Assembly (NCBI GenBank): GCA_963811165.1
Contig: CAWEQH010000010.1
Span: 160,001 to 224,000 of the forward strand
Direction: 5' to 3'
DNA length: 64,000 nt
DNA from: an uncultured Nitrospiraceae bacterium
Lineage (GTDB): Bacteria; Nitrospirota; Thermodesulfovibrionia; Thermodesulfovibrionales; UBA6898
Both the position numbers and the translations under genes were made by a program. The notes beneath the pieces were generated by a model. That model worked only from the letters and a program-made list of their open reading frames with translations, did no database searches and had not been told where the DNA came from. Of this stretch, positions 1-64,000 are shown in pieces; position 1 is the first letter of the stretch; every line of letters begins with the position of its first letter.

Positions 1-1770
1 GCGGCCCCCCATCATTTCGACCAGCCGGGAAGATATGGTGAGCCCGAGGCCGGTGCCGCCATACCTGCGAGAGGTGGAGGCGTCAGCCTGGGCAAAGGCG
101 TCAAAGATGCGTCTCTGTTTCTCAGGCGAGATGCCGATTCCCGTGTCGGCGACTGTAAAGCGAAGCACAACATTGTCTTCAGTCTTCTCCTCCAAACTTA
201 CGGACACTACCACCTCACCCTTTTCGGTAAATTTTATGGCATTTCCCACAAGGTTGATGATGATCTGTCTTAGCCTGCCCGGGTCTCCAATCACCGCGTC
301 AGGGATCTGCGGCGGAACATGATAAGCGAGCTCAAGACCCTTTTCCGAGGCCCGCAGCGCAAGGGTGTTCAATATATCGCCTATGCCGTCACGGAGGTTG
401 AAGCCGGTGTTGTCAATCTCGAGTTTCCGGGCCTCGATCTTCGAGAAATCGAGGATATCGTTTATTACGGACATCAATGATTCCGCGGACATATTTACAG
501 CCTTCACATACTCCATCTGTTCCTTCGTAAGATCGGTATCCATGAGCAGATCTGTCATGCCGATGACGCCGTTCATGGGTGTCCTGATTTCATGACTCAT
601 GTTGGCGAGAAACTCACTCTTGAGCCGGTTGGCCTCCTCCGACTCCTCCTTTGCGATACGCAGTTCCTCCTCTGCTCTTTTGCGTTCAGTGATATCTTGG
701 GCCACGTAAACTATCCCTTCAATAAGATTATTGTCGGCCCGCATAACTGAGGCTGAAAGCAATACAGGTATTTTTTTGCCGTCTTTTGCTAAGTATATCT
801 TTTCAATGTTGCTGACGAAGCCCTTTTCGAGCGCTGTATTTATAAAACTCTCCCCCTGCGGTTCTTCCCTGAGAATGCTTTTAAATGGCTGCCCGACAAG
901 TTCTTCTTCTTTATACCCTAAAAGTGCAGAGGCGGCAGTATTCGCTCTCATGATCTTATTATCCGGAGAGGCAACTATCAGAGTGTCGGTCATGCTTTTA
1001 ATGATGTTATCCACATAATCTTTTGAAACGGTAGTCTTGTCCAATTCCTCGGCCATCTGATTAAAACTGTAGAGCATCATTTGCACCTCCCCTGCAGCAT
1101 TAATCTCAACCCTGGTTGAGAGATCCCCTTTAGCAAGACGGGTAGAAGCATGGGCAAGCTCCCTAATCGGGTCCAGTATCAGTTTTTTTGACGCACCAAA
1201 CAAACCGGAGCCAAGTGCGAACGCGACAACCAGATTGAGGACAACGACAAATAGTATGGACATTAAAATTTGATGGCGCACCCTATGTTTTGACATGCCG
1301 ATGGTAACTTTGCCGATAACATCGGCGTCTACTATGACCGGAACGGAAATCTCCTCAACGGCCTCCCTGTTTTTGATGGCTGATAGGATATCCTGCAAGT
1401 CTGCCTCTTTTGAAATCTCTGACAGAATGACTTTCAGTCTCTGAGATTGATAATTGATACTGGCATATTGGGAAGTGACGAGGTTTCCCTTAACGTCCCG
1501 GATAACGGTATACATAATGTCTTCATCTCTATTCGCTTCGTTTACAATGGAATCCAACTGCATGCCGTCCTTCATGATCAGAGGGTCCTGGCCAAGCTTG
1601 GCGATGTAGGATGCGAGTCCTTGCCCCTTGGTTATTAGGGAATGCTTTAGAATATTTCTTTCGTTTATTGCAATGATGGTGCTTAATATAAAGGTGCCGG
1701 CAATGAGAATGACGGCGATGATGCCCAAGAACCTGAACCTTATGCTTTGTCGCGATTTAGAGATACACAT
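1..1770 (-). CDS. Membrane sensor histidine kinase (TM-HAMP-PAS-HisKA-HATPase), truncated by the window edge
   Basis: Absent from the ORF track. Manual translation from ATG 1770 (SD GGAGGAGG upstream) gives two hydrophobic segments, H-box KSEFLANMSHEIRTPMNG, N-box NLVGNAIKFT and G2 box RRYGGTGLGL, in frame with position 1. Confidence 0.9.
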   Translation of the reverse strand, partial: MCISKSRQSIRFRFLGIIAVILIAGTFILSTIIAINERNILKHSLITKGQGLASYIAKLGQDPLIMKDGMQLDSIVNEANRDEDIMYTVIRDVKGNLVTSQYASINYQSQRLKVILSEISKEADLQDILSAIKNREAVEEISVPVIVDADVIGKVTIGMSKHRVRHQILMSILFVVVLNLVVAFALGSGLFGASKKLILDPIRELAHASTRLAKGDLSTRVEINAAGEVQMMLYSFNQMAEELDKTTVSKDYVDNIIKSMTDTLIVASPDNKIMRANTAASALLGYKEEELVGQPFKSILREEPQGESFINTALEKGFVSNIEKIYLAKDGKKIPVLLSASVMRADNNLIEGIVYVAQDITERKRAEEELRIAKEESEEANRLKSEFLANMSHEIRTPMNGVIGMTDLLMDTDLTKEQMEYVKAVNMSAESLMSVINDILDFSKIEARKLEIDNTGFNLRDGIGDILNTLALRASEKGLELAYHVPPQIPDAVIGDPGRLRQIIINLVGNAIKFTEKGEVVVSVSLEEKTEDNVVLRFTVADTGIGISPEKQRRIFDAFAQADASTSRRYGGTGLGLTISSRLVEMMGGR

Positions 1771-1820
1771 TTCGGCTCTATCCTCCTCCCCTTATTAACA
1801 CTGGGCCTTTCGCTGCACAA

Positions 1821-2840
1821 TTACTCGATGACCCTTGTTACCGATTTCATAAAAGACCGCGGAATCTGAAACTGTCCTGCCTTGGCCGTCTTCATGTTAA
1901 TGATCAAATCCATTTTTTTTAGCGGCTCTATCGGAATAGACGACGGCTTTACACCCTTCAATATCTCTACTGCTTTTTCCCCTGCCAGACGGCCTACCGC
2001 ATAGGCGTCTACCGTAATTCCTAAGAGGGCGCCCCGTTCCACGTGGTCTTCTGATTGAGATGCGGTAATCACCTTGGCTTTTGTCGCTATGTCAACTATT
2101 GTAGGGAGACTTTCTCCTACCACACTGCTTCCAGTCAAACAGATAGCTTCTACCGAACGTACGACTTGGGTTAAAACAGATGCCACCGCTTCCTTATTGC
2201 TTAACGGAACCCGAACAATCTTGATGTTGAAATTCCTTTGTTCCGCTTCAAACTCTTTGACCTGAATTTCAGAGTTCCTCTCGCCCATGGTGTACAGGAC
2301 CGCCACCCGCTTTACCCCAGCAAGCTCGTTTACTGCTCTTAATAGTTTTGACGCGGAAGTTTTGGAACTGGCGCCCGTAGTGTTGTTACCGGAGCTCTTC
2401 CAGCCCTCGGCAATTTTTGACTCCACAGGGTCCCAAACCATGACAAAGACAATCGGGATGTTCTTAATCTCGTTAGCAGCGGCTACTGCCGCAGAAGTAC
2501 CGACAGGTATAACTATATCCATTTTTTCAGCGACAAATTTGCGCGCTAACTCTGCAGCCTTTGCCTTGTTGCCACCTGCATTTTCTATCCTGAACTTTAC
2601 CATGGGCTCTCCAAAACCATTTTGTTTTAGCTGATTAATGACCCCGTTTTTATTCTCCATGTAGCGAGGTTGCTCATTAAATAAAAGAAAACCGATCTTT
2701 TTTGGGGCTATGGCCTCTGCAGAATGCAGCGTAAGAGTCGAAAAAGCCAAGAAGATGACACACAATTTTATAACTATCCACATATGTTTATTCTTTTTCT
2801 GTTCTCTCGATTCCAAAGTTGCATGGTTTATTCTTTTCAT
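1821..2840 (-). CDS. ABC-type periplasmic substrate-binding protein (ABC_sub_bind family)
   Basis: Signal-peptide-like stretch, motifs DPVE..NNTTG and AG..AVEILKG.KPSSIPIE. Start moved to ATG 2840 because GAGGAGG lies upstream. Confidence 0.8.
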   Translation of the reverse strand: MKRINHATLESREQKKNKHMWIVIKLCVIFLAFSTLTLHSAEAIAPKKIGFLLFNEQPRYMENKNGVINQLKQNGFGEPMVKFRIENAGGNKAKAAELARKFVAEKMDIVIPVGTSAAVAAANEIKNIPIVFVMVWDPVESKIAEGWKSSGNNTTGASSKTSASKLLRAVNELAGVKRVAVLYTMGERNSEIQVKEFEAEQRNFNIKIVRVPLSNKEAVASVLTQVVRSVEAICLTGSSVVGESLPTIVDIATKAKVITASQSEDHVERGALLGITVDAYAVGRLAGEKAVEILKGVKPSSIPIEPLKKMDLIINMKTAKAGQFQIPRSFMKSVTRVIE

Positions 2841-3110
2841 TTCATATGCCTCCTCAGTTCCCGAATGTTGAGGTAAATAAGTGCGGGGTCGCTCCGGTCC
2901 TCCAGAGATTTTTCGTCTTTCTACCTCCATCGGTGTACCAGTTGGTGTCAACGTATCCGCCATTGTTCAGCCGTGACTCCGACATTATCGGAAAAATGCC
3001 GCCTGAAAGATGGTTCCCCATGCATCCCCCCCCGAATAAAGTATCGTCCTTTAAAAAAAAAATGCAGAAGTGAGGAAAAAGCAACCGGGCAGGATGGTAA
3101 AAGAAGTAAC

Positions 3111-6100
3111 TCAGGAAGCTAAGCATATACCCTTTTTGGGCAACTTTTCGATATCGCCTGTCTTGTCCTCATTCAGCGCGCTCCTTACCTTTTTCAAAAG
3201 ATTTACCGGTGAAATGGGCTTGTAGACCACCGGCTCGTTACTTTCGAGCAGTGCCTTCTGCTGGATTATGTCCGGAGCATATCCACTCAAAAAGATAACT
3301 CTCATGTCAGATTTAATTCTCTTAATCTCGTCATAGGCCTCTTTTCCGGTCTTTTTCGGCATAACGATATCGAACAGGAGAAGCTGTATCCTGTCCTCGT
3401 TCTCTATGTATTTCTTCACTGCGTCTTCGCCGTCAACCGCAACGATGACCTTGTATCCGAACTCCTGAAGTACCGAGACCGTTAGCTCTCTCAACGATTC
3501 GTCATCCTCGGCAAGCAGTATGGTCTCCGTGCCTATTTCTGGATAGTCAACCTTCTCTGCCTTTTTCTCTTCCATAATTTCCGACGCAACAAGAGGCAGG
3601 TATATCCTCAATGACGTACCCTTGCCAGGTTCGCTGTACACATTGATATAGCCCTCATGCTGTTTGATAATGCCGTAGACAACCGCCATCCCGAGCCCAG
3701 TGCCTTTTCCCACTTCTTTTGTCGTGAAGAAGGGCTCAAATATTCTCCGGCGTGCATGTTCATCCATGCCTATGCCCGTGTCTGCCATTGTTATCATCGC
3801 ATACATGCCAGGGTTACCGTATCCATGGATTGAGACGAACTCCTTATCGAGCATAATCTGTTCCGTGGCAATGGTAAGCATACCCCCCTTCGGCATGGCA
3901 TCCCGTGCGTTCGCCGCAAGGTTCATAAGTACCTGCTCAAGCTGATGCATATCGGCGAGGACCGGTATGGGCCCATCATGTAATATCGTTTTAAATGCGA
4001 TATCCTCTCCGATGACTCTGGCCAGGAACTTTTCCACGGTCCTGATGATTCCGTTGAAGTCCACAGGACTTCTGTAGCTGACCTGTTTCCTACTGAAAAG
4101 GAGGAGATCCTTCGTAAGATGCGCCGCCCTGTCGGCCGCCGCAAGCATCTGCTCGATGTTGTATTTGAGGGGATCGTCCTTTACCATTTTCATGAGGGTA
4201 ACATGGCCATAACCGATTATCGCGGAAAGGATATTGTTGAAGTCATGAGCTATGCCACCGGCCAGCTGACCTACTGCCTCCATCTTCTGGGAGTGACGGA
4301 GTTGGACTTCAAGCTTCCGGTGTTCGGTGACATCAGTTCCGATACTGGCTACCCCTGCAACTTTTCCATCGGAATTCCGCAGCATGGAATTGTTCCAAAC
4401 AATAATCTTTAGCGTCCCTTCACGCGTTATTATTGGATTTTCATAGTGTAAGGGTATAGTGCCATCTGATATACCTGAAGAATACATTGAATAGACTGTT
4501 TTCCTTACATCTTTAGGAAGAAACAATTCAAACCAGTTTCTATTTAGCACTTCATCTCTTGTCCAGCCGGTAAGATGAAGGAAAAAGTCATTGCAAAAAG
4601 TAATGTTTCCGTCAAAATCAAGCATTATTGCAACGAGCTTAATCGTTTCAAGGAGATCCCTGAACTTCTTTTCGGAAGAACGAAAGGCTTCTTCCGAGCG
4701 CTTGAGTTCGGTGATGTCCATATACGTTCCGAGTACTCCGCTAATCTCCCCCGTTGATGTTCGCAGGGGCAGCTTGCTCGTAAGAAGCGTAATGGTGGCC
4801 CCTTCGGGGGTCGTCTGGGGTTCTTCCATGAGGAACTTGGATACGCCGCTCTCGATTACCTGGCGGTCATCGCTGCGATACAATTCCGCTTGATCACGCC
4901 ATCCCATCTGGAAATCGTCTCTCCCGATGATGTCCTTCGGATCGGCGAATCCCGCGTCGCGAGCGAATACCGCATTGCATCCTAAGTAAACGAGATTTTT
5001 GTCCTTCCAAAATACCCTCACAGGTATTGCGTTGATAATCCCTTCGAGGATTTGTCGTGATGCACGCAGCTCCTCCACCATTATCTTGCGCTCGCTGACA
5101 TCGCGGGCTACGCTGAGAATCGCCGGTTTGCCTTCGTATTCGATAGCGCGCGCGCCGATCTCGGTTGGAATAATCCTGCCATCTCGCGTTATCCAAGCTG
5201 TCTCAAAGATCGCGCTTCCGTTCCGCTTTACCTCGGCGAGCTGTTCACTTATCTTTGCCGCATATTCAGGAGTGTCGAAAGCGCGCGGAGTCATTTTCAA
5301 AAGTTCGTCCCGCCTATATCCCAACCGTTGGTAGGTGATACTGTTGGCTTCCAGAATGCGACCTTGAGGATCTACAACCATGATGGCATCGTTCACTGCG
5401 TCGAGCAGTGCCTTTAATTTTTTCTCGGAGGCCTCAATCACTCCTTCTGCCTTCTTGCGCTCGGTGATGTCGAGGACAATTCCCGACATTGCGGCGGGAT
5501 TGCCATTGTCATCGAGGATCACCTTTCCCTGCAACTGCACGAAGCGTTCTGAACAGTCAGGTAAGACGATGCGATGGTCGATATTGAAGGGTTCTCCCTC
5601 AGAGAGGGTCCTGGCAACGCGAAGATTCACATACTCCCTATCGTCCGGATGGACTGAATTGAAAAAGGCTTCAAGGGTCATCCCAAACTCCACTTGCTGG
5701 ACCCCGAAGATACGGGCGACCTCGGCAGACCCTCGAAAATCGTCCTTCTTGATGTCCCAGCACCAGTTCCCGAGGTGGGCAACCCGCTGTGCGTCGGCAA
5801 GACTTGCCTCGCTCCTGCGCAAGGCGTCTTCGGCCTCTTTTCTTGTCGTCACGTCCCTCACCACACAGACAAGCCCACCTCCTTCAATGGCTGTCAGCGA
5901 TAGTTCCTGATCGAAATGGGATCCATCGCACCTTTTGCCTATTGCTTCTCCGCGCCATCTGCCGTTTCTGAAGACTGTCGGCATGATCCCCTGCTCGAAT
6001 CTCTTCAGTTCCCGGTCATCGTAAAGAATTTTCCAACTCCTGCCGATAAGCCCTAGCTGGGAGCTGTATCCGTAGACTTCAGCGTGCGCCTTGTTTACGT

Positions 6101-6215
6101 AGATATACTCCCCCTCCGCGTTAAGGATCGCAATCCCATCCATCGAAGCCTCTATCGCCGCCACATGACTTACCGGAGGAGCGGATTTTTTTTCCGTTTC
6201 ATTGATCTCTTTCAT
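3111..6215 (-). CDS. Cytoplasmic multi-PAS hybrid histidine kinase/response regulator
   Basis: About five PAS/PAC repeats ending DVT/DIT/DVS, H-box LAGGIAHDFNN, FFTTKEVGKGTGLG, C-terminal receiver (LLAEDD...DIVMP...KP). Confidence 0.93.
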   Translation of the reverse strand: MKEINETEKKSAPPVSHVAAIEASMDGIAILNAEGEYIYVNKAHAEVYGYSSQLGLIGRSWKILYDDRELKRFEQGIMPTVFRNGRWRGEAIGKRCDGSHFDQELSLTAIEGGGLVCVVRDVTTRKEAEDALRRSEASLADAQRVAHLGNWCWDIKKDDFRGSAEVARIFGVQQVEFGMTLEAFFNSVHPDDREYVNLRVARTLSEGEPFNIDHRIVLPDCSERFVQLQGKVILDDNGNPAAMSGIVLDITERKKAEGVIEASEKKLKALLDAVNDAIMVVDPQGRILEANSITYQRLGYRRDELLKMTPRAFDTPEYAAKISEQLAEVKRNGSAIFETAWITRDGRIIPTEIGARAIEYEGKPAILSVARDVSERKIMVEELRASRQILEGIINAIPVRVFWKDKNLVYLGCNAVFARDAGFADPKDIIGRDDFQMGWRDQAELYRSDDRQVIESGVSKFLMEEPQTTPEGATITLLTSKLPLRTSTGEISGVLGTYMDITELKRSEEAFRSSEKKFRDLLETIKLVAIMLDFDGNITFCNDFFLHLTGWTRDEVLNRNWFELFLPKDVRKTVYSMYSSGISDGTIPLHYENPIITREGTLKIIVWNNSMLRNSDGKVAGVASIGTDVTEHRKLEVQLRHSQKMEAVGQLAGGIAHDFNNILSAIIGYGHVTLMKMVKDDPLKYNIEQMLAAADRAAHLTKDLLLFSRKQVSYRSPVDFNGIIRTVEKFLARVIGEDIAFKTILHDGPIPVLADMHQLEQVLMNLAANARDAMPKGGMLTIATEQIMLDKEFVSIHGYGNPGMYAMITMADTGIGMDEHARRRIFEPFFTTKEVGKGTGLGMAVVYGIIKQHEGYINVYSEPGKGTSLRIYLPLVASEIMEEKKAEKVDYPEIGTETILLAEDDESLRELTVSVLQEFGYKVIVAVDGEDAVKKYIENEDRIQLLLFDIVMPKKTGKEAYDEIKRIKSDMRVIFLSGYAPDIIQQKALLESNEPVVYKPISPVNLLKKVRSALNEDKTGDIEKLPKKGICLAS

Positions 6216-6440
6216 GTAAAGCCTCTTTAACCCTTTTTAAGAGGTTATTGTTTACCGGAGTGTCCTGAATGTTGTGGGATGAGGAGCCACTATTATTCCT
6301 CATCTTTCTCAATAAAGAAAAAACTCACCCGCGAGAACACTCAGGTCCTACTACCTTCTTATCGACACTCACGAACCGTTTCTTTAGCTGGCTGATAAGA
6401 ACTTCCGGCAAACAGTACAGCACGTGCATAAAAAAACAGC

Positions 6441-6590
6441 TATCTCGTGAAGTGAGAGGCAGATAGTGTCGCGCTTTTGAAGGCAATCCACTATTCAATT
6501 GAACGCCAAAGGCTATTGACGAAATTCGAGGATAAGTTGAGGGAAATCAGAAGACTCGAAAGGGAGCGCAAAAGCATTCTCTCCATGTAG
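6441..6590 (+). pseudogene. Remnant of a receiver-domain/coiled-coil signalling gene
   Basis: Manual translation YLVK*EADSVALLKAIHYSIERQRLLTKFEDKLREIRRLERERKSILSM* resembles the DYLVKG...LL.AIRYAIER end of REC domains. Internal TGA at 6453-6455 and no start codon. Confidence 0.55.
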
Positions 6591-6685
6591 TAACAGTCCC
6601 ATACGGCACGTTTTCCATGCCGCACGTTTATATTACTTGAGTTGGGGAGCTTCAAGATGTGTTTGAATTCTGATACAATTGCCTT

Positions 6686-8206
6686 ATGGATCCCGACCGC
6701 ATTAAAATCGTAGACGATTGCGAATTGCATCTTCCGGGTCCGTTCTGTCTTATCCTTTTCGGCGCCTCCGGAGACCTTTCAAAAAGGAAGATCATCCCTT
6801 CTCTTTACCGGCTAAGTAAGGACGAATTGCTTCCCGAAAGTTTTTTTATTTTGGGCGCGGCGCGGACTGAGATGGACCGGTCCTCTTTTCGTGCAATGAT
6901 GAAGGACGCGGTTAAGGAGGCGTTTCCGGAGGAGTTCGAAACAGGGGCCTGGCATACATTTGAAGGAAAACTGTATTTCAAGAGAGTGGAATACGATAAC
7001 GTCGATGATTATCGATCGGTAAAAGAGTCGATGGTCTCCATCGAGAAGGAACACGAAACCTTGGGCAACCGCATTTTTTATCTTGCCGTTCCGCCCGGGG
7101 TATACGAGACCGTGATAGAGAACCTTGGGAAAACCGGGCTTTCCGGGGAAGAACGGGGTTATACAAGGATAATCATCGAAAAGCCGATAGGCAATGATCT
7201 CCCATCTGCAAGAAAGCTGAACACGGTGCTGCGAAGTTCTTTCTCCGAAAGACAGGTATACCGGATGGACCACTATCTTGCCAAGGAGACCGTTCAGAAT
7301 ATTCTTATGCTCAGGTTCGCCAACGCCGTTTTCGAGCCCCTCTGGAACAGAAGGTACATAGACCATGTACAAATAACTGTCGCCGAGGCACTTGGAGTAG
7401 AACACAGGGCCGGCTATTACGACCGGGCGGGTGTGATAAGGGACATGTTCCAGAACCACCTGTTTCAGCTTCTGGCCCTGACGGCGATGGAACCCCCGTC
7501 GGCGTTCGAGGCCGAGCGTGTGAGGGACGAAAGGATGAAGGTGTTCAGCTCCGTCAGACCTTTCCCTGAGGAAGGGCTGAAAGATTTTGTCGTACTCGGC
7601 CAGTACGGAGAAGGCGAGATCGATGGAAAAGGGGTCGCCGGGTACAGAAGCGAGCCGGGGATACCGGCGGATTCGGTCACCCCTACGTACGCAGCGCTAA
7701 AGGTCCATATCGACAACTGGAGATGGGACGGCGTGCCCTTTTATCTTCGTTCCGGAAAGAGACTTGCGGAACGAAAGGCGGAGATATCCGTACATTTCAA
7801 GTCGGTGCCGCATCTCATGTTCGCCAGGACCCTTCAAGAGCGGATAGAGCCCAATACGATCGTGATAAGGGTCCAGCCCGACGAAGGGATCAACCTCATT
7901 TTTCAGACGAAAACACAGGGCACGAGGGTCTGCCTGAGCACCTCGACAATGGACTTTGTCTACCGAAAGATGTTTTCTGTGAGCGATTATGAGAGGATAT
8001 TGCTTGACTGTATGGAGGGAGATCAGATGCTCTTTGTGAGAGGGGACGGCGTGGAAAAGACATGGGAAATACTTTCGCCTCTTCTTACATGGCTGGACTT
8101 GGGTGCGGGTGTGATGGAGTTCCCGAATTATGCGGCAGGGACATCGGGTCCTGCCGAGGCGGATGCGCTTATAGCGAAGGATGACCGCGCATGGAGGGCC
8201 CTCTGA
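6686..8206 (+). CDS. zwf: Glucose-6-phosphate 1-dehydrogenase
   Basis: GASGDLSKRK nucleotide-binding motif, YRMDHYLAKE active-site motif, WDGVPFYLRSGKRL. Confidence 0.97.
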   Translation: MDPDRIKIVDDCELHLPGPFCLILFGASGDLSKRKIIPSLYRLSKDELLPESFFILGAARTEMDRSSFRAMMKDAVKEAFPEEFETGAWHTFEGKLYFKRVEYDNVDDYRSVKESMVSIEKEHETLGNRIFYLAVPPGVYETVIENLGKTGLSGEERGYTRIIIEKPIGNDLPSARKLNTVLRSSFSERQVYRMDHYLAKETVQNILMLRFANAVFEPLWNRRYIDHVQITVAEALGVEHRAGYYDRAGVIRDMFQNHLFQLLALTAMEPPSAFEAERVRDERMKVFSSVRPFPEEGLKDFVVLGQYGEGEIDGKGVAGYRSEPGIPADSVTPTYAALKVHIDNWRWDGVPFYLRSGKRLAERKAEISVHFKSVPHLMFARTLQERIEPNTIVIRVQPDEGINLIFQTKTQGTRVCLSTSTMDFVYRKMFSVSDYERILLDCMEGDQMLFVRGDGVEKTWEILSPLLTWLDLGAGVMEFPNYAAGTSGPAEADALIAKDDRAWRAL

Positions 8207-8231
8207 GCACAATGAAGCATGCTGCGGGGCA

Positions 8232-9032
8232 TTGAAGTCAGTGCCGGGGGATGAACTCATTATCAGGACAGCTTTTTTTTGGGGCGGGTTCGTGTTATTT
8301 TTATCACTCGAACTCCTGATGCCGTATAGATCTAATACGGTCTCAAAATTGAGGCGTGTCGCCATCAATCTTGCGATTGCGTTATTAAACGGCGTCATCG
8401 TGACTCTGCTTTTCGGGGCATTGACGATGAAGGCAGTTTTATATGCAAACGAGGCACGTTTCGGGTTAGTCAACATGGTCGCCCTCCCTTATTGGGGAAG
8501 GCTGTTTGCCACTGTAGTAGTCATGGATTTTGTCCTCTATATCTGGCACCTGCTTAACCATGAGATGCCCTTGTTGTGGCGTTTTCACCAAGTCCACCAC
8601 AGCGATCTCAATATGGATGTATCTACCGCGTCACGTTTTCATATAGGTGAGATCATGATGTCGTCAGCGGTCAAAATTGCTCTCATCTATTTCCTTGGTG
8701 CGGAGATCACCGGGGTCATCGTCTTTGAGTGTCTTTTGGTTTTTGCGGCCCAGTTTCAACACAGCAGCGTGAAGGTGCCGGCAGGGTTTGAGCGCATCTT
8801 CTGGTTTCTTTTTGTCCCCCCTTCGATGCACCGCATCCACCATTCGGTCGTTATCGGGGAGCGAAATACTAATTACGGGACTATCTTTTCGCTTTGGGAC
8901 AGAATATTCGGCACACTTCTCAAAGGAGTCGATCAGAAGAAGATTGTGATCGGTCTCGGTGCGTATCGCGATCCTAAAGAGCTTTTTATCAATCATTTGC
9001 TATTGATGCCGCTTGGGAGGCCTGCCAGATGA
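8232..9032 (+). CDS. Sterol desaturase/fatty acid hydroxylase family membrane protein
   Basis: Histidine boxes HLLNH, HQVHH, HRIHH and NYG..FS.WD. Start codon uncertain. Confidence 0.85.
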   Translation: MKSVPGDELIIRTAFFWGGFVLFLSLELLMPYRSNTVSKLRRVAINLAIALLNGVIVTLLFGALTMKAVLYANEARFGLVNMVALPYWGRLFATVVVMDFVLYIWHLLNHEMPLLWRFHQVHHSDLNMDVSTASRFHIGEIMMSSAVKIALIYFLGAEITGVIVFECLLVFAAQFQHSSVKVPAGFERIFWFLFVPPSMHRIHHSVVIGERNTNYGTIFSLWDRIFGTLLKGVDQKKIVIGLGAYRDPKELFINHLLLMPLGRPAR

Positions 9033-9703
9033 TATCGGTTATCGTCCCGACCCTAAACGAGGCCGGGAATATTCGGGGATGCATCGAAAGCGTAAAGGCC
9101 GAGGATATAGATCTTGAGATAATCGTCTGCGACGGCGGCAGCTCAGACGCGACTGTTCAAATTGTGAGAGAGTACGATGATGCGATATTGATAGGGTCGG
9201 CGAAGGGTCGGGGTTTGCAGATGAACAGAGGCGCTGCGGTTGCAGGTGCAGGGGTGCTTCTGTTTCTCCATGCAGATACAAAACTTGAGAGAGGGTGGTC
9301 GCGAGAACTGCTTTCTGTGCTTGCTGATGAATCGGTCGCCGGCGGTGCATTTACTTTTAAGATAGACAACCCGGCCGTTCAATACAGGCTCATTGAGTTT
9401 TGGGTAACACTCAGGTGCTCTCTCGGCAGCCTTCCTTACGGCGACCAGGGCATATTTGTCCGCAGGGACGTCTTCGATAAGATCGGCGGATACCGGGACA
9501 TACCGCTCATGGAGGATGTGGAAATCATCGGCAGGCTGAAAAAGGAAGGGCGTCTGGTGCTTCTGGAAAAATGTGCCGTTACCGACGCCCGAAGGTGGAC
9601 CGAGAAGGGCTGGATACGGACGTCCGTCTCGAACCAGATGGTGATGCTTATGTATAAGCTGGGCATAGACCCGCATACTCTGGCAAGGTTCTACTATCGG
9701 TGA
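9029..9703 (+). CDS. GT2 glycosyltransferase, TIGR04283-like
   Basis: ISVIVPTLNE, DGGSSD, GRG.QMN.GA, FLHADT, PYGDQG, PLMEDV motifs. Confidence 0.85.
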   Translation: MISVIVPTLNEAGNIRGCIESVKAEDIDLEIIVCDGGSSDATVQIVREYDDAILIGSAKGRGLQMNRGAAVAGAGVLLFLHADTKLERGWSRELLSVLADESVAGGAFTFKIDNPAVQYRLIEFWVTLRCSLGSLPYGDQGIFVRRDVFDKIGGYRDIPLMEDVEIIGRLKKEGRLVLLEKCAVTDARRWTEKGWIRTSVSNQMVMLMYKLGIDPHTLARFYYR

Positions 9704-10311
9704 TGAGAAACCGCTTCGGCCTCCTTGCCAAGTACCCTGAAGCAGGGAAAGTAAAGACGCGGCTTGCGCGGGACATCGGCGCGGAAGGTGCGGCAATAAT
9801 TTACAAAACCATCGCGGAACGCGTATTCCGAAATACTTCTCCGGACGGTGATTCCGATTTCGAGAGGATGATTTTTTATTCGCCTCCTGAAGATAAGGAC
9901 CGGGTTGAATCCTGGATACCCGGCGAGAAGTTGCTTCCTCAAAGGGGAAGGGACATTGGAAATATTATGCAAAATGCCTTAAAGGACCTGTTTGATCTTG
10001 GGACGTCTAAAGCGGTCATCGCCGGCGTGGACATACCGGATCTCGACAGGACCATCATCTGCGATGCTTTTCTCAAACTGGAGAATGCCGATGCGGTTAT
10101 AGGGCCCGCAGAGGACGGAGGATACTATCTTATCGGGATGAAGGCAGTATATCCTGCAATTTTTCGGGGCATCTCATGGTCCACCGGGAAGGTCTTCGAT
10201 CAAACGGTCCGGACTATCGAGAAGATGGGACTCAGTTATTCGACTGTAAGGACGTTGTCTGACGTTGACAGGATCGAGGATATCGCGGGAAAAGATTTTA
10301 TATCAGAGTAG
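9703..10311 (+). CDS. DUF2064/TIGR04282-like glycosyltransferase-fold protein
   Basis: AKYPEAGKVKTRLA, D.PDL, GPAEDGGYYLIG, DVD motifs. TGATG stop/start overlap with the upstream gene. Confidence 0.85.
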   Translation: MRNRFGLLAKYPEAGKVKTRLARDIGAEGAAIIYKTIAERVFRNTSPDGDSDFERMIFYSPPEDKDRVESWIPGEKLLPQRGRDIGNIMQNALKDLFDLGTSKAVIAGVDIPDLDRTIICDAFLKLENADAVIGPAEDGGYYLIGMKAVYPAIFRGISWSTGKVFDQTVRTIEKMGLSYSTVRTLSDVDRIEDIAGKDFISE

Positions 10312-10335
10312 TCCGGATTATTTACGGATGCGCAT

Positions 10336-10434
10336 GGGACAGTATTTTCGCTCATTCTTGCCCCGCTGAATCGGGACTCCGAGGTCATAGGGAGCAAAGT
10401 TGCCGCATTATAATTTTTTTTTGGAGCGTGTCCC
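10336..10434 (-). repeat. Degenerate copy (C) of the unassigned structured intergenic element
   Basis: Contains TATTTTCGCTCATT and CTCCGAGG in the same order as the copies at 20948 and 51558. Short terminal pairing GGGACA/TGTCCC. Confidence 0.55.
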
Positions 10435-10499
10435 TGCAATAATTCTCGGGGAAGATATGATGCCGATAAGTGAGAAGAGGGTCTCCGCCCCCACATAGG

Positions 10500-11465
10500 C
10501 TAGCCGACTTGAGAAGACGTTAGCTCCCTCAGCGCTTCGATTATTTGCCGCATATCTTCAGGCAGTCCGCTTCTGAATTTCATGTAGTGACCGTTTACGG
10601 GATGAGTGAACCCCAGGAGTTCGGCATGGAGCATCTGCCGGGGAAAAACTATCTTCCTCCGGTCGGCTTCCAGCTGGGTCTTTCTGCCGTAAGTCAGATC
10701 TCCAAGTACAGGGTGCCCGATGGATGCGAAGTGTACCCTTATCTGATGTGTCCTGCCGGTACCCAATTTCGCCTCGATCAGCGTTGCACCGCGAAACCGC
10801 TCGACGACATTCCACGACGTGATCGCCTCTTTCCCTTTTTTTATTCTCGTAGACATTTTTTTCCTGTCCGACTCGGATCTCCCTATCCGGAGGGAGATTT
10901 CTCCGCGATCTTCCTGCAGGTTTCCGTAGACAAGGGCCTTGTATCTCCTGTCGATCGTACGCCTCCTGAACTGCTCAACTAGTCCGTAGTAGGCGCCGTC
11001 ATCGAGTGCAACGACCATGATGCCGGAGGTGTCCTTATCGAGACGGTGCACAACGCCCGGCCTCAGGGGTCCGCCGACAGAGGCAAGCTTACCGCTGTGA
11101 TATGCCACGGCATTCATCAGAGTGCCGCTGGCGTGGCCGGCGGCAGGATAGACGACCATGCCCGCGGGCTTGTCGAGGACAATGAGAAAGTCGTCCTTAA
11201 ACAGTATTTCAACGGCAAGGTCCTCTTTTATAAGTTTCTGTTCCTCGACAGGGACACGGATGGAAATAACGTCACCGGACTTCGCCCGGTAATTAGGTTT
11301 TGTTTCCCGGGAGTTGACGGTAAGGAGGCCCTTTTCGATGAGATGATGTATCTGAGAGCGCGATATACCGGACAGCTGGGACGAAAGGACATCTAAACGT
11401 TTACCCGCATTGTCCTCGTCGATTTGAAATCCGCGGTGAAAGACAGAATGAACATCCGTTTCCAT
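10500..11465 (-). CDS. rluD: RluA-family 23S rRNA pseudouridine synthase (RluD-like, S4 domain)
   Basis: N-terminal S4 (RLD...SRSQI), catalytic VHRLDKDTSG, TGRTHQIRVH, QMLHA. Confidence 0.9.
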   Translation of the reverse strand: METDVHSVFHRGFQIDEDNAGKRLDVLSSQLSGISRSQIHHLIEKGLLTVNSRETKPNYRAKSGDVISIRVPVEEQKLIKEDLAVEILFKDDFLIVLDKPAGMVVYPAAGHASGTLMNAVAYHSGKLASVGGPLRPGVVHRLDKDTSGIMVVALDDGAYYGLVEQFRRRTIDRRYKALVYGNLQEDRGEISLRIGRSESDRKKMSTRIKKGKEAITSWNVVERFRGATLIEAKLGTGRTHQIRVHFASIGHPVLGDLTYGRKTQLEADRRKIVFPRQMLHAELLGFTHPVNGHYMKFRSGLPEDMRQIIEALRELTSSQVG

Positions 11466-11562
11466 GACTATAAAGCGTAAAACAAGCAGTGTAAGATATG
11501 CAACAGGCTGGCAAATCTGCCCCCTGTGTCCCCCCTCGGAAATCATAACGCCCCTGGGGGCG

Positions 11563-12135
11563 TTATTTGCCTCCTCTCAGTTCCATCACGATAATGTCTC
11601 CGTCGTATCCGACTGTTTCAAACCCGAGCTTTCTCCAGAAGCAGTACGCCGGCTCATTGTCTTTTCTGACCCTCGCAATAAAGGTATTTGCAAACGTTGC
11701 CGTGAATTTATTTCGGGACAGCATCTTAAACGCGCGCGTGCCATATCCTCTCCGTCTAAAAGAGGGATCGAACAAGACAAGAGAAAGCTCCGAGGACTCT
11801 CCTGGTACTAAATTGAAAAGCCCGATAAATCCGATTGTCCGGGACTCGCGTTCAATGCAATACGCTGCGAAAAAAATCTTTCGAAGCCGCCAGTAAAATT
11901 TTATCCACGAGGTCCTCCGGGGCCTGCAGACCCTGCTTGATATGCAGGTCTTGCAGACCCTGCTTGATTCCAGGATATCTTCCCGCTTCAGGGTTTCCGA
12001 TAATAAGGGCCCATCCGATATTCTCAGATGCCTGAGCGTCAGGTCCCGCTGCGTGATGTATCTGGGCAAGGAGGTGATCAGCATGCAAACATTCCGATAT
12101 GCGAAAATAGTATCATTTATTGACGCAATGTTCAA
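11563..12135 (-). CDS. GNAT-family N-acetyltransferase
   Basis: Acetyl-CoA motif RRRGYGT and N.PA..FW.KLGF. Start uncertain. Confidence 0.7.
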   Translation of the reverse strand: MNIASINDTIFAYRNVCMLITSLPRYITQRDLTLRHLRISDGPLLSETLKREDILESSRVCKTCISSRVCRPRRTSWIKFYWRLRKIFFAAYCIERESRTIGFIGLFNLVPGESSELSLVLFDPSFRRRGYGTRAFKMLSRNKFTATFANTFIARVRKDNEPAYCFWRKLGFETVGYDGDIIVMELRGGK

Positions 12136-12264
12136 CGTCGAAAATGCATCGTAACTTCCTCGCGGCGTCGTTAAAAAGCATCTTTTTGATGGTAAACGAT
12201 ATAGTAGTATCAGTATCTTACGGGCTTTTTTGCTGCTTACACTTAAAAGTCCTGCCGCTTCACA

Positions 12265-13810
12265 TTAGACCGTAATAGTCGTCCCTATAATATTCATGGC
12301 TGCTTTAATGCCGTCGGCGCCGCTCGATATTATGCCGCCTGAGCATCCGCTGCCTTCTCCGACCAGATAAAGGTTTTTAAAGCCGGTGCAACGGCAGTCC
12401 TTTTCCCTCAGGGCCTGGATCGGAGATGAAGTCTTGCTCTCAAGCCCCATAATACTGCCTGTTTCAAAGCCCCTTATTTTTCTGCTGAAATCCTTCAGGC
12501 CTTCTCTGATTGAGCCGCTTACTTCAACAGGAAGTAAGTCCCATAAGGCAGCTGGTTCTAATCCCGGGGCATAACTTGATTCAACGAATTTTGGAAGGGC
12601 CTTTTTTGTTTATGAACCCTTGTATGTCTGAAAAAGGGGCCTTAAAGCCATCTGAATATCTGTAAAAACTTTTTTCAAGGGCTTCCAGCCAGTCAAGGGC
12701 CTCAAGTGGAGTTGCCTGCCTGCCGATGAGTTTGTCGGGATGGACCCCTGCTACGCAGCCGGCGTTTGCGAATTTGCCGTTTCTTTGGTATCTGCTCATT
12801 CCATTGACTATGTTGGTGTTTTCATATGCGGTTGCAGGGACAACAACTCCGCCCGGACACATGCAAAATGTATACACAGGGAGATTGCCGTCTCCTTTGG
12901 ATGTGAGACGGTATTCAGCAGCCTTAACTCCCGGCAGACTCTCTACGCCCCATTGCGCCCTGTTGATGATTTCCTGGGGGTGTTCCACCCTGCTGCCAAG
13001 TGCAAAGTTCTTTGTGCGGAAGGCAACACCCCTCCTGATTAACATCCTGTATGTCTCAAAGGCAGAATGACCGGGGGCGATAATAAAATAATCCGCTTCA
13101 ATCCCCCCTGATGCAGTTATTGCTTCAATGACTTTGCCATCTTCAATTTTCAGGTCTTCCAGCATGGTCTCAAACAGCACGCTGCCGCCGATATGTATGA
13201 ATTGATCTCTGAGGTTCCTCACAATTGTCCTGAGATTGTCCGTTCCCAGGTGAGGATGTGCCATATATCCAATTTCTTCAGGGCCGCCGGCGCCTATGTA
13301 ACTGGATAATATGAACTGCCTTTCTTTTGATATATGCTTGGACCTTGAAGTGAGCTTTCCATCAGAAAAGGTCCCTGCGCCGCCCTCGCCGAAGGCGTAA
13401 TTGCTGACTGGATCAAAAGCACCGGTCTTCTCAAAATCCTTGATCCCCTCAACCCTTTTATGGAGCTCCGAGCCCCTCTCGATGATCGTGGTAGTAATGC
13501 CTGCTTTCTGAAGCACGAAAGCTGCAAAGAACCCGGCAGGACCGCTTCCTACCACCAGTGCTTTCTCTCCTCTGTTTCGATACGGAATAACCAGAGGCGG
13601 AGAGATTTCCGGAGCATCCCCGGTAATTTCCCCGGATAACACTGAAACCCGGAGCAGCCAGTGGATAGTATCTTTTCTCCTTGCGTCGAGACTCTTATTT
13701 TCTATCTGAAAGGAGAATTCCTTTATGCCCAGTTCTTTTTCGATTCTTTTTTTGAGTTCGTCTCCCTGAAAATCAGTCGGCAGTTGTAACACAATTTCTC
13801 TGTATCCCAT
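12265..13810 (-). pseudogene. FAD/NAD(P)-dependent oxidoreductase split by a single-base frameshift
   Basis: The N-terminal ORF (GSGPAG, GEGGAGTFSDGKL, FCMCPGG) stops at 12581. Another frame continues VESSYAPG... into the C-terminal GEGSGCSGGIISSGADG motif ending at 12265. Confidence 0.85.
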
Positions 13811-13875
13811 TTGCTTAGTTAACCCTGAAGCAGCGAAATAACGGAAAGTTACCTCTTAGGGTATAATCATTATTC

Positions 13876-14052
13876 ATGAGATCCCCGGGGCTCAGCATAA
13901 AAGGTATTTTTTTTGTCGCCATAATCCTCGTCATTGCCATAGCGATTGCCTCCAGGGGCTGCCGGGGGGTCAGGGTAAGAAATAAGATAGTTCAGTTCCC
14001 CGTCAACTCGACTGTCGGCAATATCTTGCCTGCCAGTTTTGGGTATTCCTGA
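13876..14052 (+). CDS. Possible 58-aa single-TM small protein
   Basis: MRSPGLSIKGIFFVAIILVIAIAIASRGC..., with TATAAT 8 nt upstream of the ATG. Overlaps the convergent ORF by about 60 bp. Confidence 0.35.
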   Translation: MRSPGLSIKGIFFVAIILVIAIAIASRGCRGVRVRNKIVQFPVNSTVGNILPASFGYS

Positions 14053-14213
14053 TTTACAAGGTCCAGAACCTTCTCGAATTCATCTACCGACATCACACCG
14101 AAGTTTTTAGACTCCACGATGACGCCCGCCTCGTCGATGATCTCCCCCATAACTGTGCCGCCTGCCAAACGACGGAAACAGAATGTTACCTTGTCTTTGC
14201 CCGACTTCTCCAC
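13992..14213 (-). CDS. Hypothetical protein (73 aa)
   Basis: Protein-like composition. GTG start 6 nt after an extended -10 (TGcTATACT). Confidence 0.6.
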   Translation of the reverse strand: MEKSGKDKVTFCFRRLAGGTVMGEIIDEAGVIVESKNFGVMSVDEFEKVLDLVNQEYPKLAGKILPTVELTGN

Positions 14214-14243
14214 CAACTTAGTATAGCATTTGAGCGGTGAGAG

Positions 14244-14813
14244 TCAGTAGTTTGTCATGTTCTCTATGATCTTCAGCTGGGCGTCGACATTGCGCCAGAT
14301 TATCTGGATGGAATCCTCCGAGAGGCTTTTCCACCGCTGCCGGGTGGGCTGATAAAGATGGGATTCTACGGGGAAACGGTATTTAAATACGATCTGCTCG
14401 ACGTCCTGTCCCACGTAGATACGTCCCTTGGGAACGAAATCAAAGGGGGCAAATTCCAATTTGTACTTCCATAAGAGCAGGCCGTCCTGGTACATCGCCA
14501 GGAGGTCCGCGTAGGCATTCAGGAGTTCTTTATCTTCCTTCGAGGTAACCTTGTCTTTTAATGCCGTTATTCCCGCAGAGAGACTCTGGACCTTTTCAGC
14601 AAGCTGCGGGTAAGACGCGCCGGCCGCAAGCGAGGTTTTCACCGCACGAGCCGCCTCGTTTAACTTTGTGAATTTGCCCTTGTCGATTCCCGGTTCGAAG
14701 GAGCACGACGCAGCGATAAGAAATAGTATCAGGAGTATTGCCGAACCGTTTTTCCGTATTCCTGTTTGGAGGTACGCTACAAAACTAAAATCAGATAGTC
14801 TATCGTTTCTCAC
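14244..14813 (-). CDS. Hypothetical helical lipoprotein
   Basis: Hydrophobic stretch ending in lipobox-like IAASC. Fills the intergenic space. Confidence 0.65.
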   Translation of the reverse strand: MRNDRLSDFSFVAYLQTGIRKNGSAILLILFLIAASCSFEPGIDKGKFTKLNEAARAVKTSLAAGASYPQLAEKVQSLSAGITALKDKVTSKEDKELLNAYADLLAMYQDGLLLWKYKLEFAPFDFVPKGRIYVGQDVEQIVFKYRFPVESHLYQPTRQRWKSLSEDSIQIIWRNVDAQLKIIENMTNY

Positions 14814-14948
14814 TCAGTGAAAGTTTACCATTATGGAGTTGAAAATACCAACATTCTGCATTTATTAAAAAATACCGGGCGGCACCGGAGGCGGGGCTGC
14901 TTTATGGTAGAATAATTGAATTTCTTCGACCAATCGAGAGGCTATTGT

Positions 14949-15620
14949 ATGCTCAAAATTATTATCTTCGATCTTGACGGAACGCTCGTGGATTCGAGCG
15001 TGGATATCACCAATTCCCTCAATTATGCGATGGGACCTTATGGCATAGGAAAGATCACCGTCGAAGAGACGATAGGTTTGGTGGGAGAGGGACTCACCAG
15101 GCTGATAGAGAAGGTCCTCGGCAATGAGAGGGCTGCGCTCGTCCCCGAGGTGCTGGACCGTTTTATCGCCTATTATTCGGAACATCTGGTTGATTTCACG
15201 CGCCCTTACCGGGGTGTCCCTGAGACACTCGAACGCCTCGGCAACTATAGGAAAGCGGTAATCTCGAACAAACGGGAGTTTCTTTCGAGGGAACTTCTCG
15301 CTAGGCTCGGCCTTGCGAAATATTTTGATATTATCCTCGGCAGTGACAGCGCAGAAGAGAAGAAGCCGTCTCCCAAGCCCGTCATTAAGGTCCTGGAATC
15401 CTTTTCTGTCGGGCCCGACGAAGCCGTGATCGTGGGCGACAGCAACTACGACATCGATGCGGGCAAGGCCGCCGGTACGAAGACGATAGCGGTTTCTTAC
15501 GGGTACAGGGAGGCCGGCTTGCTTAAAGGGGCGGATTTCATAATCGGTGATATTACAGAGCTGTTTCAGGTGCTGGCCGAAATCGATTCGGGCGGTTGCA
15601 ATGCACCGCGGGCGTTGTAA
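14949..15620 (+). CDS. gph: HAD-superfamily hydrolase (phosphoglycolate phosphatase-like)
   Basis: FDLDGTL motif I, SNK, KKPSP, VGDS..D motifs. Confidence 0.85.
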   Translation: MLKIIIFDLDGTLVDSSVDITNSLNYAMGPYGIGKITVEETIGLVGEGLTRLIEKVLGNERAALVPEVLDRFIAYYSEHLVDFTRPYRGVPETLERLGNYRKAVISNKREFLSRELLARLGLAKYFDIILGSDSAEEKKPSPKPVIKVLESFSVGPDEAVIVGDSNYDIDAGKAAGTKTIAVSYGYREAGLLKGADFIIGDITELFQVLAEIDSGGCNAPRAL

Positions 15621-15628
15621 GGGGGCCT

Positions 15629-16339
15629 GTGGAAACAACCCTTGACGGAATTCGCGATATAAAGCTGTATCAGCGCAAGCAGGGGTACAGGTTTTCGGTG
15701 GATGCACTTCTTCTGTATTCGTTTGTGAACGTCCGGTACGTCAAAGATGCGGTAGATCTCGGCGCGGGGTCGGGAGTGATCGGTCTTTTGCTCGCCAGAA
15801 AATATCCGGGCGCAAAGGTCCTTCTTGTGGAGCTTCAGCAGACGCTTTACAGGCTCGCGGAAAGAAACATCGAACTCAATGGCCTTGGTGACCGGGTAAG
15901 TGCGGTCCTCAGGGACATATCGTCTTTGCATGAGCTATACCCGGCCATGTCGTATGATCTCGCCGTATCCAATCCTCCTTTCAGAAAACCCACTTCGGGG
16001 CGTTTGAGTCAGGCAGAGGAAAGGGCGGTTGCCCGGCATGAAATCAGACTTCGCCTCCCTGAGCTTGCGAAATGCGCATCGCATCTTTTGAGGTCGAGGG
16101 GCCGGTTCTTCATGATATTCCATCCCGAAAGGGCGATCGAAATGATAGATACGCTAAGGACCGAACAGCTGGAGCCGAAGCGGATCAGGTTTGTCCATAA
16201 CGATATCGATTCGGTCTCGAAGATAGTGCTTGTCGAGGCGGTCAAGGGCGGCAAGGCAGGACTGAAGGTGGAGAAGCCTCTGATACTTTATCGAAAAGAC
16301 GGATCATATACCGATGAGGTGAAGGCGATGTACAGATAG
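15629..16339 (+). CDS. tRNA1(Val) adenine(37)-N6-methyltransferase-like protein
   Basis: GYRFSVDALLL, DLGAGSG, NPPF, ARHE motifs typical of the TrmN6/YfiC family. Confidence 0.85.
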   Translation: METTLDGIRDIKLYQRKQGYRFSVDALLLYSFVNVRYVKDAVDLGAGSGVIGLLLARKYPGAKVLLVELQQTLYRLAERNIELNGLGDRVSAVLRDISSLHELYPAMSYDLAVSNPPFRKPTSGRLSQAEERAVARHEIRLRLPELAKCASHLLRSRGRFFMIFHPERAIEMIDTLRTEQLEPKRIRFVHNDIDSVSKIVLVEAVKGGKAGLKVEKPLILYRKDGSYTDEVKAMYR

Positions 16340-16360
16340 AAGTTGCGAATAGTCGCCGGC

Positions 16361-17032
16361 TCAAACGGAAAGTTCAGTCACTACCCCGTTGCTCATCTTA
16401 AGCTGCCTCTGCGTCTTTGACGCAATGTCTTTGTTGTGGGTGACTATAATGAAGGTCACCTGCCGTTCCGCGTTCATCCGGGAGAAGAGCCTTATGATCT
16501 CTTCCTCGGAGTCTTCATCAAGGTCTCCGGTCGGCTCGTCAGCCAGCACTATCTCCGGTCGGTTGATGAAGGCGCGCGCGATAGCGACCCTTCTTTGCTG
16601 CCCCCCGGAAAGGTGTGCAGGATAGGAGTTTGTCTTGTCCCTGAGTCCGACCAGACCGAGAAGTTCCATTGCATATTCCTCCGTGTCCGCACCATAGTGC
16701 CCGAAGGCGGTGGGCAGCATTATGTTTTCAAGGGAAGTGAGCGTAGGGATAAGACTGGCGAACTGGTAGATAAAACTCATCTTTCGGTTTCTGAATTCGG
16801 AAAGGTTGTTGTCCCCCATCGACCAGATATTGGTGTCGTCTATCAAGACTTCTCCAGAGTCAGGCCTCGTCAGTCCTCCTATGAGGCTAAGGAGGGTCGT
16901 CTTGCCGCTTCCCGAGTGTCCGATTATGGAGACCACCTCGCCTTTTTTTATGGAAAAAGAGACACCGTCGACCGCCTTTAAGGTCTGGCTGTCTATCGTG
17001 TAATTCTTGGTGATATTCCTTATGTCTATCAA
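16361..17032 (-). CDS. ABC transporter ATP-binding protein (LolD/MacB-like)
   Basis: GHSGSGKT, LSGGQQRRVAIARA, ADEPTGDLD. Confidence 0.93.
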   Translation of the reverse strand: MIDIRNITKNYTIDSQTLKAVDGVSFSIKKGEVVSIIGHSGSGKTTLLSLIGGLTRPDSGEVLIDDTNIWSMGDNNLSEFRNRKMSFIYQFASLIPTLTSLENIMLPTAFGHYGADTEEYAMELLGLVGLRDKTNSYPAHLSGGQQRRVAIARAFINRPEIVLADEPTGDLDEDSEEEIIRLFSRMNAERQVTFIIVTHNKDIASKTQRQLKMSNGVVTELSV

Positions 17033-17057
17033 ATCTCCTCCACCTCAGTTCACGACA

Positions 17058-17687
17058 TTAGGACGCGTGTTCGATCTCTTTAAGGAGGTCCGCCGCAGCG
17101 CCCTCGTCGAATTCCTTCAATGCCTCGTACTCCTTTGTGGCCGCCTTCTTGTTATTCATCTTGAGATAAGTCATGCCCAGGTTGTATCTTGCGGCGGTAT
17201 AGTGTGGCCTCAGTCTGACCGCCTTTTTCAGGGATTCTACCTCCTCAGCGTACTTGCCGAGTTTACCGTAGGCGACCCCCATATTGTTGTAAAGGACGGG
17301 ATTCTTCGGCATATACTTTTGCGCCTCCTTGAAGGTCTTTACCGCTTCGGAGGGGTTGTTCATGCGATCGTATACCGTACCCATCTTGAAATACGCGTAG
17401 GCCATATCGGGCTTCACTTTGATCACCTTCTTGTACGCGTCAACAGCCTCTTTATACTGGGAATTGCGATCGTAGAGGTCCGCAAGGCGATAGAGCAAAT
17501 CAGGGTCGTTGGGGTCCGCCTGGAGCTTCCTTTTTACCTCGTCGAAGGTGGATTCGTTAGAGTAAGGGTTGAGCGCAGGTCCGGACGTCGTTTCTGTATG
17601 CTGTTCGGACTTCTTGCAAGAAGTTACGGAGGCAAGAAGAAAAAGTACTACTGCCAGGGCTGATGATATCTGTTTCCTCGTTCTCAT
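17058..17687 (-). CDS. TPR-repeat lipoprotein
   Basis: Lipobox VTSC and multiple TPR motifs. Start at MRTRKQ with SD AAGGAG. Confidence 0.85.
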   Translation of the reverse strand: MRTRKQISSALAVVLFLLASVTSCKKSEQHTETTSGPALNPYSNESTFDEVKRKLQADPNDPDLLYRLADLYDRNSQYKEAVDAYKKVIKVKPDMAYAYFKMGTVYDRMNNPSEAVKTFKEAQKYMPKNPVLYNNMGVAYGKLGKYAEEVESLKKAVRLRPHYTAARYNLGMTYLKMNNKKAATKEYEALKEFDEGAAADLLKEIEHAS

Positions 17688-17697
17688 TTTTTCTCCT

Positions 17698-18903
17698 TTA
17701 TTCCCCTTTTCGAATGGCCTCATAAGGTTCCATCTTGCTTGCCGAGGATGCAGGCAGCAGCGAGGAAAGGAGCCCTGTGACAATGGAGAATATGACGGCC
17801 CCTATTACAAGCTCTGCAAGCACACTTACGGAAGGCAGAAGATAAGGCAATTTCAGGCTCTTGACTATCAGGTCCTGGAAGGAAAGCAAGAGGGAAAAGC
17901 CGACGCCAATGCCGAAAAGACCGCCGGTGACCGAGATAAGCACGGCTTCGGTCACGATCAGGGCAAATATCTGTCCTCTTTTTGCACCCATTGCGCGAAG
18001 CAGGCCGAGCTCGCGCTGCCTCTCGTTGACGATCATATAAAACGCAAAGCCCATCATAAGAAGGGCAAGGACCCACAGCACGGCGCTGATGGCGAGTATG
18101 CCTTTGAGCAGGCCGGCAAGCTGCCGCCTGACGGTGCTGACGACCTCGTCGGAGGCGATGGCCTTTACGCCGTCCACCGCGTGCTCGATCCGTATTGCGA
18201 TCCTGTCGGGGGTGAAATTCTCCTGCACCTGGACCATGACCGCAGAGATCCTGTTCCTGTCGATGTCAATAGGCTGCATAGACTTTGTCTTTGAGTTGGC
18301 GGCCATTACATAGGCCGCGTCCATGGTCATAAACACGGACTGGTCAAAAAATTTCATGCCGGTCGGCTCCATAGTGCCGACGACCGTAAACATCGTCCCG
18401 AAGAAGGGAAGAGAGTCTCCCTTGAGTATGGGCAGTGCACTGCCGGCGATGACCTCGTTGCCGACAAGCGGCTTTCTAAGGTTCTTTTGAAGCCAGGGGG
18501 TCACCGTGAAATCGGTTTCCGGGTCGAAGGCGACAAGGAATACATCCACGTTATAACAGCAGGTGAAGGAGGCGGGTTTTATGAAAAGCTGAGGGGACGC
18601 GTGCTTTACCCCCTCTACGTTTTTGACCGCATCATAGACGGAGCGGTCCATATAAAAACTCGTGGGCTCTCCGGAAAGAAGCGCTGCCTTTGCCTGCGCC
18701 TCGTTTTTTTCAGGCACTACCAGCACGTCCGCTCCCAGCCTGTAGGTGCCTATCTTAAGTGCATTTCTCATGCCGCTTATGAATATGGTGGTGCCCAGGA
18801 GCGTACCGGTAACCACCGCGACCAGGAGAAGCAAAACCGCGGTGCGGATATATTTCCTTCTGAGGTTCTTTACCGCAAGGCCGAAGATCTTTATTTTTTT
18901 CAT
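17698..18903 (-). CDS. FtsX/MacB-family ABC permease with a periplasmic CC motif
   Basis: One N-terminal TM, large periplasmic domain (SFTCCYN), ERQRELGLLRAMGA, three C-terminal TMs. Confidence 0.9.
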   Translation of the reverse strand: MKKIKIFGLAVKNLRRKYIRTAVLLLLVAVVTGTLLGTTIFISGMRNALKIGTYRLGADVLVVPEKNEAQAKAALLSGEPTSFYMDRSVYDAVKNVEGVKHASPQLFIKPASFTCCYNVDVFLVAFDPETDFTVTPWLQKNLRKPLVGNEVIAGSALPILKGDSLPFFGTMFTVVGTMEPTGMKFFDQSVFMTMDAAYVMAANSKTKSMQPIDIDRNRISAVMVQVQENFTPDRIAIRIEHAVDGVKAIASDEVVSTVRRQLAGLLKGILAISAVLWVLALLMMGFAFYMIVNERQRELGLLRAMGAKRGQIFALIVTEAVLISVTGGLFGIGVGFSLLLSFQDLIVKSLKLPYLLPSVSVLAELVIGAVIFSIVTGLLSSLLPASSASKMEPYEAIRKGE

Positions 18904-19005
18904 TGTTATTTATTATAAGTTTGATGCGGCCAAATGTCTAATTATTACCGGCTTACCCCGGCGGGAAAGCCCCGACGCGGCATTGCAGGCAGGGATAATT
19001 TCCCA

Positions 19006-19055
19006 TAAAAAAGGCAAAGAAAAGGGCCGGGCAGATGAGTTATTCTTCCCGGCCC
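19006..19055 (-). terminator. Rho-independent terminator after the beta-propeller gene
   Basis: GGGCCGGG...CCCGGCCC stem followed by a U-rich tract on the minus strand. Confidence 0.7.
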
Positions 19056-19077
19056 ATAGATGACAGTTACAAATGTG

Positions 19078-20157
19078 TTATTTGCTGGCGTGCCAGTCGA
19101 TCTCTATGCCGCAGAGCAGGGGCGAACCCTTGTCGATTTTTACGGTCACTCCAGCTTCCTTATGACAGGATGCACATGCTGAAACGGTTTCAACCAGGTC
19201 GTAATTTTTCATGTCCATGACGTTTAACGTGCTGTCATCGCCGTACGTCCTCGAAGAAACGAACGCGTATTTGCCGTCTTTTGTAAAGGCAAAGTCGTGA
19301 GGCCTTACGTTATCCGGCAGGACAATGCGTTTTACGATTTCGTCCGTCTTGGTGTCGATCACTATAATCTGGCTCTTGTGCGTTCCCGGCTTAAGACCGG
19401 GATCGAATTCGTTCGGAGCGCTGACCCAGAGATATTTTCCGTCAGGGGTCATCCTCGCCTGATGGATGAAGGTCATCTCAGGGCTCGTGATCTGCTTTAT
19501 CTCTTTCTTTTTCTTCCAGTCGTAGACATACACAATGCCGGTAGGCATATCAGTGATATATGCCTTGGCGGCGTTCTTTGTCCACTGGATTCCGCAGACG
19601 GCCTTTCCTATAGGCATCTTATCGACGGTCTTCAGGGTCTTTGCGTCCCAGACATATACGTTGCCGTCGGCCATGTCTTCGAAGTAGAACTTACCGTCGG
19701 GGCCGACAATGGCTCCGCAGAACTTCTCCCCGACCTTGTAAGGTCCGGTTTTCTTGCCGGTTTTCAGGTTGACCTTGTATACATCGCCGTTTAGTGTGCC
19801 GGCAACAAGGACTTTTTCGCCCTTCTCCGTAATGATGGACTGCCCGTGCGTTCCTCCGGCCTTCTTGACTTCTTCGAAACTCATCCCGGCAATCTTGCCT
19901 TCCATTTCGGAACCGGCTTCTGTGAGTACGATTCTCCCTTTTTCCATGTCTGTGGGCGGCTTCATTGTCTTCATGTCGATTACTGCGATATGGCCGCCGT
20001 GACCTGCTATGTAAGCGGTAGCATTAAACATAGGAGCCTTTGCTGCGGTTACTACCTTTGCATCGATTACCTGTACCTTGTCGGCTGAAGCAATCATAAC
20101 GCTGTATCCAATGACAACCAGAAGCAGAACCAGTAACACCGTAAATGTCTTTTTCAT
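19078..20157 (-). CDS. Secreted YVTN/YncE-like beta-propeller with a C-terminal CxxCH motif
   Basis: Signal peptide, repeats such as TPDGKYLWVS and TKDGKYAFVS, CASCH near the C-terminus. Confidence 0.75.
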   Translation of the reverse strand: MKKTFTVLLVLLLVVIGYSVMIASADKVQVIDAKVVTAAKAPMFNATAYIAGHGGHIAVIDMKTMKPPTDMEKGRIVLTEAGSEMEGKIAGMSFEEVKKAGGTHGQSIITEKGEKVLVAGTLNGDVYKVNLKTGKKTGPYKVGEKFCGAIVGPDGKFYFEDMADGNVYVWDAKTLKTVDKMPIGKAVCGIQWTKNAAKAYITDMPTGIVYVYDWKKKKEIKQITSPEMTFIHQARMTPDGKYLWVSAPNEFDPGLKPGTHKSQIIVIDTKTDEIVKRIVLPDNVRPHDFAFTKDGKYAFVSSRTYGDDSTLNVMDMKNYDLVETVSACASCHKEAGVTVKIDKGSPLLCGIEIDWHASK

Positions 20158-20386
20158 TCTTTCTCCCCTTCTCACTATCTTTTTTTGGTATCTTCGTAAA
20201 TCCATTCTTCCTTAACCCGAAACCGTCATGTCCGTTGTCTCAGCTCTTCACCTCCTTTGTCAATGGCGAATTTCCTATACGGCTTTCTTGCACTAGTATA
20301 AGAAACCCGCCGCTGCATATTCAACATGAATTTCTAACTTTAGATACGTTAAATCTCAGCATTTATAGGAATAAAGGTCTCGGACC

Positions 20387-20881
20387 TTATCGCCCTATGT
20401 GACGGTCCTCAGGGGCAAAGGCTTTCCTGTCGAGCAGTTCACGAATGGTTTTGCACAAAACGGGATGGACCCTCTCCGGCGCTATCTCCGACAGGGGCCT
20501 GAGCACGAACTCTCTTTCGTGCATCAGGGGGTGAGGGATTGTAAGCTCATCTCCATTCATTCGCATATTTTCGTATAGAAGGATATCGATGTCAATTACC
20601 CGCGGGCCCCACTTTTTTTCGGCCAGCCTTCCCATGTCACTTTCTATTTTTTTAATGAGCGACAGAAGTTCATGCGGCGAAACGTCCGTTTCCGCCTCCA
20701 CCGCCATGTTGATGAATCGCGGCTGGTCTTTTACGCCCCACGGCTCGGTTTCATACATCGCCGAGCGCCTTGTAATCTTCAGCCCGTTCTCTTCGAGAAG
20801 CGATACGGCCCTCAGGCAGTTGTCCTGTCGGCTGCCGAGGTTGGAGCCTAATCCCAAATACACAGTGGGCATTTCATTCAA
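20387..20881 (-). CDS. folK: 2-amino-4-hydroxy-6-hydroxymethyldihydropteridine diphosphokinase
   Basis: YLGLGSNLG, YETEPWG, WGPRVIDIDIL, PHP..HER.FVL.PL. Confidence 0.96.
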   Translation of the reverse strand: MNEMPTVYLGLGSNLGSRQDNCLRAVSLLEENGLKITRRSAMYETEPWGVKDQPRFINMAVEAETDVSPHELLSLIKKIESDMGRLAEKKWGPRVIDIDILLYENMRMNGDELTIPHPLMHEREFVLRPLSEIAPERVHPVLCKTIRELLDRKAFAPEDRHIGR

Positions 20882-20947
20882 CCCGCGATCTCCCCCATCT
20901 AAACCGGAGCGTTATATATCAAACATCTCAATAGGACCGATTCCCAA

Positions 20948-21097
20948 AGGAGGGGCATAATATTTTCGCTCATTCCCGGTCCCGGGAAACCGGTACCTCC
21001 GGGGCTTTTGCCTCTTGATACCAGGGATGCTCCAGGAATACCTGCCCGCCGGCAGGCAGGTCGGCAAAAGGATCCGCTCAAATACCATGCCCCTCCT
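20948..21097 (-). repeat. Copy A of the unassigned structured intergenic element, with a nested CCTGCCCGCCGGCAGGCAGG palindrome
   Basis: 18-bp closing stem 20948-20965/21080-21097, inner stem CTTTTGCC/GGCAAAAG, conserved junction motifs. The palindrome lies at 21041-21060. Confidence 0.75.
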
Positions 21098-21108
21098 CGC
21101 AGCTGCTT

Positions 21109-22284
21109 TTAAAGAACTTTCCTTATGCGCCCGACCGCTTCGCGTATCCTGTCGACGGTCACGGTGAGCGCAAAACGGACGTATCCTTCGCCGGGAGCGC
21201 CGAAACCGTTTCCGGGGGTCGCCAGCACGCCCGCCTTTTCAAGCATAAGGGCAACAAAGCCGGAAGAATCAAAGCCCCCGGGTACCTTTGCCCAGAGGTA
21301 GAAACTCGCTTTCGGTTTCTTCAGTTCGATCCCGATGCCCTTTAACCCTTCATACAGTACATCTCTTCTTTCCTGGTATGTAGTTCTGATGCCCGACAAG
21401 ATCGTGTCATCGCTCTGAAGGGCGACGGAACCCGCTTCCTGCACGGCCTGGAAAATACCGGAATCGAGGTTGGATTTTATCTTGCCGAGCCCCGCCAGCA
21501 CGTCCTTGTTGCCGACCGCAAACCCGATCCGCCAGCCCGTCATGTTGTATGTCTTGGAAAGGGAATGAAATTCGATACCCACAGACTTTGCCCCTTCGAC
21601 TTCCATAAAACTCAGGGGCTTCTCTCCATCAAAATAGATCTCGCTGTATGCCGCATCGTGACAGACAATGAAATTATATTTCTCCGCCAAACGGATTACT
21701 TCTTCGAAGAAGCCCTTCGGGGCGACCGCCGAGGTAGGGTTGTTCGGATAATTGATAAACATCAGCTTTGCCTTCCTTAACGCGCTCTCCGGTATTGCGT
21801 TAAGGTCGGGGAGAAACCCATTGGCCTCGGTCAGCGGCATGATGAAGCTTTCGCCGCCTGCAAAGAGGGTACTTACCGGATATACGGGATAACCGGGGGA
21901 CGGTACGAGCACCGTATCTCCAGGTTCTACAAAGGCGAGGGGGATATGACCGATCCCTTCCTTCGAGCCTATCAGAGAGAGTACCTCGTCAGAGGGGTCG
22001 AGTGAGACATGAAAGCGGTTTCCGTACCAGTCTGAAACACTCCGTCTGAAGGAGAGCATGCCCTCGTAGGAAGGATACCGGTGATGCTCGGGTTTTTCTA
22101 CGGCCTTCTTCATGGCTTCTACGATATGGGAGGGAGTAGGAATGTCGGGGTCACCGATGCTCATATCTATGAGATCGACCCCTTTTGCCCTGGCCTCCTG
22201 TTTCATCTTGTCGATGGTTGCAAAAAGGTATGGCGGCAGGCTTCTTACACGAGACGCCATCTCGACAAAGACTTTCGGTTTCAC
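21109..22284 (-). CDS. dapL: LL-diaminopimelate aminotransferase (class I/II PLP aminotransferase)
   Basis: LPPYLF, GSKEGIGH, NYPNNPT, SLSKTYNMTGWRIG. Confidence 0.8.
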   Translation of the reverse strand: MKPKVFVEMASRVRSLPPYLFATIDKMKQEARAKGVDLIDMSIGDPDIPTPSHIVEAMKKAVEKPEHHRYPSYEGMLSFRRSVSDWYGNRFHVSLDPSDEVLSLIGSKEGIGHIPLAFVEPGDTVLVPSPGYPVYPVSTLFAGGESFIMPLTEANGFLPDLNAIPESALRKAKLMFINYPNNPTSAVAPKGFFEEVIRLAEKYNFIVCHDAAYSEIYFDGEKPLSFMEVEGAKSVGIEFHSLSKTYNMTGWRIGFAVGNKDVLAGLGKIKSNLDSGIFQAVQEAGSVALQSDDTILSGIRTTYQERRDVLYEGLKGIGIELKKPKASFYLWAKVPGGFDSSGFVALMLEKAGVLATPGNGFGAPGEGYVRFALTVTVDRIREAVGRIRKVL

Positions 22285-22491
22285 TAGTTACCTCCTGATT
22301 TTTTTTTACTATTATATAATATTAGGGATGTCATGTGTGCCCGGCTGCTTGTAAATGGGGACCGTAATGCGGTTTGTTAAAAAAAAATCGACAAAAAGAC
22401 CGATTTGCATATTTAACGAACGATGAATTGATGGGGGGGTCCGGCGTATCTCCTTTTTGATAATGGCCGGGTTTTTCTGTTAATATTCCCA

Positions 22492-23394
22492 GTGCTTCTG
22501 CAACAGGTGATCAATGGTCTTACCCTCGGGAGCGTCTACGCGCTGATTGCGCTCGGGTACACCATGGTTTACGGCATACTCGAACTGATCAATTTTGCCC
22601 ATGGTGAAATATATATGCTCGGGGCCTATCTGGGGATTATCCTCCTGGGGTTCTTTACCGCCATCGGACTTACCGCGTACAGCCTTCCCCTGGCGATCGT
22701 TCTGGTGCTTGTACTCACCGTGATGTTCTGCTCATCTTACGGATTCACTATCGAAAAGATCGCATATAAACCTCTCAGGAAGGCGCCGAGGCTCAGCCCG
22801 CTGATCAGCGCGATAGGGGTCTCAATCTTCCTGCAAAATTACGTGATGCTGACTCAGGGGGCGACCGACAAGGTATTCCCCTCCCTCTTCGGGCAAGGAG
22901 GGTTTACGTTTCTTTCAACGAGCGTCACCTATCTGCAGGCGGCCATAATTGCCGTCTCTGCGCTGATGATGTTGCTTCTCCATGCCTTCGTAATGAAGAC
23001 CAAGACGGGCAAGTCCATGCGCGCGGTCGCCCAGGACAAGACGATGGCCTCGCTCTTGGGCATAAACGTAGATGCGGTGATATCGGTCACCTTTGTCATC
23101 GGTTCGGGACTTGCTGCGATCGCCGGCGTGATGGTTGCGGCCTATTACGGGCTCGTAAACTACTATATCGGATATATCGCCGGGATCAAGGCCTTTACCG
23201 CTGCGGTGCTGGGCGGCATAGGCAGCATCCCGGGGGCGATGTTCGGCGGCATCCTCTTGGGACTTGTCGAAAGTCTCGGCGCCAGTTACGTATCGAGTGA
23301 ATACAAGGACGCCTATGCGTTCCTTATCCTGATCGTCATTTTGCTTGTCAAACCCGAGGGCCTCCTCGGAAAAACGCCGGAGGAAAAAATATAG
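22492..23394 (+). CDS. livH: Branched-chain amino acid ABC permease
   Basis: GSVYALIALGYTMVYG..INFAHG, KAFTAAVLGGIG. Confidence 0.95.
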   Translation: MLLQQVINGLTLGSVYALIALGYTMVYGILELINFAHGEIYMLGAYLGIILLGFFTAIGLTAYSLPLAIVLVLVLTVMFCSSYGFTIEKIAYKPLRKAPRLSPLISAIGVSIFLQNYVMLTQGATDKVFPSLFGQGGFTFLSTSVTYLQAAIIAVSALMMLLLHAFVMKTKTGKSMRAVAQDKTMASLLGINVDAVISVTFVIGSGLAAIAGVMVAAYYGLVNYYIGYIAGIKAFTAAVLGGIGSIPGAMFGGILLGLVESLGASYVSSEYKDAYAFLILIVILLVKPEGLLGKTPEEKI

Positions 23395-23419
23395 TCGCAT
23401 GGGCGTTGAGGAAAAAACA

Positions 23420-24526
23420 ATGAAGCGTTTCCTGATGCCTGCAGCTACGGCCCTCTGGCTTTCGTTTCTCTTTCTGCCTTTTAAAGGATTGAAGGCCGCA
23501 TCCCTGCTTTTCCTCGTTTTGGTTGTGGCTGTTCCTCTGGCAAAAGTCGTATCGGTCATGATACGTAAGGCATGGCCTTATCTTGAAAGGGTGAGCAGGC
23601 TTATCCCGCGCGACAAAAGATTTATATATGTTCTCTTGGTCCCAGTACTGCTCCTCCCCTTTGTGGCCGAGGACTATGTCGTGGATGTGGCGGTCATATC
23701 CGGCATCTATATCATCCTTGCCCTCGGTCTTAATGTCGTTGTCGGCTATACCGGCCTTCTTAATCTGGGGTTTGTTGCGTACTACGCTATCGGAGCATAC
23801 AGCTATGCGCTTCTCAATACGAAACTCGGGATGGGTTTTTGGACCGCACTGCCGGTATCGGTAGTTGTTACGACCCTTGCCGGTTTTTTGTTCGCGGTCC
23901 CGGCGTTAAGACTGAAAGGCGATTATCTTGCCATAGTAACCCTCGGCTTCGGAGAGATAGTCCGCCTTGTGTTCAACAACTGGGACAGTTTCACAAAAGG
24001 GCCCAACGGCATATCGGGCATCGCCCCGCCGTCTCTTGGGGACATGGTTATCGGGAAGATTTCGCACTACTATTTCCTCGTCTTTTTTTTCGTAATCCTG
24101 ACCGTTTTCGTCATGAGGCGGGTGCAGGATTCGAAGATCGGCAGGGCCTGGATCGCGATACGCGAGGACGGGATCGCGTCGTCCGCGATGGGGATCAATA
24201 CGATGATGTACAAGCTCTATTCAGTCGCTTTCGGGGCCTTCTGGGCCGGGCTGGCTGGCTGCTTATTTGCGGCCAAGATGAGGTTTGTCTCACCCGAGAG
24301 TTTTACCTTCATGGAATCGGTCCTCATCTTATGCATGGTCATCATAGGGGGAATAGGGAGCATCGCCGGGGTAATAGTCGGCGCAATAGTGCTTGTTTTT
24401 TTGCCTGAGGTTCTCAGAGATGCGCAGATGTACCGGATGCTCGCGGTGGGCTGCGGACTGGTCTTTCTGATGGTATTTAGGCCGCAGGGACTTTTCGGGA
24501 GGAAAAGTGTTTCTCTTGGAGGTTAA
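23420..24526 (+). CDS. livM: Branched-chain amino acid ABC permease
   Basis: GLNVVVGYTGLLNLG, LRLKGDYLAIVTLGFGEI. Confidence 0.93.
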   Translation: MKRFLMPAATALWLSFLFLPFKGLKAASLLFLVLVVAVPLAKVVSVMIRKAWPYLERVSRLIPRDKRFIYVLLVPVLLLPFVAEDYVVDVAVISGIYIILALGLNVVVGYTGLLNLGFVAYYAIGAYSYALLNTKLGMGFWTALPVSVVVTTLAGFLFAVPALRLKGDYLAIVTLGFGEIVRLVFNNWDSFTKGPNGISGIAPPSLGDMVIGKISHYYFLVFFFVILTVFVMRRVQDSKIGRAWIAIREDGIASSAMGINTMMYKLYSVAFGAFWAGLAGCLFAAKMRFVSPESFTFMESVLILCMVIIGGIGSIAGVIVGAIVLVFLPEVLRDAQMYRMLAVGCGLVFLMVFRPQGLFGRKSVSLGG

Positions 24527-25268
24527 GTCTCTTTCGAAACACTTCGGGGGCATCAGGGCGATCGAAGATATAAGTTTTTCTGTGCGGGGCGGCGCCATCA
24601 TGAGCATCATAGGGCCCAACGGCGCCGGGAAGACGACCCTATTTAACTGTCTCACGGGTTTTATTAAACCCACGAAGGGCAGCGTCACTCTTCATGAAAG
24701 AAACATCACGGGCATTTCCGCAGACAGGATCACCCGTCTTGGGATATCGAGGACCTTCCAAAACATACGGCTGTTCAGGGAGATGTCTGTGGTCGAAAAT
24801 ATAATGGTCGCCCAGCACTCAAGGATACGCTCGGGCCTCCTGGGGGCCGTCCTTAGACTTCCGGCGTTTGGCAAAGAGGAGAGGGAAGTGCGGCAGAAGT
24901 CCTGCGAATATCTCGAACTCCTCGGATTAGAAACGCTGGCCGGAAATACTGCCGGCAGTCTGGCTTACGGCATCCAGAGGAAGATCGAGATCGCCAGGGC
25001 ACTGGCCACCGAAGCCGGCGTACTATTGCTCGACGAACCGACTGCCGGAATGAACCCTCAGGAGACGGACGAGATGATGATCATCATCAAGAAGCTGAAA
25101 CAACTCGGAAAGACCATACTCCTCATCGAACACGATATGAAAGTCGTTATGGGGATCTCGGAACGCATTATCGTCCTGGACCACGGGGTGAAGATCGCCG
25201 AAGGCATGCCTAAGGAGATAAGGACCGACCCGCTGGTGATCGAGGCCTATCTCGGAAAGGAGATGTAG
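24507..25268 (+). CDS. livG: Branched-chain amino acid ABC ATPase
   Basis: GPNGAGKTT, RTFQNIRLF, LLDEPTAGMN, VIEAYLG. Confidence 0.95.
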   Translation: MFLLEVKSLSKHFGGIRAIEDISFSVRGGAIMSIIGPNGAGKTTLFNCLTGFIKPTKGSVTLHERNITGISADRITRLGISRTFQNIRLFREMSVVENIMVAQHSRIRSGLLGAVLRLPAFGKEEREVRQKSCEYLELLGLETLAGNTAGSLAYGIQRKIEIARALATEAGVLLLDEPTAGMNPQETDEMMIIIKKLKQLGKTILLIEHDMKVVMGISERIIVLDHGVKIAEGMPKEIRTDPLVIEAYLGKEM

Positions 25269-25274
25269 CAGAGG

Positions 25275-25973
25275 ATGCTGAGGCTCGAAAAGGTACATAC
25301 GCATTACGGACCGATAGAGGCGCTCAAGGGCGTCGACATAGAGATAAAAAAAGGGGAAATCGTCTCGCTAATCGGCAGCAACGGGGCCGGCAAATCTACC
25401 TGCCTCATGACGATATCCGGTGTCCTTACGCCTTCCTCGGGGAGCATTAGGGTAAACGGGACGGCCATATCGGGAATGCCTGCGCACAGGACAGTAGAGA
25501 TAGGGATAAGCCAGGTGCCGGAAGGAAGAAGGATCTTTCCTAAACTGACGGTCATGGAGAACCTCGAGATGGGCGCCTTCCTCGGCCGGGGCGATTTTTC
25601 GGCGCTGCTCGAAGACGTATTCAGGCTCTTCCCGATCCTGAAAGAGAGATCGAAGCAGTACGGCGGGACCCTTAGCGGAGGGGAGCAGCAGATGCTTGCG
25701 ATAGGGAGGGCGCTTATGTCGAAGCCCGAGATACTCCTGCTCGATGAACCCTCACTCGGTCTTGCGCCTATCATGGTGACGAAGATCTTCAGGACGATCC
25801 AGGAGATCAACAAAGAGGGGGTAACGGTCCTCCTTGTAGAACAAAACGCACGGGCAGCCCTCAAGCTCTCAGACAGGGGATACGTCCTTGAAAACGGCGC
25901 GGTCACGCTCTCGGGCGACAGCGAATCCCTCCTAAATAATGAAAAAGTGAGACACGCCTATCTGGGGGAATAA
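25275..25973 (+). CDS. livF: Branched-chain amino acid ABC ATPase
   Basis: GSNGAGKST, VPEGRRIF, LSGGEQQMLAIGRALM, LDEPSLGLAP. Confidence 0.95.
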   Translation: MLRLEKVHTHYGPIEALKGVDIEIKKGEIVSLIGSNGAGKSTCLMTISGVLTPSSGSIRVNGTAISGMPAHRTVEIGISQVPEGRRIFPKLTVMENLEMGAFLGRGDFSALLEDVFRLFPILKERSKQYGGTLSGGEQQMLAIGRALMSKPEILLLDEPSLGLAPIMVTKIFRTIQEINKEGVTVLLVEQNARAALKLSDRGYVLENGAVTLSGDSESLLNNEKVRHAYLGE

Positions 25974-26093
25974 GACGCTGAAAAAACGATTTGACGGGTG
26001 TATTACGGTCCATACGGATGCAAGTTGCATATCTTGTCATTTTGTTTTCTTGTTGGCTATACTGGCTATTATTTCTCTCAGGAGGGAACCTAT

Positions 26094-26525
26094 ATGAGGG
26101 TGAGAACTTATTGTTATGTTTTTGTTGTAGCGGTAACTCTTACTATTTTTTCACAGGCGACGGCCTTTGCGGACGCCGGCTTTGAAAAAAAGGCGGTGGC
26201 TGCCGCGGATTCGTGGCTGAGACTTATCGATAACGGAAAATATACGGAGAGCTGGGAAGCCGCTTCAGAGCTCTTCAGGGCGGCGGGCGAAAAAGGGCAG
26301 TGGGGCCGGCAAGTCGGAGCGGTTCGCGGGCCGTTAGGCAAGGTGTTACAAAGAAAACTTAAATCGAAGCAATTTATGACGAGCCTGCCGGGTGCACCTG
26401 ACGGCAAGTATGTAGTTATCCGGTATGATACGTGGTTTGAAAACAAGAAGGCCGCAGTCGAGACGGTCACGCCGATGCTTGATAAAGACGGCAAATGGCG
26501 GGTCTCGGGATATTACATCAGGTAA
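26094..26525 (+). CDS. DUF4019-like secreted protein
   Basis: Signal peptide, W..L.D.G.Y..SW, R..LG....R, LPGAPDG.Y, ETVT....DG.WRVSGY. Confidence 0.8.
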   Translation: MRVRTYCYVFVVAVTLTIFSQATAFADAGFEKKAVAAADSWLRLIDNGKYTESWEAASELFRAAGEKGQWGRQVGAVRGPLGKVLQRKLKSKQFMTSLPGAPDGKYVVIRYDTWFENKKAAVETVTPMLDKDGKWRVSGYYIR

Positions 26526-26670
26526 CCTTATTCAGTAATTATCCAATAACAGATTTTGATGAGCGTCTGCTTATGGGTGCGGTGTTTTTGCCGTGTTTGT
26601 CATTCCGGCTGATATGTATTAAACCTGTCAAGTGGATAAGCCGGTCTTTTCATTTTTTCTTTTTTTTGTT

Positions 26671-26875
26671 CATGCCGTGCATCATGGTCAGGGCACAAGA
26701 ACTTAGACGACGGTAGATCATTCTGATATACGCGGGTTGGCTACCGCATGACTTGTCTTCGTCGTGGAGCTGCCTCTGTCTTGTGTCGAGGGTCATCCTT
26801 ATTTCAGGAGCCTCAAGCCGGAATCGAGGATTCTCCATACCTGTTCTTTGAACCCTGGCCGGGATACGCGGCATG
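26671..26875 (-). ncRNA. Putative IS110 bridge RNA/seekRNA
   Basis: Outer helix CATGCCG/CGGCATG and two arms with internal loops. Loop strands ATTCCGGCTTG (26814-26824) and ACAAG (26780-26784) match the two strands of the target; ATATCAG (26723-26729) matches the donor junction. Confidence 0.8.
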
Positions 26876-26976
26876 TGGTAAAAAACCTGTTGTCTGCAGG
26901 GGCGAAGAAACCCCGCATAACTTTCGAAGCCCCGTAAGACAATTTCCTTTGTTCTTTTTTCCGTCATCAGTCCCTT

Positions 26977-28107
26977 TTATCCGTTCAGCACAACACTGAT
27001 ATTGCCTTTTCCCATAACTTCGCAGGCAATGGCCCAGATAAAGCCAACCAATTCCCGGGCCACCGCCGTACAACTCTTAACCGGGAGTTTACCTTTATTA
27101 ATCAAATACCAGTATCGACTGCAAAGTCTCTTCTGAGCTTTCCAGGCGATCTCCTGGACAGCCTTGCTGGTCTTCTCAGCCTTTCGTCTCAAATGGGCGG
27201 TCTTGCGAGCCGGTAGGCGATAGCACCAAGATGCCTCTATCAGCACTCGCCTTACGTGACCGTTTCCGGTCTTTGTAATTCCACCCCGCTTTTGCCGCTC
27301 TCCGCTTGAATGTTCCGACGGCACTAGCCCCAGGTGTGACATCAGCTGACCGGCTGTTGCGAAGCGGCTGAGGTCCCCGAGTTCGGCAACTATCGTCATC
27401 GCAGCCACAAGGTCAATACCTCGCAACGCCACTAGTCCCTCGACTATCGGCTTCAGCGTCCAACCTCTCAGAGCCTTCCTTATTTCCTCCTCCATGGAAG
27501 CTACCCGCTCCTGTGTATGCTTAACCATATCTATATATTCCTGAAACACTATCTGTTGGGCTGCCGTCTCAAATCGTAAACTCTCAAGCCACCTAAAATA
27601 TATTTTCGTCCATTTGCTCCGGCCGGGATAAATCTTCCCGTGTCTCAATAAAAATCCTCCAAGACGCTGCCGGCTCGTCCGCTCCATCCCCTTCATGTCT
27701 TCCCGCGCTCGCGTCAGGTCCCTCATCGCTTCCTGCTCTTTATCAGGCACCCAGATCGGGGTGAGTTCTCCAGCCCTCAGTAGACGCGCAAGACTTACTG
27801 CGTCTCTCCGGTCCGTCTTCACCCTGTCTCCCGCTTTCTTCGGTATCAGAGACGGCGCAATCACAACGCAATCATACCCGGCTTTCGACAGTCGTCGATA
27901 AATCTCATATCCGCACGGCCCGGCCTCGTAACAGAACAATACTTGCTCTCCTCCCTTGCTCAGCTTCTTCGCAAGTTTCAGGTAGGCATGGGGTGCGTTA
28001 TCTATTGCCCCGTAAAAGCCCGCCTCTCCTCTGTCAGCATCCGCAGTGCCTACAGAAATATCCGCCTTGTGTACATCCAGTCCTATAAATTTGCTATACT
28101 TCTTCAT
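26977..28107 (-). CDS. IS110-family recombinase (DEDD RuvC-like plus Tnp20 domain)
   Basis: GLDVHK (D), CYEAGPCG (E), KTDRRDA (D,D) and C-terminal GLVPSEHSSG catalytic-serine motif. Confidence 0.96.
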   Translation of the reverse strand: MKKYSKFIGLDVHKADISVGTADADRGEAGFYGAIDNAPHAYLKLAKKLSKGGEQVLFCYEAGPCGYEIYRRLSKAGYDCVVIAPSLIPKKAGDRVKTDRRDAVSLARLLRAGELTPIWVPDKEQEAMRDLTRAREDMKGMERTSRQRLGGFLLRHGKIYPGRSKWTKIYFRWLESLRFETAAQQIVFQEYIDMVKHTQERVASMEEEIRKALRGWTLKPIVEGLVALRGIDLVAAMTIVAELGDLSRFATAGQLMSHLGLVPSEHSSGERQKRGGITKTGNGHVRRVLIEASWCYRLPARKTAHLRRKAEKTSKAVQEIAWKAQKRLCSRYWYLINKGKLPVKSCTAVARELVGFIWAIACEVMGKGNISVVLNG

Positions 28108-28202
28108 AACCTGTCCTCCTTAATGTGGCTCTGAGCCTCTGGTTTCTCGACCTTTAGCTTAACCCACGTCCTTTAAGGTAGGACAGGTTTAATACATTAT
28201 GT

Positions 28203-28341
28203 CTTGTCCGATAACCCCTCCCTGCCTCCCCTTATCAGGGGAGGATCCGCTCCTTCCCCCTTGATAAGGGGGGATAGAGGGGGGTTGGTTTCCCGACCTC
28301 CCTACCGGACAGGTCGGCGCACTTCGCTTGCGGGAATGACG
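28203..28341. repeat. Right part of the composite REP cluster interrupted by the IS110
   Basis: CCCCTTATCAGGGG and CCCCCTTGATAAGGGGG palindromes, ending in GCTTGCGGGAATGAC, which is inverted relative to GTCATTCCGG at 26599. Confidence 0.7.
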
Positions 28342-28374
28342 GCTTCTACACCTTCAGGTAATATTGAACAGACT

Positions 28375-29391
28375 CTATTTCGACACGTCATTGAGCGCCT
28401 TAAGTATGTTTTGTTCCGTGATGTCCTTCGAGCCGACCAACTGGATCCTCTTTTTCGTCTTTGTGTTATTCACCACGACTATCGGGGTGGATTTGACCCC
28501 GAACGCCTTGGCCGTCTCATCGAAGTACTGTGATCCCTTTGTCATTGCCAGGAAGGGCAGCGGTCTGTAGGTTACGCCAAGAGGAGCTATTGTTTTCTGC
28601 ACCTCTTCGGGTCCGGGCTCCTTTGACGTGAGGGAGAGAGCTACAAGCGCCTTCCTCAACGCCAGATATTTGCCCTTTTCATTGAGGAGAAAGGAAAGGT
28701 TATAAGGCATGTAGTTAAAAGATTCGGCGTGGATGGGCACGTCGATAAAGATGATTTTTGCCTTCTTAATTGTTGCGGAGACGGCCTTTTCGATCTCCGG
28801 CTCCGCCTTGCGGCAGTGAGGACAGAACCAATCCGTGAAGATATATAACTCCTGGGCGCTGCTTTCATTTCCCAGGAAAAAATTCATGGCCTTATCCTGG
28901 GCCTCGCTCTTGTGCGCGCCCTTAAAGGCTATCAAAAAGCCTGCGATTACCACTAAAACGATCAGCGATACCTTCTTAAAAAAAATCATAGTTATGTCAC
29001 TCCTGTCTTTTGAGATCGATAAAGCATCTTTTGCTTCGGCATAATATGCCAGGAGCGCCAGCAGATAGACCGCTGCCGCAACCCCGACGCATAACGGACA
29101 CCATTCTTTTATCACATATTTCTGGATCCAGAGGAATGCGATCTCCGCGCCGACTGCGGCCGAGATCATTATAACAAAAAAGGTTGAGAATACCCTGCGG
29201 GTGCGTCCGATTTCGAACGAGGCCCACGCGGCCGGGAAAAAAACAATTCCAAAAAAAGTAAAGGGAAGCCCCAGCAGGACGTACCTGTGTGTTTCTGCGC
29301 ATGCCGAGGTCCCGCACATATCCAGCAGCGAGGCCAGAGAGAGAACGAGCCCCGCAAGAAGGGCGGCTCTTGTGAGATAACGCATTTTCAA
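28375..29391 (-). CDS. VKOR-like membrane domain fused to a DsbA/thioredoxin-like domain
   Basis: Loop cysteines (CGTSAC), WCPLC in the TM region, FTDWFCPHC and cis-Pro-like STP in the soluble domain. Confidence 0.75.
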   Translation of the reverse strand: MKMRYLTRAALLAGLVLSLASLLDMCGTSACAETHRYVLLGLPFTFFGIVFFPAAWASFEIGRTRRVFSTFFVIMISAAVGAEIAFLWIQKYVIKEWCPLCVGVAAAVYLLALLAYYAEAKDALSISKDRSDITMIFFKKVSLIVLVVIAGFLIAFKGAHKSEAQDKAMNFFLGNESSAQELYIFTDWFCPHCRKAEPEIEKAVSATIKKAKIIFIDVPIHAESFNYMPYNLSFLLNEKGKYLALRKALVALSLTSKEPGPEEVQKTIAPLGVTYRPLPFLAMTKGSQYFDETAKAFGVKSTPIVVVNNTKTKKRIQLVGSKDITEQNILKALNDVSK

Positions 29392-29605
29392 TTCTGTTTT
29401 CTTCTCCCTCTTTTTCCACTGTCCGCTCAGTAAATGCCGTATTTATAATTTTAACATATATATCTTCCTCAGACCATTGAGACGCTAATCATGAGGAACA
29501 ATTCAGCCCTGGGCAGTTCTTTGCTAAGACGATAACCCGGCTTCCCTGGTAATGGTATTGTCGTCAGAGAGATTATTGTCAGGTATTTTATAGTACAATA
29601 CCCCT

Positions 29606-30928
29606 ATGTCAAAACCTGTAGTCGTAATAGTAGGCAGACCAAATGTGGGGAAATCCACTCTTTTTAACCGTATGACCGGGACGCATTCCGCGATAGTGGA
29701 GGACATCCCGGGCGTAACGAGGGACAGGAACTACCTCGACGCAAAATGGGAAGAGAAGGTTTTCATGGTGGTCGATACCGGCGGCTTTTATCCGGACCCC
29801 CCTGAAGACATTTTCGCCCAGGCCAAGGAGCAGGCGATCTTTGCGGTAGAGGAAGGGGACATCATAATCCATCTCCTCGACGGAAAAGACGGGCTGACGC
29901 CTGCCGATATGGAACTTGCACGGCTCCTTCGCGCCTCCGGAAAAAAGATACTCTGGGCTGCAAACAAGATAGACGCCCCCACGAAGGAAGACAGGCTTTA
30001 TGATTTCTTCAGGATAGGAACGGAGGAACTCTGGCCGGTCTCGGCCGCAACGGGACACGGGTACGAGGAATTCATGGACAGGCTCGCCCAGTTGCTTCCT
30101 GAGTATCAGGAAGAAGTCATCGAACATACCAAGATCGCGGTGGTGGGAAGACCGAACGTCGGGAAGTCCACACTTGTGAACGCTCTTTTGGGAAAGAAGA
30201 GGATGCTCGTCAGCCCGGTGGCGGGAACGACGAGGGACTCCATAGACAGCATATGTACGTATCACGCAAAGAAGTATCTGGTGATCGATACTGCGGGGTT
30301 ACGGAAGAAGGGCAGGGTGGGTTATTCGATAGAGAGGTTTGCGCTGGTCAGGGCCGTCAGGAGCATAGAGAGATGCGATGTCGCGCTCATAGTCCTCGAC
30401 GCTTCCGAGGGGGTCACGGAGCAGGACGTAAAGATCGCGGGTATTGTAAAGGAATACGGGAAGGGCGCGATTTTCCTCCTGAACAAATGGGACCTTATCG
30501 AAGGGGCGGAAGAAGTTTTCAAAGAGATCATTCCCGAACTTACAAGAAAGATGTGGTTTTCGCCCTATGCCCCGGTAATTACTATCTCAGGCTTGGTCAG
30601 GAAGCGGATCACGAAGGTTTTTCCGGTCATCGACCGCATCATTGACGAAAGGAACAAGCGCATACCGACCGGCGAACTGAACAGGTTTTTCGGGGACTTT
30701 GTCGGGAAGATGAATCTTCCTATGTATCGCGGAAAGGCGGTAAAACTGTATTACATGACACAGGTGAGGGAAGAGCCGCCGGGTTTCGTGATTTTCTGTA
30801 ATTATCCTGAGGCGGTCAAAGAGCAGCAGCTTCGCTTTATAGAGAAGGGGCTGAGGGACAATTTTTCATTCGAGGGAACACCGTTGAAGATCTACATCAG
30901 GCCGCGGAAAAAAAACACAGCGCCGTGA
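29606..30928 (+). CDS. der: Ribosome biogenesis GTPase Der/EngA
   Basis: Two GRPNVGKS P-loops, DTGG/DTAG, NKID/NKWD, C-terminal KH-like domain. Confidence 0.98.
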   Translation: MSKPVVVIVGRPNVGKSTLFNRMTGTHSAIVEDIPGVTRDRNYLDAKWEEKVFMVVDTGGFYPDPPEDIFAQAKEQAIFAVEEGDIIIHLLDGKDGLTPADMELARLLRASGKKILWAANKIDAPTKEDRLYDFFRIGTEELWPVSAATGHGYEEFMDRLAQLLPEYQEEVIEHTKIAVVGRPNVGKSTLVNALLGKKRMLVSPVAGTTRDSIDSICTYHAKKYLVIDTAGLRKKGRVGYSIERFALVRAVRSIERCDVALIVLDASEGVTEQDVKIAGIVKEYGKGAIFLLNKWDLIEGAEEVFKEIIPELTRKMWFSPYAPVITISGLVRKRITKVFPVIDRIIDERNKRIPTGELNRFFGDFVGKMNLPMYRGKAVKLYYMTQVREEPPGFVIFCNYPEAVKEQQLRFIEKGLRDNFSFEGTPLKIYIRPRKKNTAP

Positions 30929-31746
30929 GGTTCCTGAGGGTGCTTGGCAAAAGCGCTGTCGACTTTTACAGGGATGGAGGGCTGATGCTGGCAGGCTCGT
31001 TGTCCTATTTTATCGTAACTGCCCTTGTCCCGTTCTGCATGTTCCTGATGACCATTCTGGGGTATCTCCTGGGACATTATCCGCAATTCTACGCATTTGT
31101 CGTGGGCAGGCTGACAAACCTTTTCCCCTCGGTCACCGCGGGCATAACGCAGGAGATTGTCAAGCTTATCTCCTATAAAGGGATTGGGAAGATAGGCATT
31201 CTTCTTTACGGCTTTTTGTCCTACCAGGTCTTTGCATCGATCGAGAATTCCCTGAATGTCGTGTTTAAGGTCAAGCAAAAGAGAAATATCGCCTGTTCGG
31301 TCCTTATCTCGCTTATGGTGGTGACGAGTATCATCGTGCTTCTCATCTTTTCTTTCGGCGCTGCATCCGCGATACCCCTCCTCAATATACTCAAACCTTA
31401 TCTTCCTGATCTGAAGATAGGCAGGGTTACGGCCTTTATCATACGGTTCGTGCTGCCCTTTGTCCTTGTCATGTTGACGGTCACGCTCGTGTACAAACTC
31501 CTTCCCAGGGCGAAGGTCAGGTTGTCGGATGCGGTACGGGGGGGCTTCTTTACTGCCCTTTTTCTCGAACTGGCGAAGTACCTTTTTACATGGTACGTGG
31601 TGTCGATAATCCACCTCGGAAAGATTTACGGCCCTATGACGGCGTTCATCTTGTTTCTGCTTTGGATGTTTTATTCTTCCTGCATCTTTTTGATAGGCGC
31701 GGAGATGGTCCATAACCTGGGCCGGCCGAATACAAAAAAAACTTAG
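30925..31746 (+). CDS. YihY/virulence factor BrkB family membrane protein
   Basis: Six TM segments, A.SLSY, IYG....I..LLW.FYS..I.L.GAE. Confidence 0.88.
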   Translation: MRFLRVLGKSAVDFYRDGGLMLAGSLSYFIVTALVPFCMFLMTILGYLLGHYPQFYAFVVGRLTNLFPSVTAGITQEIVKLISYKGIGKIGILLYGFLSYQVFASIENSLNVVFKVKQKRNIACSVLISLMVVTSIIVLLIFSFGAASAIPLLNILKPYLPDLKIGRVTAFIIRFVLPFVLVMLTVTLVYKLLPRAKVRLSDAVRGGFFTALFLELAKYLFTWYVVSIIHLGKIYGPMTAFILFLLWMFYSSCIFLIGAEMVHNLGRPNTKKT

Positions 31747-31753
31747 GAGGAAT

Positions 31754-31918
31754 ATGGTAGATCTGATCGGCAAGGTTGTTGAAGTGGTCACTCCTGAGAC
31801 TTCATATTTCGGGAGGCTGGTCGAGGTCAACGAAGAGGAGGTATACCTTGAGACCGACTCCGGCTGGGTCGTCGTCCCCATCGATAAGATCGCGTATATA
31901 CGGGAGCCGGAGGATTAG
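31754..31918 (+). CDS. 54-aa small beta-rich protein, Sm/SH3-like pattern (not in the ORF track)
   Basis: SD AGGAGG 3 nt upstream. MVDLIGKVVEVVTPETSYFGRLVEVNEEEVYLETDSGWVVVPIDKIAYIREPED. Confidence 0.75.
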   Translation: MVDLIGKVVEVVTPETSYFGRLVEVNEEEVYLETDSGWVVVPIDKIAYIREPED

Positions 31919-32043
31919 GCTTTTCTTTTTCTCTCATTAAAGGTGACATTGAGGCGGGGCGCCTGGTATATTCAATGGTCGCAGAGATTAACGGCTGAAA
32001 AGAGGACGGGTTTTAGGGAAAGAAAAGGGGGCCATACGCATTT

Positions 32044-32805
32044 ATGATCGCGATATCGCTTCAGTCGGGCAGCAACGGAAACTGTATCTATGTCGAGTCC
32101 TGCGGGATGAGACTGCTCTTTGACGCGGGGATATCCGGTGTGACGGCCGAGCGGAGGCTGGCCGACCATGGCCGCCAGATGAGGGATGTGGACGCTGTTA
32201 TTCTATCCCATGACCACTCCGACCATGTAAAGTATTGCGGCGTTTACAGTCGCAAGTACGGACTTCCTCTGCATGTTACGGAAAGAACGATTGACGCTGC
32301 GGACAGGAGAGGCGGACTCGGACCCCTTCGCAATTTGAAATTCTTTAAGGCAGGGGAGACGGTTTCGTTTGGTCCGGTTTCCGTGCGGACGATCCCGACT
32401 CCGCATGACGGAAAAGACGGGGTGATCTTCGTAGTCGAATCAGGGGAGAAGCGCCTCGGCATAATGACCGATCTGGGGCATGTTTTCGACCGCCTGGTGA
32501 GTGAGGTGGCCTCTTTGGATGCCGTATTCATGGAAAGCAATTATGATCCGGCCATGCTCGCCGCCGGTCCTTATCCTGCTTTTCTCAAACGCAGAATAGA
32601 GGGGCCTGGGGGACATATCTCCAATATCGAGTCTGCCCAACTGCTCGACTGCGGCAAGCGGCTGAAATGGGCGTGCCTTTCGCATCTATCGGAACAAAAT
32701 AACGATCCCGGTGTTGCGCTTCGGACCCATCAAGGCATCCTGGGCAGAAGGCTTAAACTCTATGCCGCCAGCCGCTACTGCGCTACCGGTCTCTTTCACG
32801 TCTGA
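32044..32805 (+). CDS. MBL-fold metallo-hydrolase (YycJ/WalJ-like)
   Basis: SGSNGN, SHDHSDH, PHD, TDLG, ESNYD, GHISN, HLSEQNN. Confidence 0.9.
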   Translation: MIAISLQSGSNGNCIYVESCGMRLLFDAGISGVTAERRLADHGRQMRDVDAVILSHDHSDHVKYCGVYSRKYGLPLHVTERTIDAADRRGGLGPLRNLKFFKAGETVSFGPVSVRTIPTPHDGKDGVIFVVESGEKRLGIMTDLGHVFDRLVSEVASLDAVFMESNYDPAMLAAGPYPAFLKRRIEGPGGHISNIESAQLLDCGKRLKWACLSHLSEQNNDPGVALRTHQGILGRRLKLYAASRYCATGLFHV

Positions 32806-32829
32806 ATTCCCCGATGTATTTTTGTAACG

Positions 32830-32878
32830 CCCCCGCCCTTGGCACCCCCCTCTTAAGGTAAGAGGGGGATGGGGGAGT
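32830..32878. repeat. CCCCCT-N-AGGGGG type REP palindrome
   Basis: CCCCCTCTTAAGGTAAGAGGGGG, similar in design to the palindromes near 28230-28270 and 51620-51663. Confidence 0.6.
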
Positions 32879-33031
32879 ATATGATTTGCCTTACCCTCTT
32901 TCACCTCTTTATTAGATATCCCCCTGCTCGTTAAGAAAATTTCATGATTCCTTAATCCGCTTTTAATCTGCAGAGAGTATTCTTTAGACGTGCAGGGCAG
33001 ACAGAAAGGAAAATAAGGGAGGTGTCCCGTC

Positions 33032-33295
33032 ATGAAAGTCGAAGATAAGACAATAGAGTCACTTCCGGAACACAGCGTTAACATGCGGGACGGTTTTATG
33101 GAAGTCGGCCGGTCGAACATGAGGAAGCTAAACGGGCTGCTTACCATGTGCGCGTGGTGCAAAAAGGTCCGAGATGACCAAGGCTACTGGAAGCGTGTCG
33201 GGGCCTATATCTCTGAACTTCCTTATGGTACGATCACCCACGGCATCTGCCCTGATTGCGCCGTAAAGCTCACGGCCGAAATAGAAGCGTGTTGA
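33032..33295 (+). CDS. Small protein with a CxxC...HGICPDC metal-binding domain
   Basis: CAWCKKVRDDQGYW...THGICPDC, SD GGAGGT upstream. Confidence 0.75.
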   Translation: MKVEDKTIESLPEHSVNMRDGFMEVGRSNMRKLNGLLTMCAWCKKVRDDQGYWKRVGAYISELPYGTITHGICPDCAVKLTAEIEAC

Positions 33296-33310
33296 AAAAG
33301 TCTTCTTGTT

Positions 33311-34432
33311 CTAGGGATTAAATTCCTTGAAGTCCGCTATGGCCTGAAGTAAGACCTTGCAGCCGTTATAGAGGTCCAGAAGATAAATACACTCGTCGTT
33401 TGAATGCACCTGCCGCATCCCGTTTGCCATATTGATCGCCTTAATCCCGTGCTCGTTGAATATGTTTGCGTCCGAGCCCCCTCCCGTTTCGATGGGGACA
33501 GGCTCGATTCCGCATCTGCTTAGGGCCCCGCTAAGATACTTGAGAAAGGCGTCTCCCCTGTCTATCGTAAAGGACCTGTATTCCTCCTGTTCGGAGATAA
33601 AGATTGATGCCCTGTCCTGATCTGCTATGGCCCGGGCCGTTTCGAAAAGACGCCTCTTGTTGTTTTCGAGCACGGAAGCGACGCGGCCCCTCAACTCACC
33701 GCGGATGACCGCTTCTCTGGGTACAACGTTTGTTGCGGTGCCCCCGTGGACAATACCTATATTGGCGGTTGTTTCGTTGTCGATTCTCCCGTCGGGGACG
33801 GCCGCGATGATCCGGGAGGCGACCCTTATCGCATTAAGGCCTTTTTCGGGTTCTATCCCTGCATGGGCGGATTTCCCGACGATACGCATTTCATACGTAA
33901 TATGTGTGGGTGCGGCGACCACCAAACGTCCCACGTCTCCTGAGGAGTCGAGCACGAGGCCGTGTCTGCTTTTAAGCGAGGAGAAGTCGAGGTTCTTTGC
34001 GCCCACGAGGCCCGTTTCTTCCGCCGAGGTGAAGACGATCTCGATCAGCCCGTGAGAAAACCTTTGTTCATGCAAAACGGTCAGGGCCTCTACTATCTGG
34101 GCCAGAGCGCTCTTGTCATCCGCACCGAGGACAGTCTTGCCCGTGGATTTTATCAGGACGTCATCGACGCTGAATTCTATTCCCTCGGTAGGCTCTATGG
34201 TATCCATATGGGCGCTAATAAGAAGGGGTGGCGCCCCGCCAGAGCCTCCTTTGCGGGCCACGATATTGAACGATTCATCGTATCGCTGCAGCTCGACGCT
34301 GCATCCCGCTCCCTCCAATCTTTCCGTAAGTACCTTGCCTATTTCTCCTTCTCGAAAGGAAGGGGAGTTTATCCTGAGGAGTTGTACAAACGTGTCGATG
34401 AGGCGTTTCCGGTTAATACTATGCGGTGGCAT
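33311..34432 (-). CDS. M20 family peptidase (peptidase T-like)
   Basis: AHMDT, GADDK, EETG, HAG..PEKG, GGGSDAN, H..DE. Confidence 0.9.
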   Translation of the reverse strand: MPPHSINRKRLIDTFVQLLRINSPSFREGEIGKVLTERLEGAGCSVELQRYDESFNIVARKGGSGGAPPLLISAHMDTIEPTEGIEFSVDDVLIKSTGKTVLGADDKSALAQIVEALTVLHEQRFSHGLIEIVFTSAEETGLVGAKNLDFSSLKSRHGLVLDSSGDVGRLVVAAPTHITYEMRIVGKSAHAGIEPEKGLNAIRVASRIIAAVPDGRIDNETTANIGIVHGGTATNVVPREAVIRGELRGRVASVLENNKRRLFETARAIADQDRASIFISEQEEYRSFTIDRGDAFLKYLSGALSRCGIEPVPIETGGGSDANIFNEHGIKAINMANGMRQVHSNDECIYLLDLYNGCKVLLQAIADFKEFNP

Positions 34433-34456
34433 GTCGTGTCTTTCTGATGGTCTTAC

Positions 34457-34768
34457 CTACTCGAGCGTCGACCAAAGGCATCCCTCTCCGAAGTCCTCTA
34501 TCCCCGAGTATTCCGCGCACGCCTTCGGCCGGTCCTCGTAGATATCACACCCATCAGGGGTGAGATGGGGACAGGTGTGCTTGAAGGAAAGGATTATCGC
34601 GTCTTCTTCCAGCCTGCTCACATCGAACCCGCGGGCCTTATAAAAATCTACTATCGTCTCGGCGCTGCAGCTGTAAAGGACAGGATGGGTGTAAACGAAA
34701 AGTTCATTGCAGCACTTCTGACAGGAGATGCAGAGCCTCTCCTTTTCGGTGAAATCCCTTTTTTTCAT
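34457..34768 (-). CDS. YkgJ-family CxxCxxCC cysteine-cluster protein
   Basis: CISCQKCC...CPHL....C.IYEDRPKAC. Start moved to ATG 34768, 7 nt after TGtTATAAT. Confidence 0.8.
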   Translation of the reverse strand: MKKRDFTEKERLCISCQKCCNELFVYTHPVLYSCSAETIVDFYKARGFDVSRLEEDAIILSFKHTCPHLTPDGCDIYEDRPKACAEYSGIEDFGEGCLWSTLE

Positions 34769-34870
34769 CTCCCTCATTATAACAAAACTGCCCGACCGCG
34801 ACACATTTCTTCCGTATCCTTCACTGCTCTTCGGGTATAATAGAGCGAGCGGATTAAGGGTGCACAATTC

Positions 34871-37234
34871 ATGGAATGTCTGAATATATCGGTCAAAGGG
34901 AAGGTCCAGGGGGTGGGGTTCAGGCCCTTTGTCTATAATCTCGCAAGGGAACTTGGCGTGAAGGGGTTTATCTCAAACACGGCCGAAGGCGTGTTAATTG
35001 CGGCTGAGGGCGGGGACCTCGGTTCTTTCCTTGAAAGGCTGCGGAAGGACAGTCCGCCCCTCTCAATGATCTTAAGCATAGATATTACGCCGTCCATGCC
35101 GACGGGTTGCGGCGATTTCTCCATAAAAGGCAGCTGCAAAAACGGCAGTTTTACACTCGTCTCGCCCGATGCGTCTGTCTGTGATGCTTGCCTTCATGAG
35201 ATGTTTGACCCGGAGGACAGGCGTTACCTCTATCCTTTTATTAATTGTACGAACTGCGGACCGAGATATTCGATCACCAAATCCGTGCCGTACGACCGGG
35301 TGCATACGACCATGAATGTCTTTACGATGTGCCCGCAGTGCAAGGCCGAATACGATGATCCTAAGAACAGACGCTTTCACGCACAGCCCAATGCATGCAG
35401 CCGGTGCGGACCCGCTGTAGCGCTGAGGGTTGTCAGGGAAGGGGTGGAGGTCTCCCGCGATAAAGACCCGGTGACTGAGACGATCAGGCTGCTTAAGGAG
35501 GGGCGGATCATCGCAATCAAAGGGCTCGGAGGTTTTCATCTCGCCTGTGATGCTTCGAACGAGGGTGCGGTCCTTGTCTTAAGGGAAAGAAAGAGAAGAA
35601 ATAATAAACCCTTTGCGCTGATGTCGCCGGAAATCGCCTCCATAAAGAAGTTCTGTTATGTTTCCGAAAAAGAGGAAGCTCTGCTGACGGCTGAAAAAAG
35701 GCCTGTCCTGCTTCTGAGAAAGAAGGAGGACTTCGGACTCGCGAGGGCTGTTTCTCCCAACAATAAATATGCGGGTTTCATGCTTCCGTATACGCCGCTC
35801 CATTACTTGCTCCTTCACCACCCCATTGCCGCTTCTTATCAGGGAGGGGATGGCGCAGGTCCCCGCTTCGATGCCCTTGTCATGACAAGCGGAAATGTCT
35901 CGGAGGAACCGATCGTGACCGACAATGACGAGGCGATTGCGAAACTCTCCGGCATTGCCGATGCCTTCCTGCTCCATGACCGGGGGATATTCATGAGGGT
36001 CGACGATTCTGTGGTAAAGGTCGGATATAGCGGTGGCGTAGCAGCGGGCGCGTGGCCTGCGGAAGAAACACCGCTTTTTTTTATCAGAAGGTCAAGGGGA
36101 TATGTTCCCGATCCCATCCCTTTAAAGGAGGATGGGCCGGAGGTCCTCGGCTGCGGGGCGGATTTGAAAAACACCTTTACGCTGACGAAGGGCAGGTATG
36201 CGATCCCTAGCCAGCATATCGGTGACATGGAGAATTACGAGACCCTCCGGTTTTTTGAGGAGACCCTTGAGAACCTAAAGGCGGTTTACAGGGCGGCGCC
36301 GGAGGCGATCGCGTACGATCCTCATCCCGCTTATCTCTCATCAAGGTGGGCCTTAAGACAGGAAGGAATAGAGAAGTATCCTATCCAGCATCATTACGCA
36401 CACGTCGCCTCCGTAATGGCTGAAAGGGGGATAAAGGAGAAGGTCATAGGCATCTCCTTTGACGGCACGGGGTACGGAGATGACGGAACGCTCTGGGGAG
36501 GAGAGTTTCTCATCGCCGACACAAGGGGCTTTAAAAGGGCGGGGCACCTTGACTGTATACCGCTACCGGGCGGCGAAATGGCGGTGAAGGAGCCCTGGAG
36601 GATATCCCTTGCCTATCTTTCAGAGGCGGTAGGACAACAGATATGGGAATATATCGGACCGACGGGGTTCGTCGAAAAATACGGCAGGGAGAAGATCGAA
36701 GGGATATTGAAGATCTCCGGGATGAGGGATTTTTCTCCTCTGTCTTCGGGTGCGGGCAGGCTTTTCGACGCGGTGTCGGCGCTGATGGGGGTGTGCGACG
36801 AAAACACCTTTGAGGGCGAGGCGGCTATGGCCCTGGAATCCCTTGTGGTTGACGGGCTGGACGATGATTACCCGGTAGATATAAGATTTAAGGAAGTGAT
36901 AGGTATAGATTTCTGCCCGGTGATATTGGGTATACTGAAAGACCTCGGAAATCAGGTGGACAAAAGGGTGATGGCTACGAAATTCCATAATACGGTCGCA
37001 ACCGCTGTCTTAAGGACCGCGGTCAAGCTCTCTGCGGCGCATAACATAAGGAAGGTCGCCTTAAGCGGTGGCGTATTCCAGAATTCGTATCTTCTTGGAA
37101 GGGTGGCATACTCCCTGAGGTACGAAGGGCTGGAGGTATACGTCAATGAACTGGTGCCCTCTAACGATGCCGGCATCTCTTTGGGCCAGGCGTATATACT
37201 CAGAGAGAGGCTCAGAGATGGAGTGAAGGAATAG
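34871..37234 (+). CDS. hypF: Carbamoyltransferase HypF
   Basis: Acylphosphatase GKVQGVGFRPF, zinc fingers, KGLGGFHL, QHHYAH, SSGAGRLFD, NDAGISLGQ. Confidence 0.98.
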   Translation: MECLNISVKGKVQGVGFRPFVYNLARELGVKGFISNTAEGVLIAAEGGDLGSFLERLRKDSPPLSMILSIDITPSMPTGCGDFSIKGSCKNGSFTLVSPDASVCDACLHEMFDPEDRRYLYPFINCTNCGPRYSITKSVPYDRVHTTMNVFTMCPQCKAEYDDPKNRRFHAQPNACSRCGPAVALRVVREGVEVSRDKDPVTETIRLLKEGRIIAIKGLGGFHLACDASNEGAVLVLRERKRRNNKPFALMSPEIASIKKFCYVSEKEEALLTAEKRPVLLLRKKEDFGLARAVSPNNKYAGFMLPYTPLHYLLLHHPIAASYQGGDGAGPRFDALVMTSGNVSEEPIVTDNDEAIAKLSGIADAFLLHDRGIFMRVDDSVVKVGYSGGVAAGAWPAEETPLFFIRRSRGYVPDPIPLKEDGPEVLGCGADLKNTFTLTKGRYAIPSQHIGDMENYETLRFFEETLENLKAVYRAAPEAIAYDPHPAYLSSRWALRQEGIEKYPIQHHYAHVASVMAERGIKEKVIGISFDGTGYGDDGTLWGGEFLIADTRGFKRAGHLDCIPLPGGEMAVKEPWRISLAYLSEAVGQQIWEYIGPTGFVEKYGREKIEGILKISGMRDFSPLSSGAGRLFDAVSALMGVCDENTFEGEAAMALESLVVDGLDDDYPVDIRFKEVIGIDFCPVILGILKDLGNQVDKRVMATKFHNTVATAVLRTAVKLSAAHNIRKVALSGGVFQNSYLLGRVAYSLRYEGLEVYVNELVPSNDAGISLGQAYILRERLRDGVKE

Positions 37235-37237
37235 GTT

Positions 37238-38311
37238 ATGGATAGCGCTGATGCTCTCAAACGACTCATGGATTCAATAGGAAAGCCGGTCAGACTGATG
37301 GAGGTCTGCGGGACCCATACCGTGGCAATTTTCAGACTGGGCATAAGGGACCTTCTCCCGGCGGGCATAACGCTTTTGAGCGGACCCGGTTGTCCGGTCT
37401 GTGTTACGGCGATAAGGGACGTGGATACGGCAATAGCCGTATCGATGCAAAAAGGGGCCATCCTTACTACTTTTGGGGATATGATGAGGGTCCCCGGCAG
37501 CAAAGGGTCCCTTCTTAACGCAAAGGCCGAAGGGGGCGATGTCCGGGTGGTCTATTCGCCGCTTGACGCCCTGGGGATCGCTTCCGAGAACCCCGACAAA
37601 AAGGTCATTTTTTTCGCAACCGGCTTTGAAACGACATCTCCATTGGTTGCCGGTACCATAATAGAGGCGGAGAAAAAAGGCGTGGATAATTTTTTTATCT
37701 ATTCAGTCCATAAAACAGTCCCTCCTGCGCTTAAGGCCCTGCTTGATTCCGGCGAGGTAAGGGTGGATGGATTCATCCTTCCGGGACACGTCAGCACGGT
37801 GATCGGAAGCATTCCTTATGACTTCATCGCCTCGGGGTATAAGAAGCCTTCCGTTGTCACGGGTTTTGACGCCCCTGACATCATTTCGGGGATACGGATG
37901 ATCCTTGAGCAGCTGGCCTCGGGAAAGGCGGAAGTCGAGATTCAGTACAAAAAGGTTGTAAGAAAAGAGGGCAACCCGAAGGCCATTTCAATACTGTATA
38001 CGTGTTTCGAAGCCGATGATGCAGGGTGGAGAGGCATCGGTACCATCCCGATGAGCGGTCTGAAACTAAGAGAAGAATTCAGGCACAGGGACTTCAGGTC
38101 TGTCTTCACTGTCGACGTTCCTGCGGTTGACGACCATGCGACCGCTTGCTCGTGCGGAGATGTTCTTAAGGGGGTCAAGGTCCCCAGCGACTGCAAACTC
38201 TTCGGAAAGGCATGCACACCGGACAAGCCTGTGGGGCCATGCATGGTGAGTTCCGAGGGAAGCTGCGCCGCCTATTATAAATATAAGGCTCTGGGGAAAA
38301 TAAAATTGTGA
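37238..38311 (+). CDS. hypD: Hydrogenase maturation protein HypD
   Basis: MEVCGTHT, GPGCPVC, GFETT, PGHVS, CMVSSEGSC. Confidence 0.98.
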   Translation: MDSADALKRLMDSIGKPVRLMEVCGTHTVAIFRLGIRDLLPAGITLLSGPGCPVCVTAIRDVDTAIAVSMQKGAILTTFGDMMRVPGSKGSLLNAKAEGGDVRVVYSPLDALGIASENPDKKVIFFATGFETTSPLVAGTIIEAEKKGVDNFFIYSVHKTVPPALKALLDSGEVRVDGFILPGHVSTVIGSIPYDFIASGYKKPSVVTGFDAPDIISGIRMILEQLASGKAEVEIQYKKVVRKEGNPKAISILYTCFEADDAGWRGIGTIPMSGLKLREEFRHRDFRSVFTVDVPAVDDHATACSCGDVLKGVKVPSDCKLFGKACTPDKPVGPCMVSSEGSCAAYYKYKALGKIKL

Positions 38312-38318
38312 GGTCTAC

Positions 38319-39317
38319 ATGGAACTGATCCAGCTTGCCCACGGAAGCGGCGGGCGCATGATGCATCAGCTGATAAAGGATTTTTTTGTCCCGGCGTTTG
38401 ACCTTAGGGAACTGGGTGATTCGGCTGTCCTTGAGAATACTTTTTCAGGCAGGATCGCGATCACTACGGATTCGTATGTGGTATCTCCCCTCTTTTTCCC
38501 GGGCGGCGACATAGGGCGGCTTTCCGTCTGCGGCACGGTAAACGACCTCGCTGTTTCGGGCGCGACCCCGATATACATGACGGTGGGCTTTATCATAGAG
38601 GAAGGATTTCCGGTTGATCATCTCAAGCGGATTCTGGGCTCAATGAGGGCCGCGTCTGAGGAGGCAGGGGTACGGATCGTTGCGGGCGATACGAAAGTTG
38701 TCGACAGGGGAAAGGCCGACGGTATTTTCATCAATACGGCGGGATTTGGGGTTGTGGGAGAAGGGCTCGACTTGTCTCCCAAGAAGGTGAAGCCCGGAGA
38801 CAGGGTGCTTCTGAGCGGAAGCATAGGGAACCACGGCGTTTCGGTCATGGCCGAGAGAAACGGTATATCTTTCGAACCTCCGCTTCTGAGCGATGTGGGA
38901 CCGTTGAATGCACTGGTAAAGAGGATGGCGGACAGGACGAAAAATATTCGCATGATGAGAGACCCTACCAGGGGAGGTGTTGCGACCACCCTCAAAGAGA
39001 TTGCGTCCGAATCGGGATGTTGCATCGTGATTGATGAGTCTGCGATAAGGGTAGAACCGGGGGTAAAGGGCGCCTGCGAACTTCTCGGCCTTGACCCTCT
39101 TTATATTGCAAATGAAGGTATTCTCATCGCTATTGTCGATCCGGAGGTCGCGGAGGCGCTCGCAGATGAAATGAGGAAAACGGCGGAAGGCGCCGGGACG
39201 GCCATTATCGGAGAGGTTGTGGAAACGCCGGGAGAGACCGTATTATTGAAAACAAATATCGGCGGTATTAGAATAATAGACATGCTTTCCGGGGACCAGC
39301 TGCCCAGGATATGTTAG
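38319..39317 (+). CDS. hypE: Hydrogenase maturation protein HypE
   Basis: AHGSGG, GDTKVV, RDPTRGG, C-terminal LPRIC. Confidence 0.98.
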   Translation: MELIQLAHGSGGRMMHQLIKDFFVPAFDLRELGDSAVLENTFSGRIAITTDSYVVSPLFFPGGDIGRLSVCGTVNDLAVSGATPIYMTVGFIIEEGFPVDHLKRILGSMRAASEEAGVRIVAGDTKVVDRGKADGIFINTAGFGVVGEGLDLSPKKVKPGDRVLLSGSIGNHGVSVMAERNGISFEPPLLSDVGPLNALVKRMADRTKNIRMMRDPTRGGVATTLKEIASESGCCIVIDESAIRVEPGVKGACELLGLDPLYIANEGILIAIVDPEVAEALADEMRKTAEGAGTAIIGEVVETPGETVLLKTNIGGIRIIDMLSGDQLPRIC

Positions 39318-39358
39318 AGGAACAGTCATCATAAAGCTCGGATAAAAAGGGGCACACT

Positions 39359-39805
39359 ATGGGGGAAAAAAAGGTCGGTCTCGAAAGGTCGGTAGTGAGG
39401 TTGAATGACGGAAGCCTGCTGAAGGGATATCTGATAGATTTCTCGCCCGACAGAGAGAAGGTTCTTCTTCGGGAGGCGGTAACAGACAAGATCCATACGC
39501 TTAGTACCGGGGACATGAAGGCGGTCTTTTTTGTGAAGTCCTTCGAAGGGGACTATGATTATAAGGACAGGAAATCGTATGGCATAAGGAAGCCCACGGG
39601 CAACAGGGTCTTTGTGAAGTTCAAGGACGGGGAACGGCTTGTGGGGTTTGTCGACGGCAAGGTACCTTGGGAGAAGGGTTTTTTTCTGTCGAGAAGGAAG
39701 AATGAGGGGAAGGGATTTTTTTTGCTTCCTGCTGATGAAGATACCAACAATATAAAGGTTTTCGTCATCTCTTCATCGGTTGACGATGTTACGGTGGTAC
39801 CCTGA
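39359..39805 (+). CDS. Hypothetical protein with a duplicated beta domain (DUF6982-like)
   Basis: Two V.(F/L).DG..L.G repeats and KAVFFVKSF.G. Confidence 0.65.
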   Translation: MGEKKVGLERSVVRLNDGSLLKGYLIDFSPDREKVLLREAVTDKIHTLSTGDMKAVFFVKSFEGDYDYKDRKSYGIRKPTGNRVFVKFKDGERLVGFVDGKVPWEKGFFLSRRKNEGKGFFLLPADEDTNNIKVFVISSSVDDVTVVP

Positions 39806-39834
39806 ACAATAAATGAACTGTGAATGGAGATCAG

Positions 39835-40566
39835 ATGATTCTTGGAGTTAATGTCGACCATGTAGCGACGTTGAGACAGGCGAGGCTCGGGAGAGAACCC
39901 GAGCCGGTCATGGCGGCCACGCTGGCCATACTAGGCGGCGCCGACGGAATTACCGTGCACCTCAGGGAGGACAGAAGGCATATTTGCGACAGGGACCTTG
40001 AGCTATTGAGGAAATTCATTCAGGTCGAACTCAACCTGGAGATGGCTGCCACGAAGGAGATATTGAAAATAGCGGTCAAGACCGGTCCCGACCTTGTTAC
40101 CCTCGTCCCTGAAAAGAGGCAGGAACTCACTACAGAGGGGGGGATCGACGTAAGACGGGGCAGGTCCGTTATCAGGCAGGCGGTGAAGGTCCTTCACGAC
40201 AGCGGCATCAGCGTCAGTCTCTTTATCAACCCTGATCCCCAGGACGTCATGATCTCCAAAGAGATCGGGGCCGACATGGTCGAAATACATACCGGGGGCT
40301 ATTCGGACGGGAAAGGCAGGAAGCAGGAAAGAGAACTGGCGAGGGTCATCAGCGCTGTGCAAAAGGCCGGGGATATCGGTCTTAAGGCAAATGCCGGCCA
40401 CGGTCTCAATTATTATAACGTCTCGAGGGTTGCGGAGCTGGAAGGCCTCAGAGGGCTTTATATCGGGCATAGCATTATTTCCAGGGCCGTGCTTGTCGGT
40501 CTTGAAAGGGCCGTAAGAGAGATGAAGGAATTGATTAACAGGGCCGAAGCGAAAGACAAGAAGTGA
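39835..40566 (+). CDS. pdxJ: Pyridoxine 5'-phosphate synthase
   Basis: LGVNVDHVATLRQAR, HLREDRRHI, TTEGG, AGHGLNY. Confidence 0.98.
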   Translation: MILGVNVDHVATLRQARLGREPEPVMAATLAILGGADGITVHLREDRRHICDRDLELLRKFIQVELNLEMAATKEILKIAVKTGPDLVTLVPEKRQELTTEGGIDVRRGRSVIRQAVKVLHDSGISVSLFINPDPQDVMISKEIGADMVEIHTGGYSDGKGRKQERELARVISAVQKAGDIGLKANAGHGLNYYNVSRVAELEGLRGLYIGHSIISRAVLVGLERAVREMKELINRAEAKDKK

Positions 40567-40603
40567 ATAGTACACAGTAAGATGTGAAACGTGAAAAGTG
40601 ATG
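40562..40603 (+). repeat. Degenerate 7-bp tandem repeat (NGTGAAA-like x6)
   Basis: AGTGAAT AGTACAC AGTAAGA TGTGAAA CGTGAAA AGTGATG fills the pdxJ-acpS gap. Confidence 0.6.
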
Positions 40604-40607
40604 ACTT

Positions 40608-40979
40608 ATGATATATGGAATCGGCATAGACATGGTGAAGATCGAGAGGATGAAGGGCGCTGTGGAGCGGTGGGGAGACAGATTTCTCCGCAGGGTATTT
40701 ACCGAAAATGAAATTGCCTATTCCTACGAAAAAAAAGAGCCTTTCCTTTCTCTCTCCGTGAGGTTTGCGGCGAAGGAGGCGTTCATCAAGGCGATCGGAT
40801 CTGAAATTCCCGTGGCGCTGACCGATATAGAGGTAATGAATTACGGCAGCGGGCGGCCTTTTATCGAGGTCAGGGGCCGGCTCAGAACTTTTTTTAAAGA
40901 GAAATCGATCAGATGCGCCCATCTGAGTATGAGCCATGAGCGTGAATACGGCGTCGCCTGCGTCATAGTAGAGCAATAA
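40608..40979 (+). CDS. acpS: Holo-ACP synthase
   Basis: GIGID, RFAAKEAFIKA, SMSHE. Confidence 0.96.
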   Translation: MIYGIGIDMVKIERMKGAVERWGDRFLRRVFTENEIAYSYEKKEPFLSLSVRFAAKEAFIKAIGSEIPVALTDIEVMNYGSGRPFIEVRGRLRTFFKEKSIRCAHLSMSHEREYGVACVIVEQ

Positions 40980-41002
40980 TAATCCGGTTGCAAGGGGGAA
41001 CA

Positions 41003-42553
41003 ATGAAGGTCGTAACCGCCGACGCGATGCGGGGCATAGACAGAGTGACCATTGATGAGTACGGGGTGACTTCTTCAGCCCTTATGGAGAGGGCCGGGCT
41101 GGCAGTGGCCGAAAAGATACGGGACATTTTCGAAAAAAGAAAGGTCATCGTCCTGTCAGGGGGCGGCAACAACGGGGGGGACGGCATCGTTGCGGCAAGA
41201 AACCTCTTTAACTGGGGCTGGAACGTCAAGGTCTTTCTCCTTGTTCCCGAGAATAAACTGAGCGCCGATTGCCGTGCGCAATACAAGACGGCAAAAAAAA
41301 TGAAAGTCCCCATCGAATTCAGGACCGGTATAAGCAGACCGGACCTTCATAGCGCCCTGGTGGTCGACGCGATTTTCGGTACGGGCATCAGCAACCCGGT
41401 CAGGCCACCTATATCGGACATCATCTTTTTCCTCAACAGGTCGGAAGCGCCGGTGCTGTCGGTGGACCTGCCTTCCGGCATCTCTTCGGATAATGGGCGG
41501 ATAATGGGCGAGGCGGTGCGGGCGGACTATACGGTAACGTTCGGCCTGCCTAAGGTCGGGCACCTTCTTTATCCGGGCGCTGAATATACGGGAAAATTAT
41601 GTATCGAGGATATCGGGTTCCCCGGAGGGCTTCTTACGGCCGAGTCCTTATATATCGAGACCATCGAAAAGACCGATGCGGCGTTGCTGGTACCGGCAAG
41701 ACCGGCGGATTCGCATAAGGGTGATTATGGGCGCGTGCTGATCGTTGCGGGGTCAAGAGGAAGGACAGGCGCAGCGCTTATGGCTGCGAAGGCCTGCCTG
41801 AGGGCGGGTGCGGGACTGGTTACGATTGGCGTCCCGGAGACGCTTGCCAATGTTTATCAGTCCAGGGTCATGGAGGAGATGGTCCTTCCTCTTCCTGATA
41901 ACGGAAACGGCAGTCTCTCGGTCGAGGCCGCCAAAGAGATCCTGGGCTTTATTTCCCGGGGGGCGGATGTCCTTGCGATAGGTCCCGGCATAGGCATTTC
42001 ATCCGATGTCACGAAGATCATGCGGGAACTTATCGCAAACTCTACAGCCCCGACGGTGATCGACGCCGACGGGATTAACTCGATACATGGCGATGCGGGT
42101 ATTTTCAGGAAGGCAAAGTCACCTGTAATACTCACTCCCCATGCGGGAGAGATGGCGAGGCTGATGAAGCGGGATGATCAGGACGGCTCAGCGGAGCCGG
42201 CCGCGATAGAGGCCGACAGGGTCGCGATATCGCTTTCTTATTCGAAGAAGACCGGGACATACCTTGTTTTGAAGGGCGCCCCGACGGTCATAGCCGAGCC
42301 CGGGGGAAAGGTATTTATCAATACTACCGGAAATCCCGGCATGGCAACAGCAGGCGCGGGAGATGTATTGACCGGCATGGTGGCGGCATTTCTCGGCCAG
42401 GGGTCTAGTCCTCTTGATGCATCTGTCCTGGGCACTTATCTCCATGGTCTTGCCGGGGACATAGCGGCCTTTCAAAAGGGGATGCATTCGATGATCGCAA
42501 CCGACATCATAGACTACCTGCCCAATGCATTCGCGGCGTTAAAGAAAGAGTAA
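41003..42553 (+). CDS. nnr: Bifunctional NAD(P)HX epimerase/dehydratase
   Basis: LMERAG, GNNGGDG, DLPSG, HKGDYG, TPHAGE, AGAGDVLTG. Confidence 0.95.
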   Translation: MKVVTADAMRGIDRVTIDEYGVTSSALMERAGLAVAEKIRDIFEKRKVIVLSGGGNNGGDGIVAARNLFNWGWNVKVFLLVPENKLSADCRAQYKTAKKMKVPIEFRTGISRPDLHSALVVDAIFGTGISNPVRPPISDIIFFLNRSEAPVLSVDLPSGISSDNGRIMGEAVRADYTVTFGLPKVGHLLYPGAEYTGKLCIEDIGFPGGLLTAESLYIETIEKTDAALLVPARPADSHKGDYGRVLIVAGSRGRTGAALMAAKACLRAGAGLVTIGVPETLANVYQSRVMEEMVLPLPDNGNGSLSVEAAKEILGFISRGADVLAIGPGIGISSDVTKIMRELIANSTAPTVIDADGINSIHGDAGIFRKAKSPVILTPHAGEMARLMKRDDQDGSAEPAAIEADRVAISLSYSKKTGTYLVLKGAPTVIAEPGGKVFINTTGNPGMATAGAGDVLTGMVAAFLGQGSSPLDASVLGTYLHGLAGDIAAFQKGMHSMIATDIIDYLPNAFAALKKE

Positions 42554-42556
42554 CTC

Positions 42557-43234
42557 TTGCAGAGACTCATATTCCCTGAGATATTGAGGGGCCGTGTAAC
42601 TGCCTTTTTTACTGGCAAAGATCCCGGGGCTGATCTTGGTGAGGTCGCCCAAATGCTCGGGGTTACAAAAGAGGATATCTATCTGCCCATCCAAAAACAT
42701 ACCGACAAGATCGTCCTTCTTGAGTCCTCCCGTGAGACGAAGATCGCCGACGCCGTCGTTACAAAAGAACCCGGCGTATTGATCGGGGTCCGGACGGCCG
42801 ATTGCGTGCCTGTTCTCATCTATGAAAAAGAAAAGGGCATCATTGGCGCGGTGCATGCCGGATGGAGGGGGACCGCAGCCGGCATTTTGAAAAAAACGCT
42901 CGAAATGATCATGCGAAGATATGTCTGCGGTCCAGGAGGTTTTTATGTCGCCATCGGTCCGAGTATAAAGGGCTGCAGCTACGAGGTAGATCATGAGGTC
43001 TATGACGCGGTTAAAAAGGGGGCCGGTGAGGGTGCTTATTACACAAAAAAAGGAGAGAAATATTTTCTCGATCTTCCTTCCGCCAATAAATATCAGACAT
43101 TGTCTCTAGGAATTCCCGAACCCAATATATGGGTTTCGGATGAATGTACTTACTGTAATCCTGATAGGTTTTATTCCTACCGTTACTCCCGGGGTTCCAC
43201 CGGCAGACAGGCCGCGTTCATCGGGAAGTTGTGA
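42557..43234 (+). CDS. pgeF: Peptidoglycan editing factor/YfiH family protein
   Basis: Q.H, TADCVP, HAGWRG, GPSI, FYSYR. Confidence 0.9.
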   Translation: MQRLIFPEILRGRVTAFFTGKDPGADLGEVAQMLGVTKEDIYLPIQKHTDKIVLLESSRETKIADAVVTKEPGVLIGVRTADCVPVLIYEKEKGIIGAVHAGWRGTAAGILKKTLEMIMRRYVCGPGGFYVAIGPSIKGCSYEVDHEVYDAVKKGAGEGAYYTKKGEKYFLDLPSANKYQTLSLGIPEPNIWVSDECTYCNPDRFYSYRYSRGSTGRQAAFIGKL

Positions 43235-43475
43235 TATCAGTTCATCCTGGATGGCACAACGTAACCCCAGAATGTAATTGATGCAGAAACATGCTCCAAA
43301 AAATTTTATAATGTCGCAACTTGCTGTTTACGTTATCAGACCTTCTTAGTTGAGCAAGATGCTTATTCGGATATCAGCGCCCCCACAAAGGTGGCGCAGA
43401 TAAAGTTTTTTTCCGCACGTCTCTGCATTCCTTGTCCTAGTGGTGTTTATAGAGGGAAACGCTTCCGTACGGACA

Positions 43476-43603
43476 TGCATGAGGACGGCATCTGAGCGGT
43501 TTCAGCGGCGCGCATTGCATCACCCGTCGGTGATGTGCGCCGGTGCCTCGGAGGTCCGGAGCTTCGACGGGCCGAGAATGAGCGATGACGCTGTCCTCAT
43601 GCA
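43476..43603 (+). repeat. Copy D of the unassigned structured intergenic element
   Basis: 14-bp closing stem 43476-43489/43590-43603, GAGCGG 43494-43499, CCTCGGAGG 43546-43554, AATGAGCGA 43577-43585. Confidence 0.75.
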
Positions 43604-43634
43604 GATATGAGGCGTAAGTATGGCCTTCCTTTGC

Positions 43635-43664
43635 TTGACATTGATTCTTTTATAGTGGTAATTT
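43635..43664 (+). promoter_or_regulatory. Sigma70-type promoter of ileS (leaderless geometry)
   Basis: TTGACA-18 nt-(TGg)TAATTT, 7 nt before the ATG. Confidence 0.65.
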
Positions 43665-43671
43665 GTAGCTT

Positions 43672-46476
43672 ATGGCTAAAGATTATAAAGATACACTTAA
43701 TCTTCCACAGACTGATTTTCCGATGAAGGCGAACCTTTCGCAGAGGGAGCCGGAGATGCTGAAAAATTGGGATCAGAAGAAGATCTATCAAAAGATGCTG
43801 GAGGTCAACAAGAGCAGGTCCGACAGAAAGTATATCCTTCATGACGGGCCTCCTTACGCAAACGGGCATATCCATATGGGCCATGCCTTAAACAAGATAC
43901 TCAAAGACATAATCGTCAAATACAACTCCATGAAGGGCTTTTACGCCCCTTATGTGCCGGGATGGGATTGTCATGGTCTTCCGATCGAGCTTCAGGTCGA
44001 CAAGGACCTGGGCGAAAAAAAGGACAAGATAACCATTCTCGAAAAGAGGAACCTTTGCAGAGAGTATGCGTCTAAGTTCGTTGATATCCAGCGTGAGGAA
44101 TTCAGGAGGCTTGGCGTGTTCGGGGACTGGGAAAGACCCTACCTTACGATGACGTATGGTTACGAAAGCTCCATAGTGAGGGAGTTCTTTAAGTTCGTAA
44201 AGAGCAAATCCGTATATAAAGGGAAAAAGCCCGTCCATTGGTGCCCCTCCTGTGTGACCGCGCTGGCCGAAGCAGAGGTTGAATATGCAGATAAAGAGTC
44301 GCCTTCCGTCTATGTAAAGTTCGGCATCGACGAAGAAAATCTCTCAAAATACCTTCCCTCTCTGAAAGGGAAAAAAGTATTTGTCATCATCTGGACCACC
44401 ACCCCCTGGACGCTCCCTGCAAACCTCGCGATAGCCTTCCATCCCGATTATGAGTATGCTGCCGTGGCTCAAGGCGACGAGGTATTCGTTGTCGCCGAAG
44501 GCAGGATAGAGGCGCTCAGGGAGAAAATAGGCATCGGAACCGAGATCATTGTGAAGGTGCCAGGGAAATCCCTTGAAGGGATGCTTGCGGACCATCCTTT
44601 TATTGAAAGGAAATCGAAGGCGGTCCTGGCGGAATTTGTCTCTTTGGATGATGGCACCGGTATCGTCCATATAGCGCCGGGCCATGGTGAGGACGACTAT
44701 GAGGTGGGACTTAAATACGGCCTCGATATCTATGCTCCTGTCGATGACAGGGGCAAGTTTACGAAGCAGGCAGGGGACCTCGAGGGCCAGTTTGTCTTTA
44801 AGGCCAATGCGGTGATTATAGAGACACTGAAAAACAAAAACGCGCTTGTCAGGGAAGAGAAGATCACTCATTCCTATCCGCACTGCTGGCGGTGCAAAAA
44901 GGCGGTCATATTCCGCGCCACCGAACAGTGGTTCATCTCGGTCGAGTTTAACGACCTCAGAAAGAGATGTCTCGATGAGGTGGATAAAGTTTCGTGGGTT
45001 CCTAAGTGGGGCAGGGAGAGGATTTACGGTATGCTTCTTAACAGGCCGGATTGGTGCATCTCGAGGCAGAGGAGCTGGGGCGTACCGATCACTATGATAC
45101 GCTGTGCCGGGTGCGGCAGCTTTGTCGAGGACGAAGAGGTCCTTGAGGGTATCACGTCCCTTGTGGAAAAACACGGTGCGGATGTCTGGTTCACAAAAGA
45201 TGCGGCGGACTTTCTGCCTCAGGGATACGGCTGCAGGAAGTGCGGCAAAAAAGATTTTACGAAGGAGATGGACATCCTCGACGTATGGTTCGACTCGGGT
45301 GTCAGCCATGCGGCGGTGGTTGAAAGTGACGATCGTCTTTCATGGCCGGCCGACATGTATCTTGAGGGCAGCGACCAGCACAGGGGGTGGTTTCAGAGTT
45401 CTCTGCTCACTTCCGTCGGCGCCCGGGGCAGTGCTCCCTATCGCACCGTTCTTACGCACGGTTTTGTCGTAGACGGCGCGGGAAAGAAGATGTCCAAATC
45501 CCTTGGGAATGTCATTGCGCCCCAGGAGATCATTAAGGGCTTCGGCGCCGAGATCCTGCGCATATGGGTATCTGCAGAGGACTATAAAGACGATATAAGG
45601 ATTTCGAAGGAGATCCTAAACAGACTGACAGAGGCATACAGGAAGATCAGAAACACCTGCAGGTTCCTCCTCGGGAACCTCCATGATTTCGATCATCGGG
45701 ATTATAGCGGCAATCTTCAGGAGATCGACAGATGGGCGATGAGCAGGCTCCAAAACCTCACGGCGAGGGTCACGCGGGCATATGAGAACTTCGATTTTCA
45801 TGAGGTCTTCCATTCTATTCACAACTTCTGCGTTGTGGACATGAGTTCCTTCTATCTCGATGTGCTTAAAGACCGGCTCTATACGGCAAAGACCGATTCT
45901 GCCGAGCGAAGGGCGAGTCAGTGGGTCCTGTCCGAGATACTCTCGACTTTGACGGGGATTATGGCCCCCGTGCTATCCTTTACCGCCGAAGAAGTATGGG
46001 GATATATAAAGAGTGAAAAGTTAAAAGTGAAAAGTGAAGAGGCAGAGTCTGTATTCCTGTCTGCTTTTCCGGAGGTCAACGAGAAGTTCCTCGATAATGC
46101 GCTCGAAGAAAAATGGAAGGACCTTCTCGATCTTCGTAACGAGATCAATAAGGCGCTTGAGATCAAGAGGGCCGAGAAGTTTATAGGCAACCCGCTTGAG
46201 GCGAAGATAAAGATATATCTTCCGGAAAAATACAGGGACTTAGTATCTTCCTACCTGGATTTTCTTCCTGCGCTGCTTCTTGTCTCAACGGCTGAAATCA
46301 GCGGAGAGAAATTGCCGGGGGCTTATGAAAGCGCCAATATCGAAGGTCTCCAGGTGCTTGTCGAAAGGGCCCAGGGCGAAAAATGCCAGAGGTGCTGGAA
46401 CTGGTCCACGAAGGTCGGTACCTTTACCGATGAGCCCGAACTCTGCGAGCGATGCTATCCGGTAGTAAAAGGGTAG
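43672..46476 (+). CDS. ileS: Isoleucine--tRNA ligase (type 1)
   Basis: PPYANGHIHMGH, WTTTPWTLP, GSDQHRGWF, KMSKS, C-terminal Zn finger CQRCW...CERC. Confidence 0.99.
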   Translation: MAKDYKDTLNLPQTDFPMKANLSQREPEMLKNWDQKKIYQKMLEVNKSRSDRKYILHDGPPYANGHIHMGHALNKILKDIIVKYNSMKGFYAPYVPGWDCHGLPIELQVDKDLGEKKDKITILEKRNLCREYASKFVDIQREEFRRLGVFGDWERPYLTMTYGYESSIVREFFKFVKSKSVYKGKKPVHWCPSCVTALAEAEVEYADKESPSVYVKFGIDEENLSKYLPSLKGKKVFVIIWTTTPWTLPANLAIAFHPDYEYAAVAQGDEVFVVAEGRIEALREKIGIGTEIIVKVPGKSLEGMLADHPFIERKSKAVLAEFVSLDDGTGIVHIAPGHGEDDYEVGLKYGLDIYAPVDDRGKFTKQAGDLEGQFVFKANAVIIETLKNKNALVREEKITHSYPHCWRCKKAVIFRATEQWFISVEFNDLRKRCLDEVDKVSWVPKWGRERIYGMLLNRPDWCISRQRSWGVPITMIRCAGCGSFVEDEEVLEGITSLVEKHGADVWFTKDAADFLPQGYGCRKCGKKDFTKEMDILDVWFDSGVSHAAVVESDDRLSWPADMYLEGSDQHRGWFQSSLLTSVGARGSAPYRTVLTHGFVVDGAGKKMSKSLGNVIAPQEIIKGFGAEILRIWVSAEDYKDDIRISKEILNRLTEAYRKIRNTCRFLLGNLHDFDHRDYSGNLQEIDRWAMSRLQNLTARVTRAYENFDFHEVFHSIHNFCVVDMSSFYLDVLKDRLYTAKTDSAERRASQWVLSEILSTLTGIMAPVLSFTAEEVWGYIKSEKLKVKSEEAESVFLSAFPEVNEKFLDNALEEKWKDLLDLRNEINKALEIKRAEKFIGNPLEAKIKIYLPEKYRDLVSSYLDFLPALLLVSTAEISGEKLPGAYESANIEGLQVLVERAQGEKCQRCWNWSTKVGTFTDEPELCERCYPVVKG

Positions 46477-46500
46477 GGGCACGGCGCGCCGTGCCCCTAC
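46473..46500. repeat. GTAG-type REP palindrome overlapping the ileS stop codon
   Basis: GTAGGGGCACGGCGCGCCGTGCCCCTAC, a perfect palindrome. Confidence 0.8.
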
Positions 46501-46520
46501 ATTATAAAAAATTGTAACGC

Positions 46521-46588
46521 GTCATTCCGGCTTGCCCGCCCGCAGTTTTTTGGAGGGTCCGGTCTACGCCTGGTAGAGAATCCTTCTT
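46521..46588. repeat. GTCATTCCGGCTTG-type REP with two nested short palindromes
   Basis: GTCATTCCGGCTTG [CCCGCCCGCAGTTTTTTGGAGGG] TCCG [GTCTACGCCTGGTAGA] GAATCC. The first 14 nt are identical to the IS110 target. Confidence 0.65.
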
Positions 46589-46766
46589 CAAAGGCAGGTT
46601 TTCATCTATGAAAAACCGCAGCGCCTGCTTTGTTGTTCACTTATAATCTTCTTGTAACCAAATCAACCGGTTTTTTATGGTTCCTGCGAGTTCGATGAAA
46701 GGAATTGCGCAGCCTTGTCCAATAATGGCATAATGATTTTACAGTTTTGAATGGCAGGAGGTACTG

Positions 46767-46970
46767 ATGCTTTCGACAAAAAGAAAAACAGATGTCGTGG
46801 CTTTTCCTCTCAGTGTTTTCGAAACGGCTGACACAAAAGAGGATCTGGAAGACTGGCTGTTATCGCAGAATCCGGAGTTCATCAAGAAAATGAGAAGGGC
46901 GAGGCGGGAGGATATTCAGGGTAAAGGAAAGGATTGGCGATCTCTCAAAAAGGAGCTATGTATAAAGTAA
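46767..46970 (+). CDS. Putative type II antitoxin
   Basis: 67 aa, EDWLLSQNPEFIKKMRRAREDIQGKGKDW..LKKEL, overlapping the downstream RelE-like gene. Confidence 0.75.
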   Translation: MLSTKRKTDVVAFPLSVFETADTKEDLEDWLLSQNPEFIKKMRRARREDIQGKGKDWRSLKKELCIK

Positions 46971-47239
46971 CCCTTCTGCCTGATGCTGAAGAATCTTTCA
47001 AGAAACTCGATAAGTCTGTTCAATTACGGGTAGCTGAAAAGATTGATTGGCTTTCTGAGAATGCAGACAAGGTTATTCATCATCCTTTGACTTCCTTGCC
47101 TGATGATTTGAAGGGCTTGTGCAGAATGAGAGTGGGCGATTACAGGATAATTTATTGGATTTATACTGCCAGGGAACACGTAAAGATTTATGATATTGAA
47201 CACAGGGGTAAGAGTTACAAATCTATAAGAAGTCGGTAG
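46958..47239 (+). CDS. relE: RelE/ParE-family toxin
   Basis: MYKV.L...A...KKLDK, RMRVGDYRIIY, IEHR; SD AGGAG. Confidence 0.88.
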   Translation: MYKVTLLPDAEESFKKLDKSVQLRVAEKIDWLSENADKVIHHPLTSLPDDLKGLCRMRVGDYRIIYWIYTAREHVKIYDIEHRGKSYKSIRSR

Positions 47240-47273
47240 CATAGAAGTTTCTTAGTGCTTTGCCCTTCTTTCT

Positions 47274-47552
47274 TCATTTCAAATCCCCGCACAGGCGGGT
47301 TTGCTCGCCCGAGCGAGTCGCCCGAGGAGACCGAGTCAGGTGTTCCTCTGAAAGAGTTTCTGCGGCGTACGCAAGGGCTGCCCGGACATCTTCTTCTTTA
47401 ATCCTGTATTCCTTACAAATATCGGCCGTAGTCATCCCGCCGGCCAGTCCTCCGACAATTATTTCAATCGGCACGCGGGTGCCTTTTATCACGGGCTTCC
47501 CTCCCATTATGCCGGGATTAATCTCTATCCTTCTTTTCCAAGTAACAGCCAT
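47274..47552 (-). CDS. DUF433 family protein
   Basis: RIEINPGIMGGKPVIKGTRVP...EDVRAALAYA. Confidence 0.88.
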   Translation of the reverse strand: MAVTWKRRIEINPGIMGGKPVIKGTRVPIEIIVGGLAGGMTTADICKEYRIKEEDVRAALAYAAETLSEEHLTRSPRATRSGEQTRLCGDLK

Positions 47553-47690
47553 GCTCTAAATTAACATAATGAGGGGGGCATTTCAATAGCGCTCTTGCTC
47601 TTGCTGTTGCTGTCTTGCTCTTTGGCCATGTAGCTAAACAGGGTTGTTTCAAGTTTATCGCCTTGTGCTAAAATAGCGGCGCAGACACGG

Positions 47691-48007
47691 TTGCGGGGAA
47701 AAGTAGGGGCAGACCTGCGTGTCTGCCCGGTCGGGAAAGACAACAACGAAACCGGGAAGGGCGAACACACAGGTTCGCCCCTGCAACGTGTTGTTCAATG
47801 GTTTAAAACAATGACCACCAACGAATATTTGCGTGGCATAAAATCGCATGGATGGAGGCTATTCCAGGGTAAATTATGGCAGCGGAATTATTACGAACAC
47901 CTTATCAGAAACGAAAAGGAATTGGCCGGGATCGGCAGTACATAATCAATGACCCGATGAACTGGCATGAAGACGAGAATTACATGGCAGACAACCCCTC
48001 AGCTTAA
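47691..48007 (+). pseudogene. 3' remnant of a REP-associated tyrosine transposase (RAYT/Y1 HUH) gene
   Basis: VVQWFKTMTT...LWQRNYYEHLIRNEKEL, then a frameshift into QYIINDPMNW. No HUH motif upstream. GTAG-REP pair at 47703-47728 and 47759-47784. Confidence 0.85.
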
Positions 48008-48010
48008 AGG

Positions 48011-48724
48011 TTATTTCTTCGGCTTCAGTGTCCTTAATCTTGCGATCTCTTCCTGATATCCGTAGATATGCGCGCCTGCGCTGTAGACGAACATCGGGCC
48101 GTTTTTCAATCCCGTTTCACCTGCTACATAGGCTTTAAGCAGTTCGATCCCGCCGAGGTTTGTCGGAAAGCCCGCCCATAGGTCCCACGAACGGAAGTAG
48201 CACGTCACCGTGAGCGCCAGACCATCACCCCCGGGGACCGCCTTGAAATCCAGGAGGCGCAGACAGGGAGGGTCGAGTTTTCCGTCATTTCCTATGCATA
48301 CGTCGTTGTCTTCAGGCGAGCCGATTTCGACTATCGCCTGGTTCGTTAGAGGGGTCTCTTTGAGCATCGAGATCACCCGTTCGAGTTGTGTGCCCCCTTT
48401 AGGCATCGGATAGTGAATTCTGCTTGCGTACTTGTACGTCTCGTTTTCAGCGAGTTGGGGGTCCATCAAATAATTGGCGAAATAATCTTCTATATACTCT
48501 CTTGTTGTCGGCGCGGGTATGGTCGAGCCGGGAGGCATCACGGGGACCATGTCCTCGCCGGGGTGTTCGATATAGACGGCGATACCCGAATACTGGAGGC
48601 GGTACTGTTCCTTCTCGAAAGACCCCTTCTGAATCTTTTGTTCGTAGGAATTGTCGAATATATTGTAAATCAGCTGGAACCAGGCATCGGATATTGTCTT
48701 TGCCTGAAGGAAAAAAGGGAGCAT
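48011..48724 (-). CDS. thyA: Short archaeal-type thymidylate synthase family protein
   Basis: Y.YASRI, DPPCLR, YFRSWD..AGFP.N, AHIY; 237 aa. Confidence 0.75.
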   Translation of the reverse strand: MLPFFLQAKTISDAWFQLIYNIFDNSYEQKIQKGSFEKEQYRLQYSGIAVYIEHPGEDMVPVMPPGSTIPAPTTREYIEDYFANYLMDPQLAENETYKYASRIHYPMPKGGTQLERVISMLKETPLTNQAIVEIGSPEDNDVCIGNDGKLDPPCLRLLDFKAVPGGDGLALTVTCYFRSWDLWAGFPTNLGGIELLKAYVAGETGLKNGPMFVYSAGAHIYGYQEEIARLRTLKPKK

Positions 48725-48811
48725 AATGTTCTCCTCAACTTTTTGAGGTATTCTAACATCTCACCGCGGTCTATGAAAAGTGAGAAACTTTTTTTAAAAG
48801 AAGGAAAAAAG

Positions 48812-48901
48812 TCACCGCTGAGGCGCTGAGAGACAGAGAGAGGCATTCCGGGCAGTATAAGTAGTTTATTCCCCACTTTTTTCTCTGCGTCTCTGCGGTG
48901 A
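48812..48901. repeat. Inverted pair of TCACCGCAGAGACGCAGAG-type repeats
   Basis: 48812-48830 matches the reverse complement of 48883-48901 at 16/19 positions. Confidence 0.65.
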
Positions 48902-48978
48902 ATATGTCTTGGGTTCGGTTTTTGGCGGAGGGTTTGTTTGCAAAAATTAATGTGGTATAGTACTTACAAGGACACGGC

Positions 48979-49530
48979 ATGGACATAACCGACCTCTCAG
49001 GAAATTTCCTTATTGCTGTCCCGCGGATGGAAGACCCGAATTTCAAGCGGGCGGTCATTCTCCTTTGCGAACACACGAAGGAAGGCGCGTTTGGACTTAT
49101 TATCAACAAAATACTCATGAACAGTTTTAAGCCGCTCCTTCCGGCCTTCGAAATAGAGAAGTCCAAGGTCGACCTCCCCATATACTACGGCGGTCCGGTC
49201 AGGCCTGAGCAGGGATATGTTATCTATTCCCCGTTCGACAAAAAATACGGAGCGATGAAGGTCACCAAGTCTCTTGCGGTGACCGCCTCCAAGGATATCC
49301 TTCATGACATAGCAGAAGGAAAAGGTCCTGAGCGCTATATGCTGGCACTCGGTTTTTCAGGCTGGGCAGCGAATCAGCTTGAAGATGAGATGATGACGGA
49401 CAGCTGGCTTGTGGCCCCCCTGAATTATGATATTGTGTTCGAAATGAGCCCTGAAGACCGGTGGAAGGAAGCGGCTGCCCTGATAGGAGTCGATTTCGAG
49501 AGGTTTTTCTGTTCGAGCGGACGCGCATGA
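48979..49530 (+). CDS. YqgE/AlgH family protein
   Basis: LIA.P.M.DPNF...V...CEH...GA.G.IIN, GGPV, GFSGW...QLE.E. Confidence 0.92.
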   Translation: MDITDLSGNFLIAVPRMEDPNFKRAVILLCEHTKEGAFGLIINKILMNSFKPLLPAFEIEKSKVDLPIYYGGPVRPEQGYVIYSPFDKKYGAMKVTKSLAVTASKDILHDIAEGKGPERYMLALGFSGWAANQLEDEMMTDSWLVAPLNYDIVFEMSPEDRWKEAAALIGVDFERFFCSSGRA

Positions 49531-49556
49531 TTTCCCCGGACAACCGCCGCAAGGAA

Positions 49557-50681
49557 TCAAAGGCCTAATCGTTCGAAAAGGCTTACGACAACGGAGTTTG
49601 AGAGTACAAGCCCCTTCCTTGTGAGTTTCAGGCGGTCATTGGCAAACTCGATATAACCTTGGTCAACGAGGTCGTCGACTGAAGAGGCGATAGCGGTCTC
49701 GCGGAGTTTGTCGTCTTTGAGGTCAATGCCTTCTCTTTTTCTCAGGCCGAGGAATATGAACTCTCTTATCGACTCATCATGCGTGACCTCTGTCGTCTCG
49801 ACATCGGGCGACAGACCGCCTTGCAGACGCTCTATATATGCATAGACATCCGGCGTGTTCTTCGCGCGCAGACCCTGCAAAAAAGAATGGGCCCCCGTCC
49901 CTGCAGCGATATATTCCCCCCTGTTCCAGTAGTTCATATTATGAAGACATCTGAAGCCCGGACGCGCGAAGTTCGATATCTCGTAATGTTCGTACCCGCA
50001 TGAGGAAAGAAAATCGATTGCCCGGTCATACATTTCTAGGACAAGTCCCTCGTCGGGCAACTCGAGTGCACCGGTCTTTAAGAGGCCGGATAACGGTGTT
50101 TTTTCCTCAGGGGTAAGCTCGTATGCAGAGATGTGCGAAGGGGCGAGTTCCACCGTCTCAGCAAGGGTTTTTTGCCAGGACTCCTTTGTCTGCCCGGGGA
50201 TGCCGTACATAAGGTCAAGGGAGATATTGCCGACCCCCAGGTCTTTAACGAGCCTGACCGACCTCTTTGCCTCCCCGGAGGTATGGACCCTTCCGAGCGT
50301 CCTTAGTTCCTCGTCGTCGAGGGACTGCACGCCCAGGCTGACCCTATTTACCCCAAGGGAAAGAAGCCCCTCTATCTTCGATCTGCTTATCGTACCCGGA
50401 TTCGCTTCTACGGTGATCTCGGCATATGGCGAAACAGTGAAGTTTTCTCTTATGCAGGAGAAGAGCCGTTTGAAAAAGTCTTCCGGCATAAGAGACGGCG
50501 TTCCTCCGCCTATGTAAACGGTCTCAAGCTCTCCGGCAGAATCCTTCCTGAGGCAAAGCTCTGCACAGAGGGCATCGGCATAACCCTTCACCAGGGACTC
50601 GTCATAGGGGACGGATATGAAATCGCAGTAAATACATTTTCTGACGCAAAAAGGGATATGGATATAAAGAGAATCGGCCAC
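49557..50681 (-). CDS. hemW: Radical SAM heme chaperone HemW (HemN-like)
   Basis: YIHIPFC...C.YC, GGGTPS, YEISNFA, HNMNYW. Confidence 0.92.
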   Translation of the reverse strand: MADSLYIHIPFCVRKCIYCDFISVPYDESLVKGYADALCAELCLRKDSAGELETVYIGGGTPSLMPEDFFKRLFSCIRENFTVSPYAEITVEANPGTISRSKIEGLLSLGVNRVSLGVQSLDDEELRTLGRVHTSGEAKRSVRLVKDLGVGNISLDLMYGIPGQTKESWQKTLAETVELAPSHISAYELTPEEKTPLSGLLKTGALELPDEGLVLEMYDRAIDFLSSCGYEHYEISNFARPGFRCLHNMNYWNRGEYIAAGTGAHSFLQGLRAKNTPDVYAYIERLQGGLSPDVETTEVTHDESIREFIFLGLRKREGIDLKDDKLRETAIASSVDDLVDQGYIEFANDRLKLTRKGLVLSNSVVVSLFERLGL

Positions 50682-50707
50682 CTACTATTGTATCCTATTT
50701 GTCAGGG

Positions 50708-50735
50708 GTAAGGGCGCATTGCAATGCGCCCCTAC
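50708..50735. repeat. GTAG-type REP palindrome
   Basis: GTAAGGGCGCATTGCAATGCGCCCCTAC. Confidence 0.75.
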
Positions 50736-50748
50736 TCGTACCGGTTGT

Positions 50749-50777
50749 TTGACAATCGGTGTCCACCGACTTATCAT
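50749..50777 (+). promoter_or_regulatory. Sigma70 promoter of mazG (leaderless geometry)
   Basis: TTGACA-17 nt-TATCAT, 8 nt before the ATG, no SD. Confidence 0.7.
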
Positions 50778-50785
50778 AAAACCCC

Positions 50786-51550
50786 ATGGATCTGAATGAA
50801 CTCATAGCGATAATGTCCGCACTCCGCGGCGAAAACGGTTGTCCCTGGGACAAGGACCAGACGAGAGAGTCCCTCAAGCCTTTTATTGTGGAAGAGGCAT
50901 ACGAGGTCCTCGAGGCCATCGACGAAAAGAATCCGGAGGCGATCAGGGAGGAGCTCGGAGACCTTCTCTTTCAGATAGTGTTTCAGTGCCAGATCGCCAA
51001 AGAAAGAGGGGAGTTCGAGATGGCGGACGTCATCGAAAAGATCGGGAAGAAGATGATCTCCAGACATCCTCATGTCTTCGGCGGCGCCGATTATAAGACC
51101 TCGGCTGAGGTGCTCGTACATTGGGAGGAACAGAAAAAGAAGGAGGGGAAGCAACGGGAATCGATCCTCGACGGCGTCCCTAAGGAACTTCCTTCCCTGC
51201 TCAGGGCCCACAGGCTCCAGGACAGGGCTTCGAGGGTTGGATTCGACTGGCAGAGTGTCGATGAAGTGATACAGAAACTCGAAGAGGAACTTGCGGAATT
51301 CAGAGAGGCCCTGCAAAGAAAGAAGGAAGAGGAGATTGAGGACGAGCTCGGCGACATATTCTTTGTGTTAGTGAATGTGTCGAGGTTTGTCGGTATAAAC
51401 CCCGAGGACGCGCTCAGAAAGACGATAAGCAAATTTATCTCACGCTTCAGGTTCATTGAGATGTCCGCTTCGGAGATGGGGAAAAAGCTGTCGGACATGA
51501 CTCTTGCGGAGATGGATGCGCTATGGGACAAGGCGAAGAAGAAAAAGTAG
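50786..51550 (+). CDS. mazG: Nucleoside triphosphate pyrophosphohydrolase
   Basis: GCPWD..QT, EEAYEV, EELGDLL, RHPHVF, GFDW, tandem MazG domains. Confidence 0.96.
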   Translation: MDLNELIAIMSALRGENGCPWDKDQTRESLKPFIVEEAYEVLEAIDEKNPEAIREELGDLLFQIVFQCQIAKERGEFEMADVIEKIGKKMISRHPHVFGGADYKTSAEVLVHWEEQKKKEGKQRESILDGVPKELPSLLRAHRLQDRASRVGFDWQSVDEVIQKLEEELAEFREALQRKKEEEIEDELGDIFFVLVNVSRFVGINPEDALRKTISKFISRFRFIEMSASEMGKKLSDMTLAEMDALWDKAKKKK

Positions 51551-51557
51551 GGGTGAT

Positions 51558-51715
51558 ACTGAAAGGACATAATATTGTCGCTCATTGTCGGCCTTCGACC
51601 TCCGAGGTATTTGCCCTCCACCCCCCTTTAATCCCCCCTTAGTAAGGGGGGATTAAAGGGGGTCTGTCTGAGTATCGGGCAAATAAAGCCGCTCCGAATA
51701 CTATGTCCTTTCAGT
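51558..51715 (-). repeat. Copy B of the unassigned structured intergenic element, with a nested CCCCCTTAGTAAGGGGG palindrome
   Basis: 19-bp closing stem 51558-51576/51697-51715, inner stem TATTTGCCC/GGGCAAATA, conserved junction motifs. Confidence 0.75.
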
Positions 51716-51754
51716 CAAAAAAATATGAATATGGTGGCTGATCGCTGATTTCCC

Positions 51755-52801
51755 ATGAGACGAATACTCCATATGGACATGGACGCTTTTTTTGCCTCTG
51801 TCGAGGAGAGAAGGCATCCCGAACTGAAGGGCAAGCCGGTCGTGATCGGTGGAGAAGGGGACCCTACGCAGAGGGGAGTGGTATCAACTGCTTCATACGA
51901 GGCCAGGAAATACGGCATCCATTCCGCGATGCCTCTTCGGACCGCCTACAAGCTCTGCCCTCACGCCGTCTTCCTGCCTGTTGACTATAAGGAATATTCC
52001 CGCGTGTCGGAGATCATAAAAAATACCCTTAGGCAATTTACCCCTCTTATTGAAGATGTCGGAATAGACGAGGCGTTCCTCGATATTTCAGACATCGAAG
52101 GATCTGCCGAGGAGGTCTCGGGTGAGATCAAGATAATGATTTTGCATGAGACCGGCCTTACCTGTTCAATCGGTATCGGCCCTAATAAACTGATAGCCAA
52201 GATTGCTTCCGACATGGAGAAACCCGACGGCCTGACGGTAATCAGCGAGGGCGACATTGAAGCCCGAATATGGCCGTTACAAGTGAGAAAACTCTGGGGC
52301 GTGGGGCCTAAGACCGAGACCTGTCTTAAGGACATGGGCATCGACACTATAGGAGATCTGGCCGCAACGCCGATCGAAACACTCATCGGGACTTTCGGCA
52401 ACTCTTACGGACGGTTTCTTTTTGAATCCTCACGAGGCAGGGACGAAAGTCCGCTCGTCACGAAATGGGAGCCGAAATCTTCCAGCCGTGAGACCACCTT
52501 TCAGAGAGACACCGACAATTGGCAGACAATCGCGAGGAACCTCGCCGAATTGACAAAGGAAGTGGTGGGAGATTTAAGACGGTCGGGGTACAAGGGGAAG
52601 AACGTCACCGTAAAAGTGAGGTTCAGCGATTTTAAGACCGTCACGAGGGCCAAGACACTTCAGCAGGCGAGCGATTCCCTGGAGGATATGAGAAGGGCCG
52701 CCTTCGAGTGTTTGGGGAGGATCGAGATCAAAAAGAAGGTGCGGCTCATCGGCGTGAGGGCGGGAAAACTTGAAAGGAATAGCGGAGAAGGCGGGGCATA
52801 A
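51755..52801 (+). CDS. dinB: DNA polymerase IV
   Basis: HMDMDAFFASVE, SYEARKYG, IDEAFLD, AKIASD..KPDG. Confidence 0.96.
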   Translation: MRRILHMDMDAFFASVEERRHPELKGKPVVIGGEGDPTQRGVVSTASYEARKYGIHSAMPLRTAYKLCPHAVFLPVDYKEYSRVSEIIKNTLRQFTPLIEDVGIDEAFLDISDIEGSAEEVSGEIKIMILHETGLTCSIGIGPNKLIAKIASDMEKPDGLTVISEGDIEARIWPLQVRKLWGVGPKTETCLKDMGIDTIGDLAATPIETLIGTFGNSYGRFLFESSRGRDESPLVTKWEPKSSSRETTFQRDTDNWQTIARNLAELTKEVVGDLRRSGYKGKNVTVKVRFSDFKTVTRAKTLQQASDSLEDMRRAAFECLGRIEIKKKVRLIGVRAGKLERNSGEGGA

Positions 52802-52925
52802 TAATCTCGTTCATCCTTGGTCATCGAGCCTTACGACCTGGCTGAGGCGCCCCCTTTAATTTAAGGTCCGTGATTGTGTTATAATTAGTGGTTAATTAAG
52901 GGAATTTGCCTCAGAAGGGGGAGAA

Positions 52926-53804
52926 ATGCCAGATATACTAAAGAAGGCGATTTTTCCGGCGGCGGGTCTCGGGACCAGGTTTTTGCCGGCCACGAAGGCG
53001 TCTCCTAAGGAGATGATGCCGATCGTTGATAAGCCCATGATACAGTATGGGGTTGAAGAGGCGATCTCATGCGGTCTCAAAGAGATCGTCATCATTACAG
53101 GGAAACATAAAAGGAGCATCGAAGACCACTTCGATTACGCCTTCGAGCTGGAAGAGAAACTCAGGAAAAGCGGCAAGAAGAAACTCATAGAGGAGCTCAA
53201 CAGGCTCAGTAAGATCAAGATCGGATATATAAGGCAGGGATATGCGCTCGGTCTGGGGCACGCGATCTCGTGTGCGAGGCCTTTTGTCAATGACGAGCCC
53301 TTTGCGGTCATCCTCAGCGATGACATTATCGATCCGGAGGAATCTCTCCTTAAAGACATGGTGGAGCTTTATAAGAGACTGAAAAGTCCGATCCTCGCGC
53401 TTGAAAAGGTACCTGCTTCAGAAATTCACAGGTATGGGGTGATCGGCGGGGTGAAGGAGTCGGACGGCGTCTACAGGATAGATACGCTTGTGGAGAAGCC
53501 GAGCGCAGAATCTGCTCCGTCTGATCTGGCTATCATCGGAAGGTACATACTTACTCCCGACATTTTTGGAATACTTGAGAGGTCGAAGCCGGGCAAGGGA
53601 GGAGAGATACAGCTTACCGACGCTATTGCAAAACTCCTCAAGAAGAGACCGGTCTACGGGTATCTCTTTAAGGGAAAAAGGTATGACGCAGGGGATAAAT
53701 TCGGCTACCTGAAGGCGACCGTACATTTCGCCCTCAAGAACCCCGAGCTTTCCGAACAGTTCAAGTCTCATATACTCGAAGTGGCCCGGAAACTGAAGCG
53801 CTGA
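52926..53804 (+). CDS. galU: UTP--glucose-1-phosphate uridylyltransferase
   Basis: PAAGLGTRFLPATKASPKEM, GLGHA, VEKP, GEIQLTDA. Confidence 0.97.
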   Translation: MPDILKKAIFPAAGLGTRFLPATKASPKEMMPIVDKPMIQYGVEEAISCGLKEIVIITGKHKRSIEDHFDYAFELEEKLRKSGKKKLIEELNRLSKIKIGYIRQGYALGLGHAISCARPFVNDEPFAVILSDDIIDPEESLLKDMVELYKRLKSPILALEKVPASEIHRYGVIGGVKESDGVYRIDTLVEKPSAESAPSDLAIIGRYILTPDIFGILERSKPGKGGEIQLTDAIAKLLKKRPVYGYLFKGKRYDAGDKFGYLKATVHFALKNPELSEQFKSHILEVARKLKR

Positions 53805-53904
53805 TACCGACCCGCCCGTGTTGCTATCTTCACGGATTTGTGATTAAATTTTACTAAGATGATGTCTGGAAGTGACGGACCAACACGAAGAACAAGGAGA
53901 CGGA

Positions 53905-56292
53905 ATGGCTGAGCTTGACAAGAATGATGTAAATAAAGACAAGGACGTAGAGATCCCCGACACCCTGCCGGTTCTTCCGGTAAGAGACATAGTTGTTTTT
54001 CCCTATATGATTATCCCTCTTTTCGTCGGGCGGGAGATATCGATCAAGGCCATCGATACTGCTTTGAGCTCAAACAGGATGATCCTGCTTTTGACCCAGA
54101 AGGACCTGAGCGTTGAAGCCCCGGTAACAGCCGATCTGTATTCCGTCGGGACCGTGGGCATGATCATGAGGATGCTGAAGCTGCCCGATGGCCGGGTCAA
54201 GATTCTCGTACAGGGATTGTCCAAGGCAAGAGTTAAGAAGTTTACCCAGACCGGCGCTTTTTTCACTGCTGAAATCGAGAAGATCGAGGAGGTCAAACCT
54301 GAAACCCTTTCCGTGGAGGAAGAGGCCGAGATAAGGTCCGTTAAGGAGCAACTCGACAAGGCGGTTTCTTACGGTAAAACGGTCCTTCCCGATATCATGG
54401 TGGTAATCGAAAACCTGGATGATCCCGGAAGGCTTGCGGACCTCGTTGCCTCCAATCTTGGGCTGAAAGCCGAGCAGGCGCAGGAGGTCATGGAAATTCT
54501 CAATCCCACACAGAGACTGAGGCGGGTCAGCGAGATGCTGAGCCGTGAGATAGAACTCCTCATAGTACAGCAGAAGATACAGTCCGAAGCGAGGGGGGAG
54601 ATAGACAAGACGCAGCGCGAGTATTTTCTTAGGGAGCAGTTGAAGGCGATTCAGAAAGAACTTGGGGATATCGACGAAAGGGCGGAAGAGGTAAGGGAGT
54701 TTAGAAAGAAGATAGAAGACTCGAAGATGCCCGAGAAGGTCTTCAAGGAGGCGGAGAAACAGCTTAAGAGGCTTGAAAAGATGCATCCCGACAGCGCCGA
54801 GGCGGCGACGATCAGGACGTATCTCGACTGGCTCGTTGAGCTCCCCTGGTCGAAGAGCACTAAGGACAATCTCGACATCAAGGCGGCCCATAAGGTGCTC
54901 AATGATGATCATTACGACCTCGAAAAGGTCAAAGAAAGAATCCTCGAATATCTGAGCGTCAGGAAACTGAAGGAAAAGATGAAGGGCCCGATCATCTGTT
55001 TTATAGGCCCTCCGGGAGTCGGGAAGACCTCGCTCGGCCGGTCCATCGCAAGGGCGCTCGGCAGGGAATTCGTGCGGATGTCGCTTGGCGGGGTAAGGGA
55101 TGAGGCGGAGATAAGGGGCCACAGACGGACCTATGTCGGCGCGCTGCCGGGAAGGATTATTCAGGGTATCAAGCAGGCCGGCAGGAACAACCCTGTCTTT
55201 ATGCTCGATGAAATAGACAAAATAGGCAATGACTTCAGAGGCGACCCCTCTTCTGCGCTTTTAGAGGTGCTCGATCCGGAGCAGAACTTTGCCTTTGCGG
55301 ACCACTATCTATCGGTGCCTTTCGATTTGTCACGGGTCATGTTCATTACGACGGGCAATCTGGCCGACACCATTCCAGGACCGCTTAGGGACAGGATGGA
55401 GATAATTTATCTGTCGGGCTATACCTCCGAGGAGAAACTCGGCATTGCCAAAAAATACCTCCTTCCCAAGCAGCTCGATGAGCATGGTCTTACGAAAAAG
55501 GTCCTTTCGATTACCGATTCGGCCTTGATGCTTCTTATATCCCAATATACGAGAGAGGCCGGCGTCAGGAACCTCGAACGGGAAATTGCGAACCTCTGCA
55601 GAAAGGTCGCAAAGAAGATAGCCGAGGGCAAGGAAAGGAAATTCAACGTCGTTACGGGCAGCCTCCAGAGTTACCTCGGCGTACCGAAATTCCTGCCCGA
55701 GGAAGAGATGGAAGAAGACGAAGTAGGCGTATCGACCGGTCTTGCATGGACTGAGGCGGGTGGCGACATTATCTACATCGAGGCCACGACGATGATGGGA
55801 AAGGGCCATCTGACACTTACAGGACAGCTAGGCGACGTGATGAAGGAATCGGCGCAGGCGGCGCTGAGTTATATCCGCTCGAGGGCCAAGACGCTCGGCA
55901 TCAAAGAAGACGTCTTTTCAAAAGTCGACATCCATATACATGTGCCTGCCGGTGCGATCCCGAAAGACGGTCCGTCAGCCGGGATCACAATAGCCACGGC
56001 GCTGGCGTCGGTACTTACGGGCAGGCCGGTAAATAAGAATATCGCGATGACCGGTGAGGTGACATTGAGGGGCCGTGTGCTTCCGATCGGCGGGCTGAAG
56101 GAAAAGACCCTTGCCGCCAAGAGGATGGGAATAAAGAAAGTGGTTGTACCGAAAAGGAACAAGAAGGACCTCGAGGAGATCCCTAAGTATATCAAGAAAG
56201 ACATGGAATTCGTGTTCGCCGACACCATGGACCAGGTGTTGAAGGTCGCACTTCGGCCCGAGAAGAAATCTGTATCAAAGAAGAAGAAATAA
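53905..56292 (+). CDS. lon: ATP-dependent protease La
   Basis: [22 protein letters not shown], catalytic PKDGPSAG. Start at ATG 53905 with SD AGGAG. Confidence 0.98.
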
Positions 56293-56317
56293 TGGCAGGG
56301 GCGGCCTGCGGCCGCAG

Positions 56318-57301
56318 ATGAAGCTTTCCGAGGCCGGTGAGCTCTCCCTTCTTGATATTCTCAGAAAAAGGTTCGGGAAAAGGGCGCCCGGCCTTGTGCT
56401 CGGCATCGGCGATGATTCGGCAGTTATAAGACCCCGGTCTGAAAACATGCTTCTTACCTCCGACATGATGGTCGAGGGAGTGCACTTCGATCTGAGTTGG
56501 ATAACTCCCTATCAGCTCGGTTTTAAATTAGTTTCGGTCAACGTAAGCGATATCTACGCGATGGGCGGCAAGCCTGAATTCATGCTGCTTGATTTTGCCG
56601 CACCTGGGGATTTTGAAAAATCGCAATTCGATTTACTCTTTGACGGCATAGCTGAAGCACTGAAGACATACAGACTCTCTCTTATAGGCGGCGACATCTC
56701 GGCGGCAGACAGGGTCGTGCTGTCGGCCACCGTCTCGGGCTCGGCAGAGAGAGTCGTTGGCAGGGGTGGGGCGAAGACGGGCGATCTCATTTATGTATCG
56801 GGATACCTGGGGGATTCGGCGTGCGGCCTGAGGGTGCTGAAGAGTATCGGCAGGACCGTGGCAATCGAAAAGAAGAAGAAGGTCGATTTCGGGCCCGGCT
56901 GGAAAGCTGTCGGACCTCTCGTAAGAAGACACCTGATGCCCCTTGCGGTAGAGCCATCAAGGTTTTCGGGCAAGGCCACTGCGATGATGGATATCAGCGA
57001 CGGACTTTTCATCGATCTATCGAGACTCTGTAAGGAAAGCGGTGTGGGTGCAAAAATATATGAGGATAAAATACCTATGTCGGAACCACTGAGAACGACG
57101 GCTGAATATCTGGGTGTCGACCCCCTTGACTTGGCTACGGGCGGCGGGGAAGATTATGAACTCCTCTTTACTGCGCCGGTACGGGTAAAGGTGGACGCCT
57201 TCTGTATCGGCGAGATAACGAGGAGGGGGCTGAGGATAGCCGGCCGCAACGGGAAAAGCAGGAAGGTAACGATGAGGGGGTATAGGCACTTTGCATTTTA
57301 A
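56318..57301 (+). CDS. thiL: Thiamine-monophosphate kinase
   Basis: GIGDDSA, NVSDIYAMGG, DISDGL, GGEDYELLF. Confidence 0.95.
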   Translation: MKLSEAGELSLLDILRKRFGKRAPGLVLGIGDDSAVIRPRSENMLLTSDMMVEGVHFDLSWITPYQLGFKLVSVNVSDIYAMGGKPEFMLLDFAAPGDFEKSQFDLLFDGIAEALKTYRLSLIGGDISAADRVVLSATVSGSAERVVGRGGAKTGDLIYVSGYLGDSACGLRVLKSIGRTVAIEKKKKVDFGPGWKAVGPLVRRHLMPLAVEPSRFSGKATAMMDISDGLFIDLSRLCKESGVGAKIYEDKIPMSEPLRTTAEYLGVDPLDLATGGGEDYELLFTAPVRVKVDAFCIGEITRRGLRIAGRNGKSRKVTMRGYRHFAF

Positions 57302-57719
57302 AGACAGACTGAGAGAAGTCCTGTCCGTTAATGAACCCCCGCACAAGGTGGCCCTGGCTTTTTCAATCGGCATATTTGTCGGTATGTCTCCCCTTCTTGG
57401 CCTGCACACCGTACTGGGTATCATCCTGGCGTGGCAGTTGAGACTGAACAAACTTGTGACTTTGATAGGGGTCTATATAACGAACCCCTGGACGATAGTG
57501 CCGATCTATACGTTTGGCACCTGGGTCGGTGCAAAAGTTCTGGGTATCACCCATATCATTCCGCCGATGGACTGGTCGCATATCACGTGCAGGGTCTTGT
57601 TTTACGAATTCAAACATCTCCTTGTGCCGTTTGTCGTAGGCAGTCTCTTGATGGCAACCGTTTCGTCAATATTGGGCTATATCCTCATCTATAGGGCGGT
57701 CAAGAGCGCTCGTGGCTAA
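57291..57719 (+). CDS. DUF2062 family membrane protein
   Basis: P..VALAF.IG.F.G..P..G.HT, LN, NPWT..P.Y. Confidence 0.85.
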   Translation: MHFKDRLREVLSVNEPPHKVALAFSIGIFVGMSPLLGLHTVLGIILAWQLRLNKLVTLIGVYITNPWTIVPIYTFGTWVGAKVLGITHIIPPMDWSHITCRVLFYEFKHLLVPFVVGSLLMATVSSILGYILIYRAVKSARG

Positions 57720-59004
57720 AGTATTTCTTCTGAGTCTCGGCTGCCCGAAGAACCTGGTCGATTCTGAAAACCTTCTGAGGAAACTTGGCGACAGGGGGAT
57801 TTCCTATTCGGACAGCCCTGAAGACTCCGACATACTCGTTGTCAATACCTGCGGCTTCATCGAAGAGGCAAAGAGGGAATCGATCGAGGAGATATTGCGC
57901 ATCGCCGGGGTAAAGAAGGCGGGGAAGAGGAAAAAACTCCTCGTCTATGGATGCCTTGCAAAGAGGTTTGGCGGAGAACTGAGGGATGAGATCCCCGAGA
58001 TCGATGCACTCTGGGGTGTAGGCCAGGACGACGAGATCGTCAGGTACTGCGAATCAATTGCCGGGCCGCGGACCATCCCTAGAAAAGGGGCTTCGGCGAT
58101 GAGACAATTCAGCGATACCCCTTATGCGTACCTGAAGATCGCAGAAGGCTGCGACAGGGGATGTTCGTACTGCGTAATCCCCAGGATCAGGGGATCGTTT
58201 AGGAGCAGGGATATAAAGGATATCCTGCGTGAAGCGGAAGACCTCCTTTTAGAGGGGGTGAAGGAACTGATTATCGTCGCGCAGGACATCACCTCTTACG
58301 GGAAAGACATAAAAGGGTACGATCTCGGCAAACTTATAAGAAAGATCGCTTCTTTGAAAGGCGATTTCTGGATACGGCTTCTCTATCTCTATCCTACGTC
58401 GATAAATGACGATCTCCTTGAGACGATGGCCGCCGAAAAGAAAGTCTGCAAATATATAGACATGCCGCTTCAGCATTCCGAAGACAGGATCCTCAAACTC
58501 ATGGGCAGGGGAGGCAGCAGGGCCTATTATGAAAAACTTATCAGGAGGATCAGGAGGATAATCCCGGAGGTCATAATACGCACCACTTTCATCGTGGGCT
58601 TTCCCCAGGAGAGTGAAGAGGAGAGTGAGAACCTCGCTGCCTTCGTCAAGAAAATGGAATTTGACCGGATGGGCGCCTTCACCTATTCTAACGAAAAGGA
58701 CACGCCGGCTTCAGGGTTGAAAGCCCAGGTGTCGAAGCGGACTAAGAAGGAAAGATATGAAAGGATCATGGGGATTCAGTCGGCGATATCCCTTTCGAAG
58801 AACAAGGCCCTTGTGGGAAAGACCTTTAGGGCGCTGGTGGATGAAATCGATGACGGAGTCGCGATCGCAAGGCTTTATTCCCAGGCGCCGGAGATCGACG
58901 GCGTTGTCTTCATCGAAGATGAAGGAATCGAAAAGGGGACCTTTGTCAAGGTGAAGATAACCGAGGCGTTCGATTACGATCTGAAGGGTAAGGTTGTGAA
59001 ATGA
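57712..59004 (+). CDS. rimO: Ribosomal protein S12 methylthiotransferase
   Basis: SLGCPKNLVDSE, NTCGFI, EGCDRGCSYC, APEIDG TRAM domain. Confidence 0.96.
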   Translation: MAKVFLLSLGCPKNLVDSENLLRKLGDRGISYSDSPEDSDILVVNTCGFIEEAKRESIEEILRIAGVKKAGKRKKLLVYGCLAKRFGGELRDEIPEIDALWGVGQDDEIVRYCESIAGPRTIPRKGASAMRQFSDTPYAYLKIAEGCDRGCSYCVIPRIRGSFRSRDIKDILREAEDLLLEGVKELIIVAQDITSYGKDIKGYDLGKLIRKIASLKGDFWIRLLYLYPTSINDDLLETMAAEKKVCKYIDMPLQHSEDRILKLMGRGGSRAYYEKLIRRIRRIIPEVIIRTTFIVGFPQESEEESENLAAFVKKMEFDRMGAFTYSNEKDTPASGLKAQVSKRTKKERYERIMGIQSAISLSKNKALVGKTFRALVDEIDDGVAIARLYSQAPEIDGVVFIEDEGIEKGTFVKVKITEAFDYDLKGKVVK

Positions 59005-59834
59005 GAAAGTTCCCCTATCTGCATCTTATCCTTTTTCTGCTGACCTTCCTTTCAACACTTGCGGTCGGAGCCCTAAACGAGGGGGTCGACATAATTAAGG
59101 AACCCGGCAAAATTTATCTCGGTCTTCCTTTTTCCGCGACACTTCTTTGCATACTCCTGGCGCACGAATTTTCTCATTATCTTGCTTCGAGGAAGCACGG
59201 GGTGGAGGCGACGCTGCCGTATTTTATCCCTGCGCCGACGCTCTTTGGCACATTAGGGGCCTTTATAAAGATGAAGTCGCCGATCAGCAGTAGAAACGCG
59301 CTCATGGATATCGGTGCCTCGGGTCCTATCGCCGGATTTATCGTCGCTATGGTTGCCACGATCATAGGCCTCTTCCTTTCGAAGATCGTTCCGGTACATA
59401 AGGTTGAAGGCATGATTACACTCGGCGATTCGCTTCTTTTTAAAGGGCTCTCGAGACTTATCCTCGGAAGCGTACCCGAGGGCTCTGATGTGATTCTTCA
59501 TCCGGTGGCCTTCGCAGGGTGGATCGGTTTCTTTGTGACCGCGCTGAACCTTATTCCGATCGGCCAGCTTGACGGCGGGCATATAGTGTATGCCCTCATC
59601 GGAGAACGACATGGGAAGCTTTCGAAGGTGCTGATCGGGGTGATGGTCGGTCTCGGTCTCCTCCTGTGGGAGGGATGGCTGGTATGGGCGGTCCTTTTGA
59701 TTATTCTAGGCTCAAAACATCCGCCGATAATTTATTCCGAAGAACCGCTTGACCAAAGGAGAAAGAGGATAGGATGGTTCGCGGTATTCATTTTTATCCT
59801 TACCTTCATTCCTGTGCCGATCACGATTGCGTGA
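59001..59834 (+). CDS. Site-2 protease (M50) family protein
   Basis: HEFSH, GPIAG, NLIPIGQLDGGH. Confidence 0.92.
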   Translation: MRKFPYLHLILFLLTFLSTLAVGALNEGVDIIKEPGKIYLGLPFSATLLCILLAHEFSHYLASRKHGVEATLPYFIPAPTLFGTLGAFIKMKSPISSRNALMDIGASGPIAGFIVAMVATIIGLFLSKIVPVHKVEGMITLGDSLLFKGLSRLILGSVPEGSDVILHPVAFAGWIGFFVTALNLIPIGQLDGGHIVYALIGERHGKLSKVLIGVMVGLGLLLWEGWLVWAVLLIILGSKHPPIIYSEEPLDQRRKRIGWFAVFIFILTFIPVPITIA

Positions 59835-59905
59835 ATGGTTTGCGCAAAACTTTTCTTTACCTGAAGATCAGTATTCCTGATTGAGACTGAGCAGGTGTCA
59901 TAAAT

Positions 59906-60499
59906 ATGGTTCAGAATATAATTCGGGAGAATTTCAAAAAACACTACGCTCGGGCCTTCCTGGATCTGCGGGCTTCCGGAAATGCGATGTTGGCTGCGGT
60001 CATTATCTTCCTTGCGGGCATTTTGATCGGACTACACAGCCCTTCCTGGGGCGATGACCTTATTTCCGCGCTGAAAGGGATGGCGCGTCATATTTCGGGG
60101 AAGGGTACGCCTCTTATAATAATTGCGATTTTTTTCAGAAACAGTCTTTCGGCCGCGATTTCGGTCATATCGGGCCCGCTGCTTGGAATAATGCCTGCGT
60201 TGGGCGCTGTTACGAATGGTCTCTTACTCGGGGCCGTCTTCTCGCATCTCACCGTAGCTGAGAGAATAAATGCAATGTTGCTATTGGTCCCTCACGGGAT
60301 TTTCGAATTGCCGGCGATAGCTGTGGCGTGGGGTCTCGGTATTTGGCAGGGCATATGGTATTTCGAAAGAGGCCCTAAAGAGACGTTTCGTGAGAGAAGG
60401 AGAAAGGCCTTTCATATCTTCTTTATCGTCATCCTGCCTCTTCTGCTCGTTGCGGCAACCATAGAAGGGATAAGCATCGCTATCTTGAAGACCCGATAG
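59906..60499 (+). CDS. SpoIIM/DUF95 family membrane protein
   Basis: IFFRN, NG.LLG, PHGIFELPA, AA.IE. Confidence 0.85.
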   Translation: MVQNIIRENFKKHYARAFLDLRASGNAMLAAVIIFLAGILIGLHSPSWGDDLISALKGMARHISGKGTPLIIIAIFFRNSLSAAISVISGPLLGIMPALGAVTNGLLLGAVFSHLTVAERINAMLLLVPHGIFELPAIAVAWGLGIWQGIWYFERGPKETFRERRRKAFHIFFIVILPLLLVAATIEGISIAILKTR

Positions 60500-60519
60500 A
60501 GGGAAATTTGGATAAGGAG

Positions 60520-60550
60520 ATGCAAGGGAGTGCCGGGCACTCCCTTGCAT
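60520..60550. terminator. Perfect hairpin between convergent genes (possible bidirectional terminator)
   Basis: ATGCAAGGGAGTGCC-G-GGCACTCCCTTGCAT. No clear U-tract. Confidence 0.55.
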
Positions 60551-60557
60551 GAATGAG

Positions 60558-61832
60558 TTAGAACCTCCAGGTAAGGCCGAATTCGATACTATCTTCGCTG
60601 AGGGTCGATGAAAGGGTAGTGGGAGCCGGAGAAGTTGGTGTTGTCCCGCTTTCAGTGATCGTCTCTTTGAAGGCATGGGTGTAGCCCGCATTGAGGGCGA
60701 ACTTGCTGGAGATCTCATACCCGATTCCGAAGGAGACGTGCTGTTTCGCCAGCGCCGGGAACCCTATGATCCTGAATGTTTCATAATAGTAAGTGGGGAA
60801 GGGTATGCCCTGAACACTAGTGATGGGCGGGGTAGCCGTCCCGTTGAAGCCGACAAAGTTGTCATGCTCTTTTACAGGGTTATTTGCATAATTGTACCCA
60901 ACGCGAAGGGCCAGTTGTTTGGTCGGCTTGTATTGCACGCCGAGGGCCAGGACCCACTGGTCTTTCCAGTCAAAATCGTTGTATCCCGTCGCGCTTGACC
61001 AGTTGATCCAGTTTCCGTCGACTTCGATCAGAAGGGTGTTTTTTATCGGTTCGACCGCAATACCGAGGCCAAAGTGCTGAGGGGCTTCGAGTTTCAGGTC
61101 GAACTGTCCCAAGGGGGCAAAGTTTATTACATTCTTATGATCGACCTCCTGAGGCGTTACATAGGTCACGCCCAGTGTGACCTGGTCTGATGCCTTCAAT
61201 ATCGCGCCCAGCTGAGCGCCGATGCCGTAATTAAAAGAAGACCCGTTTCTCAAATCGAGATTTGCATAGTCGATATGAACACCTAAACCCAGGGACAGGT
61301 TATTGTTGACCTGATACGAGATCGAGGGTGAAAATTTCATGATCTGCAGTTGGGTGTATGCTCCTTGTACCAAAGGAAACGTCCCGCCGCTGCCGGGTAA
61401 AGGGGTATTATCAAGGGCGGTGTTTCTATAGTCTACACCTAGACCCGATACGCCATAGGCAGAAAGGCCGAACCTCCAATTGTTGGCAATAGGCACCGAC
61501 AGGCCTATCGCGGGGATTGCGTAGACCTTCTTGTCACTGCTTGCACTGATGACGCTGCCGTCGGAGGCGGTTATTGTGGCGTCCACCTTGGGCATAAAAA
61601 GCGTGCCGCCGAAGTTTACCTCTGTCCCGGGACAATATGGTCCGAAACACATCGCGGCCGGGTTTGCGAAGACCGCGCTGATGGCGTCCTGAGGCGCCGC
61701 GATTCCCACGCCGCCCATCGAACGGGCAATAGGACCGATGGCCATGAGATTATCGCCGTTTGTGGCCGATGCAAAACCTGAGAAAACAAGGACGAAAAAT
61801 ACTGTAATAAACAGAGAGAAATATCTTTTCAT
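60558..61832 (-). CDS. OmpP1/FadL/TodX family outer-membrane transporter
   Basis: Signal peptide, ATNG...MGG...A.....NPA hatch motif, amphipathic strands, terminal Phe. Confidence 0.88.
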   Translation of the reverse strand: MKRYFSLFITVFFVLVFSGFASATNGDNLMAIGPIARSMGGVGIAAPQDAISAVFANPAAMCFGPYCPGTEVNFGGTLFMPKVDATITASDGSVISASSDKKVYAIPAIGLSVPIANNWRFGLSAYGVSGLGVDYRNTALDNTPLPGSGGTFPLVQGAYTQLQIMKFSPSISYQVNNNLSLGLGVHIDYANLDLRNGSSFNYGIGAQLGAILKASDQVTLGVTYVTPQEVDHKNVINFAPLGQFDLKLEAPQHFGLGIAVEPIKNTLLIEVDGNWINWSSATGYNDFDWKDQWVLALGVQYKPTKQLALRVGYNYANNPVKEHDNFVGFNGTATPPITSVQGIPFPTYYYETFRIIGFPALAKQHVSFGIGYEISSKFALNAGYTHAFKETITESGTTPTSPAPTTLSSTLSEDSIEFGLTWRF

Positions 61833-62035
61833 GCAGAATCCTCCTTCTTAGTATTTGATAACACAATATTTAAAACAGAAATGTAACGATCACCTCCTTC
61901 TGTTTGATGATATTGTCTTGGCGCAGCCGGCCGCGACAATCGGCTACCTTAGAAAGGATATAGTATCGTTTATGCGCCGTCAAGTGAGTATCTACAGTTA
62001 TTAAGAAGATTAGAAATCATAAAGTGAGGAAACTC

Positions 62036-62521
62036 TCATATGAACAAGCTTATGTTTGCATCGAGTGCAAAGTCCAGGAACTCTGCCGCCCCTGCGACGA
62101 CCGCTCCGTCGACGAGGTCCTCTTTCTTGACTCCGGTCATCTCGAGCGTCGGGGTGCAGACGATAAGCTTCACATCCATCTCCTTACAGGCATCGACGAG
62201 TTCGGGTATAGAGGGCCAGTTGATCTTTTTGATCATCCCGCCCATCATCATCGTTGCCAGCGAGGTCATCCCCGGGAGCATCCCCAGTATGTTGGGAAAT
62301 GGTATCGGGGAAGGCATGGCCGGATTGCCTATGGGCGATACCTGTAACGACCTGTATTTTTTTTTGTTTACGATATCGACGCCGTAGAGCGTGAAGAATA
62401 TCTGGACCTCCACGTCCATGGCAGCCGCCGTCGAAGCAAGAATAAGCGGCGGATAGGCCATATCAAGCGTTCCTTTGCTGGCGATGATCGCCATCTTCTT
62501 TTTCGTGTTTGTCTCGGGCAT
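62036..62521 (-). CDS. DsrE2-like (DsrE/DsrF/DrsH family) sulfur-relay protein
   Basis: SKGTLDMAYPPLILASTAAAM, FFTLYG, conserved Cys in IVCTPT, AGAAEFL. Confidence 0.85.
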   Translation of the reverse strand: MPETNTKKKMAIIASKGTLDMAYPPLILASTAAAMDVEVQIFFTLYGVDIVNKKKYRSLQVSPIGNPAMPSPIPFPNILGMLPGMTSLATMMMGGMIKKINWPSIPELVDACKEMDVKLIVCTPTLEMTGVKKEDLVDGAVVAGAAEFLDFALDANISLFI

Positions 62522-62697
62522 TGTGGACCTCCTGGATATTAGCAAGTTTAGCAATAATAGAACTTACGAACAATATACATATGGGCTGTTTTTTTGTCAA
62601 TAGTCCGCGCGGACTTTGAGGGAGGCCGGCAGGGGAATTTTTTCCTTTTTTTGTGTTATGGTATACGTATAAAAAAACAAACTGAAGGAGTGATTTG

Positions 62698-63156
62698 ATG
62701 AAAGTGTTTCTCAAGGAAGACGTTAAGAATCTCGGAAAAATAGGCGATGTGGTGAACGTCGCGGAGGGGTACGCAAGAAATTTTCTTTTGCCCAAGAAGG
62801 TCGCGGTGGAAGCCAACCCCAAGAACCTCAAAGAGTTCGAACACAACAAGAGGATCATCCAGGAAAGGGCGGCCAAGATCAAGGATGCGTCAAAGGCCAC
62901 GGCCGACAAGTTATCTGCCCTGACGTTGACGATAAGGGCGAAGGCCGGCGAGGAAGATAGGCTCTTCGGTTCGGTTACGACGATGGATATCGCAGAGGCG
63001 TTTAAGGCCGAGGGATTTGAGGTCGACAAGAAAAAGATCCTGCTCGGAGAACCGATAAAGAGACTGGGAGAGTATACGGTAGAAGTGAAAATCCACTCTG
63101 AGGTGAATGCAACGGTAAAAGTGCAGGTCATATCGGACGCACCCGACTCTCCTTAG
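62698..63156 (+). CDS. rplI: 50S ribosomal protein L9
   Basis: MKV.L.EDV.NLG..GD.V.V..GYARNFLLP, LFGSVT. Confidence 0.98.
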   Translation: MKVFLKEDVKNLGKIGDVVNVAEGYARNFLLPKKVAVEANPKNLKEFEHNKRIIQERAAKIKDASKATADKLSALTLTIRAKAGEEDRLFGSVTTMDIAEAFKAEGFEVDKKKILLGEPIKRLGEYTVEVKIHSEVNATVKVQVISDAPDSP

Positions 63157-63165
63157 CGATAACGC

Positions 63166-64000
63166 ATGAAAGAAATCGACTCAACCCTCGATAAACTTCC
63201 TCCTCAGAATGTCGAGGCTGAACAGTCTGTCCTGGGCGCCATTTTACTTGACAACAGCGCCCTGACGACGACTCTCGAACTGCTCGACTATGACGATTTC
63301 TATAAGGATTCTCACCGGAGGATCTTTTTGTCGATGACCGACCTGTTCGACAAGAACGAGCCTATCGACATAATCACCCTGACTGACAACCTCAAGAGAA
63401 GAAACGATCTTGATGCCATAGGAGGGACCGGCTACCTCACGGCCCTCGTTTCGTTGGTGCCGACGTCCGCCAACATCCGCTACCACTCCAAGATAGTCCG
63501 TGAAAAGGCCATGATGAGAGGTCTCCTTCGCTCGGTCACCGAGATAGCCAGTAACGTATATGACGGGGAACTTGACGTCGAAGAGCTTATGGACTTTGCC
63601 GAAAAAACGGTCTTTGAACTTTCGGAAAAGAGGATAAAGGCGTCTTTTATTACGCTCAAAGAGGTCATCAAGGACAGCTTCCAGATGATAGAACAGCTCT
63701 ATGACCGGAAGGAAACGATTACCGGGGTCCCGTCGGGTTTCAAGGAACTCGATGAACTGACGACCGGTTTTCAACGGAGCGACCTTATCATCGTCGGCGG
63801 GAGGCCCTCTATGGGTAAGACGGCCTTCAGTCTAAACATTGCGCAGCATGTCGGCGTAAATATGAAAGAGCCTGTGGCGATATTCAGCCTCGAAATGTCG
63901 AAGGAACAGCTGGCCTTCAGGATGCTCTGTTCCGAGGCCATGGTCGATTCAAACAGCATCAGAAAGGGTTTTATAAAAAAGGACGATTGGCATAACCTTA
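63166..64000 (+). CDS. dnaB: Replicative DNA helicase (5' part, runs off the window)
   Basis: Manual translation: LPPQNVEAEQSVLGAILLD...TGVPSGF.ELDELTTGFQRSDLIIVGGRPSMGKT...FSLEMS. Confidence 0.97.
   Translation, partial: MKEIDSTLDKLPPQNVEAEQSVLGAILLDNSALTTTLELLDYDDFYKDSHRRIFLSMTDLFDKNEPIDIITLTDNLKRRNDLDAIGGTGYLTALVSLVPTSANIRYHSKIVREKAMMRGLLRSVTEIASNVYDGELDVEELMDFAEKTVFELSEKRIKASFITLKEVIKDSFQMIEQLYDRKETITGVPSGFKELDELTTGFQRSDLIIVGGRPSMGKTAFSLNIAQHVGVNMKEPVAIFSLEMSKEQLAFRMLCSEAMVDSNSIRKGFIKKDDWHNL

Follow-up and report, generated by a model that had tools for sequence, protein, structure and literature searches.

The window analysed here, the whole 64,000-nucleotide stretch G000:C10:160001-224000, comes from a 3.66-Mb source genome (G000) that is 95% complete. 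Between pgeF and ileS it holds a folded repeat, the focal copy, directly preceded by a separate stem-loop repeat that we call family B (Table 1). The first-pass annotation had located three full copies of the folded element, this one and two on the opposite strand, and all three lie where it had put them, with their parts in the order described. Each folds more stably than all 200 of its shuffled counterparts (z -3.5 for the focal copy, -4.4 for copy 2 and -9.9 for copy 3).

The source genome as a whole contains 36 full and 16 partial copies of the element. An anchored scan of its 3.66 Mb found 35 full copies and none in the reversed-genome control; copy 3, which the scan missed through a one-base offset, is the 36th. 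An HMM search gave 66 matches at E <=10, from which 16 beyond the full copies (E <0.7) were retained as partial copies. The exact junction pattern is also found in 16/41 relatives, at 2 to 44 copies each. Family B repeats have CCC-type ends of their own and often lie directly upstream of a three-way-junction core. Other members of family B occur at C1:124759-124908, C9:65460-65605 and C10:138420-138585 of the source genome, and one forms a chimera with the core inside the window.

Table 1. Features of the element and its surroundings in the window. G001, G002, G003, G005 and G006 are congeners of the source genome.
Feature	Position	Strand	Remark
Focal copy	43476..43603	+	128 bases; full P1 and three-way-junction core; subfamily A
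Focal copy, P1 5' arm	43476..43493	+	partner arm 43586-43603
Focal copy, GAGCGG	43494..43499	+	GC pairs with GC of 3' GAGCGA; G-A mismatches on either side
Focal copy, pyrimidine linker and P2 hairpin	43500..43546	+	subfamily-specific; site of hairpin inserts in other copies
Focal copy, P3	43547..43576	+	CTC/GAG helix, GGA bulge, variable P3b hairpin with G-C opening
Focal copy, AAT linker and GAGCGA	43577..43585	+	junction anatomy
Focal copy, P1 3' arm	43586..43603	+	pairs with 43476..43493
Possible decayed IS1380 type-II MITE right end	43608..43623	+	positional alignment; score 10/20, at background level
Family B stem-loop repeat	43265..43428	+	directly upstream of focal copy; same site in G001, G002, G006
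ileS	43672..46476	+	downstream neighbour, outside element; TIGR00392 above cut-off
pgeF	42557..43234	+	upstream neighbour of focal copy
Copy 2	20947..21098	-	dapL-folK gap, sense to both genes; G003, G005, G006 empty there
Copy 3	51558..51715	-	mazG-dinB gap, antisense; G001, G002, G005, G006 empty there
Copy 3, type-I IS1380 left terminal repeat remnant	51721..51739	-	aligned to five G011 copies
C-tract/G-tract hairpin inside copy 3 P2	51621..51662	-	one G011 copy has a similar insert
Half copy	10333..10384	-	core right half fused to family B left arm
Weak degenerate right half, uncertain	52789..52839	-	near dinB stop; E 3.8

Fold of the core and covariation of its stems

The consensus of the element reads P1 (16-21 bp) - GAGCGG - short pyrimidine linker - P2 - C - CTC - GGA - P3b - GAG - AAT - GAGCGA - P1. 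The motif order first proposed was right overall, but its CCYCGGAGG middle is really C-CTC-GGA-G and its P3 has two parts, in which a CTC/GAG helix and a GGA bulge are followed by a hairpin whose opening pair is G-C. The G-A mismatches beside the GC/GC pair of the junction probably adopt a sheared geometry. A kink-turn or k-junction was considered and rejected: we take the k-turn consensus to be tandem G-A/A-G pairs with an A at the 1n position following a 3-nt bulge, and the expected A is a G in 208/214 copies.

P1 does differ between copies, as had been noted, but its versions are specific to subfamilies rather than private to each copy, and the focal P1 has 22-26 of its 32 positions in common with six other copies in the source genome. 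Similarly, the statement that all non-Watson-Crick positions in P1 are G-T holds for the 14-19 bp it referred to, but the focal stem also has A-C and T-T by the junction. P2 is variable and takes inserts, as suggested at first reading; it is subfamily-specific, and inserted hairpins are found in it in copy 3 and elsewhere.

We worked with a 68-sequence alignment, whose references were drawn from the 214 parsed copies by way of 89 non-redundant candidates; the focal copy was added. In this alignment 90.5% of cells are paired, compared with 62.6% after shuffling and 37-48% with slid partners, figures that, like those for conservation, owe something to the selection itself, since a copy needed the 3' junction and at least 9/16 P1 pairs to be included. 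RNAalifold recovered the same fold unprompted. Three other observations are independent of how the copies were selected. G-T outnumbers A-C by 348 to 83 across the 214 copies, which were chosen in a strand-neutral manner that did not favour G-T, and by 45 to 15 in the source genome alone. Between sister copies (79 disjoint pairs, selected by P2), a P1 pair had changed at both of its positions 275 times against 159 expected, with 237 of these changes staying paired. Inside the junction, 8 copies have A-T in place of the G-C pair, and 5 of the 214 have just one of the two bases replaced, at loci from several phyla. As the copies are related by descent, the counts in all three observations lack independence. 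The proposal of a conserved junction with covarying stems, folding on one strand, is thus supported by the pairing, the G-T excess and the junction swap.

Four loci in G011, a genome of the same family (L344, L352, L356 and L370), combine near-identical ends and P1 with P2 and P3b hairpins that differ but belong to a limited repertoire, an arrangement suggestive of hairpin modules being exchanged between G011 copies. At L181 (G000:C10 near 636100-636193), a type-I MITE has both ends and P1, and the entire junction is deleted.

Terminal repeats and the transposon carrier

In related genomes, young copies of the element are 150-230-bp MITEs whose ends match those of 1.65-1.75-kb IS1380 elements and whose flanks are TA in YTAR. 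The view that the element is a folded single strand rather than a TIR-defined MITE does not hold, as these young copies are bounded by TIRs with IS1380 or IS66 ends and have target duplications. Among 118 copies from other genomes, the 17-bp IS1380 repeat lies to the left of 26, to the right of 26 and on both sides of 15, and 20 of the 26 right-hand repeats stand 45-49 nt from the junction; the repeat was found in 25/600 control windows. Both ends are present in 10/17 fetched copies of G011 and 10/13 of G013, two genomes from the family of the source genome. A metagenome scan with the 17-bp repeat returned 119 loci, of which 15 carry an IS1380 transposase (family call by PF13701 and NF033539), 16 the core and 32 other short sequences, with 56 left unassigned; 8 of the 15 transposase-bearing loci are complete IS1380 elements of 1.65-1.75 kb. 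Over 40 bounded copies, TA occurs on both flanks in 31 and identical 4-bp flanks in 18, though the left flanks of the metagenome loci are fixed by the search pattern. The core is absent from the IS loci themselves (0/17), so we regard it as cargo and not as an IS remnant.

The same IS1380 ends surround many other hairpin cargos (L199-L317, 32/119 loci), some of which, we presume, resemble GTAG-type REPs. Misrecognition of IS1380 ends is described in PMC9330008.

A second, type-II kind of end goes with subfamily A, to which the focal copy belongs, and bounds a decayed IS1380 in G028. Scores of at least 13/20 for this end were reached by 6/16 subfamily-A ends, by 2/22 and 0/34 in other subfamilies and by 1.4% of 3520 controls, and the pattern is matched in only 4/151 genomes of the class. 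Among relatives, congener G003 has an intact IS1380, and G175, from the same family, a frameshifted one whose ends are one base off the left end of the G011 MITE. No IS1380 transposase was found in the 95%-complete source genome, in G011 or in G013.

Within the window, most of the MITE ends are gone from all three copies. The focal copy has no recognisable end above background score. Copy 3 is of the same subfamily as the TIR-bounded G011 MITEs, aligns with them and has retained a left-end remnant. Across the source genome, only 2/58 ends match the type-I repeat at >=12/17, and many copies sit too near a stop codon to leave space for a terminal repeat. We compared four sites in up to five congeners. 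Where congeners have usable sequence, the dapL-folK, mazG-dinB and murB-ddl gaps are filled in the source genome alone; the pheS-pheT site is occupied by another subfamily in G001 and G002 and has no copy in G005 or G006. A derivation of P1 from a target palindrome was rejected, as there is no such stem at empty sites.

IS1380 terminal repeats with TA/YTAR flanks in young relatives, an IS66-type MITE (described below) and filled and empty sites show miniature transposons carrying the core, and the support for a MITE as the vehicle of this family is strong enough that we consider it very probable. Features of IS1380-derived MITEs were found at the family level, with the exception of a resident transposase. 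The three-armed motif itself is uncatalogued, and it is a real structured module inside ordinary miniature transposons.

DDE-derived MITEs such as Nezha, Chunjie, Correia and ERIC, as treated in PMC3184786, are similar in being 150-230 bp long, non-coding and stably folded. They are also similar in their target duplications, filled and empty sites, and ends in common with autonomous ISs, which here are of the IS1380 family (IS1247, ISPme1, ISEcp1) and the IS66 family. The present element differs in that its interior is one conserved fold and not an IS remnant, and in that it is found with two IS1380 end types, with IS66 ends or with no ends. IS1247 has a 5-bp duplication according to PMC3281130, whereas the flanks here fit a TA duplication in YTAR. 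Another parallel is bcr1 of the Bacillus cereus group, a mobile element of about 155 bp in which compensatory changes preserve a branched fold; bcr1, however, is described in PMC3184786 as genus-restricted and transcribed, whereas the core described here occurs in several phyla and has DNA-type loops. In the manner of bcr1, ERIC and Correia (PMC3184786), the element works as a MITE whose cargo is structured.

Gene context, strand and the folded nucleic acid

With respect to ileS, the focal copy is in the sense orientation and 69 nt upstream, and G001, G002 and G006 have family members at the same place, an arrangement that could suggest a cis-regulatory leader such as a T-box or riboswitch. 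We find this reading scarcely credible. The members in these three relatives have different P1 and P2 versions, two of them from another subfamily, and four further congeners have no upstream copy at all. Neighbors of copies are functionally unrelated, with neither a common function nor a transposase among 96 proteins next to 52 copies (Pfam), and most copies are antisense. A scan for promoters and terminators near ileS gave nothing useful. Nor did Rfam return any match at gathering score in the window; by E-value there were chance matches only (E 9.5 and 0.32) and no riboswitch, T-box or ribozyme family, in keeping with the initial impression that no known riboswitch or ribozyme fits. The element is not an ileS regulator; it is mobile DNA. 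More generally, what looks like a covarying 'ncRNA motif' in front of a housekeeping gene may be mobile DNA, and caution is warranted in interpreting such cases.

The strand of the motif had been described as indifferent to gene direction, but the two are not independent. The gene 3' of the motif points towards it in 35/51 cases in the source genome and 101/136 elsewhere, and co-directional copies are antisense more often than sense (25 vs 11 in the source genome; 49 vs 16 elsewhere). Owing to this antisense bias, the fold is mostly absent from neighboring mRNAs, which argues against a cis-regulator; the bias fits a single-stranded DNA module and a transcript-harming RNA equally well. A replication-strand bias was set aside, as the excess of copies on the locally C-rich strand (39/52) is confounded with gene direction.

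Whether the core folds as DNA or RNA is not decided by folding energy, since under both parameter sets the strand with the motif has the more stable fold of the two (197/212 copies as RNA, 200/212 as DNA). The loops incline towards DNA. Among 71 short P3b loops there are 38 triloops (24 of them purine-N-A), 7 GNRA and 0 UNCG. The minimal P3b arm, GCGNAGC, is present in 20/214 copies and is identical to a DNA mini-hairpin described in PMC13037366, where r(GCGAAAGC) melts at 39 C vs 76.5 C for DNA. In our element this hairpin forms the tip of one arm in a larger, mobile junction, and longer hairpins can take its place. Only in Nitrospirota are the loops of the DNA type; those of other phyla are of the CAGGATG type and favor neither DNA nor RNA. 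The first-pass annotation had offered either a new ncRNA or ribozyme class or a single-stranded DNA substrate of a mobilising nuclease. Of these, single-stranded DNA fits the loop sequences better than RNA. A gene for a mobilising nuclease was not found adjacent to copies.

Alternatively, the core could act as RNA, as a candidate self-cleaving ribozyme or as a nuclease or termination signal, spread by MITEs and with sense copies purged through the damage they do to mRNAs. Its fixed junction, free stems and wobble pairs would suit such a role, as would the antisense bias, and MITE-like repeats affect mRNA stability (PMC3184786). Against this stand the predominance of triloops, the scarcity of GNRA and lack of UNCG loops, the DNA character of the mini-hairpin, the survival of sense copies within operons such as dapL-folK and the lack of any match to Rfam ribozymes, and we therefore consider an RNA function rather unlikely.

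Distribution across phyla and the candidate partner

A GTDB scan found at least 131 loci, and 57 of the 80 titled ones among the matches listed are from Nitrospirota. Ten non-Nitrospirota genomes, selected for having a match, all contain the junction; copy numbers range from 1 to 116, and in 9 of the ten the element is multicopy. These hosts include members of Planctomycetota, Latescibacterota, Gemmatimonadota, Desulfobacterales and the CPR groups Parcubacteria and Saccharibacteria. Matches titled Elusimicrobiales, Nitrososphaerales and Spirochaetales (L064, L116, L118) are on short contigs or have no P1; they may be misbinned or chance matches and were not counted as phyla. Viral contigs gave 0 matches to the core and 2 to the terminal repeat, one inside an unrelated gene and the other with no paired end, and plasmids gave one 31-bp match at chance level. 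Openly readable literature on IS1380 and MITEs, IS66 and MITEs, Nitrospirota repeats and the motif strings held no account of the element that we could find.

In the Desulfobacterales genome G205 the core lies within a 195-bp IS66-type MITE with GTAA ends, and these ends are shared by a 1729-bp IS66 that is autonomous. With one mismatch allowed, 7/13 of the core-bearing elements are flanked by an 8-9-bp duplication, and Table 2 of PMC3281130 gives 8 bp for IS66. For the G205 copies, then, both marks of an IS66-derived MITE were found, the GTAA ends common to IS66 and the 8-bp duplication. No outer repeat was seen around the core when the other non-Nitrospirota genomes were inspected by eye. 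Over the 2.5 Mb of G205, one IS66 end is matched 225 times with 1 mismatch allowed, so that IS66 MITEs bearing several kinds of cargo have expanded greatly in this genome. It also has core-less versions of 63 and 98 bp, similar to the one at L181.

MITE interiors are usually regarded as decaying IS remnants, and a plain decaying MITE with a functionless core could in principle account for our observations: template switching would copy changes between arms, and the conservation of the junction would come from recent transfer and the search method. Template switching can create and maintain hairpins (10.1101/2021.04.15.439925; PMC8604942), the scans demanded the 3' junction and P1 pairing and so built in part of the conservation, and core-less and truncated copies occur. 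Nonetheless, copying of arms does not predict a roughly four-fold excess of G-T over A-C on one strand under strand-neutral selection, nor does this account sit well with a G-C to A-T swap, seen in several phyla, within a 2-bp helix between mismatches. The unpaired junction is kept over three kinds of transposon ends and several phyla, while the ends at the same loci decay. We consider the functionless core improbable. That one fixed-junction fold outlives decaying ends across phyla and unrelated transposons points to selection on, or recognition of, the cargo.

On balance, we favor, with modest confidence, a reading of the focal stretch as what is conserved inside a miniature transposon that is non-autonomous and whose ends have decayed, its cargo probably folding as single-stranded DNA and served by a putative enzyme. 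The long closing stem and three-way junction would likely fold as single-stranded DNA, and the junction would likely be recognised by an enzyme acting in trans. Such a protein would read the fixed junction (GAGCGG / CTC-GGA-G / GAG-AAT-GAGCGA) and need only pairing from P1, P2 and P3b. IS1380 transposases may have spread the element in trans within Nitrospirota, with the core as an older REP-like module that entered several MITE chassis, and copies with the folded strand in mRNA would be disfavored, at insertion or by later selection. Conceivably, though more doubtfully, the core is a mobile structured module in its own right, a single-stranded DNA three-way junction that either cuts by itself or has an orphan enzyme of its own, and that has colonised unrelated MITEs (two IS1380 types and IS66) and bare sites in at least six phyla, its arms swapped as modules. 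Being compact, at about 100 nt, and well covaried, the core is a suitable target for assays of self-cleavage or of recruitment of a putative nuclease, as DNA or RNA.

We infer a candidate enzyme because the junction is fixed and in part two-fold symmetric, and by analogy with REP/HUH and comparable pairings of a repeat with a nuclease. REP/REPIN elements with RAYT (HUH) proteins are intergenic, often near stop codons, and patchy among kin, with strand-specific hairpins and fixed unpaired bases. The element described here shares all of these traits, but has no GTAG/CGTC tetranucleotide end, is about four times larger and is branched. Membership in REP/RAYT was rejected, as no repeat-flanked Y1 transposase was found and 0/30 Y1 loci of 15 core-bearing genomes hold the core. 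For GIY-YIG and Y1 loci together, in 14-15 core-bearing genomes, the core was present at 2/60, close to what chance would give, and the repeats at the closest GIY-YIG are different ones, particular to it. The search for a gene consistently adjacent to copies, which had been proposed as a check, returned none by Pfam, by ORF clustering or at these loci: 530 ORFs neighboring 221 loci held no recurrent nuclease, HUH or RT gene, and clustering of 1290 ORFs gave no partner. Likewise, when 468 kb of G201, a Parcubacteria genome of 0.5 Mb, were compared with the source genome, no partner emerged; the matches were housekeeping genes and small GIY-YIG proteins whose flanking repeats are of another kind. 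DNA contigs of a close strain run through the focal locus with no joint across the core, and accordingly no excised form is seen there.

Several smaller observations concern nuclease and reverse-transcriptase genes in these genomes. Small GIY-YIG genes (G000:C7:6308-6598; L540 564-785) are flanked by inverted GTCATTCC-type repeats of their own. On L496 (G201:C2), a GIY-YIG ORF at 398-643 lies inside a sequence of the Parcubacteria genome that we take to resemble an RNase P RNA gene. This small CPR genome also has two reverse-transcriptase-like ORFs (YADD), at L499 11780-12853 and L496 9608-10039.
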